From: an uncultured Gammaproteobacteria bacterium
Lineage (GTDB): Bacteria > Patescibacteriota > Patescibacteriia > HK-STAS-PATE-3
Reading direction: 5' to 3'
NCBI GenBank assembly: GCA_964637345.1
Contig: CAZWTD010000002.1
Span: forward strand, 6,426-70,425
Length of the DNA stretch: 64,000 nt
In this document: positions 1 to 64,000 of the stretch, in pieces
How the letters are laid out: each line of letters starts with the position of its first letter
Position numbering within the stretch: the stretch's first letter is position 1
Notes under the pieces: model-generated
What the model saw: only the letters and a program-made list of their open reading frames with translations
What the model was told of the DNA's origin: nothing
Databases searched by the model: none
Translations under genes and position numbers: made by a program

Positions 1-1016
1 TCGCGGGGATCTACGCGGTGACCGTTTTGGCGAATATTTTCGGGGCGAGCATAATCGAGCGGCTGCACGAACGGCGCTCTCTTGGGTATGCTCTCGCCGG
101 GGCAAGTGTTGCGATTGGCGTTCTCGGTTTTGTCAGCCATATTTCCGGGATCATTGTGCTCTTCTCTCTCTACGCCTTCCTATTGACCCTGGTGCTCTTT
201 AATATCGACCTCTACGTAAAGCACTATTCAGAGCAATCGAGCTTGGCCGGGAACGAAGGGAAATTAGGAGTCTTTGGAAATTTGGGCTGGCTGCTCGGAC
301 CGATCATCGGTTCGGCTGTCGTTGTTGAGTTCGGCCTTTCAGCGACCTTTCTTGCTTGCGGGATTGCGACACTTCTCGGATTCATTCTCTTTATCGAGGC
401 TCGACCGCATGACGTCGAGCGTGTGATGCAACCGCATCAGTCTTTTTTCGCTTCATTACGTTCATACATGAAGGATCAGGAGTTGAGAAAGTTATATGTT
501 GTATCATTTGGTTTAAGTTTTTTGTATGCGGCCTGGAATTTTGTTCCGCTTCTTCTCGTCGATCGAGGTCTCTCGCTTGGTTCGCTGGGAATTGTCTATG
601 GACCAAGTGCTTTACCCTGGGTCTTATTTGAATATCCTGTTGGACGCCTTGCTGACCGCAAATATGGAGAAAAAGTGTTTATCGTTACTGGGTTTGGCTT
701 GATGGTTCTTGCTTCATTTTCCTTTAGCGTTCTCGCGTCGCTTGCCTGGCTCATTGGAGCGCTTGTTCTTGGGATTATTGGATCAAGCCTCATCGAACGA
801 ACTCAGGCCGCTGCGTTCTTTCGGAGAGTAGGGGATGATGACGTCGAACGGATTAGCGTATGGCGAACCTCAAGCGGCTTAGCATTGATTCTCGGTCCGC
901 TTTCGGCCGCCGCTGTCAGCTCCTTTGTTCCGCTGCCGTTTTTCTTTATGATTGTCGGACTCTTGGGTTTGCTTTTTCTCGCGACTGCTCTCGGGCTTCG
1001 TTCCTCCCGTCCATGA
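1..1016 (+). CDS. MFS-family transporter (5'-partial; frame open to window start)
   Basis: Track ORF 18..1016 encodes a polytopic hydrophobic protein with MFS-like TM spacing. There is no in-frame stop upstream to position 1, and the first codon at 18 is GTG, so the gene is probably truncated at the window edge. Confidence 0.55.
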   Translation, partial: AGIYAVTVLANIFGASIIERLHERRSLGYALAGASVAIGVLGFVSHISGIIVLFSLYAFLLTLVLFNIDLYVKHYSEQSSLAGNEGKLGVFGNLGWLLGPIIGSAVVVEFGLSATFLACGIATLLGFILFIEARPHDVERVMQPHQSFFASLRSYMKDQELRKLYVVSFGLSFLYAAWNFVPLLLVDRGLSLGSLGIVYGPSALPWVLFEYPVGRLADRKYGEKVFIVTGFGLMVLASFSFSVLASLAWLIGALVLGIIGSSLIERTQAAAFFRRVGDDDVERISVWRTSSGLALILGPLSAAAVSSFVPLPFFFMIVGLLGLLFLATALGLRSSRP

Positions 1017-1726
1017 TTCAGGATTTCAAGCTTGTTGAACGCGTGATCGAAACGCCGAGCGTGTGCACTCTTCGGCTAGTTCCAAAGGGCACGGAGGAGT
1101 ACAGCTACCGCGCTGGCACCTTTGCGCTGGTATCGATACCAGGCTCAGATATTCCCGCCCGGGCTTTTTCATTTTCCTCAGCGCCCAGCGACCCTTTCGT
1201 TGAACTCACAATCGAACGAACTGGGAAGATGACGACGGCGCTTCATGAGCTTCCGCTGGGATCGCTGTTGAGACTCAATGGTCCTCGCGGTCGATTCACT
1301 CTTCCGGACGAACTCTCGGGCCCCGTCCTTATGGTGGCCGGAGGATCGGGAATTGCGCCGCTTCGGTCTATGCTCCGGTCGCTCAAGCGCCATTCACGCC
1401 TTCCACCCATTACCTTGCTCTATAGCGTCCAGAGCCCCTCGGAGATTATCTTCCGCTCTGAGCTCGAGCAGATTTCGGAAAACATGGAAGGGTTGACCTA
1501 CGTGCCAACAGTCACTCGTCCAAGCACTGAAGTCGACTGGTTAGGCCGGGTAGGACGGATTGACAAACAGACCCTTGCGACACAGCTTCCTGTCCATAAA
1601 TCTCTCGAGGTCTTTGTGTGCGGCTCGCCAGCCTTCGTTTTTGCCATGATTCAGTACCTCCGCGAACTCGGAATAGAACGTGAACGCATTCGAACCGAGC
1701 AGTGGCTTCAGCCAGAGCTTGAGTAG
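1013..1726 (+). CDS. FAD/NAD(P)-binding oxidoreductase, ferredoxin-NADP reductase-like
   Basis: An RxYS-type FAD-binding motif (RAGTFALVSIP...AFSFSS) and a GGSGIAPLRSML NAD(P)-binding glycine motif are present. The ATG at 1013 overlaps the MFS stop as ATGA, so the track start at 860 is unlikely. Confidence 0.6.
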   Translation: MIQDFKLVERVIETPSVCTLRLVPKGTEEYSYRAGTFALVSIPGSDIPARAFSFSSAPSDPFVELTIERTGKMTTALHELPLGSLLRLNGPRGRFTLPDELSGPVLMVAGGSGIAPLRSMLRSLKRHSRLPPITLLYSVQSPSEIIFRSELEQISENMEGLTYVPTVTRPSTEVDWLGRVGRIDKQTLATQLPVHKSLEVFVCGSPAFVFAMIQYLRELGIERERIRTEQWLQPELE

Positions 1727-1779
1727 ACGGGTCGACTGGTATTTGGTACCATGACAGCGAAATCGCTAACGTAACCCCC

Positions 1780-2409
1780 ATGAATGAAACACAAGGCCAG
1801 TCTCAACCATCCCGCCCTTTGACCTGGGTGGTTATTGCCCTCGTGGTGCTCATCTTGATTGTGTTAACGGTCGTCTTTATCCTTTGGCGCGATCGTTTGA
1901 CTGGGGATGAAAATGGCAACACCAACGCGGTGAATCAGACATCGAACACCTCAGCGACGAATACAAACAGCGTTACGAACAGCGATTCGGGATCTTCGAA
2001 CACCAACACGGTTGTTGCCGATAGCGAAGTCCTATATGCCAATCCTCAGTTTGGATATTCTGTTCGCTACGCTGATCCCGACCGAAGCCTTATAACGACC
2101 TCGACAAGTAATACTGCCGAGCAGCTCTATAGCGGGTGGACTCTGGAAAGCGGAGAGGGAGTGATTATCGCGATTGATGTCTTTCCGAAAGAAGGGGCGG
2201 CAGGAGTATTTACAGACCGTGGGTACGCTGTTACGGATGACACTGTTGAGCTGGGAAACGTTACTGCGAATATTCTCACGATCGATGGCGTAAAAAAGGG
2301 GTATCGGGTTGAGTATGGGAATTACGTATTCGTTCTTCGCTCAGACGCGGTACTTGGCGACGGTTCGTCGGCTGATTTCGAAACCATCGCGAAGACCTTT
2401 CTCTTTTAG
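1780..2409 (+). CDS. membrane-anchored hypothetical protein with N/T/S-rich linker
   Basis: An N-terminal TM helix (WVVIALVVLILIVLTVVFILW) is followed by a low-complexity NTNAVNQTSNTSATNTNS stretch and then a globular C-terminal domain. No recognisable family. Confidence 0.45.
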   Translation: MNETQGQSQPSRPLTWVVIALVVLILIVLTVVFILWRDRLTGDENGNTNAVNQTSNTSATNTNSVTNSDSGSSNTNTVVADSEVLYANPQFGYSVRYADPDRSLITTSTSNTAEQLYSGWTLESGEGVIIAIDVFPKEGAAGVFTDRGYAVTDDTVELGNVTANILTIDGVKKGYRVEYGNYVFVLRSDAVLGDGSSADFETIAKTFLF

Positions 2410-2491
2410 GTCTCTACGGTTGACGAAGGATGAGCAAGGGCGTACACTGCCTGCGTTTTCTTGAACCTGAAGAATTGGAGGCTTGCCTGGC

Positions 2492-2567
2492 CGGGGTGTA
2501 GCGCAGTTGGTAGCGCGCATCGTTCGGGACGATGAGGCCCGGGGTTCGAGTCCCCGCACCCCGACCA
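2492..2567 (+). tRNA. tRNA-Pro (anticodon CGG)
   Basis: A cloverleaf can be folded by hand. Acceptor CGGGGTG pairs with CACCCCG, the D-arm is GCGC/AGTTGGTA/GCGC, the anticodon stem is CATCG/CGATG with loop TTCGGGA (anticodon CGG, G37), the T-arm is CGGGG/TTCGAGT/CCCCG, and a discriminator A plus encoded CCA follow. Confidence 0.85.
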
Positions 2568-2593
2568 GACAAGCTTCCTTGTGTTTATCAAAT

Positions 2594-3373
2594 TTATTTG
2601 TGAGGAAGGAGTGCTCCAAGCTGCCAAACAACCACTACGCCGAGGATAATGAGGACGAGCTGGAGAATGCTTCGGCCGATTTTACGTTCATGCTGGATTG
2701 TTGGTACAAGGTCGGCTAGAGCGATGTAGATGAAGTTCCCGATAACAAAGGCGAGTAGGGGTACTTCAATTCGTTCGACGAGTTGAGCGTTTAAGAGAAC
2801 GAGTAGAGCGCCTAAGGGGCTTACGAGCGCTCCGAGGAAGTTCCAGAGGAGCACCTTTGATCGTGCCATGCCACTATGGATGAGGATGCTGAAATCACCA
2901 ATTTCCTGTGGGATTTCGTGGGCAACGACGGCCAAGGAGGTAATAACTCCTAAGCCTGGGTCGGTTAAGAAGGCCAGGGCGATAATAGCGCCGTCGAGAA
3001 GGTTATGGATGGCGTCCCCGAAGATAACAAGCGGGCGAACGCTGGTCAGATTGGAATGCGGTTGCTCTTCGTGCGTCTCCTCGCCGTGCTGGTGCGAGTG
3101 GTGGTGCCAGACTAAAAGCTTTTCAAGGGTGAAGAAGGTGAGAACTCCAATAAGCGTTCCAACGAATACTGGGCCGGTGTTGTCTCCGGCGTGTTCGAGG
3201 GCCTCGGGGAATAACTCAAGGAAGCTAGCCCCGAGAATACTCCCGGCGGCGAAACTCATCAGATAGATTGACCAGCGCTTTATCCGCCATTCGTTGAGGA
3301 TGAGGATAAGTCCGCCAAGAAGGCCGAGGAGACTGACGCCGGTGGTGATGGCAATAATAGTGAGTGTTGACAT
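2594..3373 (-). CDS. zupT: ZIP-family zinc transporter (ZupT-like)
   Basis: A His-rich cytoplasmic loop (HHHSHQHGEETHEEQPH) and a conserved HEIPQEIGDF metal-binding TM motif are present. It lies immediately downstream of a Fur-family gene. Start is either at the MSTLT Met (3373) or the TTG at about 3399. Confidence 0.75.
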   Translation of the reverse strand: MSTLTIIAITTGVSLLGLLGGLILILNEWRIKRWSIYLMSFAAGSILGASFLELFPEALEHAGDNTGPVFVGTLIGVLTFFTLEKLLVWHHHSHQHGEETHEEQPHSNLTSVRPLVIFGDAIHNLLDGAIIALAFLTDPGLGVITSLAVVAHEIPQEIGDFSILIHSGMARSKVLLWNFLGALVSPLGALLVLLNAQLVERIEVPLLAFVIGNFIYIALADLVPTIQHERKIGRSILQLVLIILGVVVVWQLGALLPHK

Positions 3374-3381
3374 AGGAATCC

Positions 3382-3798
3382 TTAGGTACAGCGGACGCAA
3401 ACCCCGTAGAACTCGAGGGCGTGCCGTTGAGTGATAAATTGATAGTGTTTTCGGATGCGCCCCTCCTCTTCGCCGAGGTCGCGCTCAAGTTGGACGTCTT
3501 GAACCGTTTTACACCGAAGGCAGACGAGGTGGTGATGGTGGTTCCCGCGAAGCTCAAAGCGGCGGATTCCATCCCCAAAGTCGATAGCTTCAAGGAGGCC
3601 CTCCGCTTCGAGATGTTCAAGTTCTCGATAGACAGTGGTTTTATTTGGCTGCAGGCCAACGCGCGCGAGTCGTATTCCCACCTCAGACGCCGAGAGGGGA
3701 GCTGAGGCTCGATCCAGGACCTTTGAGAGGCCGATTCGAACACGGGTTATCCGGAGGCCCTTTTGTTGGATGCTGTGTAACAAGTTCGCGTTAGGCAT
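3382..3798 (-). CDS. zur: Fur-family metalloregulator, probably Zur
   Basis: Fur-family DNA-binding N-terminus with HHHHLVCLRC and C-terminal CVRC metal sites. It is in an operon with the ZIP transporter. The likely start is MPNANLL (ATG at 3796-3798), not the upstream TTG. Confidence 0.7.
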   Translation of the reverse strand: MPNANLLHSIQQKGLRITRVRIGLSKVLDRASAPLSASEVGIRLARVGLQPNKTTVYRELEHLEAEGLLEAIDFGDGIRRFELRGNHHHHLVCLRCKTVQDVQLERDLGEEEGRIRKHYQFITQRHALEFYGVCVRCT

Positions 3799-3810
3799 GG
3801 AGTAAACATA

Positions 3811-3827
3811 ATGCAACTTAGTTGCAT
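3811..3827. promoter_or_regulatory. perfect 7-3-7 palindrome ATGCAAC-TTA-GTTGCAT in the zur / polyprenyl-synthase divergent promoter; candidate Zur operator
   Basis: The inverted repeat is read directly in the sequence, 13 nt upstream of the zur start codon. The Fur-family gene and zinc transporter lie downstream of it on the minus strand. Confidence 0.4.
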
Positions 3828-3879
3828 GTGTCAAGTACTCGACTTGCCGAAAAGGGGAAAAACCGCTAGGCTAGAGCGT

Positions 3880-4983
3880 ATGAAGCAGGTTTACGCGGGA
3901 GTTTTTCGTGGTCGAAGACCGGCGTTACAAACGGAGATTGCCGACTGGAAGAGACAGGTAGAGCGTCGACTTGAACGGGTATTTCAAGAGTACCCAAGCC
4001 AACTTCCGATCGGGACTCCAGAGGTGAAGTCTGCTATTCGGCTCCTCCGTGAATTTACCCTTCGTGCAGCGAGTAAACGGGTTCGGGCCTACCTTGTCCG
4101 TCTTGGCTATGAATCGCGGTCCGCTCGCGTGCCGCAGGGCCTTATTGACGTAGCAGCCGCCGTAGAGCTCATTCAGACCTACCTGCTCATTCATGATGAT
4201 ATTATTGATCGGGACGAGGTTCGGCGCGGCGGACCGACCGTGCACGCCGCTCTTCGGGCGCAATTGACCGTGCCGGTGTTAGAGCGACGTCGTTTGAGCA
4301 ACAGCCTTGCCCTATTGATCGGGGATCTCGCCTTTAGTTGGGCGATGCGATTAGTAAGCGAGTCTCCATTTCCGGCGGAGCGACGATTGCGCGCGCTTCG
4401 CGTTCTTTTAACGACGCATGAGACCTGCGTTGGAGGGCAGTACCTCGACGTTCTACCCGTTAGCGAGATTTCGTTAACTCGCGAACGCGTCGAGGCAATC
4501 GCTCGGCGAAAAACAGCCTCCTATACCTTTGTTGGCCCCCTTTGCGCCGGGGCGTATTTAGCGGGAGCCTCAGAAACGACAATTCGCGCGCTGTCAGCCT
4601 ACGGGGAATCCGTTGGAATGGCCTATCAATGGATTGATGATTTAGATGACGTTCTCGCGCTGAAGCAGGGAGCGCGTTCCTCAAATGATCTCGACGAGGG
4701 TAAGGGGACTGCCGTTGTGATTGCAACGCGAAAACTTCTTCGCCCGTCAGAACGCCGTCGCTTTGACGCGCTTCTTCGGAAAGTCCCGAAAACACCTCTT
4801 GCCCTTCGGCGTTTGACGCGCTATGTTCATGAGGCGAAGGTTGAGAAAATGGTCCGCGCCGAAGCGGCGCACTTTGTCCAGCGGGGCATCCGCGCCCTAG
4901 CCTCACCGGCGGCGCTTCGTTCGGCTGCCCGCGGACGTTTACGAGAGGTATCGCACTTCATTCTTGGAGTAAAGACTGAATGA
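3880..4983 (+). CDS. polyprenyl diphosphate synthase (trans-isoprenyl diphosphate synthase, FPPS/GGPPS family)
   Basis: First Asp-rich motif LIHDDIIDRDEVRRG and second motif WIDDLDD are present. Start taken at MKQVYAGVF (ATG 3880) rather than 3811, which would overlap the palindrome. Confidence 0.8.
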   Translation: MKQVYAGVFRGRRPALQTEIADWKRQVERRLERVFQEYPSQLPIGTPEVKSAIRLLREFTLRAASKRVRAYLVRLGYESRSARVPQGLIDVAAAVELIQTYLLIHDDIIDRDEVRRGGPTVHAALRAQLTVPVLERRRLSNSLALLIGDLAFSWAMRLVSESPFPAERRLRALRVLLTTHETCVGGQYLDVLPVSEISLTRERVEAIARRKTASYTFVGPLCAGAYLAGASETTIRALSAYGESVGMAYQWIDDLDDVLALKQGARSSNDLDEGKGTAVVIATRKLLRPSERRRFDALLRKVPKTPLALRRLTRYVHEAKVEKMVRAEAAHFVQRGIRALASPAALRSAARGRLREVSHFILGVKTE

Positions 4984-5672
4984 CGAAGAAGAACGTCCCG
5001 CGCCACGTTGCGATTATCCCAGACGGCAACCGCCGCTGGGCTCGACGAAACCATCTCCCATCGGTTCTCGGTCATAAACATGGCGTCGAAGCTTTTGAGC
5101 GTATTTGCGATGAGGCGCTCGCGCAGGGCGTTGAGGTCCTTACCTTTTATACCTTCTCAAGCGAAAATTGGCATCGGACGAAGACCGAGGTGCGCTATCT
5201 TTTCCGTTTGCTTGAGGACGTGTTTACGAAACGGCTTGAAAAGTTACAACGGCAAGGCATCCAACTTCGCATCTCCGGGAGAGTCGACGAGTTTCCGAAG
5301 CGACTTCAGGAGATTGTCGCGTCCGCGGTTCAGGCAACGAAAAAAAATCGCCGTGGGATTGTTCATCTCTGCTTGAACTACGGAGGAAGAAACGAACTTA
5401 TTGATGCAGTTCGTTCTCTTGTTCGAGCGAATACTCCGGCCGGACGGATCGATGCCCGCGCGATTTCAGCCCGCCTCTACCAGTCCGACCTCCCTGAGCC
5501 GGACTTGATCGTTCGAACTTCCGGTGAGCAGCGGCTTTCGGGTTTTTTACTTTGGCAGTCTGAGTACAGCGAGCTCTACTTTAGCGAGAAGCTGTGGCCA
5601 GATTTTCAGCCGGCTGATTTCCGGAAAGCGCTCGCCGAGTTTGTTCGCCGTCAGCGCCGTTACGGAGCGTAA
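4980..5672 (+). CDS. uppS: undecaprenyl diphosphate synthase (cis-prenyltransferase)
   Basis: HVAIIPDGNRRWA, FSSENWHR and RTSGEQRLSGFLLWQSEYSELYF are all characteristic UppS motifs. ATGA overlap with the upstream gene. Confidence 0.9.
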   Translation: MTKKNVPRHVAIIPDGNRRWARRNHLPSVLGHKHGVEAFERICDEALAQGVEVLTFYTFSSENWHRTKTEVRYLFRLLEDVFTKRLEKLQRQGIQLRISGRVDEFPKRLQEIVASAVQATKKNRRGIVHLCLNYGGRNELIDAVRSLVRANTPAGRIDARAISARLYQSDLPEPDLIVRTSGEQRLSGFLLWQSEYSELYFSEKLWPDFQPADFRKALAEFVRRQRRYGA

Positions 5673-5673
5673 C

Positions 5674-6342
5674 ATGAGCATGGGGGAACGATCGCCAAAT
5701 GTACTCCTTGATCTGAGTCGCCCAATCGGGCGATTTGCCGCTTTTGTGTGGATTATGGGTCTCTTCTCGCTCTACTTTCCAATTAACTGGGCTTGGGGCG
5801 CAGTCCATCAGTTGAAGACCCCACTCGACGAGTTTATTCCTCTTGTGCCAGCCTTCGTTATTCCCTATGTGTTTGTGTTTTTTGCCTGGGGTGCGGGCTT
5901 AATGGGCTGGGCGATTGTGTGGCGCCCGAAGCTCTTTCTGCGCCTCGTCGCCTCATTTACCATTGCGTGCGGCCTCTCCTACATTGTCTATTTGGCTTTC
6001 CAAACGACGGTGCCGCGGCCAGACCTTGAGGTGACCGACGGGTTTACCCGCATCCTAAAGTGGATATATAGTAGCGATCGGCGCTTCAACGCTTTCCCCT
6101 CAGGTCATACATTAACGACAACAATTCTTCTCTTGTCGACCTACCCGATCGTTCGGGGTCTCTGGAAAGTGGTTTTTTGCCTTGCAGCTGCAAGTATTAT
6201 CGCAGCGACGCTTCTCTTGAAACAGCATTACATTCTGGATATCTTAGCTGGGCTTGCGGTTGGCTCGTTTTCCTTTTGGCTTGGACAAAAAATCGGCCCT
6301 TGCTTCTATCCGGCAGAGGAAAAACGCGAAAGGCCGAGCTAG
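5674..6342 (+). CDS. PAP2-family membrane phosphatase (possible undecaprenyl-diphosphate phosphatase)
   Basis: PAP2 signature residues PSGHT and HYILDILAG sit in a polytopic membrane protein, directly downstream of uppS. Confidence 0.65.
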   Translation: MSMGERSPNVLLDLSRPIGRFAAFVWIMGLFSLYFPINWAWGAVHQLKTPLDEFIPLVPAFVIPYVFVFFAWGAGLMGWAIVWRPKLFLRLVASFTIACGLSYIVYLAFQTTVPRPDLEVTDGFTRILKWIYSSDRRFNAFPSGHTLTTTILLLSTYPIVRGLWKVVFCLAAASIIAATLLLKQHYILDILAGLAVGSFSFWLGQKIGPCFYPAEEKRERPS

Positions 6343-7517
6343 CGCTGCGTATTCGTCGATCCTGGATGGGGAGCGAGAAAACGGGCGGCTAAGGTTGTTG
6401 CAATTGGAACTGCGAGGATGAGCGCGCTACTGCCGACAAGTGTTCGGATGACTTCTTCAACAATGAACTGGTCATTGAGTGTGATCCAGAGCGGGACCTC
6501 GCTTCGGAGTCCGAAAAGGAGAAAGAGCGGCAGGGCAGCGCCGACATAGGCGAGCGCGAGCGTATTGACGAGAGAGGCAATATGGCCGCGCCCCACACGG
6601 AGGGCTCTTCGGATCAGTTCGCTGCGGGGCAGTTCGGCATTGGCGCTTGCGAGCTCTTCGACCACACTTGTTTGCGCGGTCGTTATATCATCAAGAACGC
6701 CGAGTGTTCCGAGGAGGATGCCCCCGAGGAGGAGCCCGGAGAAGTTGATTGAAAGGCTTGGGTCATTGAAGAGCATAACAGCTTCTTCGCTTCCCAATCC
6801 GTTTAATCGAGCAAGCGAAGTAAAAAAGATCGCCAGAAGCGATCCAAGGCCGAGGGTAATGAGAGAGCTCGTGAGTGCAATGGTGGTGCGGCGGCTTATC
6901 CCGTGCGAGAAGTAGTGCGATGTTATTGCAATCGCAACCGAAGCTACAAGGCAGGTTGAGAGGGGGTCACCCCCGCGCGCTATTGTTGGGATGAGGTAGG
7001 CGCCGATGATGAGAATACTGATCGCGAGTCCGAGGATTGATGATACCCCTCGTTTTCTCGCGAAGAGGACAACCAAGACGAAGAAGAGGGCAATAACGAT
7101 GAGTACAGAGGGGAAGCGGTAGGCATCGATGATCGTGTCAACGGTTTCTCCGCTTGCACCGCTTGTGAGAATGACAACGGTCTGACCAAGGGAGACAAGT
7201 TGGTCATCCCGAAGGTCTTCGAGTAAGCCATGGTCTAGCGTCCGCTCGGTGTTTTTTTCCGGCCCCGAGAGGAAACGGATTTGGACCTTTTGCCAAGCGG
7301 AAGTCCCCAGTTCTCCGTTCGTCCTCGTTCCACTCTCGAGAATGTGAATCACTTTGGCCCGTGCGTAGGTGTCCGGGGACCCACTTGCCTTGGCGGGAAT
7401 GGGATTACCGAAAAAGAAACTGAGGAAGAGGCTGAAAACAGCAAGGCCTTCAAGGACTACGCGTTCTCGCGGGGTTTTCCAGATAATCATTATCCGCAGT
7501 GTATCAACTTCACTCAT
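6339..7517 (-). CDS. YibE/F-family membrane protein
   Basis: About 390 aa polytopic protein. Its architecture and conserved segments resemble the YibE/F family. Function unknown. Confidence 0.5.
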   Translation of the reverse strand: MSEVDTLRIMIIWKTPRERVVLEGLAVFSLFLSFFFGNPIPAKASGSPDTYARAKVIHILESGTRTNGELGTSAWQKVQIRFLSGPEKNTERTLDHGLLEDLRDDQLVSLGQTVVILTSGASGETVDTIIDAYRFPSVLIVIALFFVLVVLFARKRGVSSILGLAISILIIGAYLIPTIARGGDPLSTCLVASVAIAITSHYFSHGISRRTTIALTSSLITLGLGSLLAIFFTSLARLNGLGSEEAVMLFNDPSLSINFSGLLLGGILLGTLGVLDDITTAQTSVVEELASANAELPRSELIRRALRVGRGHIASLVNTLALAYVGAALPLFLLFGLRSEVPLWITLNDQFIVEEVIRTLVGSSALILAVPIATTLAARFLAPHPGSTNTQR

Positions 7518-7566
7518 ACACGGAAAGAGGCTAGTGATTTCGAAGTTTTTTTGATAGGGTGAAGAT

Positions 7567-8874
7567 ATGTCAGATGACCTATTTTCGAGTTCTCGACGCA
7601 GCGCCCGTGTTCGAATGGCTCCATTAGCGGAACGGCTCCGACCCCGGAGTTTTGAGGAGTTTCTCGAACAGGAGGCGCTTGTGAATGAGGGGAGCGTGCT
7701 CCGCTTGGCAATTGAGAACGACGAACTTTTCTCGATGATTTTTTGGGGCCCGCCGGGTTCAGGAAAAACAACGCTCGCGAGGCTAGTTGCGGAAAAAACA
7801 AAGGCGAATTTCGTTCAGTTATCAGCAGTCAGTTCGGGAATTGACGAGCTTCGAAAAGTCGTACGCCAAGCGGAAGCGGACTGGAAGTATGACGGCCGAC
7901 GAACCATTCTTTTTGTCGATGAAATTCATCGGTGGAACAAAGCTCAGCAAGACGCTTTTCTTCCCTTCGTTGAGAATGGCACGATAGTCCTTATCGGGGC
8001 GACAACTGAAAATCCTTCTTTTGAGGTGATTGCGCCGCTTCTTTCGCGTTGCCAGGTGTATACACTGTACCGGTTGAGCCCTGAAGGGCTTGCGCGGCTC
8101 GTGAAGCGTGCCTTAACCGATCGAGAACGCGGATACGGGGATCGGAAGACCACGATAGTACCGGCGGCTTTGGATTTTCTTGTCGGAGAATCAAATGGCG
8201 ATGCACGAGCTCTTCTCAACGCGCTTGAGATCGCCGTGAAGGCTGCGCCCGTCCAGGGGAGGGGACCGCGACGCATAACGCTCGCCTTAGTCGAGGCGGC
8301 TGTTCAAAAACGCCATCTGTATTTCGATAAAGGTGGAGAAGAGTATTACAATATTATCTCTGCGTTTATTAAGTCTATGCGGGGGTCAGACCCGGACGCG
8401 ACCGTCTACTGGCTCGCTCGACTGTTAGAAGCCGGTGAGGATCCGAAGTTCATTGCACGACGAATGGTTGTGTTTGCTTCAGAAGATGTCTCAGTAGCGG
8501 ATCCCCAAGCGCTTGCTCTTGCGGTTGCGACCTTTCATGCCGTTGAGCTTATCGGGCCTCCCGAGTGTGCAATCAACCTGTCACACTGCGCTATTGCTCT
8601 CGCCCTCGCTTCGAAGAATAATTCGACCTATGAGGCTCTTCAGAGAGCGCGCGATGATGTGGCCACAACGCTGAATGAGCCGGTTCCGCTCCACCTTCGA
8701 AACGCGCCGACCGAACTCATGAAAAAACTGGGTTATGGGAAAGGCTACAAATACTCTCATCACTACTCTGCGTTAGATGGGCGCCAGGAGTATCTTCCGA
8801 CGCGCTTGAGCGGCCGCCGCTACTTTATTCCGAAGCCTAAAGCCAAGCGAACAAAGAAAACCCGCTCCATATGA
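7567..8874 (+). CDS. rarA: replication-associated recombination protein A (AAA+ ATPase, MgsA/WRNIP1 family)
   Basis: Walker A GPPGSGKTTLA, Walker B ILFVDEIHR, and the C-terminal MgsA helical domain are present. Confidence 0.85.
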   Translation: MSDDLFSSSRRSARVRMAPLAERLRPRSFEEFLEQEALVNEGSVLRLAIENDELFSMIFWGPPGSGKTTLARLVAEKTKANFVQLSAVSSGIDELRKVVRQAEADWKYDGRRTILFVDEIHRWNKAQQDAFLPFVENGTIVLIGATTENPSFEVIAPLLSRCQVYTLYRLSPEGLARLVKRALTDRERGYGDRKTTIVPAALDFLVGESNGDARALLNALEIAVKAAPVQGRGPRRITLALVEAAVQKRHLYFDKGGEEYYNIISAFIKSMRGSDPDATVYWLARLLEAGEDPKFIARRMVVFASEDVSVADPQALALAVATFHAVELIGPPECAINLSHCAIALALASKNNSTYEALQRARDDVATTLNEPVPLHLRNAPTELMKKLGYGKGYKYSHHYSALDGRQEYLPTRLSGRRYFIPKPKAKRTKKTRSI

Positions 8875-9638
8875 CGAATGCCGATATCCTTCCGAAGCCA
8901 AAACGATTCGGACCAGAGGAACGATTTTTAGTAATCGGGCTTAGCGTGGTGTCGCTTTTCATTATCGCGATGCTCGTCTTTCCAGAGTTAGGGGATGAGC
9001 TTTCACGCTTCTCTCGGTCTTGGCAGGCTCTTGCGATTACGTATGGCTATCTTGGAGCTTTCGTTAGCTCTTTGGTCGGGAACGCGACTGTCATCATTGT
9101 CTTTCCCTACACAGCAATTATCTTTCTTCTTGCTGCCTTCGGATTGAATCCCTGGCTCTTAGCCCTCGTGACCGGGCTAGGATCCATGTTGGGCGAACTC
9201 GTCAGCTATGTTGTCGCGCGGACAGGATCGGGTGCATTCGAGCGAAAGAGACCGACCTCATACGCCGCCGTCCGTTCGATTGTTGAACGTCGACCTCGCC
9301 TTATTCCGCTCCTGCTCTTTTCCTTCGCTGCGCTTCCTCTTCCGGATGATCTCTTGCTCATTCCGCTCGGAATTGTCCGCTACTCAATTTGGAAAATTAT
9401 CGGACCGAACTTTCTTGGAAAGCTTACTGCTGCTCTGGTCATTACCTATACCGGTCGGCAGGCGAACGCGCTCGTTTTTACCAATCAATCAGCGACTGGG
9501 GATATACTTTTTAACGGGGTCATTCTTGGAGTTATCGTCATCGGCCTCTACCTCTTTTTTCGCATTCGCTGGGAGCAGGTGTTACAGCGCTTTGTCCCGG
9601 ATTTTCCCGACCAACTTCCTCGGACAACCCTCCGCTAG
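8871..9638 (+). CDS. DedA/YqaA-like (VTT/SNARE-associated domain) membrane protein
   Basis: Polytopic protein with a G-x-G-x-x-GE-x-x-SY-like motif (TGLGSMLGELVSY). Family assignment is weak. Confidence 0.4.
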   Translation: MTNADILPKPKRFGPEERFLVIGLSVVSLFIIAMLVFPELGDELSRFSRSWQALAITYGYLGAFVSSLVGNATVIIVFPYTAIIFLLAAFGLNPWLLALVTGLGSMLGELVSYVVARTGSGAFERKRPTSYAAVRSIVERRPRLIPLLLFSFAALPLPDDLLLIPLGIVRYSIWKIIGPNFLGKLTAALVITYTGRQANALVFTNQSATGDILFNGVILGVIVIGLYLFFRIRWEQVLQRFVPDFPDQLPRTTLR

Positions 9639-9689
9639 CCTTCTCAAACAGTTTTTGCTACACTGGGCGCAGCCATCAGGTTAACTGCC

Positions 9690-10163
9690 ATGAAAATCAT
9701 TATTCTTGAAGACGACGCGACTATCCGACGACTTTATCGGACGATGTTTCTTAAGGCAGGCTTTGATGTTCGCGCTTACGCTGATGCCATCGATATTGTC
9801 ATGAAGACAAAAGCATTTCATCCAGATGTAGTGTTAACAGATCTTCTCATGCCGAAGATTGATGGCTATGAAGCCATTCGATTATTAAGGGCGGAAGAGA
9901 GTCTACACGACCTTCCCATTGTCGTTATTTCTAATCTCGGCGATTACGTGAGTCAGCAAAAGTCCGCCTATCTCGGGGCCACTGATTTCGTCGTGAAGTC
10001 AAATTTCACCCCCTCGGCCTTAACGGCACGCATTCGTGACGTTGTCGCCGGTAAAGTTCCTAAACTCGTTGTTGATCCAAAGGTGACCGCATTTCTCCAG
10101 GCGGAAGAGCGTGCCCACGCTGAACACGCGAAGATGACATCTGAGGATCGTCAGTACACATAA
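9690..10163 (+). CDS. stand-alone response-regulator receiver (CheY-like) domain protein
   Basis: N-terminal acidic pocket (ILEDD) and phospho-acceptor region TDLLMPKIDG are present. There is no output domain and no histidine kinase gene nearby. Confidence 0.65.
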   Translation: MKIIILEDDATIRRLYRTMFLKAGFDVRAYADAIDIVMKTKAFHPDVVLTDLLMPKIDGYEAIRLLRAEESLHDLPIVVISNLGDYVSQQKSAYLGATDFVVKSNFTPSALTARIRDVVAGKVPKLVVDPKVTAFLQAEERAHAEHAKMTSEDRQYT

Positions 10164-10166
10164 ACT

Positions 10167-10493
10167 ATGACTGACGAACGCTGGCAAGAAACCCTCGATC
10201 AACTCAGCGAGCGTTTTTCCGTTTTGTCTCGGGCGACTGAGCCAGCTGAAGACGGGCATGGAACAACCGAACGGGTGGTATTCTCTGGTCCACTTGGGAA
10301 GCTTCGCCTGTCGCGGACGGTGCATGATCGAGTTGTCGGTGAGCGGGCAACCGGCTCACATCGTATCGGGAGCGACGTTGCGATTGAAAAGGTGTACGAC
10401 TCTGGCGATCACGTCAGCTTTTTAACGCTGGAACGCGAGGGTGCGAGCGGAGAGTGGGAAGAGCTTGATCCAGCCAAGTTAGGAGTAAGCTAA
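10167..10493 (+). CDS. hypothetical protein
   Basis: 108-aa ORF immediately after the receiver gene. No recognisable motifs. Confidence 0.3.
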   Translation: MTDERWQETLDQLSERFSVLSRATEPAEDGHGTTERVVFSGPLGKLRLSRTVHDRVVGERATGSHRIGSDVAIEKVYDSGDHVSFLTLEREGASGEWEELDPAKLGVS

Positions 10494-10499
10494 CACACG

Positions 10500-11396
10500 G
10501 TGCCCGAGCTTCCAGAGGTTGAAACAGTCCGCCGGACGCTCCGTCCCGTTCTTCTCGGACGGCGTTTTGAAAAAGTAGAAGTCCGACTACCAAAGCTGAT
10601 CCGCGGCTCTCCTCTCGAAATAGTGAAGCTCAATCACGATCGAATCTGTGGGCTTGAACGCCGAGCGAAGATCCTCATTATCCGTTTGGAATCCGGGCGC
10701 AGTCTTTTGATCCATTTAAAAATGACGGGACAACTCATTCACGTTCAGCGGGACGGCAAGCTGCTGACAGGAGGGCACCCAATTCCCGGTGGGGAGGTGG
10801 GCTTACCAAATCGAACAACTCAGGCAATTTTTCATCTTGATGACGGAAGTGCGTTATTTTTTAACGATGTTAGAAAATTTGCCTATCTCCGCCTCCATCA
10901 CCATCGTGAGCTTCAGGCTTTATTCACGCTTCTTGGACCGGAACCGCTTCTCCCTTCCTTTACCTTTGCGGTGTTTCGTTCGGCCGTCGCTCGTCGGCTC
11001 AAGTCTCAAACGAAAGACGTGCTTCTTGATCAAAGCGTTATTGCGGGACTTGGTAACATCTATGCCGATGAGGTGAATTTTGCCGCCAGGATCCACCCGC
11101 GTCGGCTGGTACGGAGCTTGTCGGAGGAGGAACTTCGCGCAATCTACGGGGCAATAAAGCGCATTCTTCGTTTTGCGGTTCAAAAGCGCGGTACAACCTT
11201 TAGGCATTTTCGAGACGGTCGCGGGGCCCAAGGTGGAATGCGCGCCTATCTCAAGGTCTACGGACGAAGCGGCCAGCCCTGCGTGCGATGTAAAACGCTG
11301 ATTGTCAGAGAGAAACTCGGAAGCCGCTCCGCCCACTACTGTCCGAGATGCCAAACCTTGACCAAACCGAAGTGGGCGGGTACGCTCTCCGTATGA
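10500..11396 (+). CDS. mutM: formamidopyrimidine-DNA glycosylase
   Basis: The N-terminus reads (GTG start)-PELPEVE with the catalytic Pro2. H2TH region, and a C-terminal zinc finger CVRC...CPRC. Confidence 0.85.
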   Translation: MPELPEVETVRRTLRPVLLGRRFEKVEVRLPKLIRGSPLEIVKLNHDRICGLERRAKILIIRLESGRSLLIHLKMTGQLIHVQRDGKLLTGGHPIPGGEVGLPNRTTQAIFHLDDGSALFFNDVRKFAYLRLHHHRELQALFTLLGPEPLLPSFTFAVFRSAVARRLKSQTKDVLLDQSVIAGLGNIYADEVNFAARIHPRRLVRSLSEEELRAIYGAIKRILRFAVQKRGTTFRHFRDGRGAQGGMRAYLKVYGRSGQPCVRCKTLIVREKLGSRSAHYCPRCQTLTKPKWAGTLSV

Positions 11397-12217
11397 TTGA
11401 TCTATTGATCGCAGCACTCTTTGGGGCGGTTCAGGGTATTACCGAGTTTCTTCCAATCTCAAGTTCGGGACACCTCGTTGTGCTTCATGAACTCTTTCCG
11501 AGCTACCTCAATGCCGATCAAGTTGGTTTTGATGTCGCGCTTCACGCCGGAACGCTTTTGGCGCTTATCGTTTTTTTTCGCCAGGACATCGGTCGATTGC
11601 TTCGCGTCGCTGTCGCCTGGCTATTCCGCCGTTCTCGGCCCGAGGATGCGCGCGATCGCGTCATGATTCTCGCGTTGGCAATTGGAACAATTCCTGCGGC
11701 GCTTGTTGGTGCTCTGTTTGAATCTCGTATTGAGTCAACTTTTCGATCCATGGTTTGGGTCGCAGTATGGTTAATTGTTGGCGGATTAGCCTTTCTCTTT
11801 GTTGAAGCGCTTACCAAAGCACGACGAAATCTTGAAATCCTTCGTTTGCGGGACGCGCTGATTGTGGGAGTAACTCAGGTGATCGCCTTTTTGCCAGGTA
11901 TTTCTCGTTCTGGGAGTACAATCATTGCTGGTCGAGCACTCGGCTTCACACATCAGGCCGCTGCCCGTTTTTCTTTTCTCCTTTCTATTCCAGTTGTGTT
12001 TGGGGCTGCCGTGAAAAAAGGCTTTGATCTCGTCGATGCCGGTGTTTCGACCGAGTTAGGCGTTACGATGCTGATCGGCGGTCTTTCGGCCGTTGTTGTC
12101 GGTCTCTTGGCGCTCCGTTTTCTTATGGGTTTTTTTGCAGCGCATACCTTACGAGGCTTTGCTGTGTATCGTTTTGTTCTCGCGGCGTTGCTTCTCGTGG
12201 TGGCAGCGCTTCGATAA
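11393..12217 (+). CDS. uppP: undecaprenyl-diphosphatase (BacA/UppP)
   Basis: The hallmark ITEFLPISSSGH and PGISRSGSTI motifs are present. The start was moved to MIDLLIAAL, and the track start at 11348 overlaps mutM. Confidence 0.85.
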   Translation: MIDLLIAALFGAVQGITEFLPISSSGHLVVLHELFPSYLNADQVGFDVALHAGTLLALIVFFRQDIGRLLRVAVAWLFRRSRPEDARDRVMILALAIGTIPAALVGALFESRIESTFRSMVWVAVWLIVGGLAFLFVEALTKARRNLEILRLRDALIVGVTQVIAFLPGISRSGSTIIAGRALGFTHQAAARFSFLLSIPVVFGAAVKKGFDLVDAGVSTELGVTMLIGGLSAVVVGLLALRFLMGFFAAHTLRGFAVYRFVLAALLLVVAALR

Positions 12218-12221
12218 CAAA

Positions 12222-12252
12222 TCACCCCGCGATTGGCGGGGTGATTGTGTTG
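12222..12252. terminator. putative bidirectional terminator hairpin between convergent uppP and the surface-protein gene
   Basis: TCACCCCGC-GATTG-GCGGGGTGA (9-bp stem) is flanked by an A-rich 5' side and a TTGTGTTG 3' side. The U-tract is weak. Confidence 0.4.
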
Positions 12253-12264
12253 AGAAGTGCCGGA

Positions 12265-13299
12265 CTAGATTGAATGTCCGTCTTTTGGGACAAAACGATA
12301 CGGACGGAACAGCGTCAGGATAAGGAAGCCCACGACGACGATCCAGGGGAACCAGCCGGCGACGCTATCGCAGCGGGCAAGGAAGTAGAGAACAAAGAGA
12401 CCCGACGCAAGTAGGAGTGGTACAATCCAAATCCAAAGGTCGGTTTTCGTCTCAATGAGTTTGTAGTACCCATAGAGGATGAGGAGGCTGCCGATGAGGA
12501 CGATGAGCCAGCCCCACCATCGGATATCCCAGCAGGATTTCGTGGTTTCGTTTGTGCTGGTCGGTAGAACTTCAGTATCGGTCCCTAGGACATCGCCGCT
12601 GTTCGTATTCGCGTTCGCGTTACTGTTTACTGCCGTGGTGTTTGCGAGAGAGGGGAGCGGGGCGTCGACAGCCGCAGCCCGAACGCGGACATCCGCGCTA
12701 CCAGTTACTGATCCAGACTGGGCGATAATACGGCCTTCGCCATCTCGGTTCGCGGTAAAGAGTCCTGTGGCGCTTACTGTTCCAATCGATCCTTCAAGTT
12801 TCCAGGAGACCACAAGATTCGTGAGGAGGTTGTTCATCCGGTCATAGGCCTTCGCTTCGAATTGGCGCCTCTCGCCCCGTCCGACAATTTCCGGGAGGGA
12901 GTTCGGATTAACGACGATGTGATCAACGGGGCCCGGGCGAACAGTTACGGTTGTGCTAACCGATGCGTTATTGAGTGTCGCGCGGACCTTCCAGCTTCCG
13001 AGTGAGCCGGCTGTGTAGACTGGACCGCTCAGGTTCCCGGTTGGGTCGGTTGTTGTGACTTGAGCCGCCCGAGAGGCGTCCCAGGTTTCTCCGGTATCCG
13101 GGTTTGTTGCGAAAATGGAGAATTCGATGGAAGAGCCAGCGTCGAGCGTTACCGTTGTCGGCGACAGCTTGAGAGTTTGGTCGTCATCTCCAGTTGCGGC
13201 ATTCGCGGGAATGGCGAGGGCGAGAAGTCCAAGGAAGAGCGCGAAGCTTCCAAGAAGACGAAAGCGCGTGCGGGGAGCGTGCGGCGTGTGCAGCATAGT
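12265..13299 (-). CDS. secreted Ig-like (Big-domain-like) surface protein with C-terminal membrane anchor and degenerate sorting-like motif
   Basis: Signal peptide FALFLGLLALAIPANA, beta-rich repeats, an NSNANANTNS linker, then ...DVLGTDTEVLPTSTNE... followed by two hydrophobic segments. Start is placed at MLHTP. Confidence 0.45.
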   Translation of the reverse strand, partial: TMLHTPHAPRTRFRLLGSFALFLGLLALAIPANAATGDDDQTLKLSPTTVTLDAGSSIEFSIFATNPDTGETWDASRAAQVTTTDPTGNLSGPVYTAGSLGSWKVRATLNNASVSTTVTVRPGPVDHIVVNPNSLPEIVGRGERRQFEAKAYDRMNNLLTNLVVSWKLEGSIGTVSATGLFTANRDGEGRIIAQSGSVTGSADVRVRAAAVDAPLPSLANTTAVNSNANANTNSGDVLGTDTEVLPTSTNETTKSCWDIRWWGWLIVLIGSLLILYGYYKLIETKTDLWIWIVPLLLASGLFVLYFLARCDSVAGWFPWIVVVGFLILTLFRPYRFVPKDGHSI

Positions 13300-13306
13300 G
13301 GTTGAA

Positions 13307-14002
13307 TTACTGTTCAGCGGTTGGCGTAAATGGCCGACCGTCAATGACAAGGCGATGGGAGGTGGAAAACATTGGTGCGCAAGTGAAGAGCGTCAGTTTT
13401 GGCTCCACGCTAGGGTTGAGTATTTCGGTTTGGTCGGGCGTAACAAGTCGCGTTTCCGCAATTTCGAAGTCGTACTCTTTCATCACTCCGTCCGTTTTCC
13501 AGTAGACAATGATCATGTCGCCCGCAGAAAGACGGTCGGCGAGAGCTAAGGTATTTGGTCCGGCGAGGTATTGAAAGCGATGGACTGTGAGTACGGTATT
13601 ACCTCCGCGATCTGGAGTTGAGGTGTTCGGAAGGCGCCAAGAGCCCCGGAAGAGCGAGTCCTCATTCTCTCCTTCAACGATCGGCATGTCAACACCAATC
13701 CTGGGAATAACGAGGCGGTTCTCTTTCGGAAGCGCCGATCCGATTTTTGGCAGCCGGCCGCTCGGGGCAGTTGTTGTTGAAGGGAGTTGGGTGAAATAGG
13801 GGAATTCCGGTTCTGGCTTCAGCAGCTCGTATCGAAGGATAGGAAGGAAGGGATAAAGGAGGACAAGAACTCCGAGGACAATGAGGCCGCTTGCTGCAAG
13901 TTTGATTGGATGAATACGAAAGCGGGGCCCTGGTCGGGCTGGGGCATTTTTTATCGCGGTGTCTTCGGTCTCCCCCAAGGCCGGACGCTGATCGTTCGGC
14001 AT
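13307..14002 (-). CDS. sortase-family transpeptidase
   Basis: N-terminal TM anchor, catalytic His region (VLTVHRF), the TLFTC active-site cysteine motif, and a downstream Arg. The gene sits immediately upstream, on the same strand, of the surface proteins that carry sorting signals. Confidence 0.8.
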   Translation of the reverse strand: MPNDQRPALGETEDTAIKNAPARPGPRFRIHPIKLAASGLIVLGVLVLLYPFLPILRYELLKPEPEFPYFTQLPSTTTAPSGRLPKIGSALPKENRLVIPRIGVDMPIVEGENEDSLFRGSWRLPNTSTPDRGGNTVLTVHRFQYLAGPNTLALADRLSAGDMIIVYWKTDGVMKEYDFEIAETRLVTPDQTEILNPSVEPKLTLFTCAPMFSTSHRLVIDGRPFTPTAEQ

Positions 14003-14005
14003 AAC

Positions 14006-14929
14006 TTAGGCGCTGGGGTGTTTCGAAAAAGGATAAAATGCGAACGTGGAGATTCCCGCAGTCAAAAGGATTGTCGCGAATACCACGAGGAGCCAGTCGA
14101 AAAATGTGATGCCGCTTGCGGGCAGTTCAGTCGAGGCCCCAAGAACCTGGCCCTGCCGCGCGGCAATCGTGATCTCTGTGCTCGCGGAGAGGGGAGTCGT
14201 TTGAGAGGCTGAGAGTCCAACCGAAATATTACGCGTGCCTGTTGTTGCGCTTGGATCAATTCGGAGATCAACAATGCGAGTTATCGTTTCTCCTGCGTGA
14301 AGTGTTGGAATCGTGATCGGCGCGATGGTAGTAAGGCCCTCGTTGGGATCTATGGTTAGGATCAAATCGCGAGCAGCGTCAGTTCCCGAATTTGCGATGG
14401 ACATTGTAAGTGGGGCGCTCGATCCGGCGACGAGAGTATCTCGAGTGATCGATAGTGTCAGCGCGAGCTTCGGGGAAGATAGCGTTGAAATGACGAGGCT
14501 TGTCGCAATAGCTTCGTTTTGATCAGAGTCCAGGGTAGCCTGAATCGTCAATGCGAGATCATTTTCAATTGTTTCATTAGCCTGAATACTGAACTGCGTT
14601 GTGTGGTTTCCAAGAGCTAGCGCTGGGAAGGACCAACGGGCACTTCGTTCAGAGCTTGCAACAACGCCAGGCTCATCGACAGCAACTATGCGAAGCCCTG
14701 TGGGAACCTTGAGTTGGAGTCGGGCGTCGGTAAGCGCATAGTCGGCTACGGAGTATGTGAGGGTAACGCGTTGTATCGCCCCGGCGTCTATTTCTCCCTC
14801 ACCGTCAATAGAAAGAGTAACCGCGGACACTGTTGTTGTCTTCGGTCGCTCAATCATTTGCGCCGACGCACACGAGGACCAGGTCGCGAGGAGTGTGCAG
14901 CAGGTAAAGAGGGTGATGAGCCGGCGCAT
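14006..14929 (-). CDS. cell-surface repeat protein with LPASG-type C-terminal anchor signal
   Basis: Lipoprotein-like or signal N-terminus (LFTCCTLLATWSSCASA), DUF11-like beta repeats, and a C-terminus reading QGQVLGASTELPASG followed by a hydrophobic stretch and the SKHPSA tail. Confidence 0.5.
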   Translation of the reverse strand: MRRLITLFTCCTLLATWSSCASAQMIERPKTTTVSAVTLSIDGEGEIDAGAIQRVTLTYSVADYALTDARLQLKVPTGLRIVAVDEPGVVASSERSARWSFPALALGNHTTQFSIQANETIENDLALTIQATLDSDQNEAIATSLVISTLSSPKLALTLSITRDTLVAGSSAPLTMSIANSGTDAARDLILTIDPNEGLTTIAPITIPTLHAGETITRIVDLRIDPSATTGTRNISVGLSASQTTPLSASTEITIAARQGQVLGASTELPASGITFFDWLLVVFATILLTAGISTFAFYPFSKHPSA

Positions 14930-14937
14930 CGGAGTAT

Positions 14938-17289
14938 TTACTCAAGAAGACGAGATCGGCGAAGGAGAGAGGCGCCGGCGACAAGGAAGCTTAGGCCAAG
15001 CAGCGCGAGGAGCGCATCGAGGGCCCCAGGTCCCGTTTCCGGAAGCGTGTCTTCCGCCCCAAGCACTTGCCCATTTGTTGCAGGTGTTTCATCGTCGTTC
15101 GTGTCTTCTGCGCCGAGAACTGAGCCCACAACAACGGCGACGCGCGCGGTCGAAGAAAGAGGATCAAGTCCATCCGCGCTCACGCGGGCAATATTGTCAT
15201 AAGTGCCTGCGCTCGCTGAGGGGGCAACCTTCGCCTCGTAGGTCGTTGTAATACTTTCTCCGGCCGGGATCGTACCAAGCATTTTCGCCATCGTTGTTGA
15301 ATCTGAGTCGGAGAAAGTGAAGGAGGTCGGTAGGGTATCGGTCAGAACAACATTCGTCGCAGCGTCAGATCCCGAGTTTTTTACTTTGACGGTGTAGGTG
15401 ACGACTGAACCCGGATGTGCTGATTCCCGATTCGCCGTTTTTTCAATTGTGAGCTTGGGTGAAGATGTAAGTGTCACGTCGGCGCTCGCCTCGAACGAAT
15501 CAACGCCCTTGGCCCGGACATTTGCGGTATTGATAACAATCGTATTGTCCTGAACAGTTGCGTCAACCTGTGTTGTCACTGAGAGTACGTACGAGTTTGG
15601 GGAAAGTGTTCCGAGGGACCACGTCACTGTCCGCGTCGCAGCGTCATAACTCGAACCGGAGCTTGCTTCAACAAAGGTGAGGTGTTCCGGGAGGGGATCG
15701 GAAACAATCACGTCTTCGGCATTTGCGTCGCTTACATTGAGCGTTAGGAAGTAGGTGATTGTTCCGCCAGCGGCTTGAATAGAGGCATTCGCTGATTTTT
15801 CAAGAGTGAGCTTTGGCGTAAGTGTTGGATCTCCTTCGTTTTCGCCACTCGCTTGGTAGTTTCCGAAGTTGAGGTTAGCAATTGTCTCTCCGAAGCCAAG
15901 CGAAATCGGGCCATGCATGGCGCTCGGCGTTCCCGGAAAGCTCTGGGTCCAGTCCGGCTGCATGACTTCTCGGACGAAGTAGGTTCCTGCGTAGGCCGGG
16001 GAGAAGGCATATGATCCGTCAACGGCTGTATGAGTTGTAGCGATTACCGTCGGGCTCCCGGTGAGGTTTCCGCCATTGCTGAAGGGGATGCCGAAACAGG
16101 CTAGGTCAAGGCGACTAATCACTCCGTCATGGTTCAAGTCAACGTTGGGGTTGAAGTTTTGGAACCCTTGCGTCCAGGCGACGAAATCTGACAGGTCAAT
16201 GATGTCGTTATCGTAGTAGTCGTATTCGTTGATATCTTGAGAGCAGGTCGTCAGAAGCTCGACAGTCCAGTGTTCGATGCCGTTTTCCTGGTTGTCCCAG
16301 TTGGTATTCTCATTTTCATCATTCCACTTGCCGCCGGAAATGGATCCCTGGCAGAGACCGAAGAAATGTTCAGTCGTCGCCGTTGAGCGGTTGTCATCCA
16401 GGTTTCGTTCAGGGTAGGGGACGTCCTGACTCGACGGAACTGGAGCAGGAAGAACTTGCTCAATGTCGGCGGTGTTCACGAGTCGTTCGCAGGTTAGAAC
16501 CGACGCGTCAATTGTTACCGTAAGCGAAATAGATCCAGTTTCGCCGATATCGAGCATTGGAATCGTCCAGGTCGCTACTCCGTTATTTACAGAGTCGGGG
16601 GTAGGCGTGGACGAGGCGATCGTTGCGCCGTGAGGAAGGACGTCATTCAGAACAACGTTGTAGGCCGGCCAGTTTCCTGTGTTTGCATAATTGATAACAT
16701 AGGTAATCCCCGTAAGTTTTTCCCCGTTCTCGGCAATTTTTTTATCAACTTGGAGATCAGGGTTTTTCGGGCAGAAACGTTGGGTTGTTGAAGTGGTATC
16801 TTCGACAATGCCGTCGTCCTCCGGAGTTGAAGCGGGTCCGACGCCACGAATATTGGCGGTATTCGTCACGGAAACGCATTCGGTCAGGGCGCCGAAGTCG
16901 AACGATGTGTCGAGGGAGACCGTCCCGTCGGTGTGCCCCGGGAGCGTGCCGATATTCCAGCTCACTGAATGAGAAACCGGATCGTAGGTTCCGCCATTCG
17001 AGGCGCTCATAAAACTAGACGTGGTGGGGAGCTTATCGGTGATGACGACATTGAAAAGCGTTATCCCTCCAGCGTTTTTGTACGATAAGACATACCCGGT
17101 GTCATTTGCTGGGTTGACGCTTTTTATAAGCTCCAGTGGGGAGGTGCCGGGGATAGCCGGTTCAGACGGAAGTACGGCCGCGGTCGTCAGGAGCGGCTGA
17201 GCGAGCAATCCAAAAAGAGTCGATACTGAAAGAATGAAGCGAGCGAGTCGCTGCCCCTTTCTCCAGTTTGATGCATATGATGGGTTCAT
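14938..17289 (-). CDS. large LPETG-anchored surface protein with DUF11 (conserved repeat) domains and dockerin-like Ca-binding motif
   Basis: Strong SD (GAGGAGG) before the ATG at 17289. Signal peptide, multiple LTYTxxVxNxGxxxAxNVVxTDxLP-type repeats, and NVDLNHDGVISRLDLA (dockerin/EF-hand-like). The C-terminus reads GQVLGAEDTLPETG followed by a hydrophobic stretch and RRSRLLE, a classic cell-wall sorting signal. Confidence 0.75.
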   Translation of the reverse strand: MNPSYASNWRKGQRLARFILSVSTLFGLLAQPLLTTAAVLPSEPAIPGTSPLELIKSVNPANDTGYVLSYKNAGGITLFNVVITDKLPTTSSFMSASNGGTYDPVSHSVSWNIGTLPGHTDGTVSLDTSFDFGALTECVSVTNTANIRGVGPASTPEDDGIVEDTTSTTQRFCPKNPDLQVDKKIAENGEKLTGITYVINYANTGNWPAYNVVLNDVLPHGATIASSTPTPDSVNNGVATWTIPMLDIGETGSISLTVTIDASVLTCERLVNTADIEQVLPAPVPSSQDVPYPERNLDDNRSTATTEHFFGLCQGSISGGKWNDENENTNWDNQENGIEHWTVELLTTCSQDINEYDYYDNDIIDLSDFVAWTQGFQNFNPNVDLNHDGVISRLDLACFGIPFSNGGNLTGSPTVIATTHTAVDGSYAFSPAYAGTYFVREVMQPDWTQSFPGTPSAMHGPISLGFGETIANLNFGNYQASGENEGDPTLTPKLTLEKSANASIQAAGGTITYFLTLNVSDANAEDVIVSDPLPEHLTFVEASSGSSYDAATRTVTWSLGTLSPNSYVLSVTTQVDATVQDNTIVINTANVRAKGVDSFEASADVTLTSSPKLTIEKTANRESAHPGSVVTYTVKVKNSGSDAATNVVLTDTLPTSFTFSDSDSTTMAKMLGTIPAGESITTTYEAKVAPSASAGTYDNIARVSADGLDPLSSTARVAVVVGSVLGAEDTNDDETPATNGQVLGAEDTLPETGPGALDALLALLGLSFLVAGASLLRRSRLLE

Positions 17290-17429
17290 GAGTACCTCCT
17301 CGTAAGTATTGAACGAATGAATCACGCGAAAATGTCTTTCACCGACGTTTTTAGGGTGAAAAGGAGCATCTCTAGCGTGTCAGGCATCATAGCATAGCCC
17401 TTGGTTTCGCCACAAACAGCCGTATTCTG

Positions 17430-19637
17430 TCAATCGAGTTCAGGAATCCGACGTCGGAAGAGCGTAACACCCAGTAACAGGCTCGTGAGTCCGAATGCGA
17501 GAATGCCATACTCGATTGGACTGGCTCCGGTTTCGGTCAGCGCTCCGAGCACTTGTCCGCGTTGGACAGTAATCGCTGCAGTGGCGGTCAATTGGGCAAC
17601 ATTATCTCCAACCACGCGTGCCGTGTTGATGAGTTGGCCGGCAGCGGCCGAGGCGCTCACGCGGACAGCGACGTGAATAATTCGTTCGTGGCCGGGGAGC
17701 AAATCCCCGAGCCTCCAGGTTGCCGTGCTTCCAGAGTAGTCAACAAAGGAGAGGCCGGCCGGAACTTCGTCGGTTAGCCGGAGGTTATACGCCGGGGCCA
17801 GTCCGTCGTTCCTGACGCTAAGGGTGTAGGTGACAACGCCCCCAATCGGAACAGTTGAGCGGTCGGCGACTTTTGTCAGAGTGAGCTTTGGACTTGGCGT
17901 ATTCGTTGGAATCACCAAACTTGAGACCTCAACCGTTGCTTTTGCATTCCGCGTTGGATGGTTTGAAGAGCTAACCGTAGCCACATTCTGATAACTTCCT
18001 GCTTTTGTGTCAGTCTTCACGACGACTGCATAGGTAAGGGTCCGGCTCGTTTCAGCTTTGAGCGTGCCAATCGGGAAGGAGCGATCAGTCGCTCCATTGT
18101 CGAGATAAACGAAGCCGGTCGGCAGAACATCCGAGACGACAACCTGAAGCGCGTCGCCGCTTCCCGTGTTTGAAACGACAATGGTGTAGAGGATTGTTTC
18201 ACCGGGCTTCACCGAGTCTTTGTCAGCAGATTTCACGATCGTGAGTTTCGGTGCGCCGCCTACCGTCAGCGATGCTGATGCACTCACCGGCTGTGCGTTG
18301 TCAGCCGAGAGCGTCGCGGTGTTATTGAGTTTTGCGCCAGGTTGCGTTCCAGCAGCGACTCGCGTCTGGACAGTCACGCTACCGCTGTCGCCTGGTTGGG
18401 CGCTTCCGAGCGTCCAGTTGATTTCGCGCGTTGGCGCGTTGTATGCGCCGCCGTTGCTCGCGCTGACAAAAGTGAGGCCCTCGGGCAGAGGATCGCGCAA
18501 GAGTAGTCCGTTGACTGCCTCGGTTCCGCTGACTGACCACGCGAGCGTGTAGGTGACAAGCTCGTTCGGAAGCGCAAGCGTCGGCGCTACCTCTTTAGTG
18601 AGGTGGAGCATCGCCAAGCTCGTGACAGTTGTGCTCGCGGAAGCCTGAACAGGTTTTAGCTCACTGGCCGAGAGGGTCGCGGTATTGGTAATCACTGTCC
18701 CGTTCGCGAGAGGGGAGATAATCTCTGCTGTCCACTGGACGCTGCCGTGGGCCCCGGGAGCTTGGTTACCCAAATTCCAGCGAAGTTCGTTCAGGTTGGG
18801 ATCGTACACGCCGCCTTGTGAGATTGTTGCAAAGATGAGATTGGCTGGAATTGGGTCGGTAAGAACCAGGTCGTATGCCGGACCGCTTCCGCTGACATTC
18901 CACGCAAGGGTATAGGTTAGCGTTGTTCCTGGAGCGGCAATTTCCGCGCTCACGGTTTTTTCTAGACCGATAGAAGGGATGCTTTCAATAGTTGTCGTTG
19001 CCGAATCAGACACTGGGTCAAGCCGGTCAGCGTCAATTGTTGCGGTATTTGTAATGACTGTCCCATTGCCGACCAGAGTATTGATCGTCCCGGTCCAGGT
19101 GAGCATCCCGTGTGCGCCGGATGCTTGGGTTCCGAGCGTCCAGGTAATGGTTGCAGTCCCAGAATCGTAGATCCCGCCGTTTTCGGCTTGCACGAAGCTC
19201 AGCTCTGTTGGAACGGGGTCTGTTACGACAACATTCGTGGCAGTTCCGTTTCCGCCAATGGACCAGTGAAGGGTGTACGTGAGCAAGTCGCCAGGATGTG
19301 CAAGGCTAAGGTCGACCTGTTTGTCGAGGTTGATTGTTGGGTGATTGGCTGGACTTGGGAGCGGAGCGGACGCAGTTGCTGGGGGTTCCGGCGACGTTTC
19401 AGGCTCTTCCGATTGGGTGGTTGATGGTTCCGTAGTTGAATTCGACCGTAGAGCGGGAGTGAGGTTATCCGCGAAGACGGCGGTCTCGGATTCTGGAATA
19501 GCCGCCTCTGTTGCTTCGAGGGTTTTTCCATACGCGAACCCAGGAAGGCAGGCTTGAAGAACAAGACTGACAAGTGCAATCACGGCCATTTTTCGACCGA
19601 AGCGCTGGCGGGAACGGAACACAGAGAAGTTCGGCAT
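17430..19637 (-). CDS. large DUF11-repeat surface protein with LTETG-type C-terminal anchor signal
   Basis: Start moved to MPNFSVFRS (ATG 19635-19637), which precedes a signal peptide. There are about 6 tandem DUF11-like repeats (LTYTLHWSIGGNGTATNVVVTDPVP...). The C-terminus reads RGQVLGALTETG followed by a hydrophobic stretch and FRRRIPELD. Confidence 0.7.
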   Translation of the reverse strand: MPNFSVFRSRQRFGRKMAVIALVSLVLQACLPGFAYGKTLEATEAAIPESETAVFADNLTPALRSNSTTEPSTTQSEEPETSPEPPATASAPLPSPANHPTINLDKQVDLSLAHPGDLLTYTLHWSIGGNGTATNVVVTDPVPTELSFVQAENGGIYDSGTATITWTLGTQASGAHGMLTWTGTINTLVGNGTVITNTATIDADRLDPVSDSATTTIESIPSIGLEKTVSAEIAAPGTTLTYTLAWNVSGSGPAYDLVLTDPIPANLIFATISQGGVYDPNLNELRWNLGNQAPGAHGSVQWTAEIISPLANGTVITNTATLSASELKPVQASASTTVTSLAMLHLTKEVAPTLALPNELVTYTLAWSVSGTEAVNGLLLRDPLPEGLTFVSASNGGAYNAPTREINWTLGSAQPGDSGSVTVQTRVAAGTQPGAKLNNTATLSADNAQPVSASASLTVGGAPKLTIVKSADKDSVKPGETILYTIVVSNTGSGDALQVVVSDVLPTGFVYLDNGATDRSFPIGTLKAETSRTLTYAVVVKTDTKAGSYQNVATVSSSNHPTRNAKATVEVSSLVIPTNTPSPKLTLTKVADRSTVPIGGVVTYTLSVRNDGLAPAYNLRLTDEVPAGLSFVDYSGSTATWRLGDLLPGHERIIHVAVRVSASAAAGQLINTARVVGDNVAQLTATAAITVQRGQVLGALTETGASPIEYGILAFGLTSLLLGVTLFRRRIPELD

Positions 19638-19952
19638 GGGTGCTCGAAGGTTAATCAAGATGATAATGAAAAAGCCAACGAAAGAGGACAAGAAAAAACG
19701 AAGAGACAGAAACTCCGTTTTGTTCGCTTTCGTTGGCTTTTCCCCGTCCTCCGCGGGTTTTTCAAGAAAGAACAAGTGCGAAAATGTGCGCGATCCCTCC
19801 GAAGGTGCGATGAATGTTTTGGGTGTTCTTTTCACAGGAAACCTTAGCAATCACTTTCGTTTGTGTCAACGTTAGCACAACATACTTTTCGTCCCTGTCA
19901 AGATAAAAAGCAAAGAGGGGAATCCGAGATTCTTCGTTGGAAAAATGAAGTT

Positions 19953-19961
19953 TGCTATACT
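19953..19961 (+). promoter_or_regulatory. putative extended -10 (TGcTATACT) promoter element for manC
   Basis: TG-n-TATACT lies about 50 nt upstream of the manC ATG, in a comparatively AT-rich divergent intergenic region. Confidence 0.3.
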
Positions 19962-20010
19962 ATTTAGGCACTCGACATACTCGAAGGACCATTCTTGAAT
20001 CCGGAATCGT

Positions 20011-21090
20011 ATGAAATACGTCATTTTGGCTGGCGGGGGAGGTACTCGACTTTGGCCCTTATCTCGATCGAGTCGGCCGAAGCAATTTCTGCGCCTTATC
20101 GACGATCGGACACTCCTTGAGTTGACGGTCGAGCGTTTGGGAAAAGATATTCCCAGCTCGAAGCTGTTTTTTTCGGTGACCGAGGAAACTGCCCATTTCG
20201 TGCGCGAACTTTTCCCCAAGGTAAGCGAAGATCAGCTCATTATTGAGCCTGAAAAGCGGGATACTGGTCCAGCCATGGGTTTTGTCGCTGCTGTTCTCGA
20301 ATTATCAGACCCGGATGAGCCGATCGCCTTTCTCCCCTCAGACCACTTTATTCGCGATACTGAGCGTTTTGTGCAATCACTCCAGGTGGCTGATGACCTA
20401 ATTCGGGAAACTGGCTGTCTTCTCGATATCGGAGTTATCCCAACTTGGCCGAATACGAACCTTGGCTATACCCGCGTAGGAGAGCGGAAATTCGAACGAA
20501 ACGGGATCGCAATTCATCAATTTCGTGGACACACCGAAAAACCTCCAATCGAAGAAGCCGAAGCCTTCGTTGCATCTGGTGAGTATCTTTGGCACGCGAA
20601 TTATTACATGTGGACTCCTCGGCGTTTCCTTGAGGCGTATGAAACCTACGCTCCGGAAACGGCGGCAACGCTGCGGACGATTCAAAAACTGTGGAAGCAG
20701 GGAGATCGAGCCGGCGTCGCGCGTGAATATGCGACCCTCGAAAAGATTTCTATTGACTATGCAATTACCGAAAAAATTGACCCAAGCCGAGTCCTTATCG
20801 TCCAGGCTCCGTTTGACTGGAGCGATGTCGGCCTCTGGAGCGTGTTAAAGAAACTTCGAGAAGAAAATCCGAATGATAATGTAGCGTCCGGCTCGGAGCT
20901 TCTCGCGATCGATTCCCAGAATTGCCTTGTGTACGGCGAGAAAAAAAAGGTGATTGCGACCGTCGGAGTTCGTGATTTACTGGTTGTTGATACTGGAGAC
21001 GCTCTCCTTGTCTGTCGAAACGATCGCGATCAGGACATTAAGCTTGTCGTCGAAGAGTTGAAACGACGACAAAAGAACGAACTAACCTAA
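20011..21090 (+). CDS. manC: mannose-1-phosphate guanylyltransferase (nucleotidyltransferase)
   Basis: N-terminal ILAGGGGTRLWPLS nucleotidyltransferase motif and overall GMP/ManC architecture. Confidence 0.75.
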   Translation: MKYVILAGGGGTRLWPLSRSSRPKQFLRLIDDRTLLELTVERLGKDIPSSKLFFSVTEETAHFVRELFPKVSEDQLIIEPEKRDTGPAMGFVAAVLELSDPDEPIAFLPSDHFIRDTERFVQSLQVADDLIRETGCLLDIGVIPTWPNTNLGYTRVGERKFERNGIAIHQFRGHTEKPPIEEAEAFVASGEYLWHANYYMWTPRRFLEAYETYAPETAATLRTIQKLWKQGDRAGVAREYATLEKISIDYAITEKIDPSRVLIVQAPFDWSDVGLWSVLKKLREENPNDNVASGSELLAIDSQNCLVYGEKKKVIATVGVRDLLVVDTGDALLVCRNDRDQDIKLVVEELKRRQKNELT

Positions 21091-22145
21091 TGCGACGTTC
21101 GCTTCTCATTTTCTTCATTTGCTTCCTCGTCATTCTCGGCACTGGCGCCGTTGCCTGGTTTTGGTTTTCGGCACAGCTAGGAGCCGCTGATCCTGAAGGG
21201 AGCAGTCAGCGTTTTACTATTGCGAGCGGGGAGAGTAGTGAAGCAATTTCTAAAAGGCTTGATGAATCGGGGATTATCCGAAGCTCGCTGGCTTTCCGGG
21301 TGTACACAGCTCTCGAAGGCCTTTCGAGCGGACTCCAAGCCGGCACCTACGATCTTTCTCCAAGCAGCAAGCTTGCCGACATCGCTCGTGAGCTGTCAGA
21401 TGGAAAAGTGCTTAGCGATGAGATTAAGGTCGTCATCCCCGAAGGATTAACCAATGATCAACTTGCTGATCTCTTGGCCGATGAATTTTTGCCGTACCAA
21501 GAATCCGGGAGCGGCCTTAGCTCCAAGGCCCCATTAAAAGCAGCCTTTCTCGATTCTTTTTCCGGTGAAGATCTTACGACGTCTGACTACCCTTTTCTTG
21601 AGGGTCGCCCAGCCGGCGCGTCGCTTGAGGGCTTTCTTTTCCCTGACACCTATTACTTTTTTAAGACTGCAACTCCCGAAGAAGTACGGAATCGACTCCT
21701 TGATACGTTCGAGGAGAAAGTTCCAGCCACGCTTCGCGCGGAAGCAGAATCACTCAATCGAGATTTTTTTGAAGTCTTGACCCTAGCGTCAATTCTTGAG
21801 AAAGAGCTTCGAACCAGCGCTGACCGAAAAGTTGCCGCCGATCTCTTTTGGCGAAGGCTTGATTCAGGGATGGCTCTTCAATCTGATGCGACGGTGAATT
21901 ATGTAACGGGGAAGTCGAGGCTTCAGCCGACCTTAGACGATCTTGAGGTTGAAAGCCTGTACAACACCTATCTTCATCCCGGTCTTCCGCCTGGACCAAT
22001 TTCTCATCCAAGCCGCGACGCGATTGAGTCTGCGCTTGAACCAACGCCGAATGACTATGTGTACTATTTGAATGATGCGTCGGGAAAAACGCATTTTGCG
22101 AAGACCTACGCTGAACATCTTGCGAATAAAGCAAAATATCTCTAA
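21090..22145 (+). CDS. mltG: endolytic murein transglycosylase MltG (YceG-like)
   Basis: N-terminal TM helix, a YceG-like domain, and a C-terminus ending ...YYLNDASGKTHFAKTYAEH. The start codon overlaps the manC stop. Confidence 0.8.
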   Translation: MRRSLLIFFICFLVILGTGAVAWFWFSAQLGAADPEGSSQRFTIASGESSEAISKRLDESGIIRSSLAFRVYTALEGLSSGLQAGTYDLSPSSKLADIARELSDGKVLSDEIKVVIPEGLTNDQLADLLADEFLPYQESGSGLSSKAPLKAAFLDSFSGEDLTTSDYPFLEGRPAGASLEGFLFPDTYYFFKTATPEEVRNRLLDTFEEKVPATLRAEAESLNRDFFEVLTLASILEKELRTSADRKVAADLFWRRLDSGMALQSDATVNYVTGKSRLQPTLDDLEVESLYNTYLHPGLPPGPISHPSRDAIESALEPTPNDYVYYLNDASGKTHFAKTYAEHLANKAKYL

Positions 22146-22834
22146 TGAAGCCAAGTTCCTCAACCTTCGTTCTCTCACTTGGCGGGTCGCTTCTAGCGCC
22201 GAGCGAGCTTGATGTTGCGTATCTCAAGCGACTTCGTCGCTTCATCCTCGGCTGGGTTCGACGAGGAGCGCGTTTTGCAGTCATTACCGGCGGCGGCGAC
22301 CTGAATCGTCGCTATAACGCTGCGACGCGCCGTGCTGCAGATATCCGTCCGGCAGATCTCGATTGGATCGGCATCGCGACGACAAAGCTTCACGCGCAGG
22401 TTGTCCGGGCTTTGTTTGGTACACGTGCATATGAGCACATTCTCGACAACCCTGAGCATCCGCCGAAAACGAAGCGCCCTATCCTCGTCGGCGGAGGATA
22501 TGTCCCGGGAAGCTCAACTGATCTGGATGCAGTTCTTCTGGCGAAGGCCTGGGGCGCGAAGACGATTATCAACCTAACGAATACCAGTCATGTATATGAT
22601 CGCGATCCGCGGAAGGACCCAAAGGCTAAGGCGCATTCGGAAATGACCTGGACGGCGTATCGAAAATTGATTCCAAAACGCTGGACGCCCCGACTTTCGA
22701 CGCCCTTTGATCCGGTCGCGAGTCGGGAAGCCGAGCGGCTTGGGTTAACGGTTTGCATTCTCAACGGGCGAGATTTCTCGTCGTTTCAACGCTTGCTCAA
22801 AGGAAAGTCATTTAAAGGGACAAGGATCTCCTAG
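22145..22834 (+). CDS. pyrH: UMP kinase (amino-acid kinase fold, archaeal/short type)
   Basis: The FVLSLGGSLL N-terminal motif, AVITGGGD, and a length of 229 aa are typical of the short UMPK form. TAATG overlap with mltG. Confidence 0.55.
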   Translation: MKPSSSTFVLSLGGSLLAPSELDVAYLKRLRRFILGWVRRGARFAVITGGGDLNRRYNAATRRAADIRPADLDWIGIATTKLHAQVVRALFGTRAYEHILDNPEHPPKTKRPILVGGGYVPGSSTDLDAVLLAKAWGAKTIINLTNTSHVYDRDPRKDPKAKAHSEMTWTAYRKLIPKRWTPRLSTPFDPVASREAERLGLTVCILNGRDFSSFQRLLKGKSFKGTRIS

Positions 22835-23002
22835 GGAACTCTTGACTATGCTTCATTCCTAGTGTACGCTCTTTTTGCCTATCGAAGACCGTACGGTCCG
22901 GCAGTCGCCGGATTCAAACGCCAACCGTACCGAGGTAGCGCGAAATGCCCGAAAAGCGGGCAAATCAACGGTCTTCGAGGACCGTTTCTTTATTGAACAC
23001 CT
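22835..23002 (+). promoter_or_regulatory. rplJ 5' leader with multiple hairpins (candidate L10 autoregulatory leader / attenuator)
   Basis: 168-nt untranslated region containing the 12-nt palindrome GACCGTACGGTC, CCGGC-AGTCG-CCGG, GCCCG-AAAA-GCGGGC, and GGTC-TTCGAG-GACC followed by GTTTCTTTATT, directly upstream of rplJ. Confidence 0.35.
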
Positions 23003-23533
23003 ATGGGGAAAACCCGCACCCAGAAAGCTGAAGAACTCGATCGTCTGCGCGAGCGACTCGCCCGCATGAAGGTTGCCGTTATGACAACCTCAAGCCGTTT
23101 GACCGTTTCCGAAGAGACGGAGCTCCGCCGTTCGATGCGGAAATCGGAGGCCGATTATCTCATTATCAAGAAGACCCTCCTGCGCCTCGCGCTCAAAGAA
23201 GCTGGCATTGATCCTGCCGGACTCGCGTCGCTCGATAAGCCCTTTAGCGTAACGCTCGGGTACGGCGATGAAGTCGGAGTTGCGAAAGCGCTTGCAGCGT
23301 TTAAAAAAGAGCATGAAGCAGTTGATTTCCTCGGCGGAATCCTCGACGGCCGCTACCTGAGCGCTGAAGAAGTGAAAGCCCTCGCGAAACTTCCGTCGAA
23401 GACCGAGATGCTTGGACAATTCGTCCGAACGCTCCAAGCGCCAGTCAGCGGATTTGCCTCGGTACTCCGCAACAATATCTCGGGACTTCTTACCGTTCTT
23501 TCAGCCGTTCGAGATCAGAAATCAGCATCGTAA
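23003..23533 (+). CDS. rplJ: 50S ribosomal protein L10
   Basis: Characteristic L10 sequence, followed by rplL. Confidence 0.9.
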   Translation: MGKTRTQKAEELDRLRERLARMKVAVMTTSSRLTVSEETELRRSMRKSEADYLIIKKTLLRLALKEAGIDPAGLASLDKPFSVTLGYGDEVGVAKALAAFKKEHEAVDFLGGILDGRYLSAEEVKALAKLPSKTEMLGQFVRTLQAPVSGFASVLRNNISGLLTVLSAVRDQKSAS

Positions 23534-23560
23534 TCTTTACCAGTTATTTATTGAATCACT

Positions 23561-23977
23561 ATGTCAGACGAAAGCACGCAAGCGAATGAGACCGTCGAGG
23601 TTCCGGAAAAGTTTAAGGCCCTCGTTGAGCAGATTGAGAAACTCAACGTCCTCGAGCTTTCCGAACTCGTTAAGGTTCTTGAAAAGAAATTTGGCGTTTC
23701 CGCCCAAGCCGCTCCGATGATGATGGCGGCCGCCCCAGCCGGGGAAGCGGCAGCTGCTGAAGAGAAGTCTTCGTTCAACGTCGAGCTGACCGAAGCTGGC
23801 GCGAACAAAATTGCCGTCATTAAGGTTGTCCGAGAGTTAACCCAGAAGGGTCTCAAGGAAGCGAAAGACCTTGTCGACGGAGCTCCGAAAGTGATAAAAG
23901 AAGGCGCGACCAAGGAAGAAGCGGAAGATATGAAGAAGAAGCTTGAGGAAGCAGGTGGAAAGGTGACGCTGAAATAA
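23561..23977 (+). CDS. rplL: 50S ribosomal protein L7/L12
   Basis: N-terminal dimerisation helix, an Ala/Pro/Met-rich hinge ([19 protein letters not shown]), and the C-terminal domain [12 protein letters not shown]...[13 protein letters not shown]. Confidence 0.9.
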
Positions 23978-24044
23978 TCATTTCAGTTTTATCCTAAGCA
24001 ACCGCGAAGGATCTCAGCTAGCTTTCAACGATTTTCAACCAAAA

Positions 24045-24073
24045 GGACGGGCGAGCCCGTCCTTTTGGATTTT
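24045..24073. terminator. rho-independent terminator (bidirectional) after rplL
   Basis: GGACGGG-CGAG-CCCGTCC (7-bp GC stem), preceded by AAAAG and followed by TTTTGGATTTT. Confidence 0.6.
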
Positions 24074-24081
24074 ACCTAGCA

Positions 24082-26322
24082 CTATGCGTCTTCGTTCAGG
24101 CTTATTCGATAGATGAGGTTGCCGTTGAGGATATAGGCGCTCTCGCCGTTGTCTTCAATCGCGAAGTCGCGAAGATCAGTAAAGGCTGGGGAGGTGAATT
24201 GAGCCTGGAATTGCCCTGACTTCGAGAAGAGGACAAGGCGGCGACCACTCGCATCGAGAACGTAGATTCGATCCGAATTTTCACTTGTCCAAAGCTTTAC
24301 TCCGGACGCTAAGGGAGGATCGACTGGCCCGAGACTGAAATCATCAAGCCGGCCCTGGGTAAAGCGTCGAACTCCGCCGTCCTGGTTAAGCACGTATACT
24401 GACCCATCAACCGCGAGTGATACGCCGTTGACCAAGCTGACATCAGAGTCTTGAATCCAAGCGGAACCAGTACCGAAACCGTTCGTTCCAAGTTGATAGC
24501 GAAAGATTTGATTATTTTTCGTGTCGAGGAGATAGATTCGCGATTGATAGGTTGCGAGCGCGGTGATTGCCCGGTCCGCATTTACTGAGGTGAAATCTAA
24601 AGAGCGCGTTCGGTCGGTTGACAGCGAAAGGTCAAAGAACGCGTCGAGTCCATCCGAAAAAACAAGGCTTTGTCCGATGCTTGCTCCGAAACGAAGAGGT
24701 TCCGAAGTATCATTCGGATTCTCAATCAGCGTTGAGGATCCGTCGCCCGGGTTGATACGGAGCGCCTGATCAGCTCCGTTGCCAGCGAAGAGTTCTCCGT
24801 TACGGAAGACGAGAAATTCGGAACCCTGACCGGTAACGACGTTACCCACGTCAGCAACTTGGGTCGGGGAGTCAATGGTCACTAAGTGACGAGTTCTTTC
24901 GCGGATTTGGTTGACTGACTCAGCGAGGTTTTGCAGAGTAGAATCATTCGGGTGTTGTTCCGGCTCTAAGGTTGCCAGCAAGTCAACCGCTTCAGCTATT
25001 AAACGGCCAGCTCGGGTTTCGTCGTCATACGACAGGGCCGCTTCTGCATCAAAGGTCTTTTGCTCGATAGCGGTAATCGTTTCTTGACGAACACTCGTGG
25101 TTGTTTCCGATTCATTGCGTCGGCCCATCGAGACGATGCTTTGCGCAAAGAAAAAGAGAAGCGCGACAATAGCCAGGAAAAGAGCTTTCCTGGTAAAGGA
25201 CCACCTCGGGAAGCTCGCAACGAGCCGTGCAATTGCGTCGGCAATTCGTCTAGGTATAGTCTTCGCTGAGGCCAAAACCGTTCCGCGTTGTCGAAAAACC
25301 GTTTGAACGCTTTTGGCGACTGCTCGTCCGCCTTGGAGGGGAAGCGCGGTGAGTGATGATGCGGCCGGACGTCGAGTCTGCTGGGGTAAAGTAGGAGACT
25401 CGGTCCGAGATCGATCTCCGCCGCGTTGCACGGGTTGATTACCGCGAACGTTTGCCGCCATCTGTTGGGCGCCCCGGAGAAGCGTTCCGAGGAAGCGGCG
25501 CGCAACAAGCCAAAGTGACGGAGTAAGAAGACGCTGCGTTGCTTCTTCTCGGGCGATTAAATCGTCCATTGATGATCGAGTTTGAACCGTCAGCAAAGTC
25601 GGCATCGGCTGAGCGACAGACGCGGGGGTTTCAAGTTCCTCACGAACGGGTACTGCGTGGGCGAGGAGCGCAGCAAACGCGGTTCGCGGAGGCGCTTCAG
25701 CGAGGAGTTCGTCAAGGTGTCGAACCGCATCAAGCGGCGGTCGATCAAGAACAATGCGCTTGAGTTTTTCGAGCGAAAGGTAGTCGAGGAGGCTTGGAGT
25801 GAAGAATACGAGGTAGTCGTCTTCTTGGAGTTCGCCAGTGATAATGTTCGAGAAGATTTTCAGCGGGTTAACTTTGCGTTCTTCGGGTCCGGCTGAATCA
25901 ACAATGTCGACAATTCTTCCCCGGTGGACGAGCGTTGCGTGGATCTGGCCAATATGGGTCAGGATGAGCGTTTGATCCTTCAATACCCCGAGAATGATAT
26001 TGAAATGGTCGAGCCAGTCGGTCATTCCGCCCTCAATCAGTCGCTTGAGCTGTTCGTTTACGTGTTGGAGGGCCTGCTCAAAGGCGGTCTCAAGGCGAAG
26101 TTGAGGGCCCTGATAATAGGCCCGGCGCATCTCATCCTGGAGTATTTCAATGAGCTCCGTGTTCATCGGAGCCCTGGAGCCAATTTCGACAACAAGAAAG
26201 AGCCGCCCGAAGGTTCTTAGCTCGAGCGGTGTCGGCTGGGCAACGGAAACATGGACTGTTGAAACGCTCTTCTCTGGGTCATAGAGAAGGAAGGTTTCGA
26301 GTTCGTGGGACAGTTGTGGCAT
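24082..26322 (-). CDS. bitopic membrane protein: cytoplasmic N-terminal domain, one TM helix, extracellular beta-propeller-like repeat domain
   Basis: Start moved to MPQLSHE (ATG 26320-26322). TM helix ALFLAIVALLFFFAQSIV. The C-terminal half carries about 6 repeats of the [IV]Y[VL]LD/N..G....F type, as in NHL/YVTN propeller blades. The N-terminal domain was not recognised. Confidence 0.5.
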   Translation of the reverse strand: MPQLSHELETFLLYDPEKSVSTVHVSVAQPTPLELRTFGRLFLVVEIGSRAPMNTELIEILQDEMRRAYYQGPQLRLETAFEQALQHVNEQLKRLIEGGMTDWLDHFNIILGVLKDQTLILTHIGQIHATLVHRGRIVDIVDSAGPEERKVNPLKIFSNIITGELQEDDYLVFFTPSLLDYLSLEKLKRIVLDRPPLDAVRHLDELLAEAPPRTAFAALLAHAVPVREELETPASVAQPMPTLLTVQTRSSMDDLIAREEATQRLLTPSLWLVARRFLGTLLRGAQQMAANVRGNQPVQRGGDRSRTESPTLPQQTRRPAASSLTALPLQGGRAVAKSVQTVFRQRGTVLASAKTIPRRIADAIARLVASFPRWSFTRKALFLAIVALLFFFAQSIVSMGRRNESETTTSVRQETITAIEQKTFDAEAALSYDDETRAGRLIAEAVDLLATLEPEQHPNDSTLQNLAESVNQIRERTRHLVTIDSPTQVADVGNVVTGQGSEFLVFRNGELFAGNGADQALRINPGDGSSTLIENPNDTSEPLRFGASIGQSLVFSDGLDAFFDLSLSTDRTRSLDFTSVNADRAITALATYQSRIYLLDTKNNQIFRYQLGTNGFGTGSAWIQDSDVSLVNGVSLAVDGSVYVLNQDGGVRRFTQGRLDDFSLGPVDPPLASGVKLWTSENSDRIYVLDASGRRLVLFSKSGQFQAQFTSPAFTDLRDFAIEDNGESAYILNGNLIYRISLNEDA

Positions 26323-26450
26323 GTCGCAGACGTCGGCCGGCCCAAGTGGTACGAAGCGGGCCAGCTTGCGGTTGAAAACGACCTTGAGTATACTGAAAAT
26401 ACGCAAAAACGACAAGCCGCTCGGCGAGTGGCTGACGTAGCCGCACTCCC

Positions 26451-27077
26451 ATGCTTGATACCCTCTTTGGATCACGAACCCGCGCGAAACTCCTCCGACT
26501 CTTCTTTGCTCATCCGAAAGAGCCCTTTTACGTGCGTGAGATTTGCCGGAAACTCGACGAGCACTTGAATGCAGTTCGGCGAGAACTTGTTCATCTCACG
26601 GACCTCGATCTCATCCGTGAAGAAGAGCGCGATCATAAAAAGTACTACTCGGTGAACACGAATTTTGTTCTCTATCCGGAGCTTCGTGCGCTCGTCCTCA
26701 AAACCCAGGTTATGTTTCAGCGTAACTTCCTTGAGGCGGTACGGGGTATTGGGTCCGTAAAGCTCCTCGTCCTTACCGGGGTTTTTGTCGGGCTTCCCGA
26801 CACCTTGACTGACGTGCTCATTGTCGGAAAGATTAATCGCCCAAAACTTCGGAGGCTTCTAGGCTTACTTCAGGAACATGTTGAGCAGCCGATTCGCTAC
26901 ACCCTTTTTTCGACCCGCGAGTTTACGTATCGAAACGATTTAACGGATCGTTTTATCTATCACATTCTCGAAAACAAAAAGATTGTTATGGTTGATCATA
27001 TTGATGCGATGCTTAAGCGGGCGGCGCTGAAAAAAGCCGACGAGGCGAAACGTGAACCAGAAACAAAGAATTCTTAA
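26451..27077 (+). CDS. putative winged-helix DNA-binding protein
   Basis: The N-terminus (SRTRAKLLRLFFAHPKEPFYVREICRKLDEHLNAVRRELVHLTDLDLI) resembles ArsR/wHTH regulators, and the C-terminal domain is unknown. It is divergent from the propeller protein. Confidence 0.4.
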   Translation: MLDTLFGSRTRAKLLRLFFAHPKEPFYVREICRKLDEHLNAVRRELVHLTDLDLIREEERDHKKYYSVNTNFVLYPELRALVLKTQVMFQRNFLEAVRGIGSVKLLVLTGVFVGLPDTLTDVLIVGKINRPKLRRLLGLLQEHVEQPIRYTLFSTREFTYRNDLTDRFIYHILENKKIVMVDHIDAMLKRAALKKADEAKREPETKNS

Positions 27078-27489
27078 GAATTCCAAAGCGCAGCATTGGC
27101 TTATCCTGGACACACGCAACCCGCAATGTGCGGTTATCGGCTTGTTTCGAGTAAAAACTTTTTCCTTTCGGCGCGAAATTCGACGAAGACATCAAAAGCC
27201 CATTCCACTTCTCGCTGAAGTGGACCGTCTCCTTAAGGGTAGAGGCACGCTCGCTGGTCTTTGCTTTGTAAATGCCCCCGGTGGATTTACCAGTTTACGA
27301 ACCGGCCTTGTTCTTGCTCAAACACTAGCCTTCGCTCGAACTATTCCGCTCATCGAGCTCACCTCAAGCGATCCGAAAAGTATTTCAGCGGCAATTCGGC
27401 GAGCAAAGAAGGTAGCGCAGCTTCAGTACGGCCGTGCTCCATCGATCACTCTACCTCGATCGAATCCTACGCGGAAACCATCGGCGTAA
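27052..27489 (+). CDS. tsaB: TsaB/YeaZ-like (inactive Kae1 paralogue) protein, short
   Basis: HWLILDTRNPQCAVIGLF...GPGGFTSLRTGLVLAQTLAF matches the N-terminal lobe of TsaB. It is only about 145 aa, and the start is uncertain. Confidence 0.4.
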   Translation: MNQKQRILKNSKAQHWLILDTRNPQCAVIGLFRVKTFSFRREIRRRHQKPIPLLAEVDRLLKGRGTLAGLCFVNAPGGFTSLRTGLVLAQTLAFARTIPLIELTSSDPKSISAAIRRAKKVAQLQYGRAPSITLPRSNPTRKPSA

Positions 27490-28639
27490 ATCCCGGGGCG
27501 AGTAGCTGCGCTCCAAAGCCCTCAACGCGTCCGCGCAAGCCGCGGATGGCAGCCTGAATGCGATCGCTATTCCAAAGCGCACTTGAATGAGCTGCTCCGC
27601 GCGTTTCGAGCTGTTCGAAGCTTACGGTGAGCGAGTGAATGCTTAGGGATAGTCCAAGTGTATCCAGGAATATCCGTCGGACGAGGGATGCAAAGGTAGT
27701 GCGCGACCGCAGATCAGACAGCTCAATGCGGCGTTGGTGGGTTTGGCCTTTATTGTCCGTCATTCGGAGAGTAAGAAAACCCGCCGAGCGGCCTTGCGAC
27801 TGAAGTGCCCGTACGCCTTTCTCGGTAAGGTGCTGAACTGCTGAAATAAGCCAGTCCGTATTTTGAACTGGTTGCTCGAAGGTTAAGCTTCGGCTGAGAC
27901 TTTTTGTTAGGGCAACTGGAGTGATGTTGCTTTCGTCCCGGCCTTGAGCTTCTCGTTGCCAAATGAGACCGGCCTGACCAAACTGTTTTTCCAACCAGGC
28001 GTCCGAGGCCTGGGCGAGCTGACCGAGAGTTGAGATCCCGTGTGCGATAAGAAAGTCCCGTGCGCGTTCGCCCAGCGAATAGAGCCGTTGAAGCGGGAGC
28101 GGGTAGAGGTAGGCCCGTTCGTCTCCATTCGGGATCATTGTTATTCCATTGGGACGCTTATGACTTGAAGCAGCATAGGCAACCGCTTTCGTTTGTCCGA
28201 TGCCGATGCTTGCGGTTAGTCCTAGCTCCTTTTCAATCGATCGTTGAAGTGAAACAGCGAGATCGGCGGGCGCGCTTCTCGCAAAACGCTCGTCGCTAAG
28301 ATCAAGAAAGGCCTCGTCGAGAAGCCGAGGTTCAATTCGATCGGCGTAGCGGAGAAGGAGCGAAAAGAAGCTTCGAGAGCGGCGCTCGGCTTCTTGGAGG
28401 TCAAGCGGTTGAGCGACAACGAGAGGGCAAAGGCGAAGCGCCTCGGAAGCCTGAAGACCAGGGCGAAGTCCAAGACGGCGCGCGAGAGCGTTAAGGGCGA
28501 GAATCGGGCCATTTGCATTTCCATTAGTCACTACTAATGGTCGGCCTGACCATTCTGGACGTCGCTGGGTTTCAATTGAGGTCAAAAAACTATCGAGGCG
28601 GATATGGAGAATAAGGCGAGGGGAGTGCGGGGTATGCAT
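27467..28639 (-). CDS. Y-family (DinB/UmuC-like) translesion DNA polymerase
   Basis: Start taken at MHTPHSPRLILHIRLDSFLTSIE, the Y-family N-terminal motif. Palm, fingers and little-finger regions are recognisable. It lies immediately downstream of lexA on the same strand. Confidence 0.7.
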   Translation of the reverse strand: MHTPHSPRLILHIRLDSFLTSIETQRRPEWSGRPLVVTNGNANGPILALNALARRLGLRPGLQASEALRLCPLVVAQPLDLQEAERRSRSFFSLLLRYADRIEPRLLDEAFLDLSDERFARSAPADLAVSLQRSIEKELGLTASIGIGQTKAVAYAASSHKRPNGITMIPNGDERAYLYPLPLQRLYSLGERARDFLIAHGISTLGQLAQASDAWLEKQFGQAGLIWQREAQGRDESNITPVALTKSLSRSLTFEQPVQNTDWLISAVQHLTEKGVRALQSQGRSAGFLTLRMTDNKGQTHQRRIELSDLRSRTTFASLVRRIFLDTLGLSLSIHSLTVSFEQLETRGAAHSSALWNSDRIQAAIRGLRGRVEGFGAQLLAPGFTPMVSA

Positions 28640-28676
28640 AGGCCGAAGAAAAACCGAAGGATAAAAGGAAAAAAAT

Positions 28677-29303
28677 TTAGTATTTTCGAACGACGCCGAG
28701 GACTTTGCCTTGGATGACAACGGAGCGAACCTGAATCGGCTTATAGTTTTTATTAGCCGGTTGGAGCCGAACGTAGTTTTTATGCTTGTACATTTTTTTC
28801 AGTGTAGCAGTACCGTCTTCCAGGAGCGCGACAACCATATCGCCGTCTCGAGCGTAGTCGGTTTTTTCGATAACAACATAATCGCCGTCGGCAATCAGGC
28901 TCTCGATCATCGAGTCTCCGCGCACGCGAAGGACGTAGGCGTTTTTTCGTCCGACGATTTCTTCGGGAACTGAAAGCGTCGCATCCCGATTTTCAATCGC
29001 CTCAATCGGGTAGCCGGCTGCGATCGTTCCTACCAGCGGAAGGAGAATCCCGCCGTCGACAGCTCGGTCGTTCTCAAGGGAATCATCTGGGTCAAGAATC
29101 GTAATTCCACGCGCTTGTTGGTGGTCGCGTCGGATAAACTTACTCTTTTCGAGAAAGTCGAGATGCTCGTGAACCGTTGCGAGCGAGGAAACGCGGAAAA
29201 ATTTCGCGATTTCGGTTAGGGTCGGCGCGTAGCGATGCTCCTCGATGTATTCTTTGAGGTATTGGAGGAGCGCTTGTTTTTTCTTTGGAAGAATTGTCGC
29301 CAT
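28677..29303 (-). CDS. lexA: LexA repressor (S24 peptidase)
   Basis: N-terminal wHTH, an AG cleavage site (IAAGYP), catalytic Ser (GDSM) and Lys (LKKM). Confidence 0.9.
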   Translation of the reverse strand: MATILPKKKQALLQYLKEYIEEHRYAPTLTEIAKFFRVSSLATVHEHLDFLEKSKFIRRDHQQARGITILDPDDSLENDRAVDGGILLPLVGTIAAGYPIEAIENRDATLSVPEEIVGRKNAYVLRVRGDSMIESLIADGDYVVIEKTDYARDGDMVVALLEDGTATLKKMYKHKNYVRLQPANKNYKPIQVRSVVIQGKVLGVVRKY

Positions 29304-29510
29304 ACGAGAGTGAGGATTTTCGGTACCCTAGTTCGGGTTTAGGAGGGGAGGGTCTTTTGTTGTAAAACCAGTATAAACCGAAGGAAAACCGAATGTCAAG
29401 GGCCTCTTTGAGAATGACTAATTCCCAAGAAAAAATGACCAAAATTGAAAAGAAAGGATTGATCATTAGGATTTGGTCATTCGTCGTTTCCCCGCTATAC
29501 TTCCGGCGCT

Positions 29511-31601
29511 ATGGCTGAGAAATATATCCTCAAACGCACTGAAGGACCGTCGACCTTAAAGGTTGACTACGCGAAAGAGCTCAATGCAGAGCAGCTGACC
29601 GTTATTGAGAATGGCGACGGTCCGGTTCTCGTTCTCGCCGGCGCGGGCTCAGGAAAGACCCGGACGATCGTCTACCGCGTGGCCTACCTCCTTGAGCGGG
29701 GAATCCGGCCCGACAACATTCTCCTCGTTACGTTTACGAACAAAGCAGCAAAAGAGATGCTGTTTCGGATCCAGGAGCTCCTCGGCGCTTTTCCGAAAGG
29801 ACTTTGGGGCGGAACCTTTCATCATATCGCGAACCTTTTGCTTCGTCGCTTCGGTTCAAGCATTGGTTTTGAGCCGAATTTTACGATTCTCGATGAAGAG
29901 GATGCGAAATCCTTGCTTTCGGTATGCGTGAAGGATGAGGGGATTGATACAAAGGCGAAGCGTTTTCCCGCGCCGGCCGTTTTGAAGAGCATTATTAGTT
30001 TAAGCCTCAATACGCGCGAGTCGATTGAGGATGTTCTCGAGCGCCAGTATTCGAATTTTTTGCCTTTGGGCGAGTCGATTCGTACGGTTGCGAAGCGTTA
30101 CGCTGAGCGGAAAGCAAAGCATCATCTCATGGATTTTGATGACCTACTTGTTCAACTGGACCGCCTCCTTCGCGAACGGCCGGATATTCGCGAGCGGATC
30201 GCCGGGCAGTTCAAGTATGTGTTAGTCGATGAATACCAGGACACGAACCGCATCCAAGCTTCCCTCGTTGAACAGCTCGCGAGCGCTCATGGTAACCTGC
30301 TGGTGGTCGGGGATGACGCGCAGAGCATCTACGCCTTCCGCGGGGCAACGGTTCGGAATATTCTCGATTTTCCAAAAACCTTCCGCGGGGCAAAAACCTT
30401 TAAACTCGAGACGAACTACCGCTCGATTGAGCCGGTGCTCGAGGTAGCGAATGCCGTTATCCAGCATAATACCGAGCAGTTTGAGAAAACCTTAAAGCCG
30501 GTTCGCGCTGGGCGGGCGAAACCGATTGTCGTTCCGGCGGCTTCCACTGAACAAGAAGCGGAATTTATTAGCCAGCGCATATTGGAGTTTCGCGAAGACG
30601 GTATTCCGCTGTCGAACATTGCCGTGCTCTTCCGCGCGACCTACCAATCCCAATCGCTTGAATTCGAGCTGACCCGGCGGGATGTTCCCTACGAGTATCG
30701 TGGCGGCCTTCGTTTTTTCGAACGTGCCCATATTAAAGATGTCATTTCCTATCTTCGCTTGATCGATAACCCCCGGGATGAGGTGGCCTTTCTCCGCGTC
30801 GCGCAACTCTACGAGGGAATCGGGATTGAAACAGCCCTCAAACTCTGGCGCGAATGTTTCTCGAAAGTCACGCCGGGTGAAGGACTCGCGAGCGTTGACT
30901 GTTCAGCGGTTGGCGGCCAGCGGGCGCAGGCCGGGATCCAGGCGCTTCAGACTGCGTTGAAAGACCTTGGGAAGCCGGATGAGGCACAGCCCAGCGATCT
31001 TATCACGCGCGTTGCGAAAGGGAGTTACCGTGAGTATCTTCGCGTGACCTACCCGAATGCGGACGAGCGCTTTGAGGATTTACTCGAGTTATCCCGTTTT
31101 GGAGAACGCTATACGAAACTCTCGCTCTTTCTTTCCGAGGTTTCGCTCCAGGAGTCCTTCGGGGTCGGCGGAGAAGGGGAGGATCGGGAGAATGAACGGC
31201 TTGTCCTCTCAACGATTCATCAAGCGAAAGGCTTGGAGTGGGAAGTGGTTTTCCTGCTTGGGTGTAATGATGGGGCCTTTCCCAACCCGCGAGCGCTAAC
31301 CGAAGAAGGGGGAGTTGAGGAGGAGCGGCGCTTATTCTACGTTGCCGTGACCCGGGCGAAGACGCATTTGTTCCTGACCTATTCGATTGGCGTGAATATG
31401 CGGCTGACGACGATGCGAATGCAGCGGCCCTCGCCCTTCATCGGGGAAATTCCCGATGCGCTCGTTGAAGAGCTTCAGCTCTCCGAAGAGCCGCTTACTG
31501 ATCCGGATTTCGTTATCGAGCGGGATGAAAACGGGGAACCGATGAGCTTGCTCGATACCCTGCTTGCTTCGCACGAGCGGAGGAAGAAGCGTAGAGGGTA
31601 G
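29511..31601 (+). CDS. uvrD: UvrD/PcrA-family ATP-dependent DNA helicase
   Basis: Motifs I (AGAGSGKT), II (DEYQDTN), and later helicase motifs are present. It is divergent from lexA. Confidence 0.9.
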   Translation: MAEKYILKRTEGPSTLKVDYAKELNAEQLTVIENGDGPVLVLAGAGSGKTRTIVYRVAYLLERGIRPDNILLVTFTNKAAKEMLFRIQELLGAFPKGLWGGTFHHIANLLLRRFGSSIGFEPNFTILDEEDAKSLLSVCVKDEGIDTKAKRFPAPAVLKSIISLSLNTRESIEDVLERQYSNFLPLGESIRTVAKRYAERKAKHHLMDFDDLLVQLDRLLRERPDIRERIAGQFKYVLVDEYQDTNRIQASLVEQLASAHGNLLVVGDDAQSIYAFRGATVRNILDFPKTFRGAKTFKLETNYRSIEPVLEVANAVIQHNTEQFEKTLKPVRAGRAKPIVVPAASTEQEAEFISQRILEFREDGIPLSNIAVLFRATYQSQSLEFELTRRDVPYEYRGGLRFFERAHIKDVISYLRLIDNPRDEVAFLRVAQLYEGIGIETALKLWRECFSKVTPGEGLASVDCSAVGGQRAQAGIQALQTALKDLGKPDEAQPSDLITRVAKGSYREYLRVTYPNADERFEDLLELSRFGERYTKLSLFLSEVSLQESFGVGGEGEDRENERLVLSTIHQAKGLEWEVVFLLGCNDGAFPNPRALTEEGGVEEERRLFYVAVTRAKTHLFLTYSIGVNMRLTTMRMQRPSPFIGEIPDALVEELQLSEEPLTDPDFVIERDENGEPMSLLDTLLASHERRKKRRG

Positions 31602-31733
31602 GTTTTTCTGAACGAGATAGAGGGTCTGCGTTATCAGTATGAAAGATACGTCACGGGACTCGGGGTGACAAAAAGGAAGACGCCCCTGGTCGCGAGAAGC
31701 GAGCAGGGGCGTTCGTGGTGTTCGAGACTCAAG

Positions 31734-31934
31734 CTAGGTTGCCGGAGTTGGGTCGGGTCGGGTCGCGGCGAGGGCCCGGGAGCAGTACTTCGGGTGCGTC
31801 GTGATCCAAGACTTCAGGACCGGTTCACCACAGTCTTGACAGCGAGCACAACCGCACTCGGTTTCATGGGTCATCTTGGACCCAGGCTTGTGACAAGAAC
31901 AGACACAGAGCGTCGGATCCATTCCTTCGTGCAT
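31734..31934 (-). CDS. small Cys-rich protein (8 Cys in 66 aa), unknown function
   Basis: Strong SD (AAAGGAGG) sits 6 nt before the ATG. The cysteines form CxCxC...CGCxxCxxCG...YC patterns. Confidence 0.4.
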   Translation of the reverse strand: MHEGMDPTLCVCSCHKPGSKMTHETECGCARCQDCGEPVLKSWITTHPKYCSRALAATRPDPTPAT

Positions 31935-31969
31935 GGAAGCCTCCTTTCAGGGCATCCAGGGTTTTCGGG

Positions 31970-32770
31970 TTACCAGGGCTTGGCTGTGCCGTCGACGTCG
32001 ACCCAGGTCGTCTGGCCGAGGAAGAGGTCGTTCATCAGGGGAACGATGTCGACGTCGAGCTCCTTGTAAAAGGTCCTTCGTGTGTCAGGCCCGAAGTTAC
32101 CGTCGGACTCGAGGCCGAAGAAGGTCTGGAAGGTCTTGAGCCACGCTATGGCCGCGTCGTCCATCACGCCGGTAAGCGCGAGGGGCGGCAGGGCCTGCCG
32201 GATAAACTCCGGGAGGATGCGAGAAGCCGCCTGCATGATGAGCTGGAGCGTAACCGCAGGCGGACCACTGGCCCGCGTCCCATCTTCAGCAATCGAGTTG
32301 AAGTAGGGCGGGAAGAGCGGCGCGACCCGGAGAAGCGATCCGTTGGTGGCAAACGACGGCTCGGCCATTCCGATGCCGTTGAGGGTCACGAGCCACGGAG
32401 GATCGGTGATCTTCCCAGAAGGGTTGATGCGCCGGGCGAAGGAGTGGCGACCACGAGGAACTTTCGCGCGCTTCGTTTCCCCGCCGACCGCCTCCTTGTA
32501 CAAGAGTCCGTCCCAGCCGCCAGCCGGGAGAACCGCGTACAGGACGGCGTCCAAGCGCGCACCTTCGATGTCCGCTTCGAACTGCGTAGCCTCCGCGCCG
32601 ACCGCGGGGTCGCTGACGAGGACGGCCCAGTCCTTCCCGTGCTTGTCCCGGGGATTGGGAATAATGATCATTGGGTAGGCCCCGGGACCGAGCCTGGTCG
32701 ACTCGGTGTCACCGCGTTTCGATGTTACCCGATACAGGCGACATCCCTTTTCTTCGACTGTAAGGAGCAT
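31970..32770 (-). CDS. protein with C-terminal peptidoglycan-binding domain (PG_binding_1-like), unrecognised N-terminal domain
   Basis: Strong SD (GGAGGGAGG). The C-terminal LTGVMDDAAIAWLKTFQTFFGLESDGNFGPDTRRTFYKEL matches the PGBD helix-bundle signature. No signal peptide. The gene has slightly higher GC and G/C-ending codons than its neighbours. Confidence 0.5.
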   Translation of the reverse strand: MLLTVEEKGCRLYRVTSKRGDTESTRLGPGAYPMIIIPNPRDKHGKDWAVLVSDPAVGAEATQFEADIEGARLDAVLYAVLPAGGWDGLLYKEAVGGETKRAKVPRGRHSFARRINPSGKITDPPWLVTLNGIGMAEPSFATNGSLLRVAPLFPPYFNSIAEDGTRASGPPAVTLQLIMQAASRILPEFIRQALPPLALTGVMDDAAIAWLKTFQTFFGLESDGNFGPDTRRTFYKELDVDIVPLMNDLFLGQTTWVDVDGTAKPW

Positions 32771-32920
32771 GAGACCTCCCTCCTAGGGTAGTGGTTTCTG
32801 TTGGAACTCCGAGAGGAGCCTAGCTTTTAGGGGAAAAAAGTGCAAGACAGGTAGAGAGGAGGGAGTTATCCACCACCCAGGCCATTTCTTTGACGAATCG
32901 ACAAGAAAATGACGATTTTG

Positions 32921-32990
32921 AAGTGGTTGACGCGAATAGGAAAGTGGTATAAAATGGATGAAGAAGGGTGAAAAGTGGATAAAAGTGGGG
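32921..32990 (+). promoter_or_regulatory. mraZ promoter region with four phased GTGG direct repeats (candidate MraZ boxes) and a TTGAC/TATAAAAT promoter
   Basis: GTGG occurs at 32922, 32943, 32974 and 32984, a spacing of about 10 or 21 nt. TTGAC (32926) and TATAAAAT (32947) lie upstream of mraZ. Confidence 0.4.
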
Positions 32991-33043
32991 ATAAGTCCGA
33001 AGAAGAGTGGACAACCCAATATCCCGCCCGAATACACGATTCT

Positions 33044-33475
33044 ATGTTTATCGGCGAATATTATCACGCGGTTGATGAAAAAGGGCGGCTCGCCATCCCG
33101 ATTAAGTTCCGGGAAGAGCTGTCGAAAGGGGCAGTCGTTACGCGCGGGCTCGATAACTGTCTTTTCCTCTACACCCAGAAAGAGTGGGAAGCCCTCGCCG
33201 GAAAACTCGCCAATTTGCCAATCGCCCGAGCGAATACCCGGGCTTTTTCGCGGTTAATGCTTGCCGGGGCGATGGACGTCGAAATCGACAAGCAGGGGAG
33301 AGTCGTCCTCCCTGATTATTTGCGGAAGTTTGCCGGGTTAAAGAAGAAAGTCGTTGTGGCTGGGCTCTATAACCGCCTTGAACTTTGGGATGAACTGGCC
33401 TGGAGCCGCTACAAGGCCTCAACGGAGAAGACAAGCAGTGATATCGCCGAAGCGCTCGGAGAACTCGGCGTCTAA
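33044..33475 (+). CDS. mraZ: transcriptional regulator MraZ
   Basis: Two tandem MraZ/SpoVT-AbrB-like repeats. The start codon is ambiguous between 32975 and 33044. It is the first gene of the dcw cluster. Confidence 0.8.
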   Translation: MFIGEYYHAVDEKGRLAIPIKFREELSKGAVVTRGLDNCLFLYTQKEWEALAGKLANLPIARANTRAFSRLMLAGAMDVEIDKQGRVVLPDYLRKFAGLKKKVVVAGLYNRLELWDELAWSRYKASTEKTSSDIAEALGELGV

Positions 33476-34433
33476 GCGCCCTTCAAAAAATCAAACCGGA
33501 CATATTCCGGTTCTCCTGACGGAAACCCTCGCCTGGCTCAGTCTAAGGCCTGGCGACCACAGCCTCGATCTCACGGTCGGCGGAGGTGGTCACGCGGCCG
33601 CGCTCCTTGAAGCGACAGGTCCAGCAGGAAAGCTTATCGGCTTTGACGCTGATCCAGACACGCTCGCGATCGCTCGCGAACGGCTCCGGGCCTACGGCCG
33701 CCGAGTCCATCTCATCCACGCCAACTTTCGCGATTGTCGCGCCATACTCAATGATCAATTTCCAGACTTTCGACCTCGCGCTGTTCTACTTGACCTTGGC
33801 CTCTCTTCATTGGCACTCGGGGCAGCTCATTCCAGATTTTCTTTCCTAGGTAAGGGACCGCTCGATTTCCGCTTTGATCCGACCCGAGAGGGGACGACCG
33901 CCGCGGATCTCGTGAATACCGCTCGCGAAGATGAGCTTATCGAGATGTTCCGGAGCTACGGCGAGGAGCCAGAAGCGAAGCGGATTGCCCGGGCGATTAT
34001 CGCTCGGCGCAAGGAAGCGCCGATTCACTTCACTCAGGAGCTCAGTGAAGTCATTGTCGCTGCGCTTCCAAAAGGCCGGCGCCCCGGACGCATCCATCCG
34101 GCAACGCGAAGCTTCCAGGCGCTGCGGATCGCCGTGAACGACGAACTCGGAGCCCTTGAACAGGTTCTCCCTGATCTCCTCGAAGTAGTCCCGAAGGGTG
34201 GACGGCTCGCAGTTCTGAGCTACCACTCGCTCGAAGACCGGATCGTGAAGCATTTCTTCCGGAATGAAGCGCGCGACTGCCTTTGCCCGGCCGAACAGCC
34301 GACCTGCACCTGCGGACATCGCGCCAAGCTCCGCGTCCTTACCCCGCATCCCATTATTCCATCTCCGACTGAACAAACTCACAACCCGCGATCCCGGAGC
34401 GCCAAGCTCCGCGTCGCAGAAAGGATAGCCTGA
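33438..34433 (+). CDS. rsmH: 16S rRNA (cytosine1402-N4)-methyltransferase RsmH (MraW)
   Basis: HIPVLLxE N-terminal motif, SAM-binding DLTVGGGGHA, and a C-terminal region typical of RsmH. Probable GTG start inside the 3' end of mraZ. The track ORF at 33354 has no ATG. Confidence 0.8.
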   Translation: MISPKRSENSASKRPSKNQTGHIPVLLTETLAWLSLRPGDHSLDLTVGGGGHAAALLEATGPAGKLIGFDADPDTLAIARERLRAYGRRVHLIHANFRDCRAILNDQFPDFRPRAVLLDLGLSSLALGAAHSRFSFLGKGPLDFRFDPTREGTTAADLVNTAREDELIEMFRSYGEEPEAKRIARAIIARRKEAPIHFTQELSEVIVAALPKGRRPGRIHPATRSFQALRIAVNDELGALEQVLPDLLEVVPKGGRLAVLSYHSLEDRIVKHFFRNEARDCLCPAEQPTCTCGHRAKLRVLTPHPIIPSPTEQTHNPRSRSAKLRVAERIA

Positions 34434-34789
34434 TGAGCCTTCTGACCACCCGAACCCGACGAACAGTAGCCCAAGATCTCGCTGCAAATCTTGTAACGAC
34501 GATTAAGGTACGCATGACAGCGCTTACGCTTGTTGGGATTTTTTTAAGCTTAGCGGGCGGAATTACCTATCTCACGTTGATTAACCGGACCGCGACAACG
34601 GGTTTTGAGATTAAAGCGCTCGAGCAGCGAGTCAGCGAGCTCCGCGATACAAACCGAAAGCTTGAACTTCAGGCAACCCAGCTTCGTTCGCTTTCAACAG
34701 TCGAGTCAGCGACCGAGTCGCTCGGACTGACCCAGGTCGCCCAGATAGAGTACCTTCCGACCGGGACGACCGCAGTCGCGCAAAAGTAA
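34433..34789 (+). CDS. ftsL: FtsL-like cell-division protein
   Basis: Small protein with one TM helix and a coiled-coil (ALEQRVSELRDTNRKLELQATQLR). It sits in the canonical position between rsmH and ftsI. Confidence 0.5.
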   Translation: MSLLTTRTRRTVAQDLAANLVTTIKVRMTALTLVGIFLSLAGGITYLTLINRTATTGFEIKALEQRVSELRDTNRKLELQATQLRSLSTVESATESLGLTQVAQIEYLPTGTTAVAQK

Positions 34790-34795
34790 GCACCT

Positions 34796-36550
34796 ATGTC
34801 CGTCCCTCGACGCGGTTCCCGGCCAACGAAGCCACGTCGGTCTTTGGATCGGCTGACAGTCGCCGTTATTGCGCTTTTTAGCTTTGCGGCGATCATTATC
34901 TTCCGTTTATTCACTCTCCAGGTTCTCGCGCACGGGTTTTATGAAACCCTAGCCGCTGGACAGTATGAAATTGCTGAGCGTTTAGTCCCGACCCGAGGAG
35001 ATATTCTTGTTCGCGATCGTTTTTCGGGCGACACCTTATTTCCCCTCGCAACAAACGAGGATTTATATTTAGCGTACGCGGTTCCGAAACGCGTGGAGGA
35101 TCCGGCTGGGGCCGCGGAGAAGCTGGCCGACATGCTTGAGCTTCCAGTCGAGGAGATTCTTCCGCGTTTAGAAAAGTCTGACGATCTGTACGAGCCCTTG
35201 AAACGAAAGGTGACCGAGGAAACGAAAACGGCGATTGATGAGCTGAATCTTCGGGGAATTGAATTTGCCCGAGAGAGTAATCGCTATTATCCGGAAGGCG
35301 AAATCGGGAGTCACATTCTTGGTTTTGTGGGCTACGACGGGAATGAACGAAAAGGTCAGTATGGACTCGAAGCTGCGTTCCAAGAGGAGCTCGCCGGGAA
35401 GGCCGGGATGTTGACCGCCGAGCGCGATGCGGCCGGTCGTTGGATTACTGTTTCGGATAAAATGCTTGAAGAGGCTCAAGACGGAGATGATTTGATTCTC
35501 ACAATCGATCGGACCGTTGAGTATACGGTGTGCACAAAGCTCTCTGAAGCTGTTCAGAAGCACGGCGCAACGGGCGGGAGCGCAATAGTTATGGATCCAA
35601 ACACCGGCGCAATCCTCGCGATGTGCGGATATCCAGACTATGATCCGAATGAGTACAATAAAGTTGAAAACATCAACGCCTTCATCAATCCTTCGCTCCA
35701 GTCCTACGAGCCGGGTTCGATTTTTAAGCCGATCACTATGGCGGCCGCGCTTGACCAGGGCAAGGTAACACCGGCGTCAACCTATGAGGATACTGGAAGC
35801 GTTGAGATCGCGAACTTCACGATTAAAAACTCTGACGGGAAGGCCCACGGGACCGCGACGATGACGCAGGTACTTGAGGAGTCACTGAACACCGGGGCAA
35901 TCTATGCGGCCGAACAAGTCGGGCCCGAGAAGTTTCTCGAGTATGTTCAGAAATTCGGCTTTGGGGAAAAAACGGGAATTGAGCTTGGCGGTGAATCGGC
36001 TGGAACTCTCGGCGAACTCCCAACCGGAAAAGAAATCTATATGGCTACCTCTTCGTTCGGCCAAGGGTTGACAACGACACCTTTGCAGATGGCCGCAGCG
36101 TACGCGGCGATCGCCAACGGCGGGAAACTCTATACACCATACCTAGTGGACGAGATTGTGAAACCGAACGACTATCGCGTGAAAACTGAACCGACGCTTG
36201 TTCGCCAAGTGATTGATGCAAAAACGGCAACGACGCTATCGGCGATGCTGGTGAATGTTGTGAAAGGGTCGCACGGGAGACGGGCCGGCGTTCCGGGTTA
36301 CTATATCGCCGGGAAAACCGGAACAGCCCAGATTCCCCGAAAGGACGGACCGGGCTACGATCCGAATCGGACCATCGGCTCTTTCGCCGGCTTTGGGCCG
36401 GTTGAAAACCCGAAGTTCGTTATGGTGGTAAAAATTGAGGATCCGAAAGACGTGCGCTTTGCGGAAAGCACGGCCGCCCCGCTCTTCGGCGAGATCGCGC
36501 AGTTCCTTATGAACTATTACGAAGTTCCGCCTAGCGCACCAAGGGAGTAA
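34796..36550 (+). CDS. ftsI: penicillin-binding protein (class B transpeptidase, FtsI/PBP2-like)
   Basis: N-terminal TM, dimerisation domain, SxxK (SIFKP), SxN, and KTGT (KTGTAQ) motifs. Confidence 0.85.
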   Translation: MSVPRRGSRPTKPRRSLDRLTVAVIALFSFAAIIIFRLFTLQVLAHGFYETLAAGQYEIAERLVPTRGDILVRDRFSGDTLFPLATNEDLYLAYAVPKRVEDPAGAAEKLADMLELPVEEILPRLEKSDDLYEPLKRKVTEETKTAIDELNLRGIEFARESNRYYPEGEIGSHILGFVGYDGNERKGQYGLEAAFQEELAGKAGMLTAERDAAGRWITVSDKMLEEAQDGDDLILTIDRTVEYTVCTKLSEAVQKHGATGGSAIVMDPNTGAILAMCGYPDYDPNEYNKVENINAFINPSLQSYEPGSIFKPITMAAALDQGKVTPASTYEDTGSVEIANFTIKNSDGKAHGTATMTQVLEESLNTGAIYAAEQVGPEKFLEYVQKFGFGEKTGIELGGESAGTLGELPTGKEIYMATSSFGQGLTTTPLQMAAAYAAIANGGKLYTPYLVDEIVKPNDYRVKTEPTLVRQVIDAKTATTLSAMLVNVVKGSHGRRAGVPGYYIAGKTGTAQIPRKDGPGYDPNRTIGSFAGFGPVENPKFVMVVKIEDPKDVRFAESTAAPLFGEIAQFLMNYYEVPPSAPRE

Positions 36551-37096
36551 ACGCTTGGTAGAGAAGGAGGTGGGTCATGGAGGAGTATCGCTTCTTTGAG
36601 GGAGAAGCGCTTCACTGGGTGACCGGACGGATTGAACGGTATTGCGCCTGGTATCGAATTCGGCGCCTACCTGATGGCTCTGAAGAATGGACCCGCTGTC
36701 CTGGAATCACGTTCCTCGGACAAGCCTGCGCCCCCGTTCACCTGAACGCGGGCGCTTTTCGAAAAAAAAGAACCCGGAGGAGCGGAGCCCATGCAGGAAT
36801 TCTGCAGTGGGATCCGTCCTCCGGGAAACGGCGACTCGTCGAGGCCTACCTCGGATTGGCAGTCGAGAGCCGCCCTGATAGGGGACCGACGCGGACTTAC
36901 CGCGAGGGTTGGGAATGCGGCATTCCGCGTCGGTTCGAGTCCTTGGACAGATTTGAGCGGCTTCTCCCCGCAGAGTTCCTATCTCATATCCATCCGACTC
37001 GACAACAAAGAGCAGAAGGAGTCTACTCGGTTTTCGGTAACATGTCAAGGGCGGAAGAAACAATTCGTGGATTGTCTAGCCAATGGTATACTATCA

Positions 37097-38428
37097 ATGG
37101 CTACTATGACGAAAGAATCGTTGCTCCGAAAACTCGAAAATCTCTTAGCTTGGCTGAGCCTACGGATCATTCGGAAATATCGTCCGGATATTATTGCCGT
37201 GACCGGCAGCGTTGGAAAGACCGGAACAAAGGATGCGATTTTTTGCGTCCTCGCTGGTTCGTTTGGCGTTCGGAAAAGTGAAGGAAACTTAAACAATGAA
37301 CTTGGTTTACCACTTTCGATTTTGGGTGAACGATCAGGCGGGCGGAATCCCTTCGCGTGGCTTCGTATCCTCGGGAAGGCCTTTCGTTTTCTCCTCCAGT
37401 CTCGGCCCTTTCCCGAACTGCTCATCCTTGAGATGGGAGCAGATCACCCCGGCGATCTCGAGCGCTTAACCCAGATTGCTCGGCCGCGCGTGAGCGTGAC
37501 CACGGCCGTCGCGCCGGTTCATACGGAATTTTTTTCCTCACTCGAGGCGCTCGCTGCAGAGAAGGCGACGCTCGCTCGGCGGACCGAGCCCGACGGATAT
37601 ACCATCTTGAACGCCGATGATCCGGTGGTCATCGGGTTCCGTGACAAAACGGATGCGCGGGTGCTTTCCTATGGCTTTTCGCCAGAAGCGGATCTTCGGG
37701 CAACTTCGTTTGACGTCATTCGTTCAACGAAGGAACATATTCCGAGCGGATTGCGCTTTATCTTATCGTATGAGGGAAAGCACGTTGAAGTAACGCTGCA
37801 CGGAGCGCTTGGTCGTCCTGCAGTGAGCGCCGCCTTAGCCGGCGCAGCTGTTGGTATCGTTTACGGCCTTGAGTTGTCCGCAATAGCCGAAGCGCTCGGA
37901 CATCTCCAAATGCCGAAAGGCCGCCTTCGACCGCTCCGAGGGATTAATCAGTCTTTGCTCATCGACGACACCTACAACGCAAGCCCCCGCGCCGCAATCG
38001 CCGCACTGGATGTTTTGGGTGACCTGGCTGAAGCGCCCGCGTCCGATCGAGGAGCGAACTCCGGTCGGCGGATTGCCGTGTTTGGGAACATGGCCGAACT
38101 CGGGCATTTGAGCGAGGCGGGACATCAAGAGGTCGGGGAGCATGCTGCAAAAATCTGCGATCTCCTCATTACGGTCGGGGACCTCGCGAAGGGGATAGGC
38201 GCGGGCGCGGTTAAGGCGGGGTTCGCCGCGAAGCGCGTCGCGAGCTTTGAGGATCAAAGTTCGGCTCTACATCTTCTTCGTCAGGAAATTGGTCCGAAGG
38301 ATCTCATCCTTATTAAAGGTTCTCAATCGGCTCGGATGGAAAAGCTGACCGCTGCGCTGCTTGAAAACCCGGCCGACGCGCAACTCCATCTTGTGCGCCA
38401 AGGGCCGGAGTGGACGCGGCCGCATTGA
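37097..38428 (+). CDS. murF: UDP-N-acetylmuramoyl-tripeptide--D-alanyl-D-alanine ligase
   Basis: Mur-ligase P-loop AVTGSVGKTGTKD at residue about 35, with central and C-terminal Mur ligase domains. The start was moved to MATMTKESL. The N-terminal domain appears short compared with E. coli MurF. Confidence 0.8.
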   Translation: MATMTKESLLRKLENLLAWLSLRIIRKYRPDIIAVTGSVGKTGTKDAIFCVLAGSFGVRKSEGNLNNELGLPLSILGERSGGRNPFAWLRILGKAFRFLLQSRPFPELLILEMGADHPGDLERLTQIARPRVSVTTAVAPVHTEFFSSLEALAAEKATLARRTEPDGYTILNADDPVVIGFRDKTDARVLSYGFSPEADLRATSFDVIRSTKEHIPSGLRFILSYEGKHVEVTLHGALGRPAVSAALAGAAVGIVYGLELSAIAEALGHLQMPKGRLRPLRGINQSLLIDDTYNASPRAAIAALDVLGDLAEAPASDRGANSGRRIAVFGNMAELGHLSEAGHQEVGEHAAKICDLLITVGDLAKGIGAGAVKAGFAAKRVASFEDQSSALHLLRQEIGPKDLILIKGSQSARMEKLTAALLENPADAQLHLVRQGPEWTRPH

Positions 38429-38495
38429 CCGGATCCGGAGAAAAAGGTAAAATAAGAGCGCCGTCGGAGAAAAACGCGACGGCGCAAAAAATAGC

Positions 38496-39506
38496 ATGAA
38501 ACGCCCCCGCGTCCTCCTCCTCATCGCCGGCGGAACCTCCCTTTCTCCAAAGGAAAGCACGAAGGCGCCGGTTCAATCAGCTCGCGACGTCCCGGCCTGG
38601 ATGCGCGAGCTTCAAGAGCTTCTCATCGTCGCTGATCTCGACCCACTTTTTCTTTCCGCCGGGAGTCCGGACGGACTTCAGTCGGACCTTTGGGAACGCA
38701 TCGGGAAAATCGTTGAACGCGAGTATACATCCTACGACGGCTTTGTCCTTACGCACGACATTGAGTCAATTCATTATTCGGCCCCGGCGCTTGCGCTTGC
38801 GTTTGAAGGAATTGGAAAGCCTTTTGTCCTTACGGCGTCGCCCTATGACCTGATGCGCCGGAGTGTCCCGAAGTCGATTCAGTCGATTTTCCAGGAGTAC
38901 CGCGGTTTCGGCAATAAAGACAATCTCTTGAATGCGCTCCACGTCGCGGTCGGGGATCTCGCGGAAACCTGCCTCGTCTTTGGTAACCAAATCCATCGAG
39001 CGATCGAAGTTGAGCCGAGCCGAGAACCAAGCTTGAATTACTTTAGCTCGCTAACCGGCGAGCTCATCGGTAAAGTCGACTTCGGTCTAAAGTTGTTTGC
39101 GCCGGTACGTCGTCGGTCAGGAAAGCCTTTCCCGGTTCGTGCGAAGTATGATGCGCGGCTTACGGTTCTCGATATTCATCACGGAGCTTCGACCACGCAG
39201 CTGCTCGGCCTTATTCGCTCGAAGCCGAACGCCGTTTTCGTCGAGCTTGATGAGCTCATGACGCTCCCGAAAGAAATCGGAAAAGCCTTAACCGAGCTCC
39301 AGAAGTCCGGAGTTCCGGTTTTTCTTCACCGGGAGCACGGCGAACTTGAGCCACGGCTGCCCCTCCTGCGCCTGCCCGGAATTCCGTATCATACCGCTTT
39401 CGTCCTCGCGATGTGGATGCTTGGCCAAACGCACGCTCTGCCGAAGCTTCGGCAACTACTTGAGGCAAAGCTCGCGCTTACGAAGCTGAAAGGAGCGCGA
39501 TTATGA
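38496..39506 (+). CDS. asparaginase/glutaminase-family protein (possibly divergent)
   Basis: N-terminal LLLIAGGTSLS resembles the asparaginase TGGTIAG motif, but the HGTDT-like second motif is degenerate (LTHDIES). Confidence 0.4.
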   Translation: MKRPRVLLLIAGGTSLSPKESTKAPVQSARDVPAWMRELQELLIVADLDPLFLSAGSPDGLQSDLWERIGKIVEREYTSYDGFVLTHDIESIHYSAPALALAFEGIGKPFVLTASPYDLMRRSVPKSIQSIFQEYRGFGNKDNLLNALHVAVGDLAETCLVFGNQIHRAIEVEPSREPSLNYFSSLTGELIGKVDFGLKLFAPVRRRSGKPFPVRAKYDARLTVLDIHHGASTTQLLGLIRSKPNAVFVELDELMTLPKEIGKALTELQKSGVPVFLHREHGELEPRLPLLRLPGIPYHTAFVLAMWMLGQTHALPKLRQLLEAKLALTKLKGARL

Positions 39507-40129
39507 TTCGCGCGTATTTTTACGGTCCGCCCACCGACACTTCTCGTTTGCGCGAGAGCTATCAGCTTATCCGGCGCATTGTGAAGCAGGCTGGAATTGC
39601 GTTGTCGTCGAATACGCAATCACCCGAGGCTGATCTTGATCCAGAAGAAACTCGTCTCGTCGAATCGCGTGGCGGAAGTCTTCTCGATATGATGAACGCG
39701 ATTATTATCGAAGGCTCGACCGCTGACCCGGAGGTTGGGTATTTACTCGCCTATGCGGTCGCACAAAAACGCCCAACGCTTTTTTTGGCCGAGAAGGGTA
39801 GCAGCGGACGGCAAATCCTTCGCTATCTTGATGAGCGGAAAATTCCGAAAGTGTGCCAGATTCGGACCTATGGACCGAAGAATCTCGAATGGATTCTTAC
39901 GGAGTTTTTAAAAACGCTTGGCGAAGGAGAGGTAAAAGAAATTCCTCGGATTAAGTTTACGCTTCGCATTACGCCGACAATTGAAGAGTATCTCGACTGG
40001 AAAACGCGGAATACGAAAACGAAAAAAGCGGATTATCTTCGAGAGGAGATTGATCATATTATTCAGAAGGACGACGCTTTCCAAGCGCACTTGGAACGGA
40101 AGCGCCGTCGCTCACTCGAAACGCCATGA
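39503..40129 (+). CDS. hypothetical protein (nucleoside 2-deoxyribosyltransferase-like fold possible)
   Basis: IIIEGSTADPEVGYLLAYAVAQKRPTLFL resembles the Rossmann-like NDT/LOG core. Weak. Confidence 0.3.
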   Translation: MIRAYFYGPPTDTSRLRESYQLIRRIVKQAGIALSSNTQSPEADLDPEETRLVESRGGSLLDMMNAIIIEGSTADPEVGYLLAYAVAQKRPTLFLAEKGSSGRQILRYLDERKIPKVCQIRTYGPKNLEWILTEFLKTLGEGEVKEIPRIKFTLRITPTIEEYLDWKTRNTKTKKADYLREEIDHIIQKDDAFQAHLERKRRRSLETP

Positions 40130-41802
40130 AAACTCGAATACGTGGTATTCTCGTCGCGCTCATCCTCAGCTGCGGAATCACTTCCGGCGCAGCCGCAAAA
40201 TCATGGTCCTACGCTTCGTGGGATGTCTTGGCGACGATTGAGCCCGATTCGAGCGTCACGATTGAAGAAACGCAGACTTTTACGTTTTCAGGCGATTACT
40301 CTTGGGTGAATCGAACAATCCCAAAGACTAAGGGTATTTGGTTTGATGCGGTTGAGGTTCGGGACGGTTCCGGGCAACGGCTTTCCGAAGAAGATGTCGA
40401 TATTTCGAACGGGGGGAGCGATCTGAGCATCACAGTGCATTTTCCGAAGCTCCCAACTGATGCTGAAGAAACAAAAACCTGGACTTTCGTCTACCGAGCT
40501 CACAACGCGCTCGGGGATTTTTCGGATTACGATGAATTCTACTGGAACGCGGTCGGCGACGAACGCGAGGTTTCGGTTGAGCGGGCTCAAGTTCGGGTTC
40601 GTCTCCCCGGTGGCTATACGAGCGATCAAATCCAACAGCGTCTGCTCGTTGGGCCGCAAGGCTCGACAACCGAACAGTCAGGATTCTCCTTTACCGCGCC
40701 GGCGGAAGCGCAGTTTAGCGCCGAGTCGATCGCTCCCGGAGAATTTATGACCATTGTTCTTGGCTGGCCGAAGGGAGCGGTTATCCATCAGATCGTCGAA
40801 GAGCCGAAAAGTGCCTGGGATAAGGTATGGACCTGGCTCCTCTGGCCCTATCTTCTTTCCCCGATAGCAGTTTTCGCCTGGCTCATTAGGCGCTGGAAAA
40901 AGAGCGGTCGGGATCCAAAAGGAGCTTCAACGATTATTGCGCAGTATGACCCGCCAGACGGTCAGCCGCCTGCTGTTGTTGGAACACTAGTGGATGAACG
41001 CGTTGATCAGCGCGATATCACGGCAACGATTATCGACCTCGCTGTTCGAGGCTTCCTTACCGTTCGGGAGACGAAAAAGACCGGAATCTTCGGCGGTACA
41101 GAGTACACTTTCGAAAAGAAAAGGGCTGCAAATGATCCCACGCTCCGGCGCTTTGAGACCTTGTTCTTGGATGCCTTCTTTCATAGCCGGAACCAAGTTG
41201 AGCTCAGCGATCTGAAAAATACTTTTTACAAAAAGTTGAAGGAGATAAAGGAGGCAGTCTACGAAGAAACAACGAAGGCTGGATATTTTGAAGTTAACCC
41301 AGAGAAGGCGCGCAGTCGCTATTTGATTGCGGCGCTCGTATTCGGCTTTATCGGCTTTTTTGGGCTTTTCGTTCTTCTTGCTTGGGCCGCGCTGTTGTTG
41401 ATCTTTGCGTTTATCATGCCGCGTCGAACGCCGAAAGGGGTAGCGGCTAAAGAGTGGGCGCTTGGCTTTAAACTCTATCTTCACCGGGCCGAACGCTATC
41501 GGGTGAAAGCAATGACGCCTGAAACCTTCGAGCATTACCTGCCGCACGCGATGATCTTCGGGGTTGAGAAAGAGTGGGCCGAACGCTTTAGTGGCATTCT
41601 CAAAACCCCGCCGTCTTGGTACACGACAAATGATCCGAGTTTCCACTTTTCTTCGGTGTTGTTTGCGAGTCACCTCGCGTCCGCAATGAACACGACCGTT
41701 GCGCGAACACTTGCCTCATCCCCGTCCTCAAGTTCTGGTTTTAGCGGCGGGGGCGGATTTTCCGGCGGCGGGGGAGGCGGCGGGGGCGGGGGAGCTGGAT
41801 AG
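40126..41802 (+). CDS. DUF2207-family membrane protein with poly-Gly C-terminal tail
   Basis: Signal peptide, large extracytoplasmic domain, TM helices, cytoplasmic region, and a C-terminal GFSGGGGFSGGGGGGGGGGAG tail. This architecture is typical of DUF2207. Confidence 0.55.
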   Translation: MKTRIRGILVALILSCGITSGAAAKSWSYASWDVLATIEPDSSVTIEETQTFTFSGDYSWVNRTIPKTKGIWFDAVEVRDGSGQRLSEEDVDISNGGSDLSITVHFPKLPTDAEETKTWTFVYRAHNALGDFSDYDEFYWNAVGDEREVSVERAQVRVRLPGGYTSDQIQQRLLVGPQGSTTEQSGFSFTAPAEAQFSAESIAPGEFMTIVLGWPKGAVIHQIVEEPKSAWDKVWTWLLWPYLLSPIAVFAWLIRRWKKSGRDPKGASTIIAQYDPPDGQPPAVVGTLVDERVDQRDITATIIDLAVRGFLTVRETKKTGIFGGTEYTFEKKRAANDPTLRRFETLFLDAFFHSRNQVELSDLKNTFYKKLKEIKEAVYEETTKAGYFEVNPEKARSRYLIAALVFGFIGFFGLFVLLAWAALLLIFAFIMPRRTPKGVAAKEWALGFKLYLHRAERYRVKAMTPETFEHYLPHAMIFGVEKEWAERFSGILKTPPSWYTTNDPSFHFSSVLFASHLASAMNTTVARTLASSPSSSSGFSGGGGFSGGGGGGGGGGAG

Positions 41803-42162
41803 CGAAGACCCCCGGACGAGTCTCCAAGCAAAAGCGAAGGTAAGGGCCTCACGTCGTGAGGTGGGCAACGGCGCCGCGAGGTTGGTTTCGACCGTAGTCG
41901 AGAGAGGACAAGGTGTCCATCCCCAGACGGTCTAACCGTCATCGTGTTGCCGAATCCCGTAGAGATTTTTGAATCCTTACCTTTTGCCAGCCCGGAGTCC
42001 GTCCAGGGGTCATCCAAAGAACGTCAACAAGCACGTAACCGATAAAAAGGAGTCTACACTCCCTCGAAAAAAAAGCAAGGGTGTGGAGTGGATAACTCGA
42101 CTGGTACATTTTCTGTCTCGCGGTAGAATATCAGTATTAGCCTACTCATTACGGGAAAGCAT

Positions 42163-42609
42163 ATGGATCAAAATGGAAGGGTATTAAAGCGTTCAAAGGA
42201 TAATCGCGTTGTTGGGGGTGTTTGTGGCGGACTGTCCGCGTATTTTGACGTGGATGTTACGCTGTTGCGTATCGTTGCGGTTGTGTTAGCGTTTGCGGAC
42301 GGCGTAGGGATTCTTCTCTACCTCATTCTTTGGATTGTGGTGCCTGAAGAAGGGTCGGATTCCTCGGCGAAGACCGGAGAACGGGTAAAGAGTTTTGTTT
42401 CTGAAGTCGGTACGCAGGCTGAGACTATTATGGAAGGCGGGTCTCGCGGTTCGGGGTTCCGCAACCTTCTGGGACTTTGTATTGTCGTGATCGGTCTTCT
42501 TGCCTTAGCTCGTGAGTTCTTCCCAGCAACGTGGTTCGACTGGGATCTTCTGTGGCCAATACTTCTCATTTTCATTGGGGTATATATTCTTCGTAAGCGA
42601 AAAATCTAA
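42163..42609 (+). CDS. PspC-domain membrane protein
   Basis: N-terminal LKRSKDNRVVGGVCGGLSAYFDVDVTLLRIVAVVLAF, which is the PspC domain, followed by additional TM helices. Confidence 0.7.
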   Translation: MDQNGRVLKRSKDNRVVGGVCGGLSAYFDVDVTLLRIVAVVLAFADGVGILLYLILWIVVPEEGSDSSAKTGERVKSFVSEVGTQAETIMEGGSRGSGFRNLLGLCIVVIGLLALAREFFPATWFDWDLLWPILLIFIGVYILRKRKI

Positions 42610-42610
42610 T

Positions 42611-43624
42611 ATGGACCAAGCTCATCTTCAGCCTGACACTCCTTTGAACAGTACGCCGAAACCCGAATCGCCTCAGCCTCCACAAGAGACACCTCCGGTG
42701 AAGTCGGGAGCAGTTCAGGAAGTCCATCATTATCATCACGATAAAAAAGGTGGCTTTAGTCTTGCCCGTTTGCTGTTCGGGGGGATTCTGATTCTCATTG
42801 GCATCGCGTATCTTGGAAATTCCTTTGGCTGGTTTTCGGTAAACGTCGACTTCTGGCAGCTTTGGCCCATCCTCATCGTTTTCCTTGGACTCTCGATTCT
42901 CTCCCGGCACGGCTGGGTTGCCTGGGTAGTCGGTTCGCTCGTCACGCTCATCGTCTTAGGTGGTGTTGCATACGCAATCTTCGTCGGCTTCCCGGTTCGC
43001 GATTTATCGTCTGAGACCATCTCGGTTGATCGGTCGACCGAGGTAAGCGAGGCGAAAATCAATATCGCGACTGGAGCGGGAGAGCTAACGTTGCGCGGCG
43101 GTTCAGACAAGCTCGCCGACGGGACCTTCACCTCGAACGTTACCACGCTCACGAAAAGCGAAACGATTAGAGAGACGGTGCAAGAGCTTGACCTTGAGAT
43201 GCGCGGCCAGTGGCGCGGTTTTGGCTCAACCCGGAATGAGTTGTCGCTCAACCTGACGAAGGATCTTCCGATCGACCTTTCGATTGATTCTGGTGCGATG
43301 GATATGGAGCTTGATTTGGCTGAGGTCGTCGTGAAGCGTTTAAGCATCGACACCGGAGCCTCGAGCCTCGATCTCGTTCTCGGCGATCGCGCGGATCAAA
43401 GCGACATCCTCGTGAAGGCCGGGGCGAGCGCTGTAACAATCGCCGTTCCCCGCAGTGCGGGCGTACGTTTGACCATCGACGCCGGGCTGACCTCGAAAAC
43501 CTTTGAAGATTTTACGCGAGTCGACGAGAACGTTTACGAATCGGATGGGTATGCCGAAGCGGCGAAGAAAATCGATATCGAGCTTGACCTCGGCGTTTCG
43601 AGCTTGACGGTAAACTGGCGCTAA
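42611..43624 (+). CDS. membrane protein with C-terminal LiaF-like/'toastrack' (DUF4097/DUF2154-like) beta-helix domain
   Basis: Pro/Gln-rich N-terminus and 3-4 TM helices. The C-terminal domain is repetitive, with alternating short beta strands (IDLSIDSGAMDMELDL...LSIDTGASSLDLVLGD). It commonly pairs with PspC-domain genes. Confidence 0.45.
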   Translation: MDQAHLQPDTPLNSTPKPESPQPPQETPPVKSGAVQEVHHYHHDKKGGFSLARLLFGGILILIGIAYLGNSFGWFSVNVDFWQLWPILIVFLGLSILSRHGWVAWVVGSLVTLIVLGGVAYAIFVGFPVRDLSSETISVDRSTEVSEAKINIATGAGELTLRGGSDKLADGTFTSNVTTLTKSETIRETVQELDLEMRGQWRGFGSTRNELSLNLTKDLPIDLSIDSGAMDMELDLAEVVVKRLSIDTGASSLDLVLGDRADQSDILVKAGASAVTIAVPRSAGVRLTIDAGLTSKTFEDFTRVDENVYESDGYAEAAKKIDIELDLGVSSLTVNWR

Positions 43625-43631
43625 CCCGTAT

Positions 43632-43650
43632 GCGCAAGTGAAGCTTGCGC
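43632..43650. repeat. REP-like hairpin GCGCAAG-TGAAG-CTTGCGC (3' flank of RAYT gene)
   Basis: Perfect 7-bp inverted repeat, 8 nt after the LiaF-like stop and 10 nt from the RAYT stop. Confidence 0.5.
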
Positions 43651-43659
43651 GAGATTCCG

Positions 43660-44139
43660 TCACTGCAGATTATCAACGATAATTCCTCGGGGAGTTCCCG
43701 TCAGGCGCTGTTGTGCTGATGACCAGGGATATTCCTCGGGTCGCTGACAAAGTCCGGCGCGAACTGGATTAAGATGGATGTAGGTTGCTTTCACCCTGTA
43801 ATCTTCTGATCCTCGAATTCCATGATCGTAGTACTCGCGTTGAAATACTCGTCCCGAGCTATTGTTGAGTTCATGAAATCGCCGTGCGAAGCTGCTGTGG
43901 ATTGCTTGCATTAAGTGGCCGAGCGATTCCCTCTGTGCGGGTAGTACGATGGCGTGATAATGGTCAGGCATGAGGACATATTCAAAAACGACAAAGTGGT
44001 ATTTTGCCCTTTGTTCGTTGATTATGTGTTCCATGGATCGGGCAAAAACAGGATCAAGGAACCATTGTTTTCGATAGAGAAAATTGACCGTGACAAAAAA
44101 CGGTATAGTGTGTATCCGGAGACGTTTTCGGGTCCACAT
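43660..44139 (-). CDS. REP-associated tyrosine transposase (RAYT; IS200/IS605 Y1 transposase family)
   Basis: HuH motif PDHYHAIV and a catalytic Tyr region (YIHLNPVRAG). The size of 159 aa is typical. It is flanked by REP-like hairpins on both sides. Confidence 0.75.
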   Translation of the reverse strand: MWTRKRLRIHTIPFFVTVNFLYRKQWFLDPVFARSMEHIINEQRAKYHFVVFEYVLMPDHYHAIVLPAQRESLGHLMQAIHSSFARRFHELNNSSGRVFQREYYDHGIRGSEDYRVKATYIHLNPVRAGLCQRPEEYPWSSAQQRLTGTPRGIIVDNLQ

Positions 44140-44192
44140 GGAGATGCTCCCGCCACCTTTGTCGACGCATATGGTACCATACTATTACGCGA

Positions 44193-44211
44193 GCGCAAGC
44201 TTTGCTTGCGC
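44193..44211. repeat. REP-like hairpin GCGCAAGC-TTT-GCTTGCGC (5' flank of RAYT gene)
   Basis: 8-bp perfect inverted repeat 54 nt upstream of the RAYT start, with the same core as the 43632 copy. Confidence 0.5.
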
Positions 44212-44235
44212 TTACGCTGAATGGAAGCTTGAAGT

Positions 44236-44805
44236 ATGGACGACCACGTTATCATCGTCGCTGGCGACCGGATACCCTATCGGGTTCGGATGAGTCCTTT
44301 GGCGCGAAGGATGACGCTCCGGGTGAAACCCGGCGGGGAAGTGATCGTGACTGTTCCGCGTCGCTTTGGTCAGCGGCCATTAGAGCCCTTCCTCCGACGG
44401 CAGGCTAACTGGTTACGCGCGACGGTGTTAAAGCTGCGCGCAATTCCGGTCCAGTCAAAAACCGAGGTTCGACGCGACTACCTCAAGCATCGCGAAGAGG
44501 CGAGACGTTTTGTTGAACACCGGCTCGCCTTCTACCGGCACATCTACGGATATGATCACGGCCGCATTTCCATTCGCAATCAAGAAACGCGCTGGGGGAG
44601 CTGTTCGCGATCCGGCAACCTAAGCTTTAACTATCGGATTGTGAAACTACCGCTTGAACTGGCGGATTACATTATCGTGCATGAGCTGTGTCATCGGGAG
44701 GAACTGAACCACTCTTCAAGGTTTTGGGCGCTGGTTGCAAAAGCCATTCCGAATCATCGAGCCTTACGACGGCGACTCAATCAACTTCAGCTCGCGTTCG
44801 AGTAA
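44236..44805 (+). CDS. YgjP-like (DUF45/M48-family) zinc metallohydrolase
   Basis: WGSCS...NLSFN and HELCH...NHS motifs are present. Confidence 0.7.
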   Translation: MDDHVIIVAGDRIPYRVRMSPLARRMTLRVKPGGEVIVTVPRRFGQRPLEPFLRRQANWLRATVLKLRAIPVQSKTEVRRDYLKHREEARRFVEHRLAFYRHIYGYDHGRISIRNQETRWGSCSRSGNLSFNYRIVKLPLELADYIIVHELCHREELNHSSRFWALVAKAIPNHRALRRRLNQLQLAFE

Positions 44806-44828
44806 ACGAAGAAGGAGTGAGCAGAAGC

Positions 44829-45314
44829 TCACTCCTTTGAGAGGCGACGGTACAAGGACCAGGGGAGAAGACGGAGCGGGATTTCGCGGAGCCACCACAT
44901 GAGCGGCGACCGCGTCCAGATCTGGGTTGATAGCGGGTCAAACCATCGAACTTCGGAGCCCTTCGATGGCTTGTGGATATGGGGCACAGCAAAGCCGAGT
45001 TGCCGAAGGTCCCGAGCACAGCGCCAGGCGTGCGGCGGGGCTGCGAAGAGGCTGACCGAACGCCAGCCGCGTTCCCGGGCGAGCGCCTGGAAGCGGAGGG
45101 CGATGTCGAGCGATGACAAGTAGCGGCCGGGTCGAGGCTGAATCACAGTCACGACAACGCCAGGCGACGTGATGGCGATGTCTGGTTGTGTTACAACCGT
45201 GAGGTTATTGTATGAGGCCCAGCCTCCCGCATAGCGCGCGAGGTATTGATTGGGTTTTGTTGAGCTCGGTACTCCGAACGCGAAAACCAGTACGACATCA
45301 GTCCTGGCGTCCAA
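44829..45314 (-). CDS. DUF218-like (YdcF/ElyC/SanA family) protein
   Basis: Rossmann-like pattern with HAWRCA, similar to the DUF218 HMxRA motif. Weak. Confidence 0.35.
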   Translation of the reverse strand: MDARTDVVLVFAFGVPSSTKPNQYLARYAGGWASYNNLTVVTQPDIAITSPGVVVTVIQPRPGRYLSSLDIALRFQALARERGWRSVSLFAAPPHAWRCARDLRQLGFAVPHIHKPSKGSEVRWFDPLSTQIWTRSPLMWWLREIPLRLLPWSLYRRLSKE

Positions 45315-45921
45315 GGATTACCTCCTCTATTCCGGTGTGAAGGTGCGGTACCTCGCGCCTTTCTTAGTACAAAAAAGAGGAAAAGTCAATAGAAAGGCCC
45401 CGCGCGCTGCAAGTGACAGGACCGGGAACAGAGCAGCAGCGCGCGGGGGTTCAGACGGAACGATACGCAGTTGATTTGGCTCTACCGCTTGATTCCGCGG
45501 GGCGAGAGGGTAGGATCCTCAAGGCGGCGTCAAACGGGCACTCTAAGTATAAACCTGACGGCAAAAGCGTCAAGAGAAAGCGCCGCGGCCCGTACTCAAC
45601 CACGAGGGGCTGGTTGAGTTGATGGGGCGGCCGCGGCGCTGGCTTCGTTCGTACTTGTTCGGCGTGATTCCTCGCGCAGAGGGTGGGAAACACCGAACAA
45701 GGTGCGTGGGGGTGACTACCAGGGCGGTAGTCATGTCGGCCAGGGGCTGAAGCTTGGGGACGAATCACGGTCGATGGGTCCGAAGCCGAAGCTTCGGAAT
45801 GCTGCGCGCGCCATCGGCGTTTTCGTTCCATATTCTCCAGGCCTTCCGAGCAGGAAGAGCATAGCGGAGCGGGATGACGATGTCAACGATTCTTTTAAAA
45901 AGGTGTGCTAGACTGTTGCCT

Positions 45922-46368
45922 ATGCGGGCAATTATTCAACGAGTTCAGGCGGCGACAGTTCAGGTCGATACGAGAGAGGTCGGCTCGATCAAAGTTGGGT
46001 TTTTTATTCTCCTCGGAGTGGCGACTGACGACACGGAAACCGATGCTACGTGGATGGCGGATCGAATCGCCGGATTGCGAATAATGGCTGACGAGTCCGG
46101 AAAGATGAACCGTACGCTCAAAGAGGCTTCGGGAAGTATTTTGCTCGTTTCCCAATTTACGCTTCACGCGGACGTGCGTTCCGGTCGCCGGCCCAGTTTT
46201 TTGAAAGCAGCCCGGCCTGAACTTGCTCAACCGCTCTACGAACGGGTTCGCGATTTGCTCCGAAGCGCCGGGGTACAGGTTGAAACCGGAGAGTTCGGTT
46301 CATATATGACGATTCCTGTTGTGAACGATGGACCAACAACGATCTTCATCGATTCAAAAGAAGCGTAA
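45922..46368 (+). CDS. dtd: D-aminoacyl-tRNA deacylase
   Basis: MRAIIQRV N-terminus, SQFTL, and C-terminal NDGPTT/SGRRPSF motifs. Start moved to ATG 45922. Confidence 0.85.
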   Translation: MRAIIQRVQAATVQVDTREVGSIKVGFFILLGVATDDTETDATWMADRIAGLRIMADESGKMNRTLKEASGSILLVSQFTLHADVRSGRRPSFLKAARPELAQPLYERVRDLLRSAGVQVETGEFGSYMTIPVVNDGPTTIFIDSKEA

Positions 46369-47245
46369 GGAATTTTTTCGGCGTACTCTCCTGTCTTTCT
46401 TTCGGCGAGAGGGTCGGGATTTACCGTGGAGGAAGACGCGCGACCCCTATCGCATTTTGGTTTCTGAAGTCATGCTTCAGCAGACGCAGGTCAGTCGGGT
46501 CATTGAGAAGTATCGAAATTTTCTTCGGCGTTTTCCGAGCGCTCGAATGCTTGCGAAGGCGAGTCGTGCTGATGTGATTCGGGCCTGGTCAGGACTTGGG
46601 TACAACCGTCGCGCGCTCAATCTTCAACGCACGACCCAGGAAGTCATGACCAACTATCAGGGCGTCTTTCCGCGAACCGTTCAGGAACTCGAGGCCCTGC
46701 CGGGCATTGGTCCCTACACGGCACGGGCCCTGGCGGCGTTCGCTTACGAACAGCCCGTTGCGATGATCGACACAAATGTCCGGCGGGTGATCGGGCGTTA
46801 TTTCGTCGGGCTGAAGAATGTGCCCCCCGTTCAACTTGAGCGTCTCGCGGATGCGCTCGTCAGGAAGCAACACGCTTGGGCCTGGGGGCACGCGCTTATG
46901 GATTTCGGCGCAATGGTCTGTACAGCGCGCGATCCGAAGTGCGTGACTTGTCCGCTCCAAATGACGTGTCAGGCCGCTCCGGCGATCGCCCGCTTGCGGA
47001 CTAGTGGCGGAACGCTCCCGAGAGTGAAAAAAGCCGGCGAGTCCTTTCGCGAGTCGAATCGTTTTTACCGCGGGAGGATTGTTGAGGCGCTTCGTTATGG
47101 GGCGATGCCTGAGGCTAGGCTTTGGAAGGTCTTGTACGCAGCCCATCCGTATCTCGAGCTTGTCCGCTTTACCGGTGCGGTGCGCGCACTTAGAGATGAA
47201 GGTTTTTTAGTCATTTCACGAAACAGTATCCGACTCGCTTCGTAG
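46328..47245 (+). CDS. mutY: adenine DNA glycosylase (MutY / HhH-GPD family with [4Fe-4S] cluster)
   Basis: N-terminal GRDLPWR, an HhH-GPD motif (LPGIGPYTARA), a catalytic Asp region, and a CX6CX2CX5C cluster (CTARDPKCVTCPLQMTC). No obvious NUDIX-like C-terminal domain. Confidence 0.7.
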   Translation: MDQQRSSSIQKKRKEFFRRTLLSFFRREGRDLPWRKTRDPYRILVSEVMLQQTQVSRVIEKYRNFLRRFPSARMLAKASRADVIRAWSGLGYNRRALNLQRTTQEVMTNYQGVFPRTVQELEALPGIGPYTARALAAFAYEQPVAMIDTNVRRVIGRYFVGLKNVPPVQLERLADALVRKQHAWAWGHALMDFGAMVCTARDPKCVTCPLQMTCQAAPAIARLRTSGGTLPRVKKAGESFRESNRFYRGRIVEALRYGAMPEARLWKVLYAAHPYLELVRFTGAVRALRDEGFLVISRNSIRLAS

Positions 47246-47387
47246 GGTTACGTGGGATTGACAGAGTGGCATCTTCGTGCTAGTCTTTTTTGTTTCGGTC
47301 GGATCTGTTCTGCGACCGGAACATGTACCTTTCAGATTCTACATAAGTAGATCGCCGGCAATGGGGTTGTTATGAGGAGGTCATGCC

Positions 47388-47942
47388 ATGCGTTTCATTT
47401 TTTTGCTGTTGGGACTGTGCTGTACCGCCGGATTTGTGAACGCAGAGCCGACGGTGTTCATGAGGGAAGTAGAGTTCCCGGACACCGTACTCGACACACA
47501 GGATGCATTCAAGACCTGGGTCGGAGAATACGGGGAGGTTGGTGAAGCCGATCTCAGGCTCGCTCCACCCCCCTACTACTTGGTCGTTATTGTGTCACAG
47601 AAAGCGGTCCTTCCAGATGGAACTCAGATCGTTCTTCGAAGGGCGCAAGTGTGCACGATCAAGTACGACGCATGCTATGGGGGTGTAGTCAATTTCGGCG
47701 GTGTGTATGTCGACCTATACTCCTGGTGTAGAGGCCAGGGTATAACAGAGCGAGTGAGTTTCGCAGGAGGTGGGCGCTATGTCAATCTGACAAAGGATCT
47801 TGATAGCGCCATATCAATCCTGCGCGGAGTCGGGAGCGCCGAGGAACGACTCAGCCGTACGGTCAAATACTTCACCAGTACTCCGATTGACGAACGCGTC
47901 GGGGGCGGGTGGAGTCGAGATTTTGGCCCCTGGCATCGGTGA
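47388..47942 (+). CDS. secreted hypothetical protein
   Basis: Strong SD (GAGGAGG) and signal peptide MRFIFLLLGLCCTAGFVNA. No family recognised. Confidence 0.4.
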   Translation: MRFIFLLLGLCCTAGFVNAEPTVFMREVEFPDTVLDTQDAFKTWVGEYGEVGEADLRLAPPPYYLVVIVSQKAVLPDGTQIVLRRAQVCTIKYDACYGGVVNFGGVYVDLYSWCRGQGITERVSFAGGGRYVNLTKDLDSAISILRGVGSAEERLSRTVKYFTSTPIDERVGGGWSRDFGPWHR

Positions 47943-48063
47943 TCGGCTAAGTGTTCGCTTAAACCGCGCTCCCTATTAAAGGTTGCGCGGTTTCCTTTAG
48001 TATCAGTTGATTCCAGTTTAACTGATTGCCGAGGCGCAGACGCCTCAGCTATACTCTTAGGGT

Positions 48064-49317
48064 ATGGCGTCCCGTATTTACTCGGTCAGCGAATTTGTTA
48101 CTGGTTTACGCGAGGTTCTTCGCCACACGATTGGCGTGGTGACGATTCAAGGCGAGGTCACGAATTATCGGGCCCAGCAGTCGAATCTCGTGTTCTTCGA
48201 GTTGAAAGATAAAGAGAGTTGCTTGCTCTGCTTCGGACTCTCGCATGAAGTTCGGATGAAACTCGAAGACGGGATGGAGCTTCAGGTGACTGGCTACCCC
48301 TCCTTATTCCAAAAACGAGGAAGCTTTCATTTTCGGGTGATGGAGCTTCGTCCAGTTGGCGCAGGCGCCCTCCAAAAAGCCCTTGAGGAATTGAAGCGTC
48401 GGTTGGAGGCGGAGGGGGTTTTTCGTTCCGAGCGGAAACGTCCGCTTCCGCGCTTCCCGGAGCGAATCGGTTTGATTACGTCTCCGGACGCGGCCGCGTA
48501 CACTGACGTCCTCCGCGTGCTTCAGAACCGCTGGGGAGGACTACGGGTGTTGTTTTTCCCAGTCGCTGTTCAGGGCGGGGGAGCGGCGCGCCAAATCGCC
48601 CAGGCGCTACGGGCAGCCGGTCAAGAGTCGCTCGATGCAATTATTCTCACCCGGGGTGGCGGATCGCTTGAGGACCTTCAGTCTTTTAATGATGAAGAAG
48701 TAGCTCGAGCCATTTTCGCGTCGCCAGTTCCGGTTGTGACCGGAGTCGGACATGAGCGGGATTGGACGATTGCCGACCTGGTAGCTGACGTTCGGGCGGC
48801 AACGCCATCGAACGCAGCTGAACTTCTTGTTCCGGATCGTCGCGACATTAACGCGGGAATCGACGCTATGGTCGAATCTCTGAGCGCTTCCTTCTCGCAC
48901 CAGCTCTCTCGACGCGAGGCCGATCTCACCGCACAGTTCAGCGGACTTCAACGCTCGCTCGAGACGAGGTCGCTGCGCCTCCGTTCGCTCCTTGATCGTT
49001 TTGGACGCTTTAACGTGCTTGCTCGTCAGCGCCTTATGAATCGCCAGGCTGATCTTCGAGCAGCTGTACAACTCCTCGTTCGCGGTATCCGCTCGAGCGT
49101 CGCCCGAAACCTTGTTAACCTTGACCAGCAATCACGCCTGCTCGGGTCCTTATCCCCGCAAGCTACGCTTGAACGTGGGTATAGCATTACCCGCCTGGCT
49201 GGTCAGCGCGCTCCGCTTCGAGCCGCGGGGGAGGTCCGGCCAGGGGCCGTACTCACAACACAACTAGCTGATGGATCTCTCTCTTCAACCGTAACTCAGC
49301 ACACTCATGACGACTAA
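48064..49317 (+). CDS. xseA: exodeoxyribonuclease VII large subunit
   Basis: N-terminal OB-fold (VSEFVTGLREVL...GEVTNY), a central catalytic domain, and a C-terminal coiled-coil. Followed by xseB. Confidence 0.85.
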   Translation: MASRIYSVSEFVTGLREVLRHTIGVVTIQGEVTNYRAQQSNLVFFELKDKESCLLCFGLSHEVRMKLEDGMELQVTGYPSLFQKRGSFHFRVMELRPVGAGALQKALEELKRRLEAEGVFRSERKRPLPRFPERIGLITSPDAAAYTDVLRVLQNRWGGLRVLFFPVAVQGGGAARQIAQALRAAGQESLDAIILTRGGGSLEDLQSFNDEEVARAIFASPVPVVTGVGHERDWTIADLVADVRAATPSNAAELLVPDRRDINAGIDAMVESLSASFSHQLSRREADLTAQFSGLQRSLETRSLRLRSLLDRFGRFNVLARQRLMNRQADLRAAVQLLVRGIRSSVARNLVNLDQQSRLLGSLSPQATLERGYSITRLAGQRAPLRAAGEVRPGAVLTTQLADGSLSSTVTQHTHDD

Positions 49318-49525
49318 GAAAACCACCCGCCCGACGTCCTTCGCGCAACAGTTCGCCGAGCTTGAGAAAATCACCAGCCTCTTCGAGCGGGACGATCTCG
49401 ACCTCGACCTCGCTATGAAAGAATATGAGCGGGGCTTAGAAATTGCCAAGCAGCTGAAGCTTCGCCTGAAAGATCTCGAGAATACGGTCGAGCGGCTAAA
49501 GAAAAAATTTCAGGAAAATGATTAA
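49307..49525 (+). CDS. xseB: exodeoxyribonuclease VII small subunit
   Basis: 72-aa helical protein with the XseB signature FEQALxELExIVxxLE (here FAQQFAELEKITSLFE). It overlaps the xseA stop. Confidence 0.8.
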   Translation: MTTKKTTRPTSFAQQFAELEKITSLFERDDLDLDLAMKEYERGLEIAKQLKLRLKDLENTVERLKKKFQEND

Positions 49526-49561
49526 GGTGCGTATTCGCGTACTTCAGGGTATACTGAACAT

Positions 49562-50164
49562 ATGAGACCGACTCATCGCCAAGGAAGAACCACGATCCGC
49601 TGGGGACTCCTTTTTGTCCTGGTTGTCGTTATTGCGGCGCTCGGGTGGTGGACAAACAGCCGTGAGCGAAATATCTCAAGTAACAATACCGCTTTTCCGA
49701 GTAACACAGCGAATGCCACGCGCGTTACGGTCGGGGAGAATGTGAATGCTGCTTTTTCGCTTCTCCCTGACGAAACAGTTCAGCCCGAGCCGCCGAAGAA
49801 AACCACAGCGGATTTTCCGAAGTCTGCTTCGGACTGCACGCAGGCGGACGGAAGCTGGGAGTGGCGCGATTCGCTTTGTTGGCCGAATGATGAAGCAACC
49901 TGTACGTCCTTCGATGGACTCTGGGGCGCCTATGGACTTCATAACGCAACAAGCTGCTATATACGTACCGCTGATGCCGGAAGCGTATGTAGCGATAACG
50001 ATGAGTGTCTCGGCTACTGTATCGTGAGTCCAGGTCAGATTCAGGATCAAGACCGTGATGATGAGGTGAGTAATGTGAAAGGAACCTGCACGCCACGATT
50101 GCCAGTTCGTGATTGCGTGACTGCGCTGACTGATGGGCGTCCGGCCGTTGTCTGTCCGCAATGA
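49562..50164 (+). CDS. membrane-anchored Cys-rich hypothetical protein
   Basis: N-terminal TM, an N/T-rich linker, and a C-terminal domain with 10 Cys (probable disulfide-rich extracytoplasmic domain). Confidence 0.4.
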   Translation: MRPTHRQGRTTIRWGLLFVLVVVIAALGWWTNSRERNISSNNTAFPSNTANATRVTVGENVNAAFSLLPDETVQPEPPKKTTADFPKSASDCTQADGSWEWRDSLCWPNDEATCTSFDGLWGAYGLHNATSCYIRTADAGSVCSDNDECLGYCIVSPGQIQDQDRDDEVSNVKGTCTPRLPVRDCVTALTDGRPAVVCPQ

Positions 50165-50517
50165 CATTGAGTCCTGAGCGCTTTGAGGCGCTGGTTGCTG
50201 AAGCGCTCGACGCGCTCCCGAAGCGATATCGCGATCTTCTCGAAGATGTTGCGGTTGTGATTGAAGATCGCTCGGCGCCGGAGTTGAGGCAGCGGCTGAC
50301 TCTCGGGCGTTACCATGGGGTGCCGCGGCTGATCCGGCAAGGCGTTGATCCTCTCCTCCCGGACCACATTACGCTTTTTCGTGACGACCTCCTCCAAGTC
50401 GCGAATAGCGAGGCGGAGCTAAGAAAGGAGATTGAGGCGACGCTCTGGCATGAGATTGGGCATCACCTTGGTTTTTCAGATGCAGAATTGCTCCGTCTCG
50501 AACGGAAAAAGCGTTGA
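50161..50517 (+). CDS. zincin-like metallopeptidase (DUF1025-like)
   Basis: HEIGHHLG HExxH motif at the C-terminus of a roughly 118-aa protein. Confidence 0.5.
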   Translation: MTLSPERFEALVAEALDALPKRYRDLLEDVAVVIEDRSAPELRQRLTLGRYHGVPRLIRQGVDPLLPDHITLFRDDLLQVANSEAELRKEIEATLWHEIGHHLGFSDAELLRLERKKR

Positions 50518-50551
50518 GCCTCTCCTCCCTACGTGGTACACTGTTCGCGCT

Positions 50552-51349
50552 ATGGCGGATACTGTTGAGCACATACCGGACCACCTCGTCCCGCACTACG
50601 CTCGGAAGCGCGAGCTTTTGAGGCTGCCTGAAAACACGACGCATCGCCAAATCGAAGACGCCTACCATCAGCGTTCAACGGGTCGCTATTTAGGCGATGT
50701 TATTTTTGGCGCGAACGACGGGTTGATTACAACTTTTGCGGTTGTTGCTGGCGCGGCTGGAGCGGGGCTTACTCCTACGGTTGTCCTTATCATTGGATTT
50801 GCCAACTTACTCGGCGACGGACTTTCGATGGGTCTCGGAAATTATCTCGGGAAAAAGTCGGAGCTGGCCTACCAGAGAAATCAACGCGTAAAAGAAGGCT
50901 GGGAAATTGATCACCTCCGAGAAATCGAGCTTCAGGAGATCCGCGACATTTTTTCGCGTTGGGGCTTTTCTGGGTCTGACCTTGAACGGGCCGTTACAAT
51001 TGTGAGTCAGAAACGCGAGGCGTGGATCGATATAATGATGAAAGAAGAGCTTGGAATTATCGAGGATCATGACGAGCATCCCGGCAAGCACGGAGTCGCG
51101 ACATTTTTTTCTTTTGCCGGCGCGGCATTGCTTCCCCTTTTGCCCTTTGTATTCGGGATGGAAGGGGGAGCGGCCTATGGTGCTTCGGTTGGGATTACGG
51201 CGCTGACGTTATTCTTTGTCGGTGCTTCGCGGAGTCGCTTATCGGCGATGCGTTTTTGGCGGGCCGGCGTTGAGATGCTTTTTGTCGGCGGGATAGCCGC
51301 GCTCGCCGCGTATCTTATTGGCGATATTCTTTCGCGTAGTGTACAATAA
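50552..51349 (+). CDS. VIT1/CCC1-family iron/manganese transporter
   Basis: FGANDGLITTFAVVAGAAGA VIT signature, a cytoplasmic metal-binding helical region (EIDHLREIELQE), and five TM helices. Confidence 0.7.
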   Translation: MADTVEHIPDHLVPHYARKRELLRLPENTTHRQIEDAYHQRSTGRYLGDVIFGANDGLITTFAVVAGAAGAGLTPTVVLIIGFANLLGDGLSMGLGNYLGKKSELAYQRNQRVKEGWEIDHLREIELQEIRDIFSRWGFSGSDLERAVTIVSQKREAWIDIMMKEELGIIEDHDEHPGKHGVATFFSFAGAALLPLLPFVFGMEGGAAYGASVGITALTLFFVGASRSRLSAMRFWRAGVEMLFVGGIAALAAYLIGDILSRSVQ

Positions 51350-51389
51350 TCGACTGAAGGATTCGTAAAAAGCTGAAAAGGAAAAGCGT

Positions 51390-52703
51390 ATGAAAACACC
51401 ACAAAGCCGCGCTGCACGCCGGCCGGCCGTTCGATCGACTCGGAGCAGAATAACGAAGTCGAGAATGGCCGAGCTCCCAAGTCCGCCTCGCGAATTAGCT
51501 CTTCCTCCGCCGAAGCGTTGGAAGGCGCTCTGGCGGCCCCTTGCTGTTGTTTTGATTATCGCCCTCGCTATTGCCGGTGCGCTCCTTTTTGGCGCTCCAA
51601 ATTTGTTACGTAAGGGGAGTACTCAACTGAATACGAATACTACAGAAAAGCAGGCAGCGGATACGAGTCTCGTCGCGCAGATTCGGTATGAGTATGAATG
51701 GAAAGGGGAGTCGCTTTCATCAGAAGCGGGCGATCAGCAGGTTGCGTCAACCCCGAAGGCTGTTGTGAGCGAGGGCGATGTTCGGCGGGTGAGCGCAGCC
51801 CTTGGGCTCGGCGAGGAAATTCGAACATCGGAGTACGATGCCGGGGTTATGGCCTTTGAAGCAGGCGCCGTAATGCCGAACGAGCCGCTTGATGCAACGA
51901 CCGATTCCGTTTACTCGGACCCAAACGCCTATCAATTAACCGCCTATTCAAATCAGTCGCATTACTGGTACTCGCTTCTCTCGAGCGGGACCTGGATGCA
52001 GGATCATGCCGCTCCGCTCCCTGATGAAGCTGAAGCGAAAACACTAGCCGAAGCTTTTTTCCGGGATCGAAATCTGTTGCCGAGCGATGCGGGCGGGCCT
52101 TACGTCCGGAGCGCGCAAGAACTACTCGCGTCGATTAGTGCAGAAACTGCCTCAGCGCCCGCTTTTGTCTCTGTCTATTTTACTCGACTCATTGACGGGC
52201 GCGAAGTTGTAGACGAATCCGGTACGCCACTCCCGTACCTGACCTTAGATATCGGCGGTGATCGCAAGATTCTCTCCGCCTCCGGTCCTTTCCAGATTAA
52301 CCCGTCGCTTGAGTTTTCGACTGCACCCGGTCGCTCATCGCAAGCGGCTTGGGACGGTGTTTCGGGAAACGAGTGGGGACCAGGCCGCTATTCCGGAACC
52401 GGAGATGCAACAGCTGCGCCGGTCGCGATATCGATGGATACGCTGACTCTTGCGATGCTGGCTGTTCCCGGGTCTACGGCTGATGAACGGGAGTATTTTG
52501 AAGCGGTCTACGTTTTTGGCGGAACATTAGCCGCGTCTGACGGAAGCGACTCCTACGCCTTCCATATCGTCGCGCCTGCGGTGACCGACGGTCAGTATGA
52601 AGCTTATTTGAAAGATCAAGATGCCACCACGACCGAGCCGATCGGTAGTTCGGAAAGCTCGTCAACCGAAGACGATTCCGACACCACCGTCGAGCCTTAC
52701 TAG
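51390..52703 (+). CDS. membrane-anchored hypothetical protein with acidic S/T/D-rich C-terminus
   Basis: Basic N-terminus, a TM helix (LAVVLIIALAIAGALLF), and a large extracytoplasmic domain. No family recognised. Confidence 0.35.
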   Translation: MKTPQSRAARRPAVRSTRSRITKSRMAELPSPPRELALPPPKRWKALWRPLAVVLIIALAIAGALLFGAPNLLRKGSTQLNTNTTEKQAADTSLVAQIRYEYEWKGESLSSEAGDQQVASTPKAVVSEGDVRRVSAALGLGEEIRTSEYDAGVMAFEAGAVMPNEPLDATTDSVYSDPNAYQLTAYSNQSHYWYSLLSSGTWMQDHAAPLPDEAEAKTLAEAFFRDRNLLPSDAGGPYVRSAQELLASISAETASAPAFVSVYFTRLIDGREVVDESGTPLPYLTLDIGGDRKILSASGPFQINPSLEFSTAPGRSSQAAWDGVSGNEWGPGRYSGTGDATAAPVAISMDTLTLAMLAVPGSTADEREYFEAVYVFGGTLAASDGSDSYAFHIVAPAVTDGQYEAYLKDQDATTTEPIGSSESSSTEDDSDTTVEPY

Positions 52704-53262
52704 CTCATCACCCGAGTCAGCCCCGAAGAAGAAGGATTCGGCGCGCTGGGTTTACCTTATCCTCGGCGGCTTGCTTTGCGCAGCCTTCGGACTTGCTGCC
52801 TGGTCCTTTATCCCAGGGAGCGTGCCGGAGTCCGGACTTCATTATCCGGCAGCTTTTCAGGTTGTTGTCGGCGATCGCGTTGTTGATTTTTCTTCGAGTC
52901 GGTATATGCATACCGAAGCCTGCCTCGAGACAAGTGAGGCTGAAACACCAACAGCACCCGAAGAGCAAATCGAAAAAGCTTTCCTCGTTGGGGGAGTGGG
53001 AGATATTGTGCATGTCCGGCGAGAAGGAGCGATCTGGCAAGACTTGTTTACGAATCTTCAGTATGAATTTCCCTCCCCGGTTATCGGTTTTGTGAACGGG
53101 GAGCGCGTTGATCGCATCCTCGAAATGCCGATTGAGGCGTATCAGCGCGTGGTATTCGTGAGCGGATCGTATTCCGATCTTGAAGGAAAAGCTCAAGACC
53201 TTCCGTCGCTCGATGCAATGAAGAGGGCGGTTCGGGATTCGGAGACGTGCGAAAGCAGCTGA
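52621..53262 (+). CDS. membrane-anchored hypothetical protein
   Basis: One TM (WVYLILGGLLCAAFGLAAW) followed by a globular domain. The only ATG start overlaps the upstream gene by 83 nt, so the start is uncertain. Confidence 0.3.
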   Translation: MPPRPSRSVVRKARQPKTIPTPPSSLTSSSPESAPKKKDSARWVYLILGGLLCAAFGLAAWSFIPGSVPESGLHYPAAFQVVVGDRVVDFSSSRYMHTEACLETSEAETPTAPEEQIEKAFLVGGVGDIVHVRREGAIWQDLFTNLQYEFPSPVIGFVNGERVDRILEMPIEAYQRVVFVSGSYSDLEGKAQDLPSLDAMKRAVRDSETCESS

Positions 53263-53344
53263 GATGAGCTTGAATAAACCCAAGGCTTGTTCGGTATGAG
53301 CTTTTTTTATATACTATCAGCTCACTGTCAATTTTCATTCATGT

Positions 53345-54262
53345 ATGGCTGATATTATTGAAGTAAAGGATCTAACGAAGCGCTACGGGGACTTTACCGC
53401 GGTTGACGGTATCTCCTTTTCTGTTCGTACCGGAGAAACGTTCGGTATCCTCGGTCCGAACGGGGCCGGGAAGACGACCACGCTGGAAATGCTCGAAGGC
53501 CTGAAAAGCATTAGCTCCGGACAAGCAACGCTTGATGGTCACAACGTTCAACGTGAGGCCCGCTTAGTAAAATCGCTTATTGGCGTTCAGCTCCAGGCTT
53601 CGTCCTTCTTCGATGGATTAAACCTTAAGGAGCTGCTCGAAACTTTCGGTTCGCTTTATGGGCGGAAGGTTGATGCGATGGCGCTTCTTCGAGACGTTCA
53701 ACTTGAGGAAAAAGCGAAAAATCTTGTCCGTGAACTCTCGGGCGGCCAAAAGCAGCGCCTCTCGATCGCCGTCGCGCTGGTGAATGATCCGAAGGTGCTC
53801 TTCCTTGATGAACCGACGACCGGCCTAGACCCGCAGGCTCGCCGAAATCTCTGGGACCTCATTACGGAGATCAAAGGACGAGGCAAGACGATTGTCCTGA
53901 CAACCCATTACATGGAAGAGGCGGAAGTGCTTTGCGACCGAATTGCAATCATGGATCACGCAAAGATCATCGCACTTGATACGCCGCTCAAGCTTCTCAA
54001 GCAAGCGGACGTCGATTCAACGATTGAGTTCCATTTCGATGGAGCGTGTACCGAGGATCGGCTTAAAGCGCTTCCCGGCGTAACCGAAGCGAAGCAAGAA
54101 GACCACTCCTTCCGCGTCCTAACTCGGGATCCGGAGCAAGCGCTCCCTGCGCTCTTCGCCTACGAAAAGGAAGTCGGCTTCACGTTGTCCAACCTTCAGC
54201 TTCGTCAGGCAACGCTCGAAGACGTGTTCCTGAAGTTCACCGGCCGAAGCCTCCGCGACTAA
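53345..54262 (+). CDS. ABC transporter ATP-binding protein (ABC-2/DrrA-like)
   Basis: Walker A GPNGAGKTTT, signature LSGGQKQRLSIA, and Walker B LFLDEPTTGLD. Confidence 0.85.
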   Translation: MADIIEVKDLTKRYGDFTAVDGISFSVRTGETFGILGPNGAGKTTTLEMLEGLKSISSGQATLDGHNVQREARLVKSLIGVQLQASSFFDGLNLKELLETFGSLYGRKVDAMALLRDVQLEEKAKNLVRELSGGQKQRLSIAVALVNDPKVLFLDEPTTGLDPQARRNLWDLITEIKGRGKTIVLTTHYMEEAEVLCDRIAIMDHAKIIALDTPLKLLKQADVDSTIEFHFDGACTEDRLKALPGVTEAKQEDHSFRVLTRDPEQALPALFAYEKEVGFTLSNLQLRQATLEDVFLKFTGRSLRD

Positions 54263-54272
54263 CCTTACGACC

Positions 54273-55391
54273 ATGACGCAACGGATTCATACCATCCCAA
54301 AACTCACCCTCGGCGCATTGAAGATGTTTATCCGGAATAAGCAGTCGCTCTTCTTTACGCTCTTCATGCCCTTTATCATCATGACGATTTTCGGCTTAAT
54401 CGGCTTTGATAAGCCGATGAAGATCGATATCGGGGTTGTGACGAACTCACCGACGGCCGAAACGACGGAATTCGTCGAACAGCTTAAGGCGATCGAGGCC
54501 TTTGTCGTTCATACGGGAGCGATTGACGATGAGCGTACCGCGTTGGAGAAAGGCGATCGAACAGTCGTTCTCCAGGTTCCCGATGCCTTGATGCCAAACC
54601 GATCGGGGCAGCCCGGCGCGCTAACTCCCCAGACGCTGACGGTTTTCACGAATGACCAGCAGCCGCAGCAAGTTCAGACTGCGCTAACGATTCTCAATCA
54701 GATTCTCGATAAGACGACCTTGGCCGCGGTTCAGGCTCCGACTTTGTTCACGATTGCTACGGAGAGTATTAGCACGCGGAATATCCGCTACATCGACTTC
54801 CTCTTGCCGGGGATTGTCGGCATGTCGATTATGCAGATGGCGGTGTTTTCGGTCGCTTTCGTGTTCGCCGACTATAAAGAGAAGGGGATTCTGAAGCGGC
54901 TTGTCGCAACCCCGATGAAGCCCTTTCAGTTCGTGACCGCGAATGTGATTACCCGGCTTCTCGTCGCGATTCTTCAGACTGCGGTTCTGATTGCGCTCGG
55001 CGTCCTCCTCTATAAGTCGACGGTCGTTGGATCCTACTGGCTCATCCTCCTCATTTCGATTCTTGGCGGAACGATGTTCTTGGGGCTCGGATTTACGATC
55101 TCCGGACTTGCGAAAACGGTTGAGGCGGTTCCGGCGATTGCCAACCTCATTGTCTTCCCGATGCTCTTCCTCGGCGGAACCTTTTTCCCGCTGACGAGCA
55201 TGCCGGATTGGCTTCAGCATGTCGTGACCTTCCTGCCGCTCCAGTATTTCACTGACGCCTTGCGTCAGGTTATGACGCAGGGAGCCGGGATCGGCGCGAT
55301 TGCGCACGATCTCTATTGGATGATCGGCTGGTCGGTTGTTATGGTTGTTCTCGCGAATTTCACCTTTAGTCTCGAGGAGAAGCGCGTCTAA
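54273..55391 (+). CDS. ABC-2 family transporter permease
   Basis: N-terminal TM, a large extracytoplasmic loop, and five C-terminal TM helices. Pairs with the upstream ATPase. Confidence 0.7.
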   Translation: MTQRIHTIPKLTLGALKMFIRNKQSLFFTLFMPFIIMTIFGLIGFDKPMKIDIGVVTNSPTAETTEFVEQLKAIEAFVVHTGAIDDERTALEKGDRTVVLQVPDALMPNRSGQPGALTPQTLTVFTNDQQPQQVQTALTILNQILDKTTLAAVQAPTLFTIATESISTRNIRYIDFLLPGIVGMSIMQMAVFSVAFVFADYKEKGILKRLVATPMKPFQFVTANVITRLLVAILQTAVLIALGVLLYKSTVVGSYWLILLISILGGTMFLGLGFTISGLAKTVEAVPAIANLIVFPMLFLGGTFFPLTSMPDWLQHVVTFLPLQYFTDALRQVMTQGAGIGAIAHDLYWMIGWSVVMVVLANFTFSLEEKRV

Positions 55392-55425
55392 CTATTTGAA
55401 GTTTTATTCTTCACGCTCAACGCGT

Positions 55426-55659
55426 ATGACCGAAGAATTCCGCGTCAACGGCGAACAGCTCGTTGCCAAAGTGAAGGAGATTATCCACGAAGGAAACGTT
55501 CGTCGGATTATCCTAAAGCAGGACGACAAGACTCTACTCGAAATTCCGGTTACCTGGGCGGCGGTTGGGGCGATTCTCGCGCCGGTTCTCGCTGCGGTCG
55601 GAGCGCTCGCTGCGCTCGTGACAGAGTGCACAATCGTGGTCGAGAAGCGTGATGAATGA
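55426..55659 (+). CDS. DUF4342-like small protein
   Basis: Roughly 77-aa protein with an amphipathic N-terminus and a hydrophobic C-terminal segment. Start moved to ATG 55426. Confidence 0.4.
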   Translation: MTEEFRVNGEQLVAKVKEIIHEGNVRRIILKQDDKTLLEIPVTWAAVGAILAPVLAAVGALAALVTECTIVVEKRDE

Positions 55660-55996
55660 ACTCACAAGCAAGCGCTGCGTGCCGTGTGAAGGCGGGATTC
55701 CGCCGGCAACCGATGAGGAAATTGCCCGGCTCCTCCCCCAAGTTTCGGGGTGGGAGGTGCGCGAACTTGAGATCAATACGGTCCGAATGAAGTCGCTCCA
55801 GAAGCGAATGACCTTCAAAGACTTTCGATCCGCGATGGCGTTCTTGAGAAAAGTTGAAGACCTAGCTGAACAGGAAGGGCATCATCCGGACTTTTGCGTT
55901 CACTACAACAAGGTTGATTTCACGCTCTACACTCATGCGATCAGAGGATTGCATGAAAATGACTTCATCCTCGCGGCGAAGATAAATTCATTGTAG
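55652..55996 (+). CDS. phhB: pterin-4a-carbinolamine dehydratase (PCD/DCoH)
   Basis: E-x-EGHHPD active-site motif (EQEGHHPDF) and a length typical of PCD. Confidence 0.75.
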   Translation: MNELTSKRCVPCEGGIPPATDEEIARLLPQVSGWEVRELEINTVRMKSLQKRMTFKDFRSAMAFLRKVEDLAEQEGHHPDFCVHYNKVDFTLYTHAIRGLHENDFILAAKINSL

Positions 55997-56082
55997 GAAT
56001 TAACTCAGGGACTGATTTGTAGTTCTGAAAATAAACGCCTTTGTCTGGGAGGATCTTTTTGTTATTTGTTCTAACGATAGGG

Positions 56083-56111
56083 TTGACAATCTCCAAGCTT
56101 TAAAGTATGTT
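56083..56111 (+). promoter_or_regulatory. sigma70-like promoter TTGACA-N17-TATGTT upstream of the HExxH protein gene
   Basis: Consensus -35 hexamer, a 17-nt spacer, and a near-consensus -10 sit in an AT-rich intergenic region about 55 nt upstream of ATG 56167, which is preceded by a GGGAGGG SD. Confidence 0.45.
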
Positions 56112-56166
56112 TTCCTGTCGCCCAAAGTGGGTGTCAAGGAATCCGTCGAACCTGCTGGGAGGGAAA

Positions 56167-56868
56167 ATGGGACGGAAGAAGTCGCGGAGAAAGGGCAGTT
56201 TCAGAAAAGCGAGCTTCGTGATCGCGCTTTTCTGCGCCATGCTCACCTTCGGGATTGTGTTCAATACCACATCGAGGCGGTCCGTTCCGCCCGGTTCATT
56301 ACAACCTCACCCTGAGTTTCCTGACTCGCTCCACGAAGCGCTGCTCGATCTCATTGAGCACCACCCCGATCCTCTCGTTTCAGACACGACGTATGCGCTC
56401 TACCGGGCAGGTCGTCTTTCGATCGGCCTTGAAAGTATTGGCAACTCTACTGAAATGGGACGTTTGCAGTTGTATCAAACCCCCCGGGGAAGCGTTTTGG
56501 GGCTAGTAGTCAATGCCGCGTTTCTCTCTTCTCCGAAGGCGAGCACCTGCAATAAACAGGCCAATATCCTACACGAGTGCGTTCACGTCCGGCAATTTCT
56601 TAAGGGAAGAATAAGCGCAGGCATGCTGAGTGGCCTTGCTCACGGAGAAGATGAGCTTCGCCAATGGTACGAGAGCGAGGTAGAGGCCCATCAAATCGCA
56701 GCTGAGTTTATGATTCGGAACGGCTGCGCCTCTGAGCACGTTACCGCTCAAGCTTTTGCTAACGGTGGGCGCGATTCATTGCGTCTAGCTGTGGCCAGAG
56801 TTTACTGTAACCCCGATGTCGTATCGCCAGAGGCATATGACATAATCTGGGATCAGGCGAGTAGGTGA
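56167..56868 (+). CDS. membrane-anchored hypothetical protein with HExxH motif (putative metallopeptidase-like)
   Basis: Basic N-terminus (MGRKKSRRKGSFRK), a TM helix, and an extracytoplasmic domain with HECVH. Start moved from the track position to ATG 56167. Confidence 0.4.
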   Translation: MGRKKSRRKGSFRKASFVIALFCAMLTFGIVFNTTSRRSVPPGSLQPHPEFPDSLHEALLDLIEHHPDPLVSDTTYALYRAGRLSIGLESIGNSTEMGRLQLYQTPRGSVLGLVVNAAFLSSPKASTCNKQANILHECVHVRQFLKGRISAGMLSGLAHGEDELRQWYESEVEAHQIAAEFMIRNGCASEHVTAQAFANGGRDSLRLAVARVYCNPDVVSPEAYDIIWDQASR

Positions 56869-56902
56869 TGTTCTTTTTTCAAGCTTCGAAAAAGGCGAAG
56901 CG

Positions 56903-56931
56903 GCCCGCGAATTATCCACGCGGGCTTTTTA
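56903..56931 (+). terminator. rho-independent terminator
   Basis: GCCCGCG-AATTATCCA-CGCGGGC hairpin followed by TTTTTATTATTT. Confidence 0.6.
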
Positions 56932-57062
56932 TTATTTAAGATGCTCAGCCCAGCGGACTTCGCCTAGTAGAGCGGCGCCTCATTCGAAACCCCGAGGCCG
57001 GTTTTCGTCCCATCGCAGCGCGTGCTATACTGTTCCTCAATTCATCAGTAAGGAGTTTCCCT

Positions 57063-57569
57063 ATGAGTAAAACCATTCTCATACTTACCATTCTCTTCGT
57101 TGTCGCTGTAGTCCTCGGTGGCCTCATCTTCGCCCTGAACCAGGGAAGCTCGTCCACGAATGAAAACACGAATACGTCGACGAACACCGCAAATCAAAAT
57201 GCAAGAGTCGGGAACACGAACACCCGAACGAACAGCTCAGCGCAGAATAGCAACACCTCGTCAGCCAATAGCAATACGAATGCCAGCGCGACGACCGAGA
57301 TTTCCATCACAGATGAGGGGTTTTCTCCAGAGTCGCTGACCGTGAACGCTGGGCAACGAGTCACCTGGACGAATACTGACAACATTGTGCATTATGTTGC
57401 CCCGAACGACCACCCGAGCCATCAGCGCTACGCCGGTGTTTGGGATGATGACGGATCGGGACGCATCAGCCCAGGGGAAACCTATTCGATCACGATTTCA
57501 ACGCCGGGGACCTATCGCTATCACGACCATCTGGATTCGAGCGTGATCGGAACCTTGATTGTCGAATAA
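57063..57569 (+). CDS. membrane-anchored cupredoxin-like domain protein (no canonical Cu-site Cys)
   Basis: SD AAGGAG, a TM helix, and an N/T/S-rich linker. The C-terminal roughly 95 aa has a cupredoxin-like strand pattern (ISITDEGFSPESLTVNAGQRVTWTNTD...YRYHDHLDSSVIGTLIV) in which His replaces the usual Cys/Met ligands. Confidence 0.45.
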   Translation: MSKTILILTILFVVAVVLGGLIFALNQGSSSTNENTNTSTNTANQNARVGNTNTRTNSSAQNSNTSSANSNTNASATTEISITDEGFSPESLTVNAGQRVTWTNTDNIVHYVAPNDHPSHQRYAGVWDDDGSGRISPGETYSITISTPGTYRYHDHLDSSVIGTLIVE

Positions 57570-57641
57570 CGCAAAGAAGAAAAACTCGGTCCAGACTGGC
57601 CGAGTTTTTCGTTCGCGCGCCTCGTGCTAAAGTACTAGAGT

Positions 57642-58739
57642 ATGTCGTCGCGGTTTATTGCCAGCCTCGGTCTTTGCAGCCTCCTCTTCGTTGGAGGTCT
57701 GCTGGCTATTCATCTCGGCGTTGAGGTAATTGCGACGAAAGCCCCGGAGCCGCCGCCGCTTTTGCGCGACCCCCACCCCGAAGAAGCCGAACTCGAAGTT
57801 CCTGAGCCAAGCGCGTTAACCTTTGCGGCGGCCGGCGATATTATGCTCGCCCGGACGGTTGATACGAAGATGGAGCAGAAGGGGATGGCCTATCCTTTTG
57901 AGAAGATGCGGGACTATCTCGATTCAGTGGATTTCGCGTTCGCCAACCTCGAATGCCCGATCGTCGAAGGCCGCGACGTTGAAGCGAATGAGATGGTTTT
58001 CCGGGCTGATCCCGGGGTTGAGGCGGAATTGGCACGCGCAGGATTCAGCGTTGTTTCGCTCGCGAATAATCATAGTCCGAACTTTGGCGCGGCAGGGCTC
58101 CGGAGCACTTTTGCTCTTCTCGATCAGGCGCGGATCGCCTACGCCGGCGCCGGCGAGGACGCGAGCTCCGCACGCCAGCCCGTTCTTCTCGAACAAAAGG
58201 GAATACGACTGGCTTTTCTCGCCTACAACGATACGGACGTTGTTCCGGATTCCTATGCCGCCGGAGCTGATCGCCCCGGAACCGTGTTCATGGACATTGA
58301 ACCGATGCGTCAGGACGTCGCGTCCGCGAGCGAGCTCGCCGATCTCGTGATTGTTTCGATGCACTCGGGTACTGAATACGAATTTACGCCGAACCCGCGG
58401 CAGGAAGCTTTTGCCCGGGCCGCGATCGACGCCGGCGCCGAGCTCGTGATCGGCCACCATCCGCACGTTGTGCAAACGGTTGAGCGTTATCAGGGAAAGT
58501 ACATTCTCTACAGCCTCGGGAATTTTATCTTCGACCAGATGTGGTCGCGCGAAACCCGCGAGGGAATGGTCGCCTCCATTACGCTTACGGCCGAAGGAGT
58601 GCAAGACATTCACTTTCAGCCAGTGGTCATTGACGACTATGCGCAGCCAAGGCCGGCGACAACGGTCGAAGCCGCGCCGATTCTGGATCGCCTCGCGATT
58701 GAGCTTGAGAGTGATGGTTCGCTAACGGAAACCCAATGA
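57642..58739 (+). CDS. capA: CapA-family (PGA_cap) metallophosphatase-fold protein
   Basis: N-terminal TM and calcineurin-like motifs (GDIML, NLE, HSG, GHHPH), as in poly-gamma-glutamate capsule protein CapA. Confidence 0.75.
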   Translation: MSSRFIASLGLCSLLFVGGLLAIHLGVEVIATKAPEPPPLLRDPHPEEAELEVPEPSALTFAAAGDIMLARTVDTKMEQKGMAYPFEKMRDYLDSVDFAFANLECPIVEGRDVEANEMVFRADPGVEAELARAGFSVVSLANNHSPNFGAAGLRSTFALLDQARIAYAGAGEDASSARQPVLLEQKGIRLAFLAYNDTDVVPDSYAAGADRPGTVFMDIEPMRQDVASASELADLVIVSMHSGTEYEFTPNPRQEAFARAAIDAGAELVIGHHPHVVQTVERYQGKYILYSLGNFIFDQMWSRETREGMVASITLTAEGVQDIHFQPVVIDDYAQPRPATTVEAAPILDRLAIELESDGSLTETQ

Positions 58740-59356
58740 CCCTTCTTTGTGCAACGCTGAACCCAGGCAAGCTTGTCGAAATTCGAACCCTGCTCGCGGA
58801 TTGCGGCTGGACGATTGGATCAATGCTGGATCGCGGTTTGACGGAACAAGCGAGCGAAGACGCCTCGAGCTTTTCGGAAAATGCGCTTTTGAAAGCCCGC
58901 GCTTTGGCGGAGCAGACGAACGAGTGGGTCATCGCGGACGACAGCGGGATTTGCATCAACGGACTTCAGGATGAACCGGGGGTTCAGAGCGCGCGCTGGG
59001 CCGGGCCGGACGCGAGCGACGATGAACTCCTTGCGTTTGCGCTCAAGCAGGCAGAGTCTCTTTCGGATGAAAATCGCCAGGCTTCTTTTCATTGCGCGGC
59101 GGCGCTCGTTGCTCCCGACGGCCAGGAGTGGGTGTTTGAGGGGCGGGTCGACGGACGGATTCTCCGCGAGCCGCGGGGAGTTGCGAAGCCGAAGCTTGTC
59201 TACGATCGGATTTTCGTTCCGGACGGCGAGACGCGGACCTACGCCGAGATGGCTGAAGCGGATAAGGCGCTCATGAGCCATCGAGCCCAAGCGTTTCAGC
59301 GCGTTCGAACATTTTTACGCATACTCCGCGATGTTGAGGAAAACTCCGGCTCCTAA
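58736..59356 (+). CDS. rdgB: non-canonical purine NTP pyrophosphatase (RdgB/Ham1/ITPase)
   Basis: ATxNxGK, DDSGL, and SARWAG motifs are present. Confidence 0.8.
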   Translation: MTLLCATLNPGKLVEIRTLLADCGWTIGSMLDRGLTEQASEDASSFSENALLKARALAEQTNEWVIADDSGICINGLQDEPGVQSARWAGPDASDDELLAFALKQAESLSDENRQASFHCAAALVAPDGQEWVFEGRVDGRILREPRGVAKPKLVYDRIFVPDGETRTYAEMAEADKALMSHRAQAFQRVRTFLRILRDVEENSGS

Positions 59357-60212
59357 ATCACGGCTTCGTCTCTTCGCGTTTTTCTTCCTGGTTCTCGCGC
59401 TCGTTTTGCTTGCCTTGGCGTGGTTGTTTTCCCGGTCAGGAGACGAGCCTCAGAATGAGAACGAAGCGCCCGTCACCAATGAAGCTCCAGCGACGAACGC
59501 ATCCCCCTCGGCGAATCGAGCCGTGAACACAAATTCCAGCACGGCGACGAATCAGACAAACGCATCTTCGAATACGAATACGGAAACGCCGAGTCAGGGC
59601 GAGGTCCCGGAGGAAATTTCACGGGTCTCAACGAATGATCGCGTTGTGGTATTCACCTTTGATGCTGGGAGCGGGAATACCTCGGTCAGCGATATTCTCG
59701 ACGCGCTTGAGGCGCAGCAGGTGACCGGAACTTTTTTCCTCACCGGGCGCTGGGCCGAACAGTTCCCCGAGGATGTGCGGGCGATCGCGGACGCGGGGCA
59801 TGAAATCTACAATCACACGTATTCCCATCCGCATCTCCCGGATATGCTGACCGCGGATATCCAGTCAGAGCTTGAACGAACGAACACCTTAATAAAGAAT
59901 TTAACCGGCAAATCAACGAAGCCCTACTTCCGTCCGCCCTACGGAGACCGGAACGACCATGTGCTCGAGGCAGCCTGGGCAGCCGGGTATCAATCGATTT
60001 TTTGGACGGTTGATGCGCTCGATTGGAAGGAAAGCGAGGGCGTAACCGCCGCGCAAGTCCGGGAACGGATATTGACCTCGCTTGAACCGGGAGCGATCTA
60101 CCTCATGCACGTCGGGGATACGATTACCGGAAGCATCCTCGACGGACTGATCGAAGAGGTGCGCGCCTCAGGCTACGAAATTCGTCCCCTCGGCCAGGCC
60201 CTTCGCGAATAG
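59331..60212 (+). CDS. polysaccharide deacetylase (NodB homology domain, CE4), membrane-anchored
   Basis: TM helix, N/T/S-rich linker, then TFDAG (TM1-like), HxxxH (HTYSHPH) and later NodB motifs. Confidence 0.8.
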   Translation: MLRKTPAPKSRLRLFAFFFLVLALVLLALAWLFSRSGDEPQNENEAPVTNEAPATNASPSANRAVNTNSSTATNQTNASSNTNTETPSQGEVPEEISRVSTNDRVVVFTFDAGSGNTSVSDILDALEAQQVTGTFFLTGRWAEQFPEDVRAIADAGHEIYNHTYSHPHLPDMLTADIQSELERTNTLIKNLTGKSTKPYFRPPYGDRNDHVLEAAWAAGYQSIFWTVDALDWKESEGVTAAQVRERILTSLEPGAIYLMHVGDTITGSILDGLIEEVRASGYEIRPLGQALRE

Positions 60213-60248
60213 GGAAGCCCGCCAGCAGGGAATGCTAGCGGGCGGGGA

Positions 60249-60770
60249 CTAGTTCTCGCGGTAGCGGTCGAGCGTTGTTTTTCGGATGTGGAGTCCGCGC
60301 GTATAGACGTGCCTCAAGGTGAGAACCCACATGAGCGGGTTGAGCTCGTCGGGCCGAAAGTTGACGTCGTCCGGGAAGCGGGCGGTAATCTCGATGATGG
60401 CACGGCACTTCACCTCGAAGGCGAGGACGCTTTTGTCGTTGCGTTCGCCTTGCGTGATGGCCAGGATGCGATGACTGACCGCGTTGGCGAGTGTTGCGAT
60501 GCGGTAGAGGCCAACCGGATCCCGCAGGCGGTTCAAGCAGACGCGGTTCAGGGCTTCGGCGAGGTCCGCGTAATCTGCAAATTGCAGTTTTTCGTGGATA
60601 CGCGGAACATTGAGTAGATAGAGCAGTCGCTCACGGTCGCGGGCTCGGTTCAAGATGTGGTCGAGACCGTGGCGCCGCCGGAGAAAGTCGCGGTAGTCCT
60701 GTATCCCGAGATCATCAGTTCGTTTTCGAAAGGTCGTTCGGGCGTAGCTCCTCTTTCGAGCGTCAGCCAT
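60249..60770 (-). CDS. hypothetical protein
   Basis: Strong SD (GGAGGG) 5 nt before ATG 60768-60770, so the track start at 60860 is unlikely. The roughly 173-aa basic protein has no recognisable motif. Confidence 0.4.
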   Translation of the reverse strand: MADARKRSYARTTFRKRTDDLGIQDYRDFLRRRHGLDHILNRARDRERLLYLLNVPRIHEKLQFADYADLAEALNRVCLNRLRDPVGLYRIATLANAVSHRILAITQGERNDKSVLAFEVKCRAIIEITARFPDDVNFRPDELNPLMWVLTLRHVYTRGLHIRKTTLDRYREN

Positions 60771-60912
60771 AATCCCTCCTCGGTGAAAGAGCACGATGCT
60801 GATTTTTCTCTTAGCATGGCAACTTTGATCGGTCAACATCACGATCGTTTTTGTCCCCACGCTTTTCCTATGCTATCCTGAACAACCAATACAGACGAAG
60901 GGGGGTGATTCT

Positions 60913-61320
60913 ATGCCTGAAGTGACAATTCAATGGTGGGCGATCCTCGTCGGCGTTGCCTTTAACATGATTCTCGGGTCCTTGTGGTATTCAAAACTCA
61001 TGTTTTGGAAAACCTGGATGGGATTAGTCGGCGTTGACGAAGAGCGGGCAAAGCAGGGTGCGAACAAAGCCATGTTCGGGATGGTCGTCTTGGCCTTCAT
61101 TACCGTTTACGTCATGGCGCACTTCGTAGCCTACACGAAAGCGGACACGATTCTGACCGGTCTGACGACCGGACTTTGGCTCTGGCTCGGTTTTGTTGTT
61201 CCGGTCAAGGGCTCGGAAGTGTTGTTTGCGAAACGCCCCGTCCAACTGTTTCTTATTGATGCGAGTTATCAACTTGTCGCCCTCCTCGGCCTCGGGGTTT
61301 TATTCGCCCTTTGGCAGTAG
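60913..61320 (+). CDS. DUF1761-family membrane protein
   Basis: Four TM helices, with the N-terminal motif WWAILVGVAFNMILGSLWYSKLMF typical of DUF1761. Confidence 0.5.
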   Translation: MPEVTIQWWAILVGVAFNMILGSLWYSKLMFWKTWMGLVGVDEERAKQGANKAMFGMVVLAFITVYVMAHFVAYTKADTILTGLTTGLWLWLGFVVPVKGSEVLFAKRPVQLFLIDASYQLVALLGLGVLFALWQ

Positions 61321-61417
61321 AGACGAAACAAAAACGGTCCGCTCGGGCCGTTTTTGTGTTCTTGCTGGACAGGCAAAAAACGGGTAAACTACCAGCACTG
61401 TTTTGTTGCTTTCTGTC

Positions 61418-62368
61418 ATGGCTAGCCTTCTCCTGGTCGAACATCTTACGAAGCACTTCAACGCCTTTCCAGCGATTGAGGATATTACTTTTGACGCGAA
61501 CCGCGGGGAGATTTTCGGTCTTCTCGGTCCGAACGGCGCCGGGAAGACGACGACGTTGCGCGTGATCGCGACTACGCTTGGTCCGACGAGCGGGACCGCG
61601 AGCGTTGAGGGCTTTGATATTGTCCGCGAGCCGGAAGAAGTAAAAAAGCGGATTGGGGTCCTCACAACCGACATCGGAGTCTATGAGCGCTTCTCCGGCC
61701 GGGAGAACCTCCGCTATTTCGGCGAGCTGTATGGGTTGAGCGGGGAAGCGCTTGAGCGCCGGATTGATGAACTCGCCCAGCTGCTCGATATGGCGAGCTT
61801 CCTCGACCGCCGGGCCGGAAAGTATTCGACCGGGATGAAGCAGAAGCTCGCGATCGCCCGTTCCGTCATCCATAATCCCGAGCTCATCATCTTCGACGAA
61901 CCAACCTCGGGTCTTGATGTCCTCGCGTCCCAGACGGTTTTGAATTTTATGAAGCGGATGAAAGGGGAGGGGAAGTGCGTCGTTCTCTCAACCCACCAGA
62001 TGCCGGACGCCGAGCGCCTCTGCGACCGGGTCGGGATTATGCACCAAGGAAAATTGTTGCTTGTTGATTCGGTCCAGGGCGTAAAAGACCAGACGAAGAC
62101 GACGAATCTCGAGGATGCCTTTCTCGCGCTCGTCGGAAGCGGCGCTCTGCCCTCAAGCGAGCGGGCGAAGCCGGCGAAAGCGAAGCCCCGCCTTCGGCCC
62201 CCGTCCCGGAAAACGCTTCGGCTTCTCACCTATGTGTTTATCGCGCTCTTCTTTCTCGCAGAATATGTTCCGGCCCTGAAGTCAGCCGGGTGGGCGAGCT
62301 ACCTCTGTCTCGGGCTGGCGCTCGCGGCCTCCTTAAGCGAGCGATTGTTTCGAAACCGCCTCCGATGA
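61418..62368 (+). CDS. ABC transporter ATP-binding protein
   Basis: Walker A GPNGAGKTTT, signature a-loop, and Walker B IIFDEPTSGLD. A C-terminal basic extension follows. Confidence 0.8.
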   Translation: MASLLLVEHLTKHFNAFPAIEDITFDANRGEIFGLLGPNGAGKTTTLRVIATTLGPTSGTASVEGFDIVREPEEVKKRIGVLTTDIGVYERFSGRENLRYFGELYGLSGEALERRIDELAQLLDMASFLDRRAGKYSTGMKQKLAIARSVIHNPELIIFDEPTSGLDVLASQTVLNFMKRMKGEGKCVVLSTHQMPDAERLCDRVGIMHQGKLLLVDSVQGVKDQTKTTNLEDAFLALVGSGALPSSERAKPAKAKPRLRPPSRKTLRLLTYVFIALFFLAEYVPALKSAGWASYLCLGLALAASLSERLFRNRLR

Positions 62369-63579
62369 ATCCCATCCTCACCATCTGGAAGAAAGAGTTA
62401 AAAGACACGATCCGCGATCGTCGGACCTTGATGTCGTCGATTATCCTTCCAATGGTTCTGATGCCGGTCATTATTATCGGGATGGGGAAGCTGACGCTGT
62501 CCCAAATCAAGAGCCTGGAGGAGAAGACGGTGAAGCTCGCGGTCGGGAACGAAGCCGCGGCGCCGGATTTTATGAATACTTTGCGTGCCCTGCCGCGACT
62601 GACGCTCTCAACGCTCGACGGCGATCCAACCGCAGCTGTTCGCGACCAGAAAGTCGACGGTGTTCTTGTGCTCCCGGACGATTTTTCAACAAAGCTCGAA
62701 GCCCGCGTTCCGGTTGAGTTGCCCTTCTACGTGAACTCCTTGAATAACACCTCCTCGACCGCGCTGACCCGCGTGTCTGAAGCTGTGACTGTGTACAATC
62801 AGTCCCTTCTCCTCACTCGCCTCGGGAATCAGGGGATTGGACCAGAGGCGCTGACCGGACTGACGATTAACCGGACCGAGACCGCCACGAGCCAGGAGCT
62901 CGGCGGCTTCGGGCTCGGCTTCCTTCTCCCGCTCTTCATCATCATGTGGGCTTCGATCGGCGGCCAGTATACGGCGGTCGACGTCTCGGCTGGGGAGAAA
63001 GAACGGAAAACGCTTGAGGCGCTCCTCCTCACGCCGGCGCGCCGGCGGGATATTGTTGCCGGGAAATTCCTCGCGGTTGCGACGACCGCGCTCATCTCCG
63101 TCGTGATCGCGCTCACGAGCCTCTATGCCGTTTTCCTCTTCGGCGGCGCTGACCTCTTTACGAGTACGACAACGACCGGCGGGGTTGCGACCTCCTTCGA
63201 TTTCCGGCTTGAACCGGAGGCGATCGGCGTTATGTTCGCGATCAGCGTCCTCCTCGTCGCGGTCTTCTCGGCGATCAACCTCGCGGTCTCGATTTTCGCG
63301 AAGAGTTATAAAGAGGCCCAGAGCTATATCGGCCCCTCCTACCTCGTCGTCATTCTCCCGGTCGTGGCCTTCAACTCGGTTCCGGGCTTCGTTCCCGGGA
63401 CGCCTTTTTTCGCAATTCCTTTCGTCAACGCCGTCCTCCTCTTTAAAGAGGTCTTAGTTGGAACCTATAACCCGGCGCATATTCTCCTCACGGTCGCGGT
63501 CATGATCGTCGTCGCCATCCTCTCGGTTGGCATCGCGAGCCGGATTTATCATAAGGAAGGGGTTTTGTTTAAGGACTAA
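62365..63579 (+). CDS. ABC-2 family transporter permease (NatB-like)
   Basis: ATGA overlap with the ATPase. N-terminal TM, a large extracytoplasmic domain of about 180 aa, and five C-terminal TM helices. Confidence 0.7.
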   Translation: MNPILTIWKKELKDTIRDRRTLMSSIILPMVLMPVIIIGMGKLTLSQIKSLEEKTVKLAVGNEAAAPDFMNTLRALPRLTLSTLDGDPTAAVRDQKVDGVLVLPDDFSTKLEARVPVELPFYVNSLNNTSSTALTRVSEAVTVYNQSLLLTRLGNQGIGPEALTGLTINRTETATSQELGGFGLGFLLPLFIIMWASIGGQYTAVDVSAGEKERKTLEALLLTPARRRDIVAGKFLAVATTALISVVIALTSLYAVFLFGGADLFTSTTTTGGVATSFDFRLEPEAIGVMFAISVLLVAVFSAINLAVSIFAKSYKEAQSYIGPSYLVVILPVVAFNSVPGFVPGTPFFAIPFVNAVLLFKEVLVGTYNPAHILLTVAVMIVVAILSVGIASRIYHKEGVLFKD

Positions 63580-63732
63580 AGCAGTTTTGTTGAAGCGGGG
63601 CGTGAGCACGTAGGGCATAGGTTCTAGGTATTGGGTTTGGAGTTGCGAAGGCCCGATAGTATTTGGTTTGACTCCGCAGTACGACCGAGCTACCCTATGA
63701 CCATGGCAAACTGGTGGCAACGAGGTACGACA

Positions 63733-64000
63733 ATGAGCGAGAAAATAACGCTAGACAGCCTGGCCGCTATGGTTAGGAATAGTTCTGAACAGCTGGAAAG
63801 ACTAGCCATGATGGTTAAACAGGGATTTGATCAGGTCGATCAGCGTTTCGCGGCTGTTGACCGACGCTTTGAAGGTATTGAAGGACGCCTTGATCGGCTG
63901 GAGCAGGGTCAAGATGAGGTTCGTATGCGCCTTGACCAGGCGGCCTACCGGTTCGAACTTGTTGAATTGACCCATCGGGTGAAGACGATCGAGAATAAAG
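63733..64000 (+). CDS. hypothetical coiled-coil protein (3'-partial at window end)
   Basis: The ATG at 63733 opens a frame that runs to the window end (MSEKITLDSLAAMVRNSSEQLERLAMMVKQGFDQVDQRF...), with heptad-like charge periodicity. Confidence 0.3.
   Translation, partial: MSEKITLDSLAAMVRNSSEQLERLAMMVKQGFDQVDQRFAAVDRRFEGIEGRLDRLEQGQDEVRMRLDQAAYRFELVELTHRVKTIENK

Follow-up and report, generated by a model that had tools for sequence, protein, structure and literature searches.

The ftsI–murF junction

The window, a 64,000-nt stretch of DNA, carries a dcw cluster in which mraZ, rsmH, an ftsL-like gene and ftsI are followed, after an interval of 546 nt, by murF (Table 1). The coordinates confirm this order as given in the initial annotation, and a Pfam scan of the 39 long ORFs of the window turns up neither a further Mur ligase nor mraY or ftsW. 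The A8 run, the excellent Shine-Dalgarno (SD) sequence and the long ORF overlapping murF that were pointed out for the interval are likewise all present in the sequence.

Table 1. Genes and sequence features at the ftsI–murF junction, by position in the window; the promoters and terminators of the interval are consensus predictions only
Feature	Position	Strand	Remarks
mraZ	32975-33475		first gene of the dcw cluster
rsmH	33354-34433		after mraZ
ftsL-like gene	34433-34789		after rsmH
ftsI	34796-36550		stop codon 36548-36550; 546 nt to murF
ftsI–murF interval	36551-37096		
SD sequence AGAAGGAGG	36562-36570	+	6 nt 5' of ATG 36577, 11 nt 3' of the ftsI stop
Small protein gene, conserved residues 1-69	36577-36783 (~207 nt)	+	homologues; frame-specific conservation
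Long open frame	36577-37281	+	234 aa; 185-nt overlap with murF
Terminator-like hairpin H+ (GCGCCCCCG...CGGGCGC)	36728-36755, TTTTCG to 36761	+	inside the small ORF
A8 run	36762-36769		U-tract of the minus-strand terminator; encodes conserved Lys-Lys of the small protein
Predicted non-coding transcript, 252 nt	36762-37013	-	hairpins H1-H3 and terminator H4
Intrinsic terminator H- (H4), predicted	36773-36825	-	53-nt hairpin, -39.3 kcal/mol, then UUCUUUUUUUU (U8)
Hairpin H3	36874-36830	-	in the 252-nt unit
Hairpin H2	36934-36885	-	in the 252-nt unit
Hairpin H1	37002-36935	-	in the 252-nt unit
Sigma-70-type promoter-like site TTGACA-17-TAGACT	37048-37020	-	10/12 positions; start near 37013
Extended -10 promoter of murF TGGTATACT, predicted	37084-37092	+	4 nt before ATG 37097, 13 nt before ATG 37106
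murF	37097-38428	+	after the 546-nt interval

As to murE, this gene sits between ftsI and murF in many phyla, and it was initially thought to be expected in the interval. This expectation does not hold for the Patescibacteria, in which the distance between the ftsI stop and the murF start is 100 nt or less in 29 of 37 loci, with a median of 20; the norm in this phylum, as judged from these loci, is ftsI followed directly by a short murF, with murE not expected between them. Spacings of over 400 nt are found only in the nearest relatives of the window (764 nt in locus L092, 562 nt in L090, 1588 nt in L091 and 2310 nt in L002), and in the loci compared the 0.55–2.3 kb found at the junction is a clade-specific insertion, confined to these closest relatives. 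In the comparison with related dcw clusters proposed in the initial annotation, the spacer is absent from most Patescibacteria loci and present in the nearest relatives. Since adjacency of ftsI and murF and a short MurF are normal in Patescibacteria, the dcw cluster is not broken. The phylum context comes from a MurF-profile scan of a genome collection, in which the relatives among the matches listed are at most 42% identical and thus served for context and not for close comparison; the Firmicutes-type loci recovered have approximately 1.65–1.86 kb between ftsI and murF. Exact-sequence look-ups with the FtsI and MurF of the window returned no record. A published analysis of dcw evolution excluded CPR genomes. 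The cargo of the junction varies: L089 and L001 possess a Y1 transposase with REP-like repeats, L091 a 310-aa gene on the minus strand, and L002 three genes. The contigs of several relatives end just 5' of murF.

The MurF protein itself is readily recognized, with Mur_ligase_M and Mur_ligase_C domains (Pfam, E 6.7e-25 and 3e-16) and with MurF structures as its best PDB matches. It shares the central ATP-binding and the C-terminal domains with MurF of E. coli (UDP-MurNAc-tripeptide--D-Ala-D-Ala ligase, PDB 1GG4), unlike which it has no N-terminal domain of about 80 residues, its residue 18 aligning to E. coli residue 92, as had been suspected from the sequence, and its TIGR01143 score (267 bits) falls just below the cut-off (288.6). 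The 120 homologues listed are all of 413–463 aa, with starts level with residue 4 of the window protein, which suggests ATG 37106 as the true start of murF. The short MurF is the norm for the lineage, the N-terminal domain being absent from all the Patescibacteria homologues recovered.

The small protein gene and the facing terminator-like hairpins

The interval had been described as having no credible protein, and this proved wrong for its first ~207 nt, which, by homology and by conservation of the reading frame, are a conserved and unannotated small protein gene with a strong SD sequence of its own, similar to genes in three relatives. The SD-plus-ATG arrangement is also present in L092, L090, L089 and L088. 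Over 72 aa, the predicted product shares 58% of its residues with an 80-aa protein of L092, the nearest relative (P0241; BLASTP E 7e-26, phmmer E 1e-17), and further homologues are found in L090 (73 aa, E 1e-15) and L089 (99 aa, E 1e-12). Scored without gaps by BLOSUM62, the frame of the small ORF reaches 122 versus 38–54 in the other five frames, each of which also has a stop in at least one of the three genomes compared. A bona fide protein had been named initially as an outcome that would speak against a non-coding gap, through correction of a frameshift; the protein does exist, in the 5' third of the interval, and no frameshift is needed to read it. The length of the A8 run is not a frameshift error, because the KKRxRRS motif that it helps to encode is conserved in P0241.

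The approximately 70 conserved residues consist of a beta-rich N-terminal part of about 47 residues and the basic tail KKRxRRS. Residues 1–47 are modeled by AlphaFold as three beta strands, with a pLDDT near 79, and the remainder, from residue 48 on, is predicted to be disordered. No match to the small protein is found in Pfam, NCBIfam, PHROG or among PDB folds, a Foldseek search of its model against PDB giving nothing under E 0.3. The phmmer matches to large repeat proteins, which brought up the idea of a beta-propeller, share only the repeated PDGSxxWTR and were judged spurious. The 63-aa ORF of L088 is syntenic and not demonstrably homologous (BLASTP E 0.82, no match to the family profile), and a 172-aa ORF found 3' of ftsI in L002 is not detectably similar to that of the window. 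Members of the family are limited to a narrow clade. In the window the frame stays open to become the sole long ORF of the interval, with a tail that is non-homologous; the absence of a stop until 37281 is odd for a normal gene. Searching 5.8 billion clusters by word index gave no homologue of the 234-aa ORF, the 80-aa homologue coming from an exhaustive HMMER search, and among these clusters and 1.84 billion representatives there is none for the tail. As the ORF search did not retrieve even the ORF itself, the source annotation appears to be without the small gene.

The 3' part of the small gene also contains the plus-strand hairpin H+, whose stem is made of Pro and Gly codons and whose T-tract is made of a Phe codon. 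Each of the five genomes compared has a hairpin with a T-tract at the corresponding codons, the stem sequences differing. The stem in the window is good, and the tract has only UUUU before CG. The stop codon of the small ORF lies 7–524 nt 3' of the H+ stem in the five genomes; in four it lies beyond the T-tract as well, and in L088 within it. This position in all five means that a translating ribosome would melt the hairpin, and termination at H+ could depend on how closely translation tracks transcription.

On the opposite strand, H-, by far the stronger of the two, has the make-up of a rho-independent terminator, a GC-rich stem-loop followed directly by a U-run, and is predicted to act as one. 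L092 keeps the sequence of its outer stem (CCCGGAGGA/TCCTCCGGG), while the inner stem differs in sequence yet still pairs, and an analogous hairpin is found at the same place in L090. At 88% identity to L092, the T/A tract is conserved more strongly than any other segment of the interval. H+ and H- are thus arranged face to face about a shared central T/A tract; their structure and conservation are shown, and the pair would function as two opposing terminators, stopping transcription that arrives from either side. Convergent or bidirectional terminators at operon boundaries likewise consist of two GC-rich hairpins set opposite one another about a common T/A tract, but in the window the plus-strand hairpin is embedded in coding sequence, its tract of four U being weak, and the minus-strand member ends a unit without a gene. 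A loose terminator scan of the window gave 143 matches and was not discriminating; it was not used except for the hairpins near 45.4–45.6 kb of the window, which are very strong.

The candidate minus-strand unit and the predicted murF promoter

The remainder of the interval is notable for its folding. The claim of a structured sequence holds, as the 546-nt interval folds more stably than its dinucleotide shuffles, with z of -3.3 on the plus strand and -5.7 on the minus strand. Both of the local hairpins remarked on initially were located, GGAATGC/GCATTCC within H2 and TGCAG-GAATT-CTGCA at the apex of H4. The proposed T-loop-like GGTTCGAGTCC, on the other hand, falls where hairpins H2 and H1 adjoin and is no tRNA-like arm; its flanks, GTCGG and CCTTG, are not complementary, and neither ARAGORN nor Rfam finds anything there. 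For the 252-nt unit the minimum free energy is -124.2 kcal/mol, with z of -5.97 on the minus versus -4.56 on the plus strand (-6.07 versus -3.47 in repeat folds), and the fold has six G-U pairs on the minus strand versus two on the plus strand. The unit has no credible ORF, with codon-usage scores far under those of real genes, and there is no conserved coding frame past the small ORF.

Facing ftsI from near murF is a promoter-like site of the sigma-70 type. Sites matching at least 10 of 12 positions number nine on both strands of the window (128 kb scanned), and two of the other eight lie directly 5' of mraZ and of an asparaginase-like gene. The same spacer has two minus-strand sites in each of L092 and L088, two to three in L002 and a match of 11/12 in L090, versus only one plus-strand site in the spacers of these four; minus-strand terminators are found in the spacers of L092, L090 and L002, and by eye in that of L088. 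The 252-nt unit, hairpin-rich and fast-evolving, would thus be read from the minus-strand promoter near murF towards ftsI, and relatives have analogous minus-strand units that are unrelated in sequence. The body of the unit is 29–49% identical to L092, about the level of a forced alignment, and the spacer body has no significant local alignment with L090. RNAalifold of the window with L092 recovers the terminator as the sole shared structure, and a covariance model of H1–H3 has no match in nine relatives' loci, close genomes being few. We count this lack of sequence or covariance-model conservation against a conserved, structure-dependent function. In addition, the equivalent unit of L092 folds equally well on both strands, and the hairpins could therefore be palindromes at the level of DNA.

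The searches for known families, proposed as a check, were negative. At the gathering threshold, Rfam finds only a tRNA-Pro (2492–2564) in the whole window and nothing in the loci of five relatives; at E<=10, the interval matches only g2 and microRNA/snoRNA families, at 15–23 bits versus thresholds of 50–96, which are biologically irrelevant. By ARAGORN, the interval contains neither a tRNA nor a tmRNA, and phage and plasmid DNA searches gave a single 42-nt chance match. The sequence of the interval is not repeated within the 64-kb window beyond chance 12–13-mers, and it has no long-range inverted repeats. Within the scope of the window, a REP/BIME or MITE element was rejected on these grounds. 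A type I toxin-antitoxin system was also rejected: the minus-strand unit has only ATG-led ORFs of 4–8 codons ending within it, with no SD sequence, and the small protein of the plus strand, aromatic and basic rather than hydrophobic, does not qualify as the toxin. As to the structured non-coding RNA suggested at the outset, what stands is that about 250 nt are unusually structured and non-coding; the promoter and terminator signals point to the opposite strand, and the unit belongs to no Rfam family and has no sequence or structure model conserved even in the nearest relative.

The other end of the interval is occupied by the predicted promoter of murF. In L001, L002, L084/85 and L092, TGnTATACT or TATACT precedes the start codon of murF by 4–20 nt, and L088 has TGCTATAAT at the equivalent place. 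Altogether, a TATACT or TATAAT -10 box is found near the murF start in six of six genomes, preceded by TG in five, and the promoter segment is 66% identical to that of L092. With the -10 box directly before the start of murF, the gap lies upstream of the murF promoter, and this tells against a cis-regulatory leader of murF, another of the initial proposals. Judging from the position of the box, the murF mRNA would be leaderless or near-leaderless.

Explanations of the interval and its known counterparts

On balance, we lean towards a model in which the interval is a clade-specific module composed of the small gene, the terminator pair, the minus-strand unit and the murF promoter. Such a module probably marks the boundary of an operon. 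The transcript running from mraZ through ftsI and the small ORF would end, or be attenuated, at the embedded H+ hairpin, murF would be re-initiated independently from its own extended -10 promoter, and the transcript of the minus strand would be stopped at the minus-strand terminator. This convergent transcript may block or destabilise read-through, or it may act as a lineage-specific sRNA.

One alternative, which we regard as unlikely and yet worth serious attention, is that everything in the spacer besides the small gene and the terminators is the scar of an insertion, functionless and fast-decaying hot-spot DNA in which hairpins and hexamers are incidental. The variable cargo of the junction among close relatives is in keeping with this, as are the spacer body without conservation, the L092 unit that folds equally on both strands, and the contigs that break just 5' of murF. 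Scar DNA would not readily account for promoter-like sites, as rare as nine per 128 kb, occurring at least once on the minus strand of each relative's spacer, nor for their pairing with a downstream minus-strand terminator in the window, L092, L090 and L002, nor for z of -5 to -7 recurring at the same place in unrelated sequences; the interval is also not repeated in the rest of the window, matches no plasmid and has no phage match of any meaning. It is improbable that the whole 234-aa ORF is a genuine protein, with a long C-terminal extension recently acquired, even though its N-terminus is conserved and 234 open codons are, as estimated from base composition, unlikely by chance. The homologues stop at 73, 80 and 99 aa and the syntenic ORF of L088 at 63 aa, the tail has no homologue in the databases searched, and codon-usage scores are -4 to +6, where real genes average 16. 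AlphaFold predicts disorder already from residue 48, and the tail would have to cross two terminators, the minus-strand unit (in antisense), the murF promoter and 185 nt of murF.

A structured RNA of the plus strand, either a leader or riboswitch of murF or an independent non-coding RNA, we consider highly improbable. The plus strand does fold better than shuffles (z -3.3 to -4.6), but the minus strand has the more stable fold, with a greater number of G-U pairs, coding sequence takes up the first third of the gap, there is no plus-strand promoter-like site within it, and a -10 box 4 nt (ATG 37097) or 13 nt (ATG 37106) upstream leaves no room for a leader; Rfam matches at E<=10 are limited to irrelevant ones far below threshold, and most of the phylum is without the spacer. 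Scarcely any credence is left for the decayed murE proposed initially, or for a lost N-terminal domain of MurF. It is favoured by position only, and against it are the six-frame translations of the interval, stops masked, with no match to a Mur ligase or any other Pfam family at E<=10, the direct abutment of ftsI on a short murF across Patescibacteria, and the common length range and start point of all the MurF homologues found.

As to known counterparts of the favoured module, one example is the pyrL leader of the E. coli pyrBI operon, a short ORF translated through an intrinsic terminator, in which a closely following ribosome prevents termination. The small ORF of the window resembles pyrL in reading through a hairpin and ending 3' of the stem (past the U-tract in four of five genomes), dependence on translation being a prediction. 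Unlike pyrL, it encodes a conserved and probably folded domain of about 47 residues and not just a peptide for sensing, the locus shows no evident U-rich pause region or metabolite logic, murF has its own predicted promoter, and a convergent antisense unit lies in between. An elaboration of the module along the lines of pyrL, to which we give a small chance, would make a translation-sensing attenuator of the small ORF together with the terminator inside it, gating transcription from the ftsI operon towards murF, with the minus-strand RNA as antagonist. The Pro and Gly codons would then serve as stem, the Phe codons as U-tract, and the Lys codons as U-tract of the opposing terminator. Another example comes from RNAs of the cell division genes: in E. 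coli, DicF acts on ftsZ, and the antisense StfZ lies in the ftsA–ftsZ region. The minus-strand unit is similar in being a short non-coding candidate transcript, within dcw genes, that would have a promoter and a terminator to itself, but it has no sequence or Rfam relationship to DicF or StfZ, and it is not conserved in the nearest relative.

In conclusion, an apparent anomaly of the dcw cluster is corrected in annotation, and a missed gene for a conserved small protein is recovered beside ftsI. Non-coding units bounded by a promoter and a terminator, at the ftsI–murF gap and at 45.4–45.9 kb, become candidates for sRNAs; to our knowledge, almost no regulatory RNAs are known in Patescibacteria. 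If confirmed, a terminator inside the ORF would be a sequence serving both as code and as signal. If the attenuator reading is true, the junction would be a previously undescribed point of control over cell-wall precursors in bacteria of the candidate phyla radiation, and the small protein would be a new division or cell-wall factor.

Gene order at the ftsI-murF junction

The contig belongs to the Patescibacteria (candidate phyla radiation), and the best homologues of its MurF and FtsI have such names as Nomurabacteria, Kerfeldbacteria and "Patescibacteria group bacterium." The region runs from mraZ through rsmH, an ftsL-like gene and ftsI to a 546-nt interval and murF, beyond which are genes for an asparaginase-like, a hypothetical and a DUF2207 protein. 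The initial annotation described the interval as a structured non-coding gap where murE would be expected, followed by an oddly truncated murF. Neither expectation holds for this lineage. Among the 95 related loci recovered for comparison (handles beginning with L), murF starts within 100 nt of the ftsI stop in 29 of 37 Patescibacteria-type loci (median 20 nt), a junction free of murE thus being the norm, while the distance is about 1.65-1.86 kb in Firmicutes-type loci, in which murE is present. Likewise, all MurF homologues found are of 413-463 aa and share the starting point of the window protein, whose alignment to E. coli MurF starts only at residue 92 and which scores 267 bits against TIGR01143, just under the cut-off of 288.6. 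A short MurF without the N-terminal domain, encoded directly behind ftsI (overlaps and gaps of -21 to +100 nt; loci L004-L037), appears to be a general trait of Patescibacteria.

The true oddity is the extra DNA at this junction in one clade, a lineage-specific insertion whose content varies among members. The distance is 764 nt in L092, the nearest relative, 562 nt in L090, 1588 nt in L091 and 2310 nt in L002. The cargo is a 310-aa gene on the - strand in L091, three genes together with non-coding DNA in L002, and a Y1 (IS200-like) transposase gene (L001 2-568), between the small ORF and murF and flanked by REP-like repeats (GTGGCGCAT..T.TT.GA..GCGCC), in L089/L001, which represent one genome, L089 overlapping at its end with the beginning of L001. 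A similar gene, of the RAYT-like kind, is found elsewhere in the window. In L084-L087 and the two P0003 contigs, from independent samples, the contig ends 245-450 nt upstream of murF, suggesting assembly breaks in the spacer, via repeats or strain variation. Two adjoining proteins of about 800 aa, made of DUF11 repeats, lie in another part of the window beside CARDB/NPCBM_assoc-type and Big_2 proteins, and with them make up the kind of large surface-repeat protein cluster that is typical in CPR genomes.

Features of the interval and of other parts of the window (window positions)
Feature	Position	Strand	Details
DUF11-repeat proteins	14938-19850	-	two, adjoining
ftsI	34796-36550		
Interval	36551-37096		
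SD AGAAGGAGG	36562-36570	+	
Small-ORF ATG	36577	+	
Long ORF	36577-37281	+	234 aa; 185-nt overlap with murF
LPDGSEEWTR motif	36664-36693	+	residues 30-39 of small protein
GC-rich hairpin	36728-36755	+	then TTTT; codons 51-60 of small ORF
A8 run	36762-36769	+	
53-nt hairpin, predicted intrinsic terminator	36773-36825	-	-39.3 kcal/mol; then UUCUUUUUUUU
Predicted RNA	~37013 to U-run	-	252 nt
Promoter-like TTGACA-17-TAGACT	37048-37020	-	
Predicted murF promoter TGGTATACT	37084-37092	+	-10 box 37087-37092
murF, annotated	37097-38428	+	alternative ATG 37106
Promoter-like TTGACC-17-TAAAAT	38425-38453	+	overlaps murF stop
Asparaginase-like gene	38496 (start)	+	
Y1_Tnp (IS200-like, RAYT-like) gene	43660-44139	-	Pfam E 1.9e-9
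Tandem small units	45398-45886	-	two
Promoter-like sites	45886-45858; 45573-45546	-	at least 10/12
Very strong terminator hairpins	45639-45580; 45461-45398	-	-38; -31 kcal/mol

A conserved small gene with an embedded hairpin

The features listed at first (the SD, the ATG, the A8 run and the named hairpins) are all present, and so is the long ORF. The absence of any credible protein was not borne out, as a genuine small gene that lacks annotation occupies the first third of the gap. The ORF of this gene has no match in Pfam, NCBIfam or PHROGs, nor in a word-indexed protein search; closer relatives, located via FtsI, possess a homologue of the ORF at the equivalent position, with the same SD upstream. 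These encode 73 aa in L090 (E 1e-15, 42% identity), 99 aa in L089 (E 1e-12, 48% identity) and 80 aa in L092 (P0241, obtained when 1.84 billion representative proteins were searched exhaustively with HMMER; phmmer E 1e-17; BLASTP 58% over 72 aa, E 7e-26). This frame scores 122 in a gapless BLOSUM62 comparison, versus 38-54 for the five others; it alone lacks stops in each of the three genomes that were compared, and identical residues are often encoded by differing codons. The homology continues through the A8 run (FRKKRTRRS versus FLKKRPRRS), and thus the length of the run is not a sequencing error. AlphaFold, with a two-sequence alignment, predicts three beta strands in residues 1-47 (pLDDT near 79) and a disordered tail; Foldseek found no relative of the model in the PDB. 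The LPDGSEEWTR stretch is akin to the repeat core seen in beta-propellers of the SBBP type and in other repeat proteins (FQPDGTQDWTR, LPDGSEEWRN) and draws multi-stretch phmmer matches to proteins of 444-5807 aa, a likeness that is probably a short convergent motif.

The hairpin-plus-tract structures are conserved in position. The + strand hairpin recurs at the same place, with a T-tract, in L092, L090, L089 and L088, with differing stem sequences, and in every case the small ORF continues past the stem, its stop codon following 7 to 524 nt later. Directly after it follow the A8 run and the 53-nt hairpin, which on the - strand reads as a textbook terminator. No segment is better conserved between the window and L092 than the T/A tract (88% identity). 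In the terminator hairpin the outer stem is likewise conserved, and the inner stem differs in sequence with pairing kept.

A candidate minus-strand unit and a predicted murF promoter

The remainder of the gap resembles a transcription unit on the - strand. Sites of the quality of its promoter-like motif number only nine on both strands of the whole window. Among the others, one immediately precedes mraZ and another the asparaginase-like gene, suggesting that the motif has meaning in this organism. The predicted RNA folds into three long hairpins plus the terminator, and no credible ORF was seen by eye in a six-frame translation of the unit, nor did comparison with relatives reveal any conserved frame past the small ORF. 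Promoter-like sites on the - strand also occur in the equivalent spacers of relatives, with only one + strand site found, as do - strand terminators in L092 (two units), L090 (one unit, promoter match 11/12) and L002 (two to three units); L088 has two such promoter-like sites and hairpins that were read by eye as - strand terminators, unreported by the scan. Several of these units are strongly structured (z -4.4 to -7.1) and others are not. What is conserved is the punctuation (promoter, terminators, hairpin richness), not the sequence. The RNA could block read-through, act as a cis-antisense to read-through transcripts, or be a trans-acting sRNA. Two tandem - strand units elsewhere in the window (45398-45886) are further sRNA candidates, lacking both an Rfam match and a convincing ORF; the T-run of the terminator overlaps the next -35 box (TTTCTCTTGAC, TTTCTATTGAC), an arrangement also present in L002 and L092.

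The predicted murF promoter ends 4 nt before the annotated ATG and 13 nt before ATG 37106, the latter being probably the start codon, as residue 4 is where the alignment with homologues begins and L092 shares the CTACTATG context. TGnTATACT or TATACT occurs 4-20 nt before murF in L001, L002, L084/85 and L092, and TGCTATAAT in L088. Judged by sequence, the murF mRNA probably has little or no leader. With a further promoter-like site just upstream of the asparaginase-like gene, murF may be monocistronic.

Alternative readings and a possible operon boundary

The whole interval is more stably folded than its dinucleotide shuffles on either strand (z -3.3 on +, -5.7 on -), which could speak for a + strand leader or non-coding RNA. 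The murF box, however, stands close before the start codon here and in relatives, and therefore the gap is probably not a murF leader; the 252-nt unit scores lower on the - strand in two computations (-5.97 versus -4.56; -6.07 versus -3.47), its fold having six G-U pairs there and two on +. We consider a + strand element very improbable. A genuine 234-aa protein, suggested by a frame without a stop before 37281, is improbable: the homologues end at 73-99 aa (a syntenic, not demonstrably homologous ORF in L088 at 63), and the 165-residue tail has no homologue and a codon-usage score of -4 to +6 (real genes: mean 16.4, 5th percentile 5.6), and is regarded as not meaningfully coding. A remnant of murE or of the MurF N-domain is hardly credible in a lineage in which both are normally missing here. 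No further mur genes, mraY or ftsW were found among the 39 long window ORFs scanned with Pfam.

A more serious, if still rather unlikely, alternative is a scar of insertion, functionless save for the small gene and the terminators. The body of the - strand unit is unconserved (29-49% identity to L092, no significant alignment to L090), a covariance model of the three hairpins had no match in nine relatives' loci, and RNAalifold on the window and L092 recovered the terminator alone. The reading as a non-coding RNA is also weakened by the equally stable fold of the L092 unit on both strands and by Rfam, in which no known family matched. On the other side stands the recurrence of promoter-like sites and terminators in relatives.

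We favor instead the module as an operon boundary, at which transcription from the mraZ promoter would end or be attenuated at the ORF-embedded hairpin, murF would be restarted from its own promoter, and a convergent - strand transcript would be produced and would terminate facing the + strand one. As the small ORF reads on past the hairpin to its stop codon, the hairpin would be melted by a ribosome that trails RNA polymerase closely, thus the likeness to a pyrL-type attenuator. In conclusion, the initial observation was largely correct and its interpretation partly supported: the gap resolves into a small gene overlooked before, terminators, a promoter and a candidate for an antisense or small RNA, elements of ordinary kinds, tidily arranged, in a poorly studied phylum.

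Follow-up and report, generated by a model that had tools for sequence, protein, structure and literature searches.

The window, by which we mean the whole 64-kb stretch of DNA that was analysed, contains a 590-bp REPtron-like unit in which a gene predicted to encode a REP-associated tyrosine transposase (RAYT) lies between two short tagged hairpins (Table 1). The unit fills the 611-bp spacer from a LiaF-like gene to a YgjP-like gene, with 2 nt and 19 nt left over: the hairpin unit downstream of the RAYT gene starts 2 nt past the LiaF-like stop codon (43622-43624) and ends 9 nt from the RAYT stop codon (43660-43662), and the upstream unit ends 19 nt short of the YgjP-like start codon (44236). 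The gene context is a PspC/LiaF-like pair on one side and a YgjP-like metallopeptidase gene on the other. The upstream palindrome lies 53 nt ahead of the RAYT start codon, and the leader between them carries a Shine-Dalgarno-like GGGAG at 44147-44151 (minus strand), 7 nt ahead of the ATG; no sigma-70 consensus promoter for the RAYT gene was found in the leader region. The RarA protein encoded in the window was 70-79% identical to proteins of Patescibacteria/Nomurabacteria/Kerfeldbacteria MAGs, and the relatives found for the LiaF-like neighbour were all labelled Patescibacteria. Judged from these proteins, the host is a Patescibacteria (CPR) bacterium.

Table 1. Positions, strands and parts of the features at the RAYT locus, with the evidence for each
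Feature	Position	Strand	Parts	Evidence
REPtron-like unit, 590 bp	43627..44216	-		coordinates; absence from L102; lowest GC
REP-like unit downstream of the RAYT gene	43627..43650	+	tag CGTA 43627-43630; T 43631; stem GCGCAAG 43632-43638; loop TGAAG 43639-43643; stem CTTGCGC 43644-43650	sequence, pattern search, inverted repeat I16, ssDNA fold
RAYT / TnpA_REP-type HUH-Y1 single-strand DNA endonuclease gene (predicted), 159 aa	43660..44139	-		ORF, Pfam, NCBIfam, PDB, AF2/Foldseek
Leader, upstream hairpin to start codon	44140..44191	-		read from sequence
REP-like unit upstream of the RAYT gene	44192..44216	-	minus strand: tag CGTA 44216-44213; 9-bp stem AGCGCAAGC, loop AAA, stem GCTTGCGCT (44212-44192)	sequence, pattern search, I16, ssDNA fold, tagged-hairpin scan

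The RAYT protein carries the motif PDHYHAIV with the HUH residues H60-Y-H62, the catalytic stretch Y120-IHL-N124-P125 and a WSS tail motif. It matched the Pfam family Y1_Tnp (PF01797) at 1.9e-9 and scored 114.2 bits (cut-off 80) with the NCBIfam model NF047646 (REP_Tyr_transpos, 'REP-associated tyrosine transposase'), whereas the IS200/IS605 model NF033573 gave 20.2 bits, below its cut-off of 55. The only significant sequence match among solved structures was E. coli TnpA_REP 4ER8 (1.2e-10), compared with 0.26 for ISDra2 TnpA. An AlphaFold2 model (28 homologues in the alignment) reached a mean pLDDT of 91.9, and its best Foldseek match was again 4ER8 with a TM of 0.77 and an E of 1.7e-11; IS200/IS605 transposases aligned at a TM of ~0.58. 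Since the columns that are invariant in the 28 homologues (H60, H62, Y120, N124, P125, V126, G129 and L130) are all kept, the protein looks catalytically intact.

The residues by which the E. coli enzyme holds its GTAG guide were mapped through the 4ER8 alignment, with the residue roles taken from PMC3479197 and PMC6006769. The guide residues Q95, H101 and R104 are conserved in the window protein; W94 is replaced by F, W99 by Y, E100 by D and R21 by L, and an A stands at the position of the metal ligand H123. This combination is in keeping with a same-type enzyme that reads a related but different tag. By its family model, structural matches and motifs, the gene between the hairpins is classed as encoding a RAYT-type enzyme and not an IS200-type one.

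The two palindromes are GCGCAAGTGAAGCTTGCGC at 43632-43650, with a 7-bp stem and a 5-nt loop (GCGCAAG-TGAAG-CTTGCGC), and GCGCAAGCTTTGCTTGCGC at 44193-44211 (GCGCAAGC-TTT-GCTTGCGC), with an 8-bp stem and a 3-nt loop and a possible 9-bp stem at 44192-44212. The pattern GCGCAAG-N5-CTTGCGC occurs at exactly two sites in the 64-kb window, where 0 are expected, and GCGCAAG-N3-7-CTTGCGC also matched twice, compared with 0.00 in 100 dinucleotide-preserving shuffles. No third copy was found in the whole window at one mismatch or fewer, and matches at two or three mismatches were at chance level (9 observed, 6.1 +/- 2.3 expected). The likeness between the units is longer than the palindrome because the 24-nt arms detected by the repeat finder as inverted repeat I16 (43627-43650 and 44193-44216, 88% complementary) also include a common CGTA tag. 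Read from the tag, the first copy is CGTA-T-GCGCAAG-TGAAG-CTTGCGC and the second is CGTA-A-GCGCAAG-CAAAG-CTTGCGC. When the copies were compared in the inverted register, the tag was identical at 4 of 4 positions and the loop at 3 of 5, and in the direct register the 5' flank agreed at 2 of 6 positions and the loop at 1 of 5; the inverted register fits better, so the copies are inverted, with their tags outward. The layout of both is a 5' CGTA tag, one base, a stem of 7-9 bp and a loop of 3-5 nt, and each DNA strand shows one tag-plus-hairpin.

Folded as single-stranded DNA, the hairpin at 43632-43650 gave -8.8 kcal/mol (z -2.9) and the upstream hairpin -13.2/-13.6 kcal/mol (z -4.1/-4.5). Neither hairpin is followed by a T-run, and the one at 43632-43650 is for that reason not terminator-like. 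A terminator reading was considered and rejected on this point, the terminator-like hairpins of the window (12220-12246, 24039-24068 and 44812-44837) having A/T tracts on both sides. The canonical 5' GT[AG]G tag was not found at either copy; the tag here is CGTA-W (CGTA-T and CGTA-A) or, in an alternative reading, GTA[T/A], in which the fourth base is not G.

Loci of relatives were collected by exact-protein look-ups and by a metagenome scan seeded with the alignment (80 loci), and for each relative a script sought inverted repeats between the two gene flanks, with copies counted separately. Two architectures were observed. Long relatives (~215-325 aa) are flanked by terminal inverted repeats with GGGG[AT][CG]A[CG] (GGGGWSAS), an architecture known as the TIRtron (Di Nocera et al. 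2013, PMC3733652) or as subclass 2.1 (Quentin et al. 2018, PMC6006769). Short relatives (~150-190 aa), nine or more of them, are flanked by inverted short tagged hairpins with the tag outward, exactly as in the window. The hairpin of L096 reads GTAG-CGCAGAGTCCC, with one copy upstream and three downstream, four in all clustered at the gene. In the others the tag and first stem arm are GGAAG-CGCACGGCT (L099/L100), GGAAG-CACCACGC (L108), GGGAG-GGCACGAC (L127), GGGAG-GGACGGCG (L156), GTAG-CGGCGGTC (L178) and GTAGG-GGCCGCC (L135), and the same tag-outward inverted layout was present in L122, L154, L176 and L181. Non-canonical tags (GGAAG, GGGAG) are therefore found among the relatives besides GTAG. 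Because the layout is constant while the hairpin sequence varies with the protein, gene and hairpins are regarded as one unit, a REPtron; an enzyme paired with its recognition site would be expected to show such a pattern, in which the hairpin changes with the protein under a fixed layout. A neighbour-joining (NJ) tree of the core domain, with long branches and no support values, placed the window protein in the hairpin-flanked half, where E. coli TnpA_REP and L096 are its neighbours, and the TIR-flanked clade apart; this placement with the hairpin-flanked short forms is only indicative.

The sequence-only reading had named the same two palindromes, and both were found at those positions by sequence and pattern search. 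It had also taken the gene, from PDHYHAIV and a catalytic Tyr, for an IS200/IS605-type Y1 transposase and, with the palindromes on both sides, for a RAYT; the RAYT assignment agrees with the NF047646 score and with 4ER8 as the best match by sequence and by fold. Its claim of a RAYT-plus-REP arrangement stood in part: the hairpins appear cognate, are inverted with the tag outward and recur as a layout in relatives, but their tag departs from the canonical GT[AG]G.

Several known systems resemble the unit. The E. coli K-12 REPtron (rayT/yafM TnpA_REP, BIMEs, 4ER8) has the same protein family, fold and HUH plus Y---NP motifs, its gene likewise lies between inverted tagged hairpins, and Q95, H101 and R104 are common to both proteins, which are, however, only 23-28% identical. 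The REPs of E. coli have a GTAG tag and form long imperfect hairpins, arranged in BIME clusters and dispersed in hundreds of copies, whereas the window hairpins are short and perfect (7-9 bp), carry a CGTA-W tag and stand one per side, with none dispersed in 64 kb. The short-REP RAYTs of Pseudomonas and Xanthomonads (Quentin subclass 2.5 = Bertels Group 3) are, like the window protein, ~150 aa long with a DH.H HUH motif and the change of E100 to D. Their tag lies 0-2 nt from the stem, with tag plus stem in a narrow length range (PMC6006769), and short REPs with the tag near the stem are common to subclass 2.5 and the window; the subclass differs in having YI[VI]ANP and WQ in place of YIHLNP and FQ, and in its very large REP populations. 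REPtrons of species without REP families (PMC3733652 Additional file 4; PMC2817692) also combine a RAYT with inverted REP-like hairpins, as do the window, L127, L178 and L181, but they come from Proteobacteria and other large genomes, whereas the host here belongs to the CPR and copies were counted within 64 kb alone.

The Y1 gene of TIRtrons or TIRYTs (Quentin subclass 2.1 = Bertels Group 1) stands between terminal inverted repeats, as in the window, and shares YIHLNP, FQ and an 'SS' tail motif with the window protein. Those proteins, however, are ~215-325 aa long with a C-terminal HTH and have GGGGWSAS repeats, whereas the window has a protein of 159 aa, no HTH, no GGGG and repeats that are hairpins. 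Membership of subclass 2.1/TIRYT, as suggested by FQ, YIHLNP and the SS tail, was ruled out by the flank analysis and the tree. IS200 (tnpA only) is similar in its small HUH/Y1 gene, its subterminal hairpins and a total length of <1 kb, but has Y---Q and ends on one strand, as opposed to the Y---NP, the inverted ends, the lack of tnpB and the single copy in the window; an IS200/IS605 element was rejected on these differences and on the failed NF033573 model. A tnpB neighbour or IS200-type ends had been named in the sequence-only reading as signs that would speak against it, and neither was seen, the neighbours being the LiaF-like and YgjP-like genes. By protein family and layout, we assign the unit to the REPtron class, and not to IS200/IS605 or the TIRtrons.

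The origin of the unit was approached through the locus of the closest available relative, L102, whose proteins are 58% (LiaF), 60% (YgjP), 60% (MutY) and 75% (DUF2207) identical to those of the window. L102 keeps the gene order DUF2207, PspC-LiaF, YgjP, MutY; LiaF and YgjP are separated there by three unrelated genes, and the RAYT and the hairpin are both missing from its neighbourhood. Both are also absent from L103-L105, where the downstream genes differ, and no exact empty site was found in L102-L105. The GC content of the RAYT gene (47.3%; GC3 45.6%) is the lowest of the 46 genes of the window (mean 54.5%, z -2.5). Among 5.8 billion clustered proteins, the best non-self homologue was 42% identical; its locus (L097) reaches the contig end, and its upstream hairpins differ from those of the window. 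No homologue closer than ~32% identity was found in plasmid and phage collections. Because L102 keeps the neighbourhood without the unit, the GC is the lowest and the best homologue is only 42% identical, the 590-bp unit was most likely acquired horizontally, into a variable gap of a conserved neighbourhood. Insertion between LiaF and YgjP is presumed from this comparison, in which the gap of L102 holds three other genes.

Dispersal in many extragenic copies is the defining property of REPs. Their families usually number >100 per genome, dispersed and mostly extragenic (PMC2817692). At one mismatch or fewer, no further copy of the hairpin was found in the other 63.4 kb of the window, including ~15 kb without long ORFs, and this zero count sets the 95% upper bound at ~47 copies per Mb, for a genome that is likely near 1 Mb. 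The window contains no other CGTA-tagged hairpin family, no second RAYT and no hairpin doublets (REPIN or BIME clusters), a single hairpin standing on each side of the RAYT gene. REPs of recently acquired RAYTs are reported to gather near the gene (Nunvar et al. 2010, PMC2817692), and no such pile-up was present in the 43 kb to one side of the gene or in the 20 kb to the other. A full REP/REPIN-RAYT system, in which the two hairpins are the gene-proximal members of a genome-wide family kept by a single-copy RAYT, is rather unlikely in view of these counts, of the compactness of CPR genomes and of a search of 185,579 species genomes (source contig not included), where GTANGCGCAAGN5CTTGCGC gave 95 matches compared with ~70 estimated by chance (17 specified bases) and no RAYT lay near any of them. 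What speaks for such a system is that a RAYT with inverted flanking REPs is its diagnostic arrangement (PMC2817692; Bertels et al. 2017, PMC5581495), that NCBIfam and the NJ tree put the window protein with the REP-associated members of the family, and that four copies are clustered at the gene in L096. A Pseudomonadota MAG also has a dispersed ~190-nt repeat with GGTAA-GCGCAAGC-TGC-GCTTGCGC, so this type of hairpin can be repetitive elsewhere. Solitary REPtrons have precedent, since Di Nocera et al. (2013, PMC3733652) list REP-like elements that decorate REPtrons in species without REP families and since the 10-kb loci of L127, L178 and L181 have hairpin copies only beside the gene. We consider it probable that the 590-bp unit (43627-44216) is a solitary REPtron made up of one intact RAYT-type HUH/Y1 gene and two cognate inverted sites. 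The window holds a gene with its own two sites; a dispersed REP/REPIN system is a candidate only, with no seeded copies within 64 kb.

The other readings concern either the hairpins or the mobility of the unit. A reading of the hairpins as ordinary host elements, such as terminators or mRNA stabilisers, that are next to a transposase gene by chance is very unlikely: both are stable stem-loops and the first is placed as terminators typically are, with convergent genes on its two sides, but identical 7-bp stems with a common tag, inverted and found only at the RAYT gene, have an expected count of 0, and the same topology recurs round relatives whose hairpins are unrelated in sequence. An autonomous mini insertion sequence, IS200-like but with inverted ends, that moves as the whole 590-bp unit and inserted in the LiaF-YgjP spacer would account for the almost exact filling of that spacer, the absence from the syntenic region of L102, the lowest GC in the window and the terminal inverted repeats at the very borders of the unit. 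We find it quite improbable, as the unit is present once in 64 kb, with no fragment in the rest of the window, the protein passes the RAYT model and fails the IS200 model, the ends are inverted where those of IS200/IS605 lie on one strand, no precise empty site was found among relatives, and RAYTs are as a rule single-copy genes passed on vertically (PMC5581495). A founder state, possibly self-mobile, in which the cassette newly entered a streamlined CPR genome horizontally before any REP proliferation, is unlikely as well. Were the cassette itself mobile, its size would be below that of IS200, and a founder state, if true, would show how RAYTs spread into new lineages, among them ultra-small genomes, in which non-IS Y1 genes are unexpected.

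RAYT genes with their hairpins are a classic example of a domesticated transposase that coexists with non-autonomous repeats. Non-IS Y1 genes have been documented in many phyla beyond Proteobacteria, mainly in large genomes (Quentin et al. 2018, PMC6006769), so the taxonomic surprise is moderate and comes mainly from the small CPR genome. The genomic background, which had been called notable from the letters of the DNA, is indeed non-proteobacterial (Patescibacteria/CPR), but the wide distribution of such genes takes away part of that claim. An intact RAYT in a CPR genome is unusual, although the kind of system is already known. As an intact REPtron in a CPR bacterium, the unit brings a very small genome into the range of known hosts, and if the rest of the genome is also without copies, it would be a natural example of 'gene plus two sites only', useful for studying the beginnings of REP populations and the possible mobility of the cassette. 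Its present standing is that of an annotation-level finding and not of a new mechanism.

A mechanism for the proposed solitary REPtron can be modelled on its E. coli homologue TnpA_REP (Messing et al. 2012, PMC3479197). The hairpins would extrude when the DNA becomes single-stranded in replication or transcription, and a monomeric enzyme would bind the stem foot and the 5' tag in the single-stranded DNA, with two tag bases choosing the cleavage dinucleotide. A metal ion would be held by H60, H62 and N124, and attack by Y120 would give a 5'-phosphotyrosyl intermediate, from which the cut strand could be re-joined or transferred. We infer hairpin binding, cleavage and present activity of the RAYT enzyme by analogy with that system. 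Autoregulation of the RAYT gene is conceivable, though speculative, because the upstream hairpin sits in its leader. Equally speculatively, the other hairpin, which has a convergent gene on each side, could protect the 3' ends of both genes.

The hairpin type that flanks the RAYT (the REP-type HUH/Y1 gene of the window) was also detected in other genomes. A ~190-nt repeat was present in three dispersed copies in the Pseudomonadota MAG JBMONF01, and each copy contained the hairpin GGTAA-GCGCAAGC-TGC-GCTTGCGC. Compared to the hairpin unit upstream of the RAYT, this hairpin demonstrated an identical tag and stem but a different loop. Since the copies are dispersed, at least one proteobacterial genome carries this hairpin type as a repeat; a search within the three JBMONF01 loci with the ~190-nt copies (L032, L050, and L072) found no RAYT. 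One GTA[GA]-GCGCAAGC-N3-GCTTGCGC hairpin apiece was observed in five Melainabacteria MAG species (L001, L003, L008, L063, and L068), in a conserved sequence context common to all five. It is a single orthologous intergenic hairpin, conserved between species, rather than a dispersed repeat.

Among the 80 metagenome loci with relatives of the RAYT (L106-L185), the flank type tracked the length and clade of the protein: inverted repeats with GGGG[AT][CG]A[CG] enclosed the long Y1 proteins, and the short ones lay between tagged hairpins with the tags GTAG, GGAAG, or GGGAG. The non-GTAG tags in these relatives suggest that guide diversity exceeds the canonical GT[AG]G. At another locus (L096, 3486-3832), three tandem copies of a ~116-nt segment were located downstream of the short RAYT homologue P0003, each starting within the 3' end of the P0003 gene and finishing with a GTAG-type REP. 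This is a BIME-like cluster that apparently originated by duplication of the gene end together with the REP.

The RAYT unit fills the spacer between the LiaF-like and YgjP-like genes in the window. The counterpart of this site in the host's closest relative (L102, 6006-8595) contained three other genes, encoding proteins of 132 aa and 166 aa and an SDR; therefore, the LiaF-YgjP gap is a variable spot in this lineage.

Further features of the window, together with the JBMONF01 repeat copies, are listed in the table.

Location of hairpins, repeats, and other features in the window and in JBMONF01
Feature	Location	Strand	Description
Perfect hairpin	window 44812-44837		10-13 bp; complementary A/T tracts on both sides
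Perfect hairpin	window 12220-12246		10-13 bp; complementary A/T tracts on both sides
Perfect hairpin	window 24039-24068		10-13 bp; complementary A/T tracts on both sides
~190-nt repeat copy, JBMONF01	L032 ~250-430		
~190-nt repeat copy, JBMONF01	L050 ~5160-5340		
~190-nt repeat copy, JBMONF01	L072 ~3260-3440		
Gene-free GC-rich stretch	window 45385-45835	+	~450 nt, ~61% GC
Two neighbouring large DUF11-repeat proteins	window 14938-19850	-	795 and 806 aa
Glycine-rich C-terminal tail of DUF2207 protein	window 41650-41802		...GGGGFSGGGGGGGGGGAG

The three perfect hairpins look like bidirectional terminators, for example AAGGAGTGAGC-AGAA-GCTCACTCCTT, located where the YgjP-like gene and orf161 converge, and their A/T-tract style is unlike that of the RAYT-flanking hairpins.

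The GC-rich stretch is flanked by a 161-aa ORF on the minus strand and dtd, and is a candidate for a structured non-coding RNA in the CPR bacterium. Its folding energy was -203.5 kcal/mol, compared to -177.3 +/- 6.2 kcal/mol in shuffles (z -4.2), and 0/100 shuffles folded as well. It matched no Rfam family and showed no similarity to the 185 loci compared.

The two DUF11-repeat proteins are probably surface proteins, and their repeats were visible at the DNA level as copies at 363-nt spacing. The glycine-rich tail of the DUF2207 protein coincided with a local GC maximum of ~63%.
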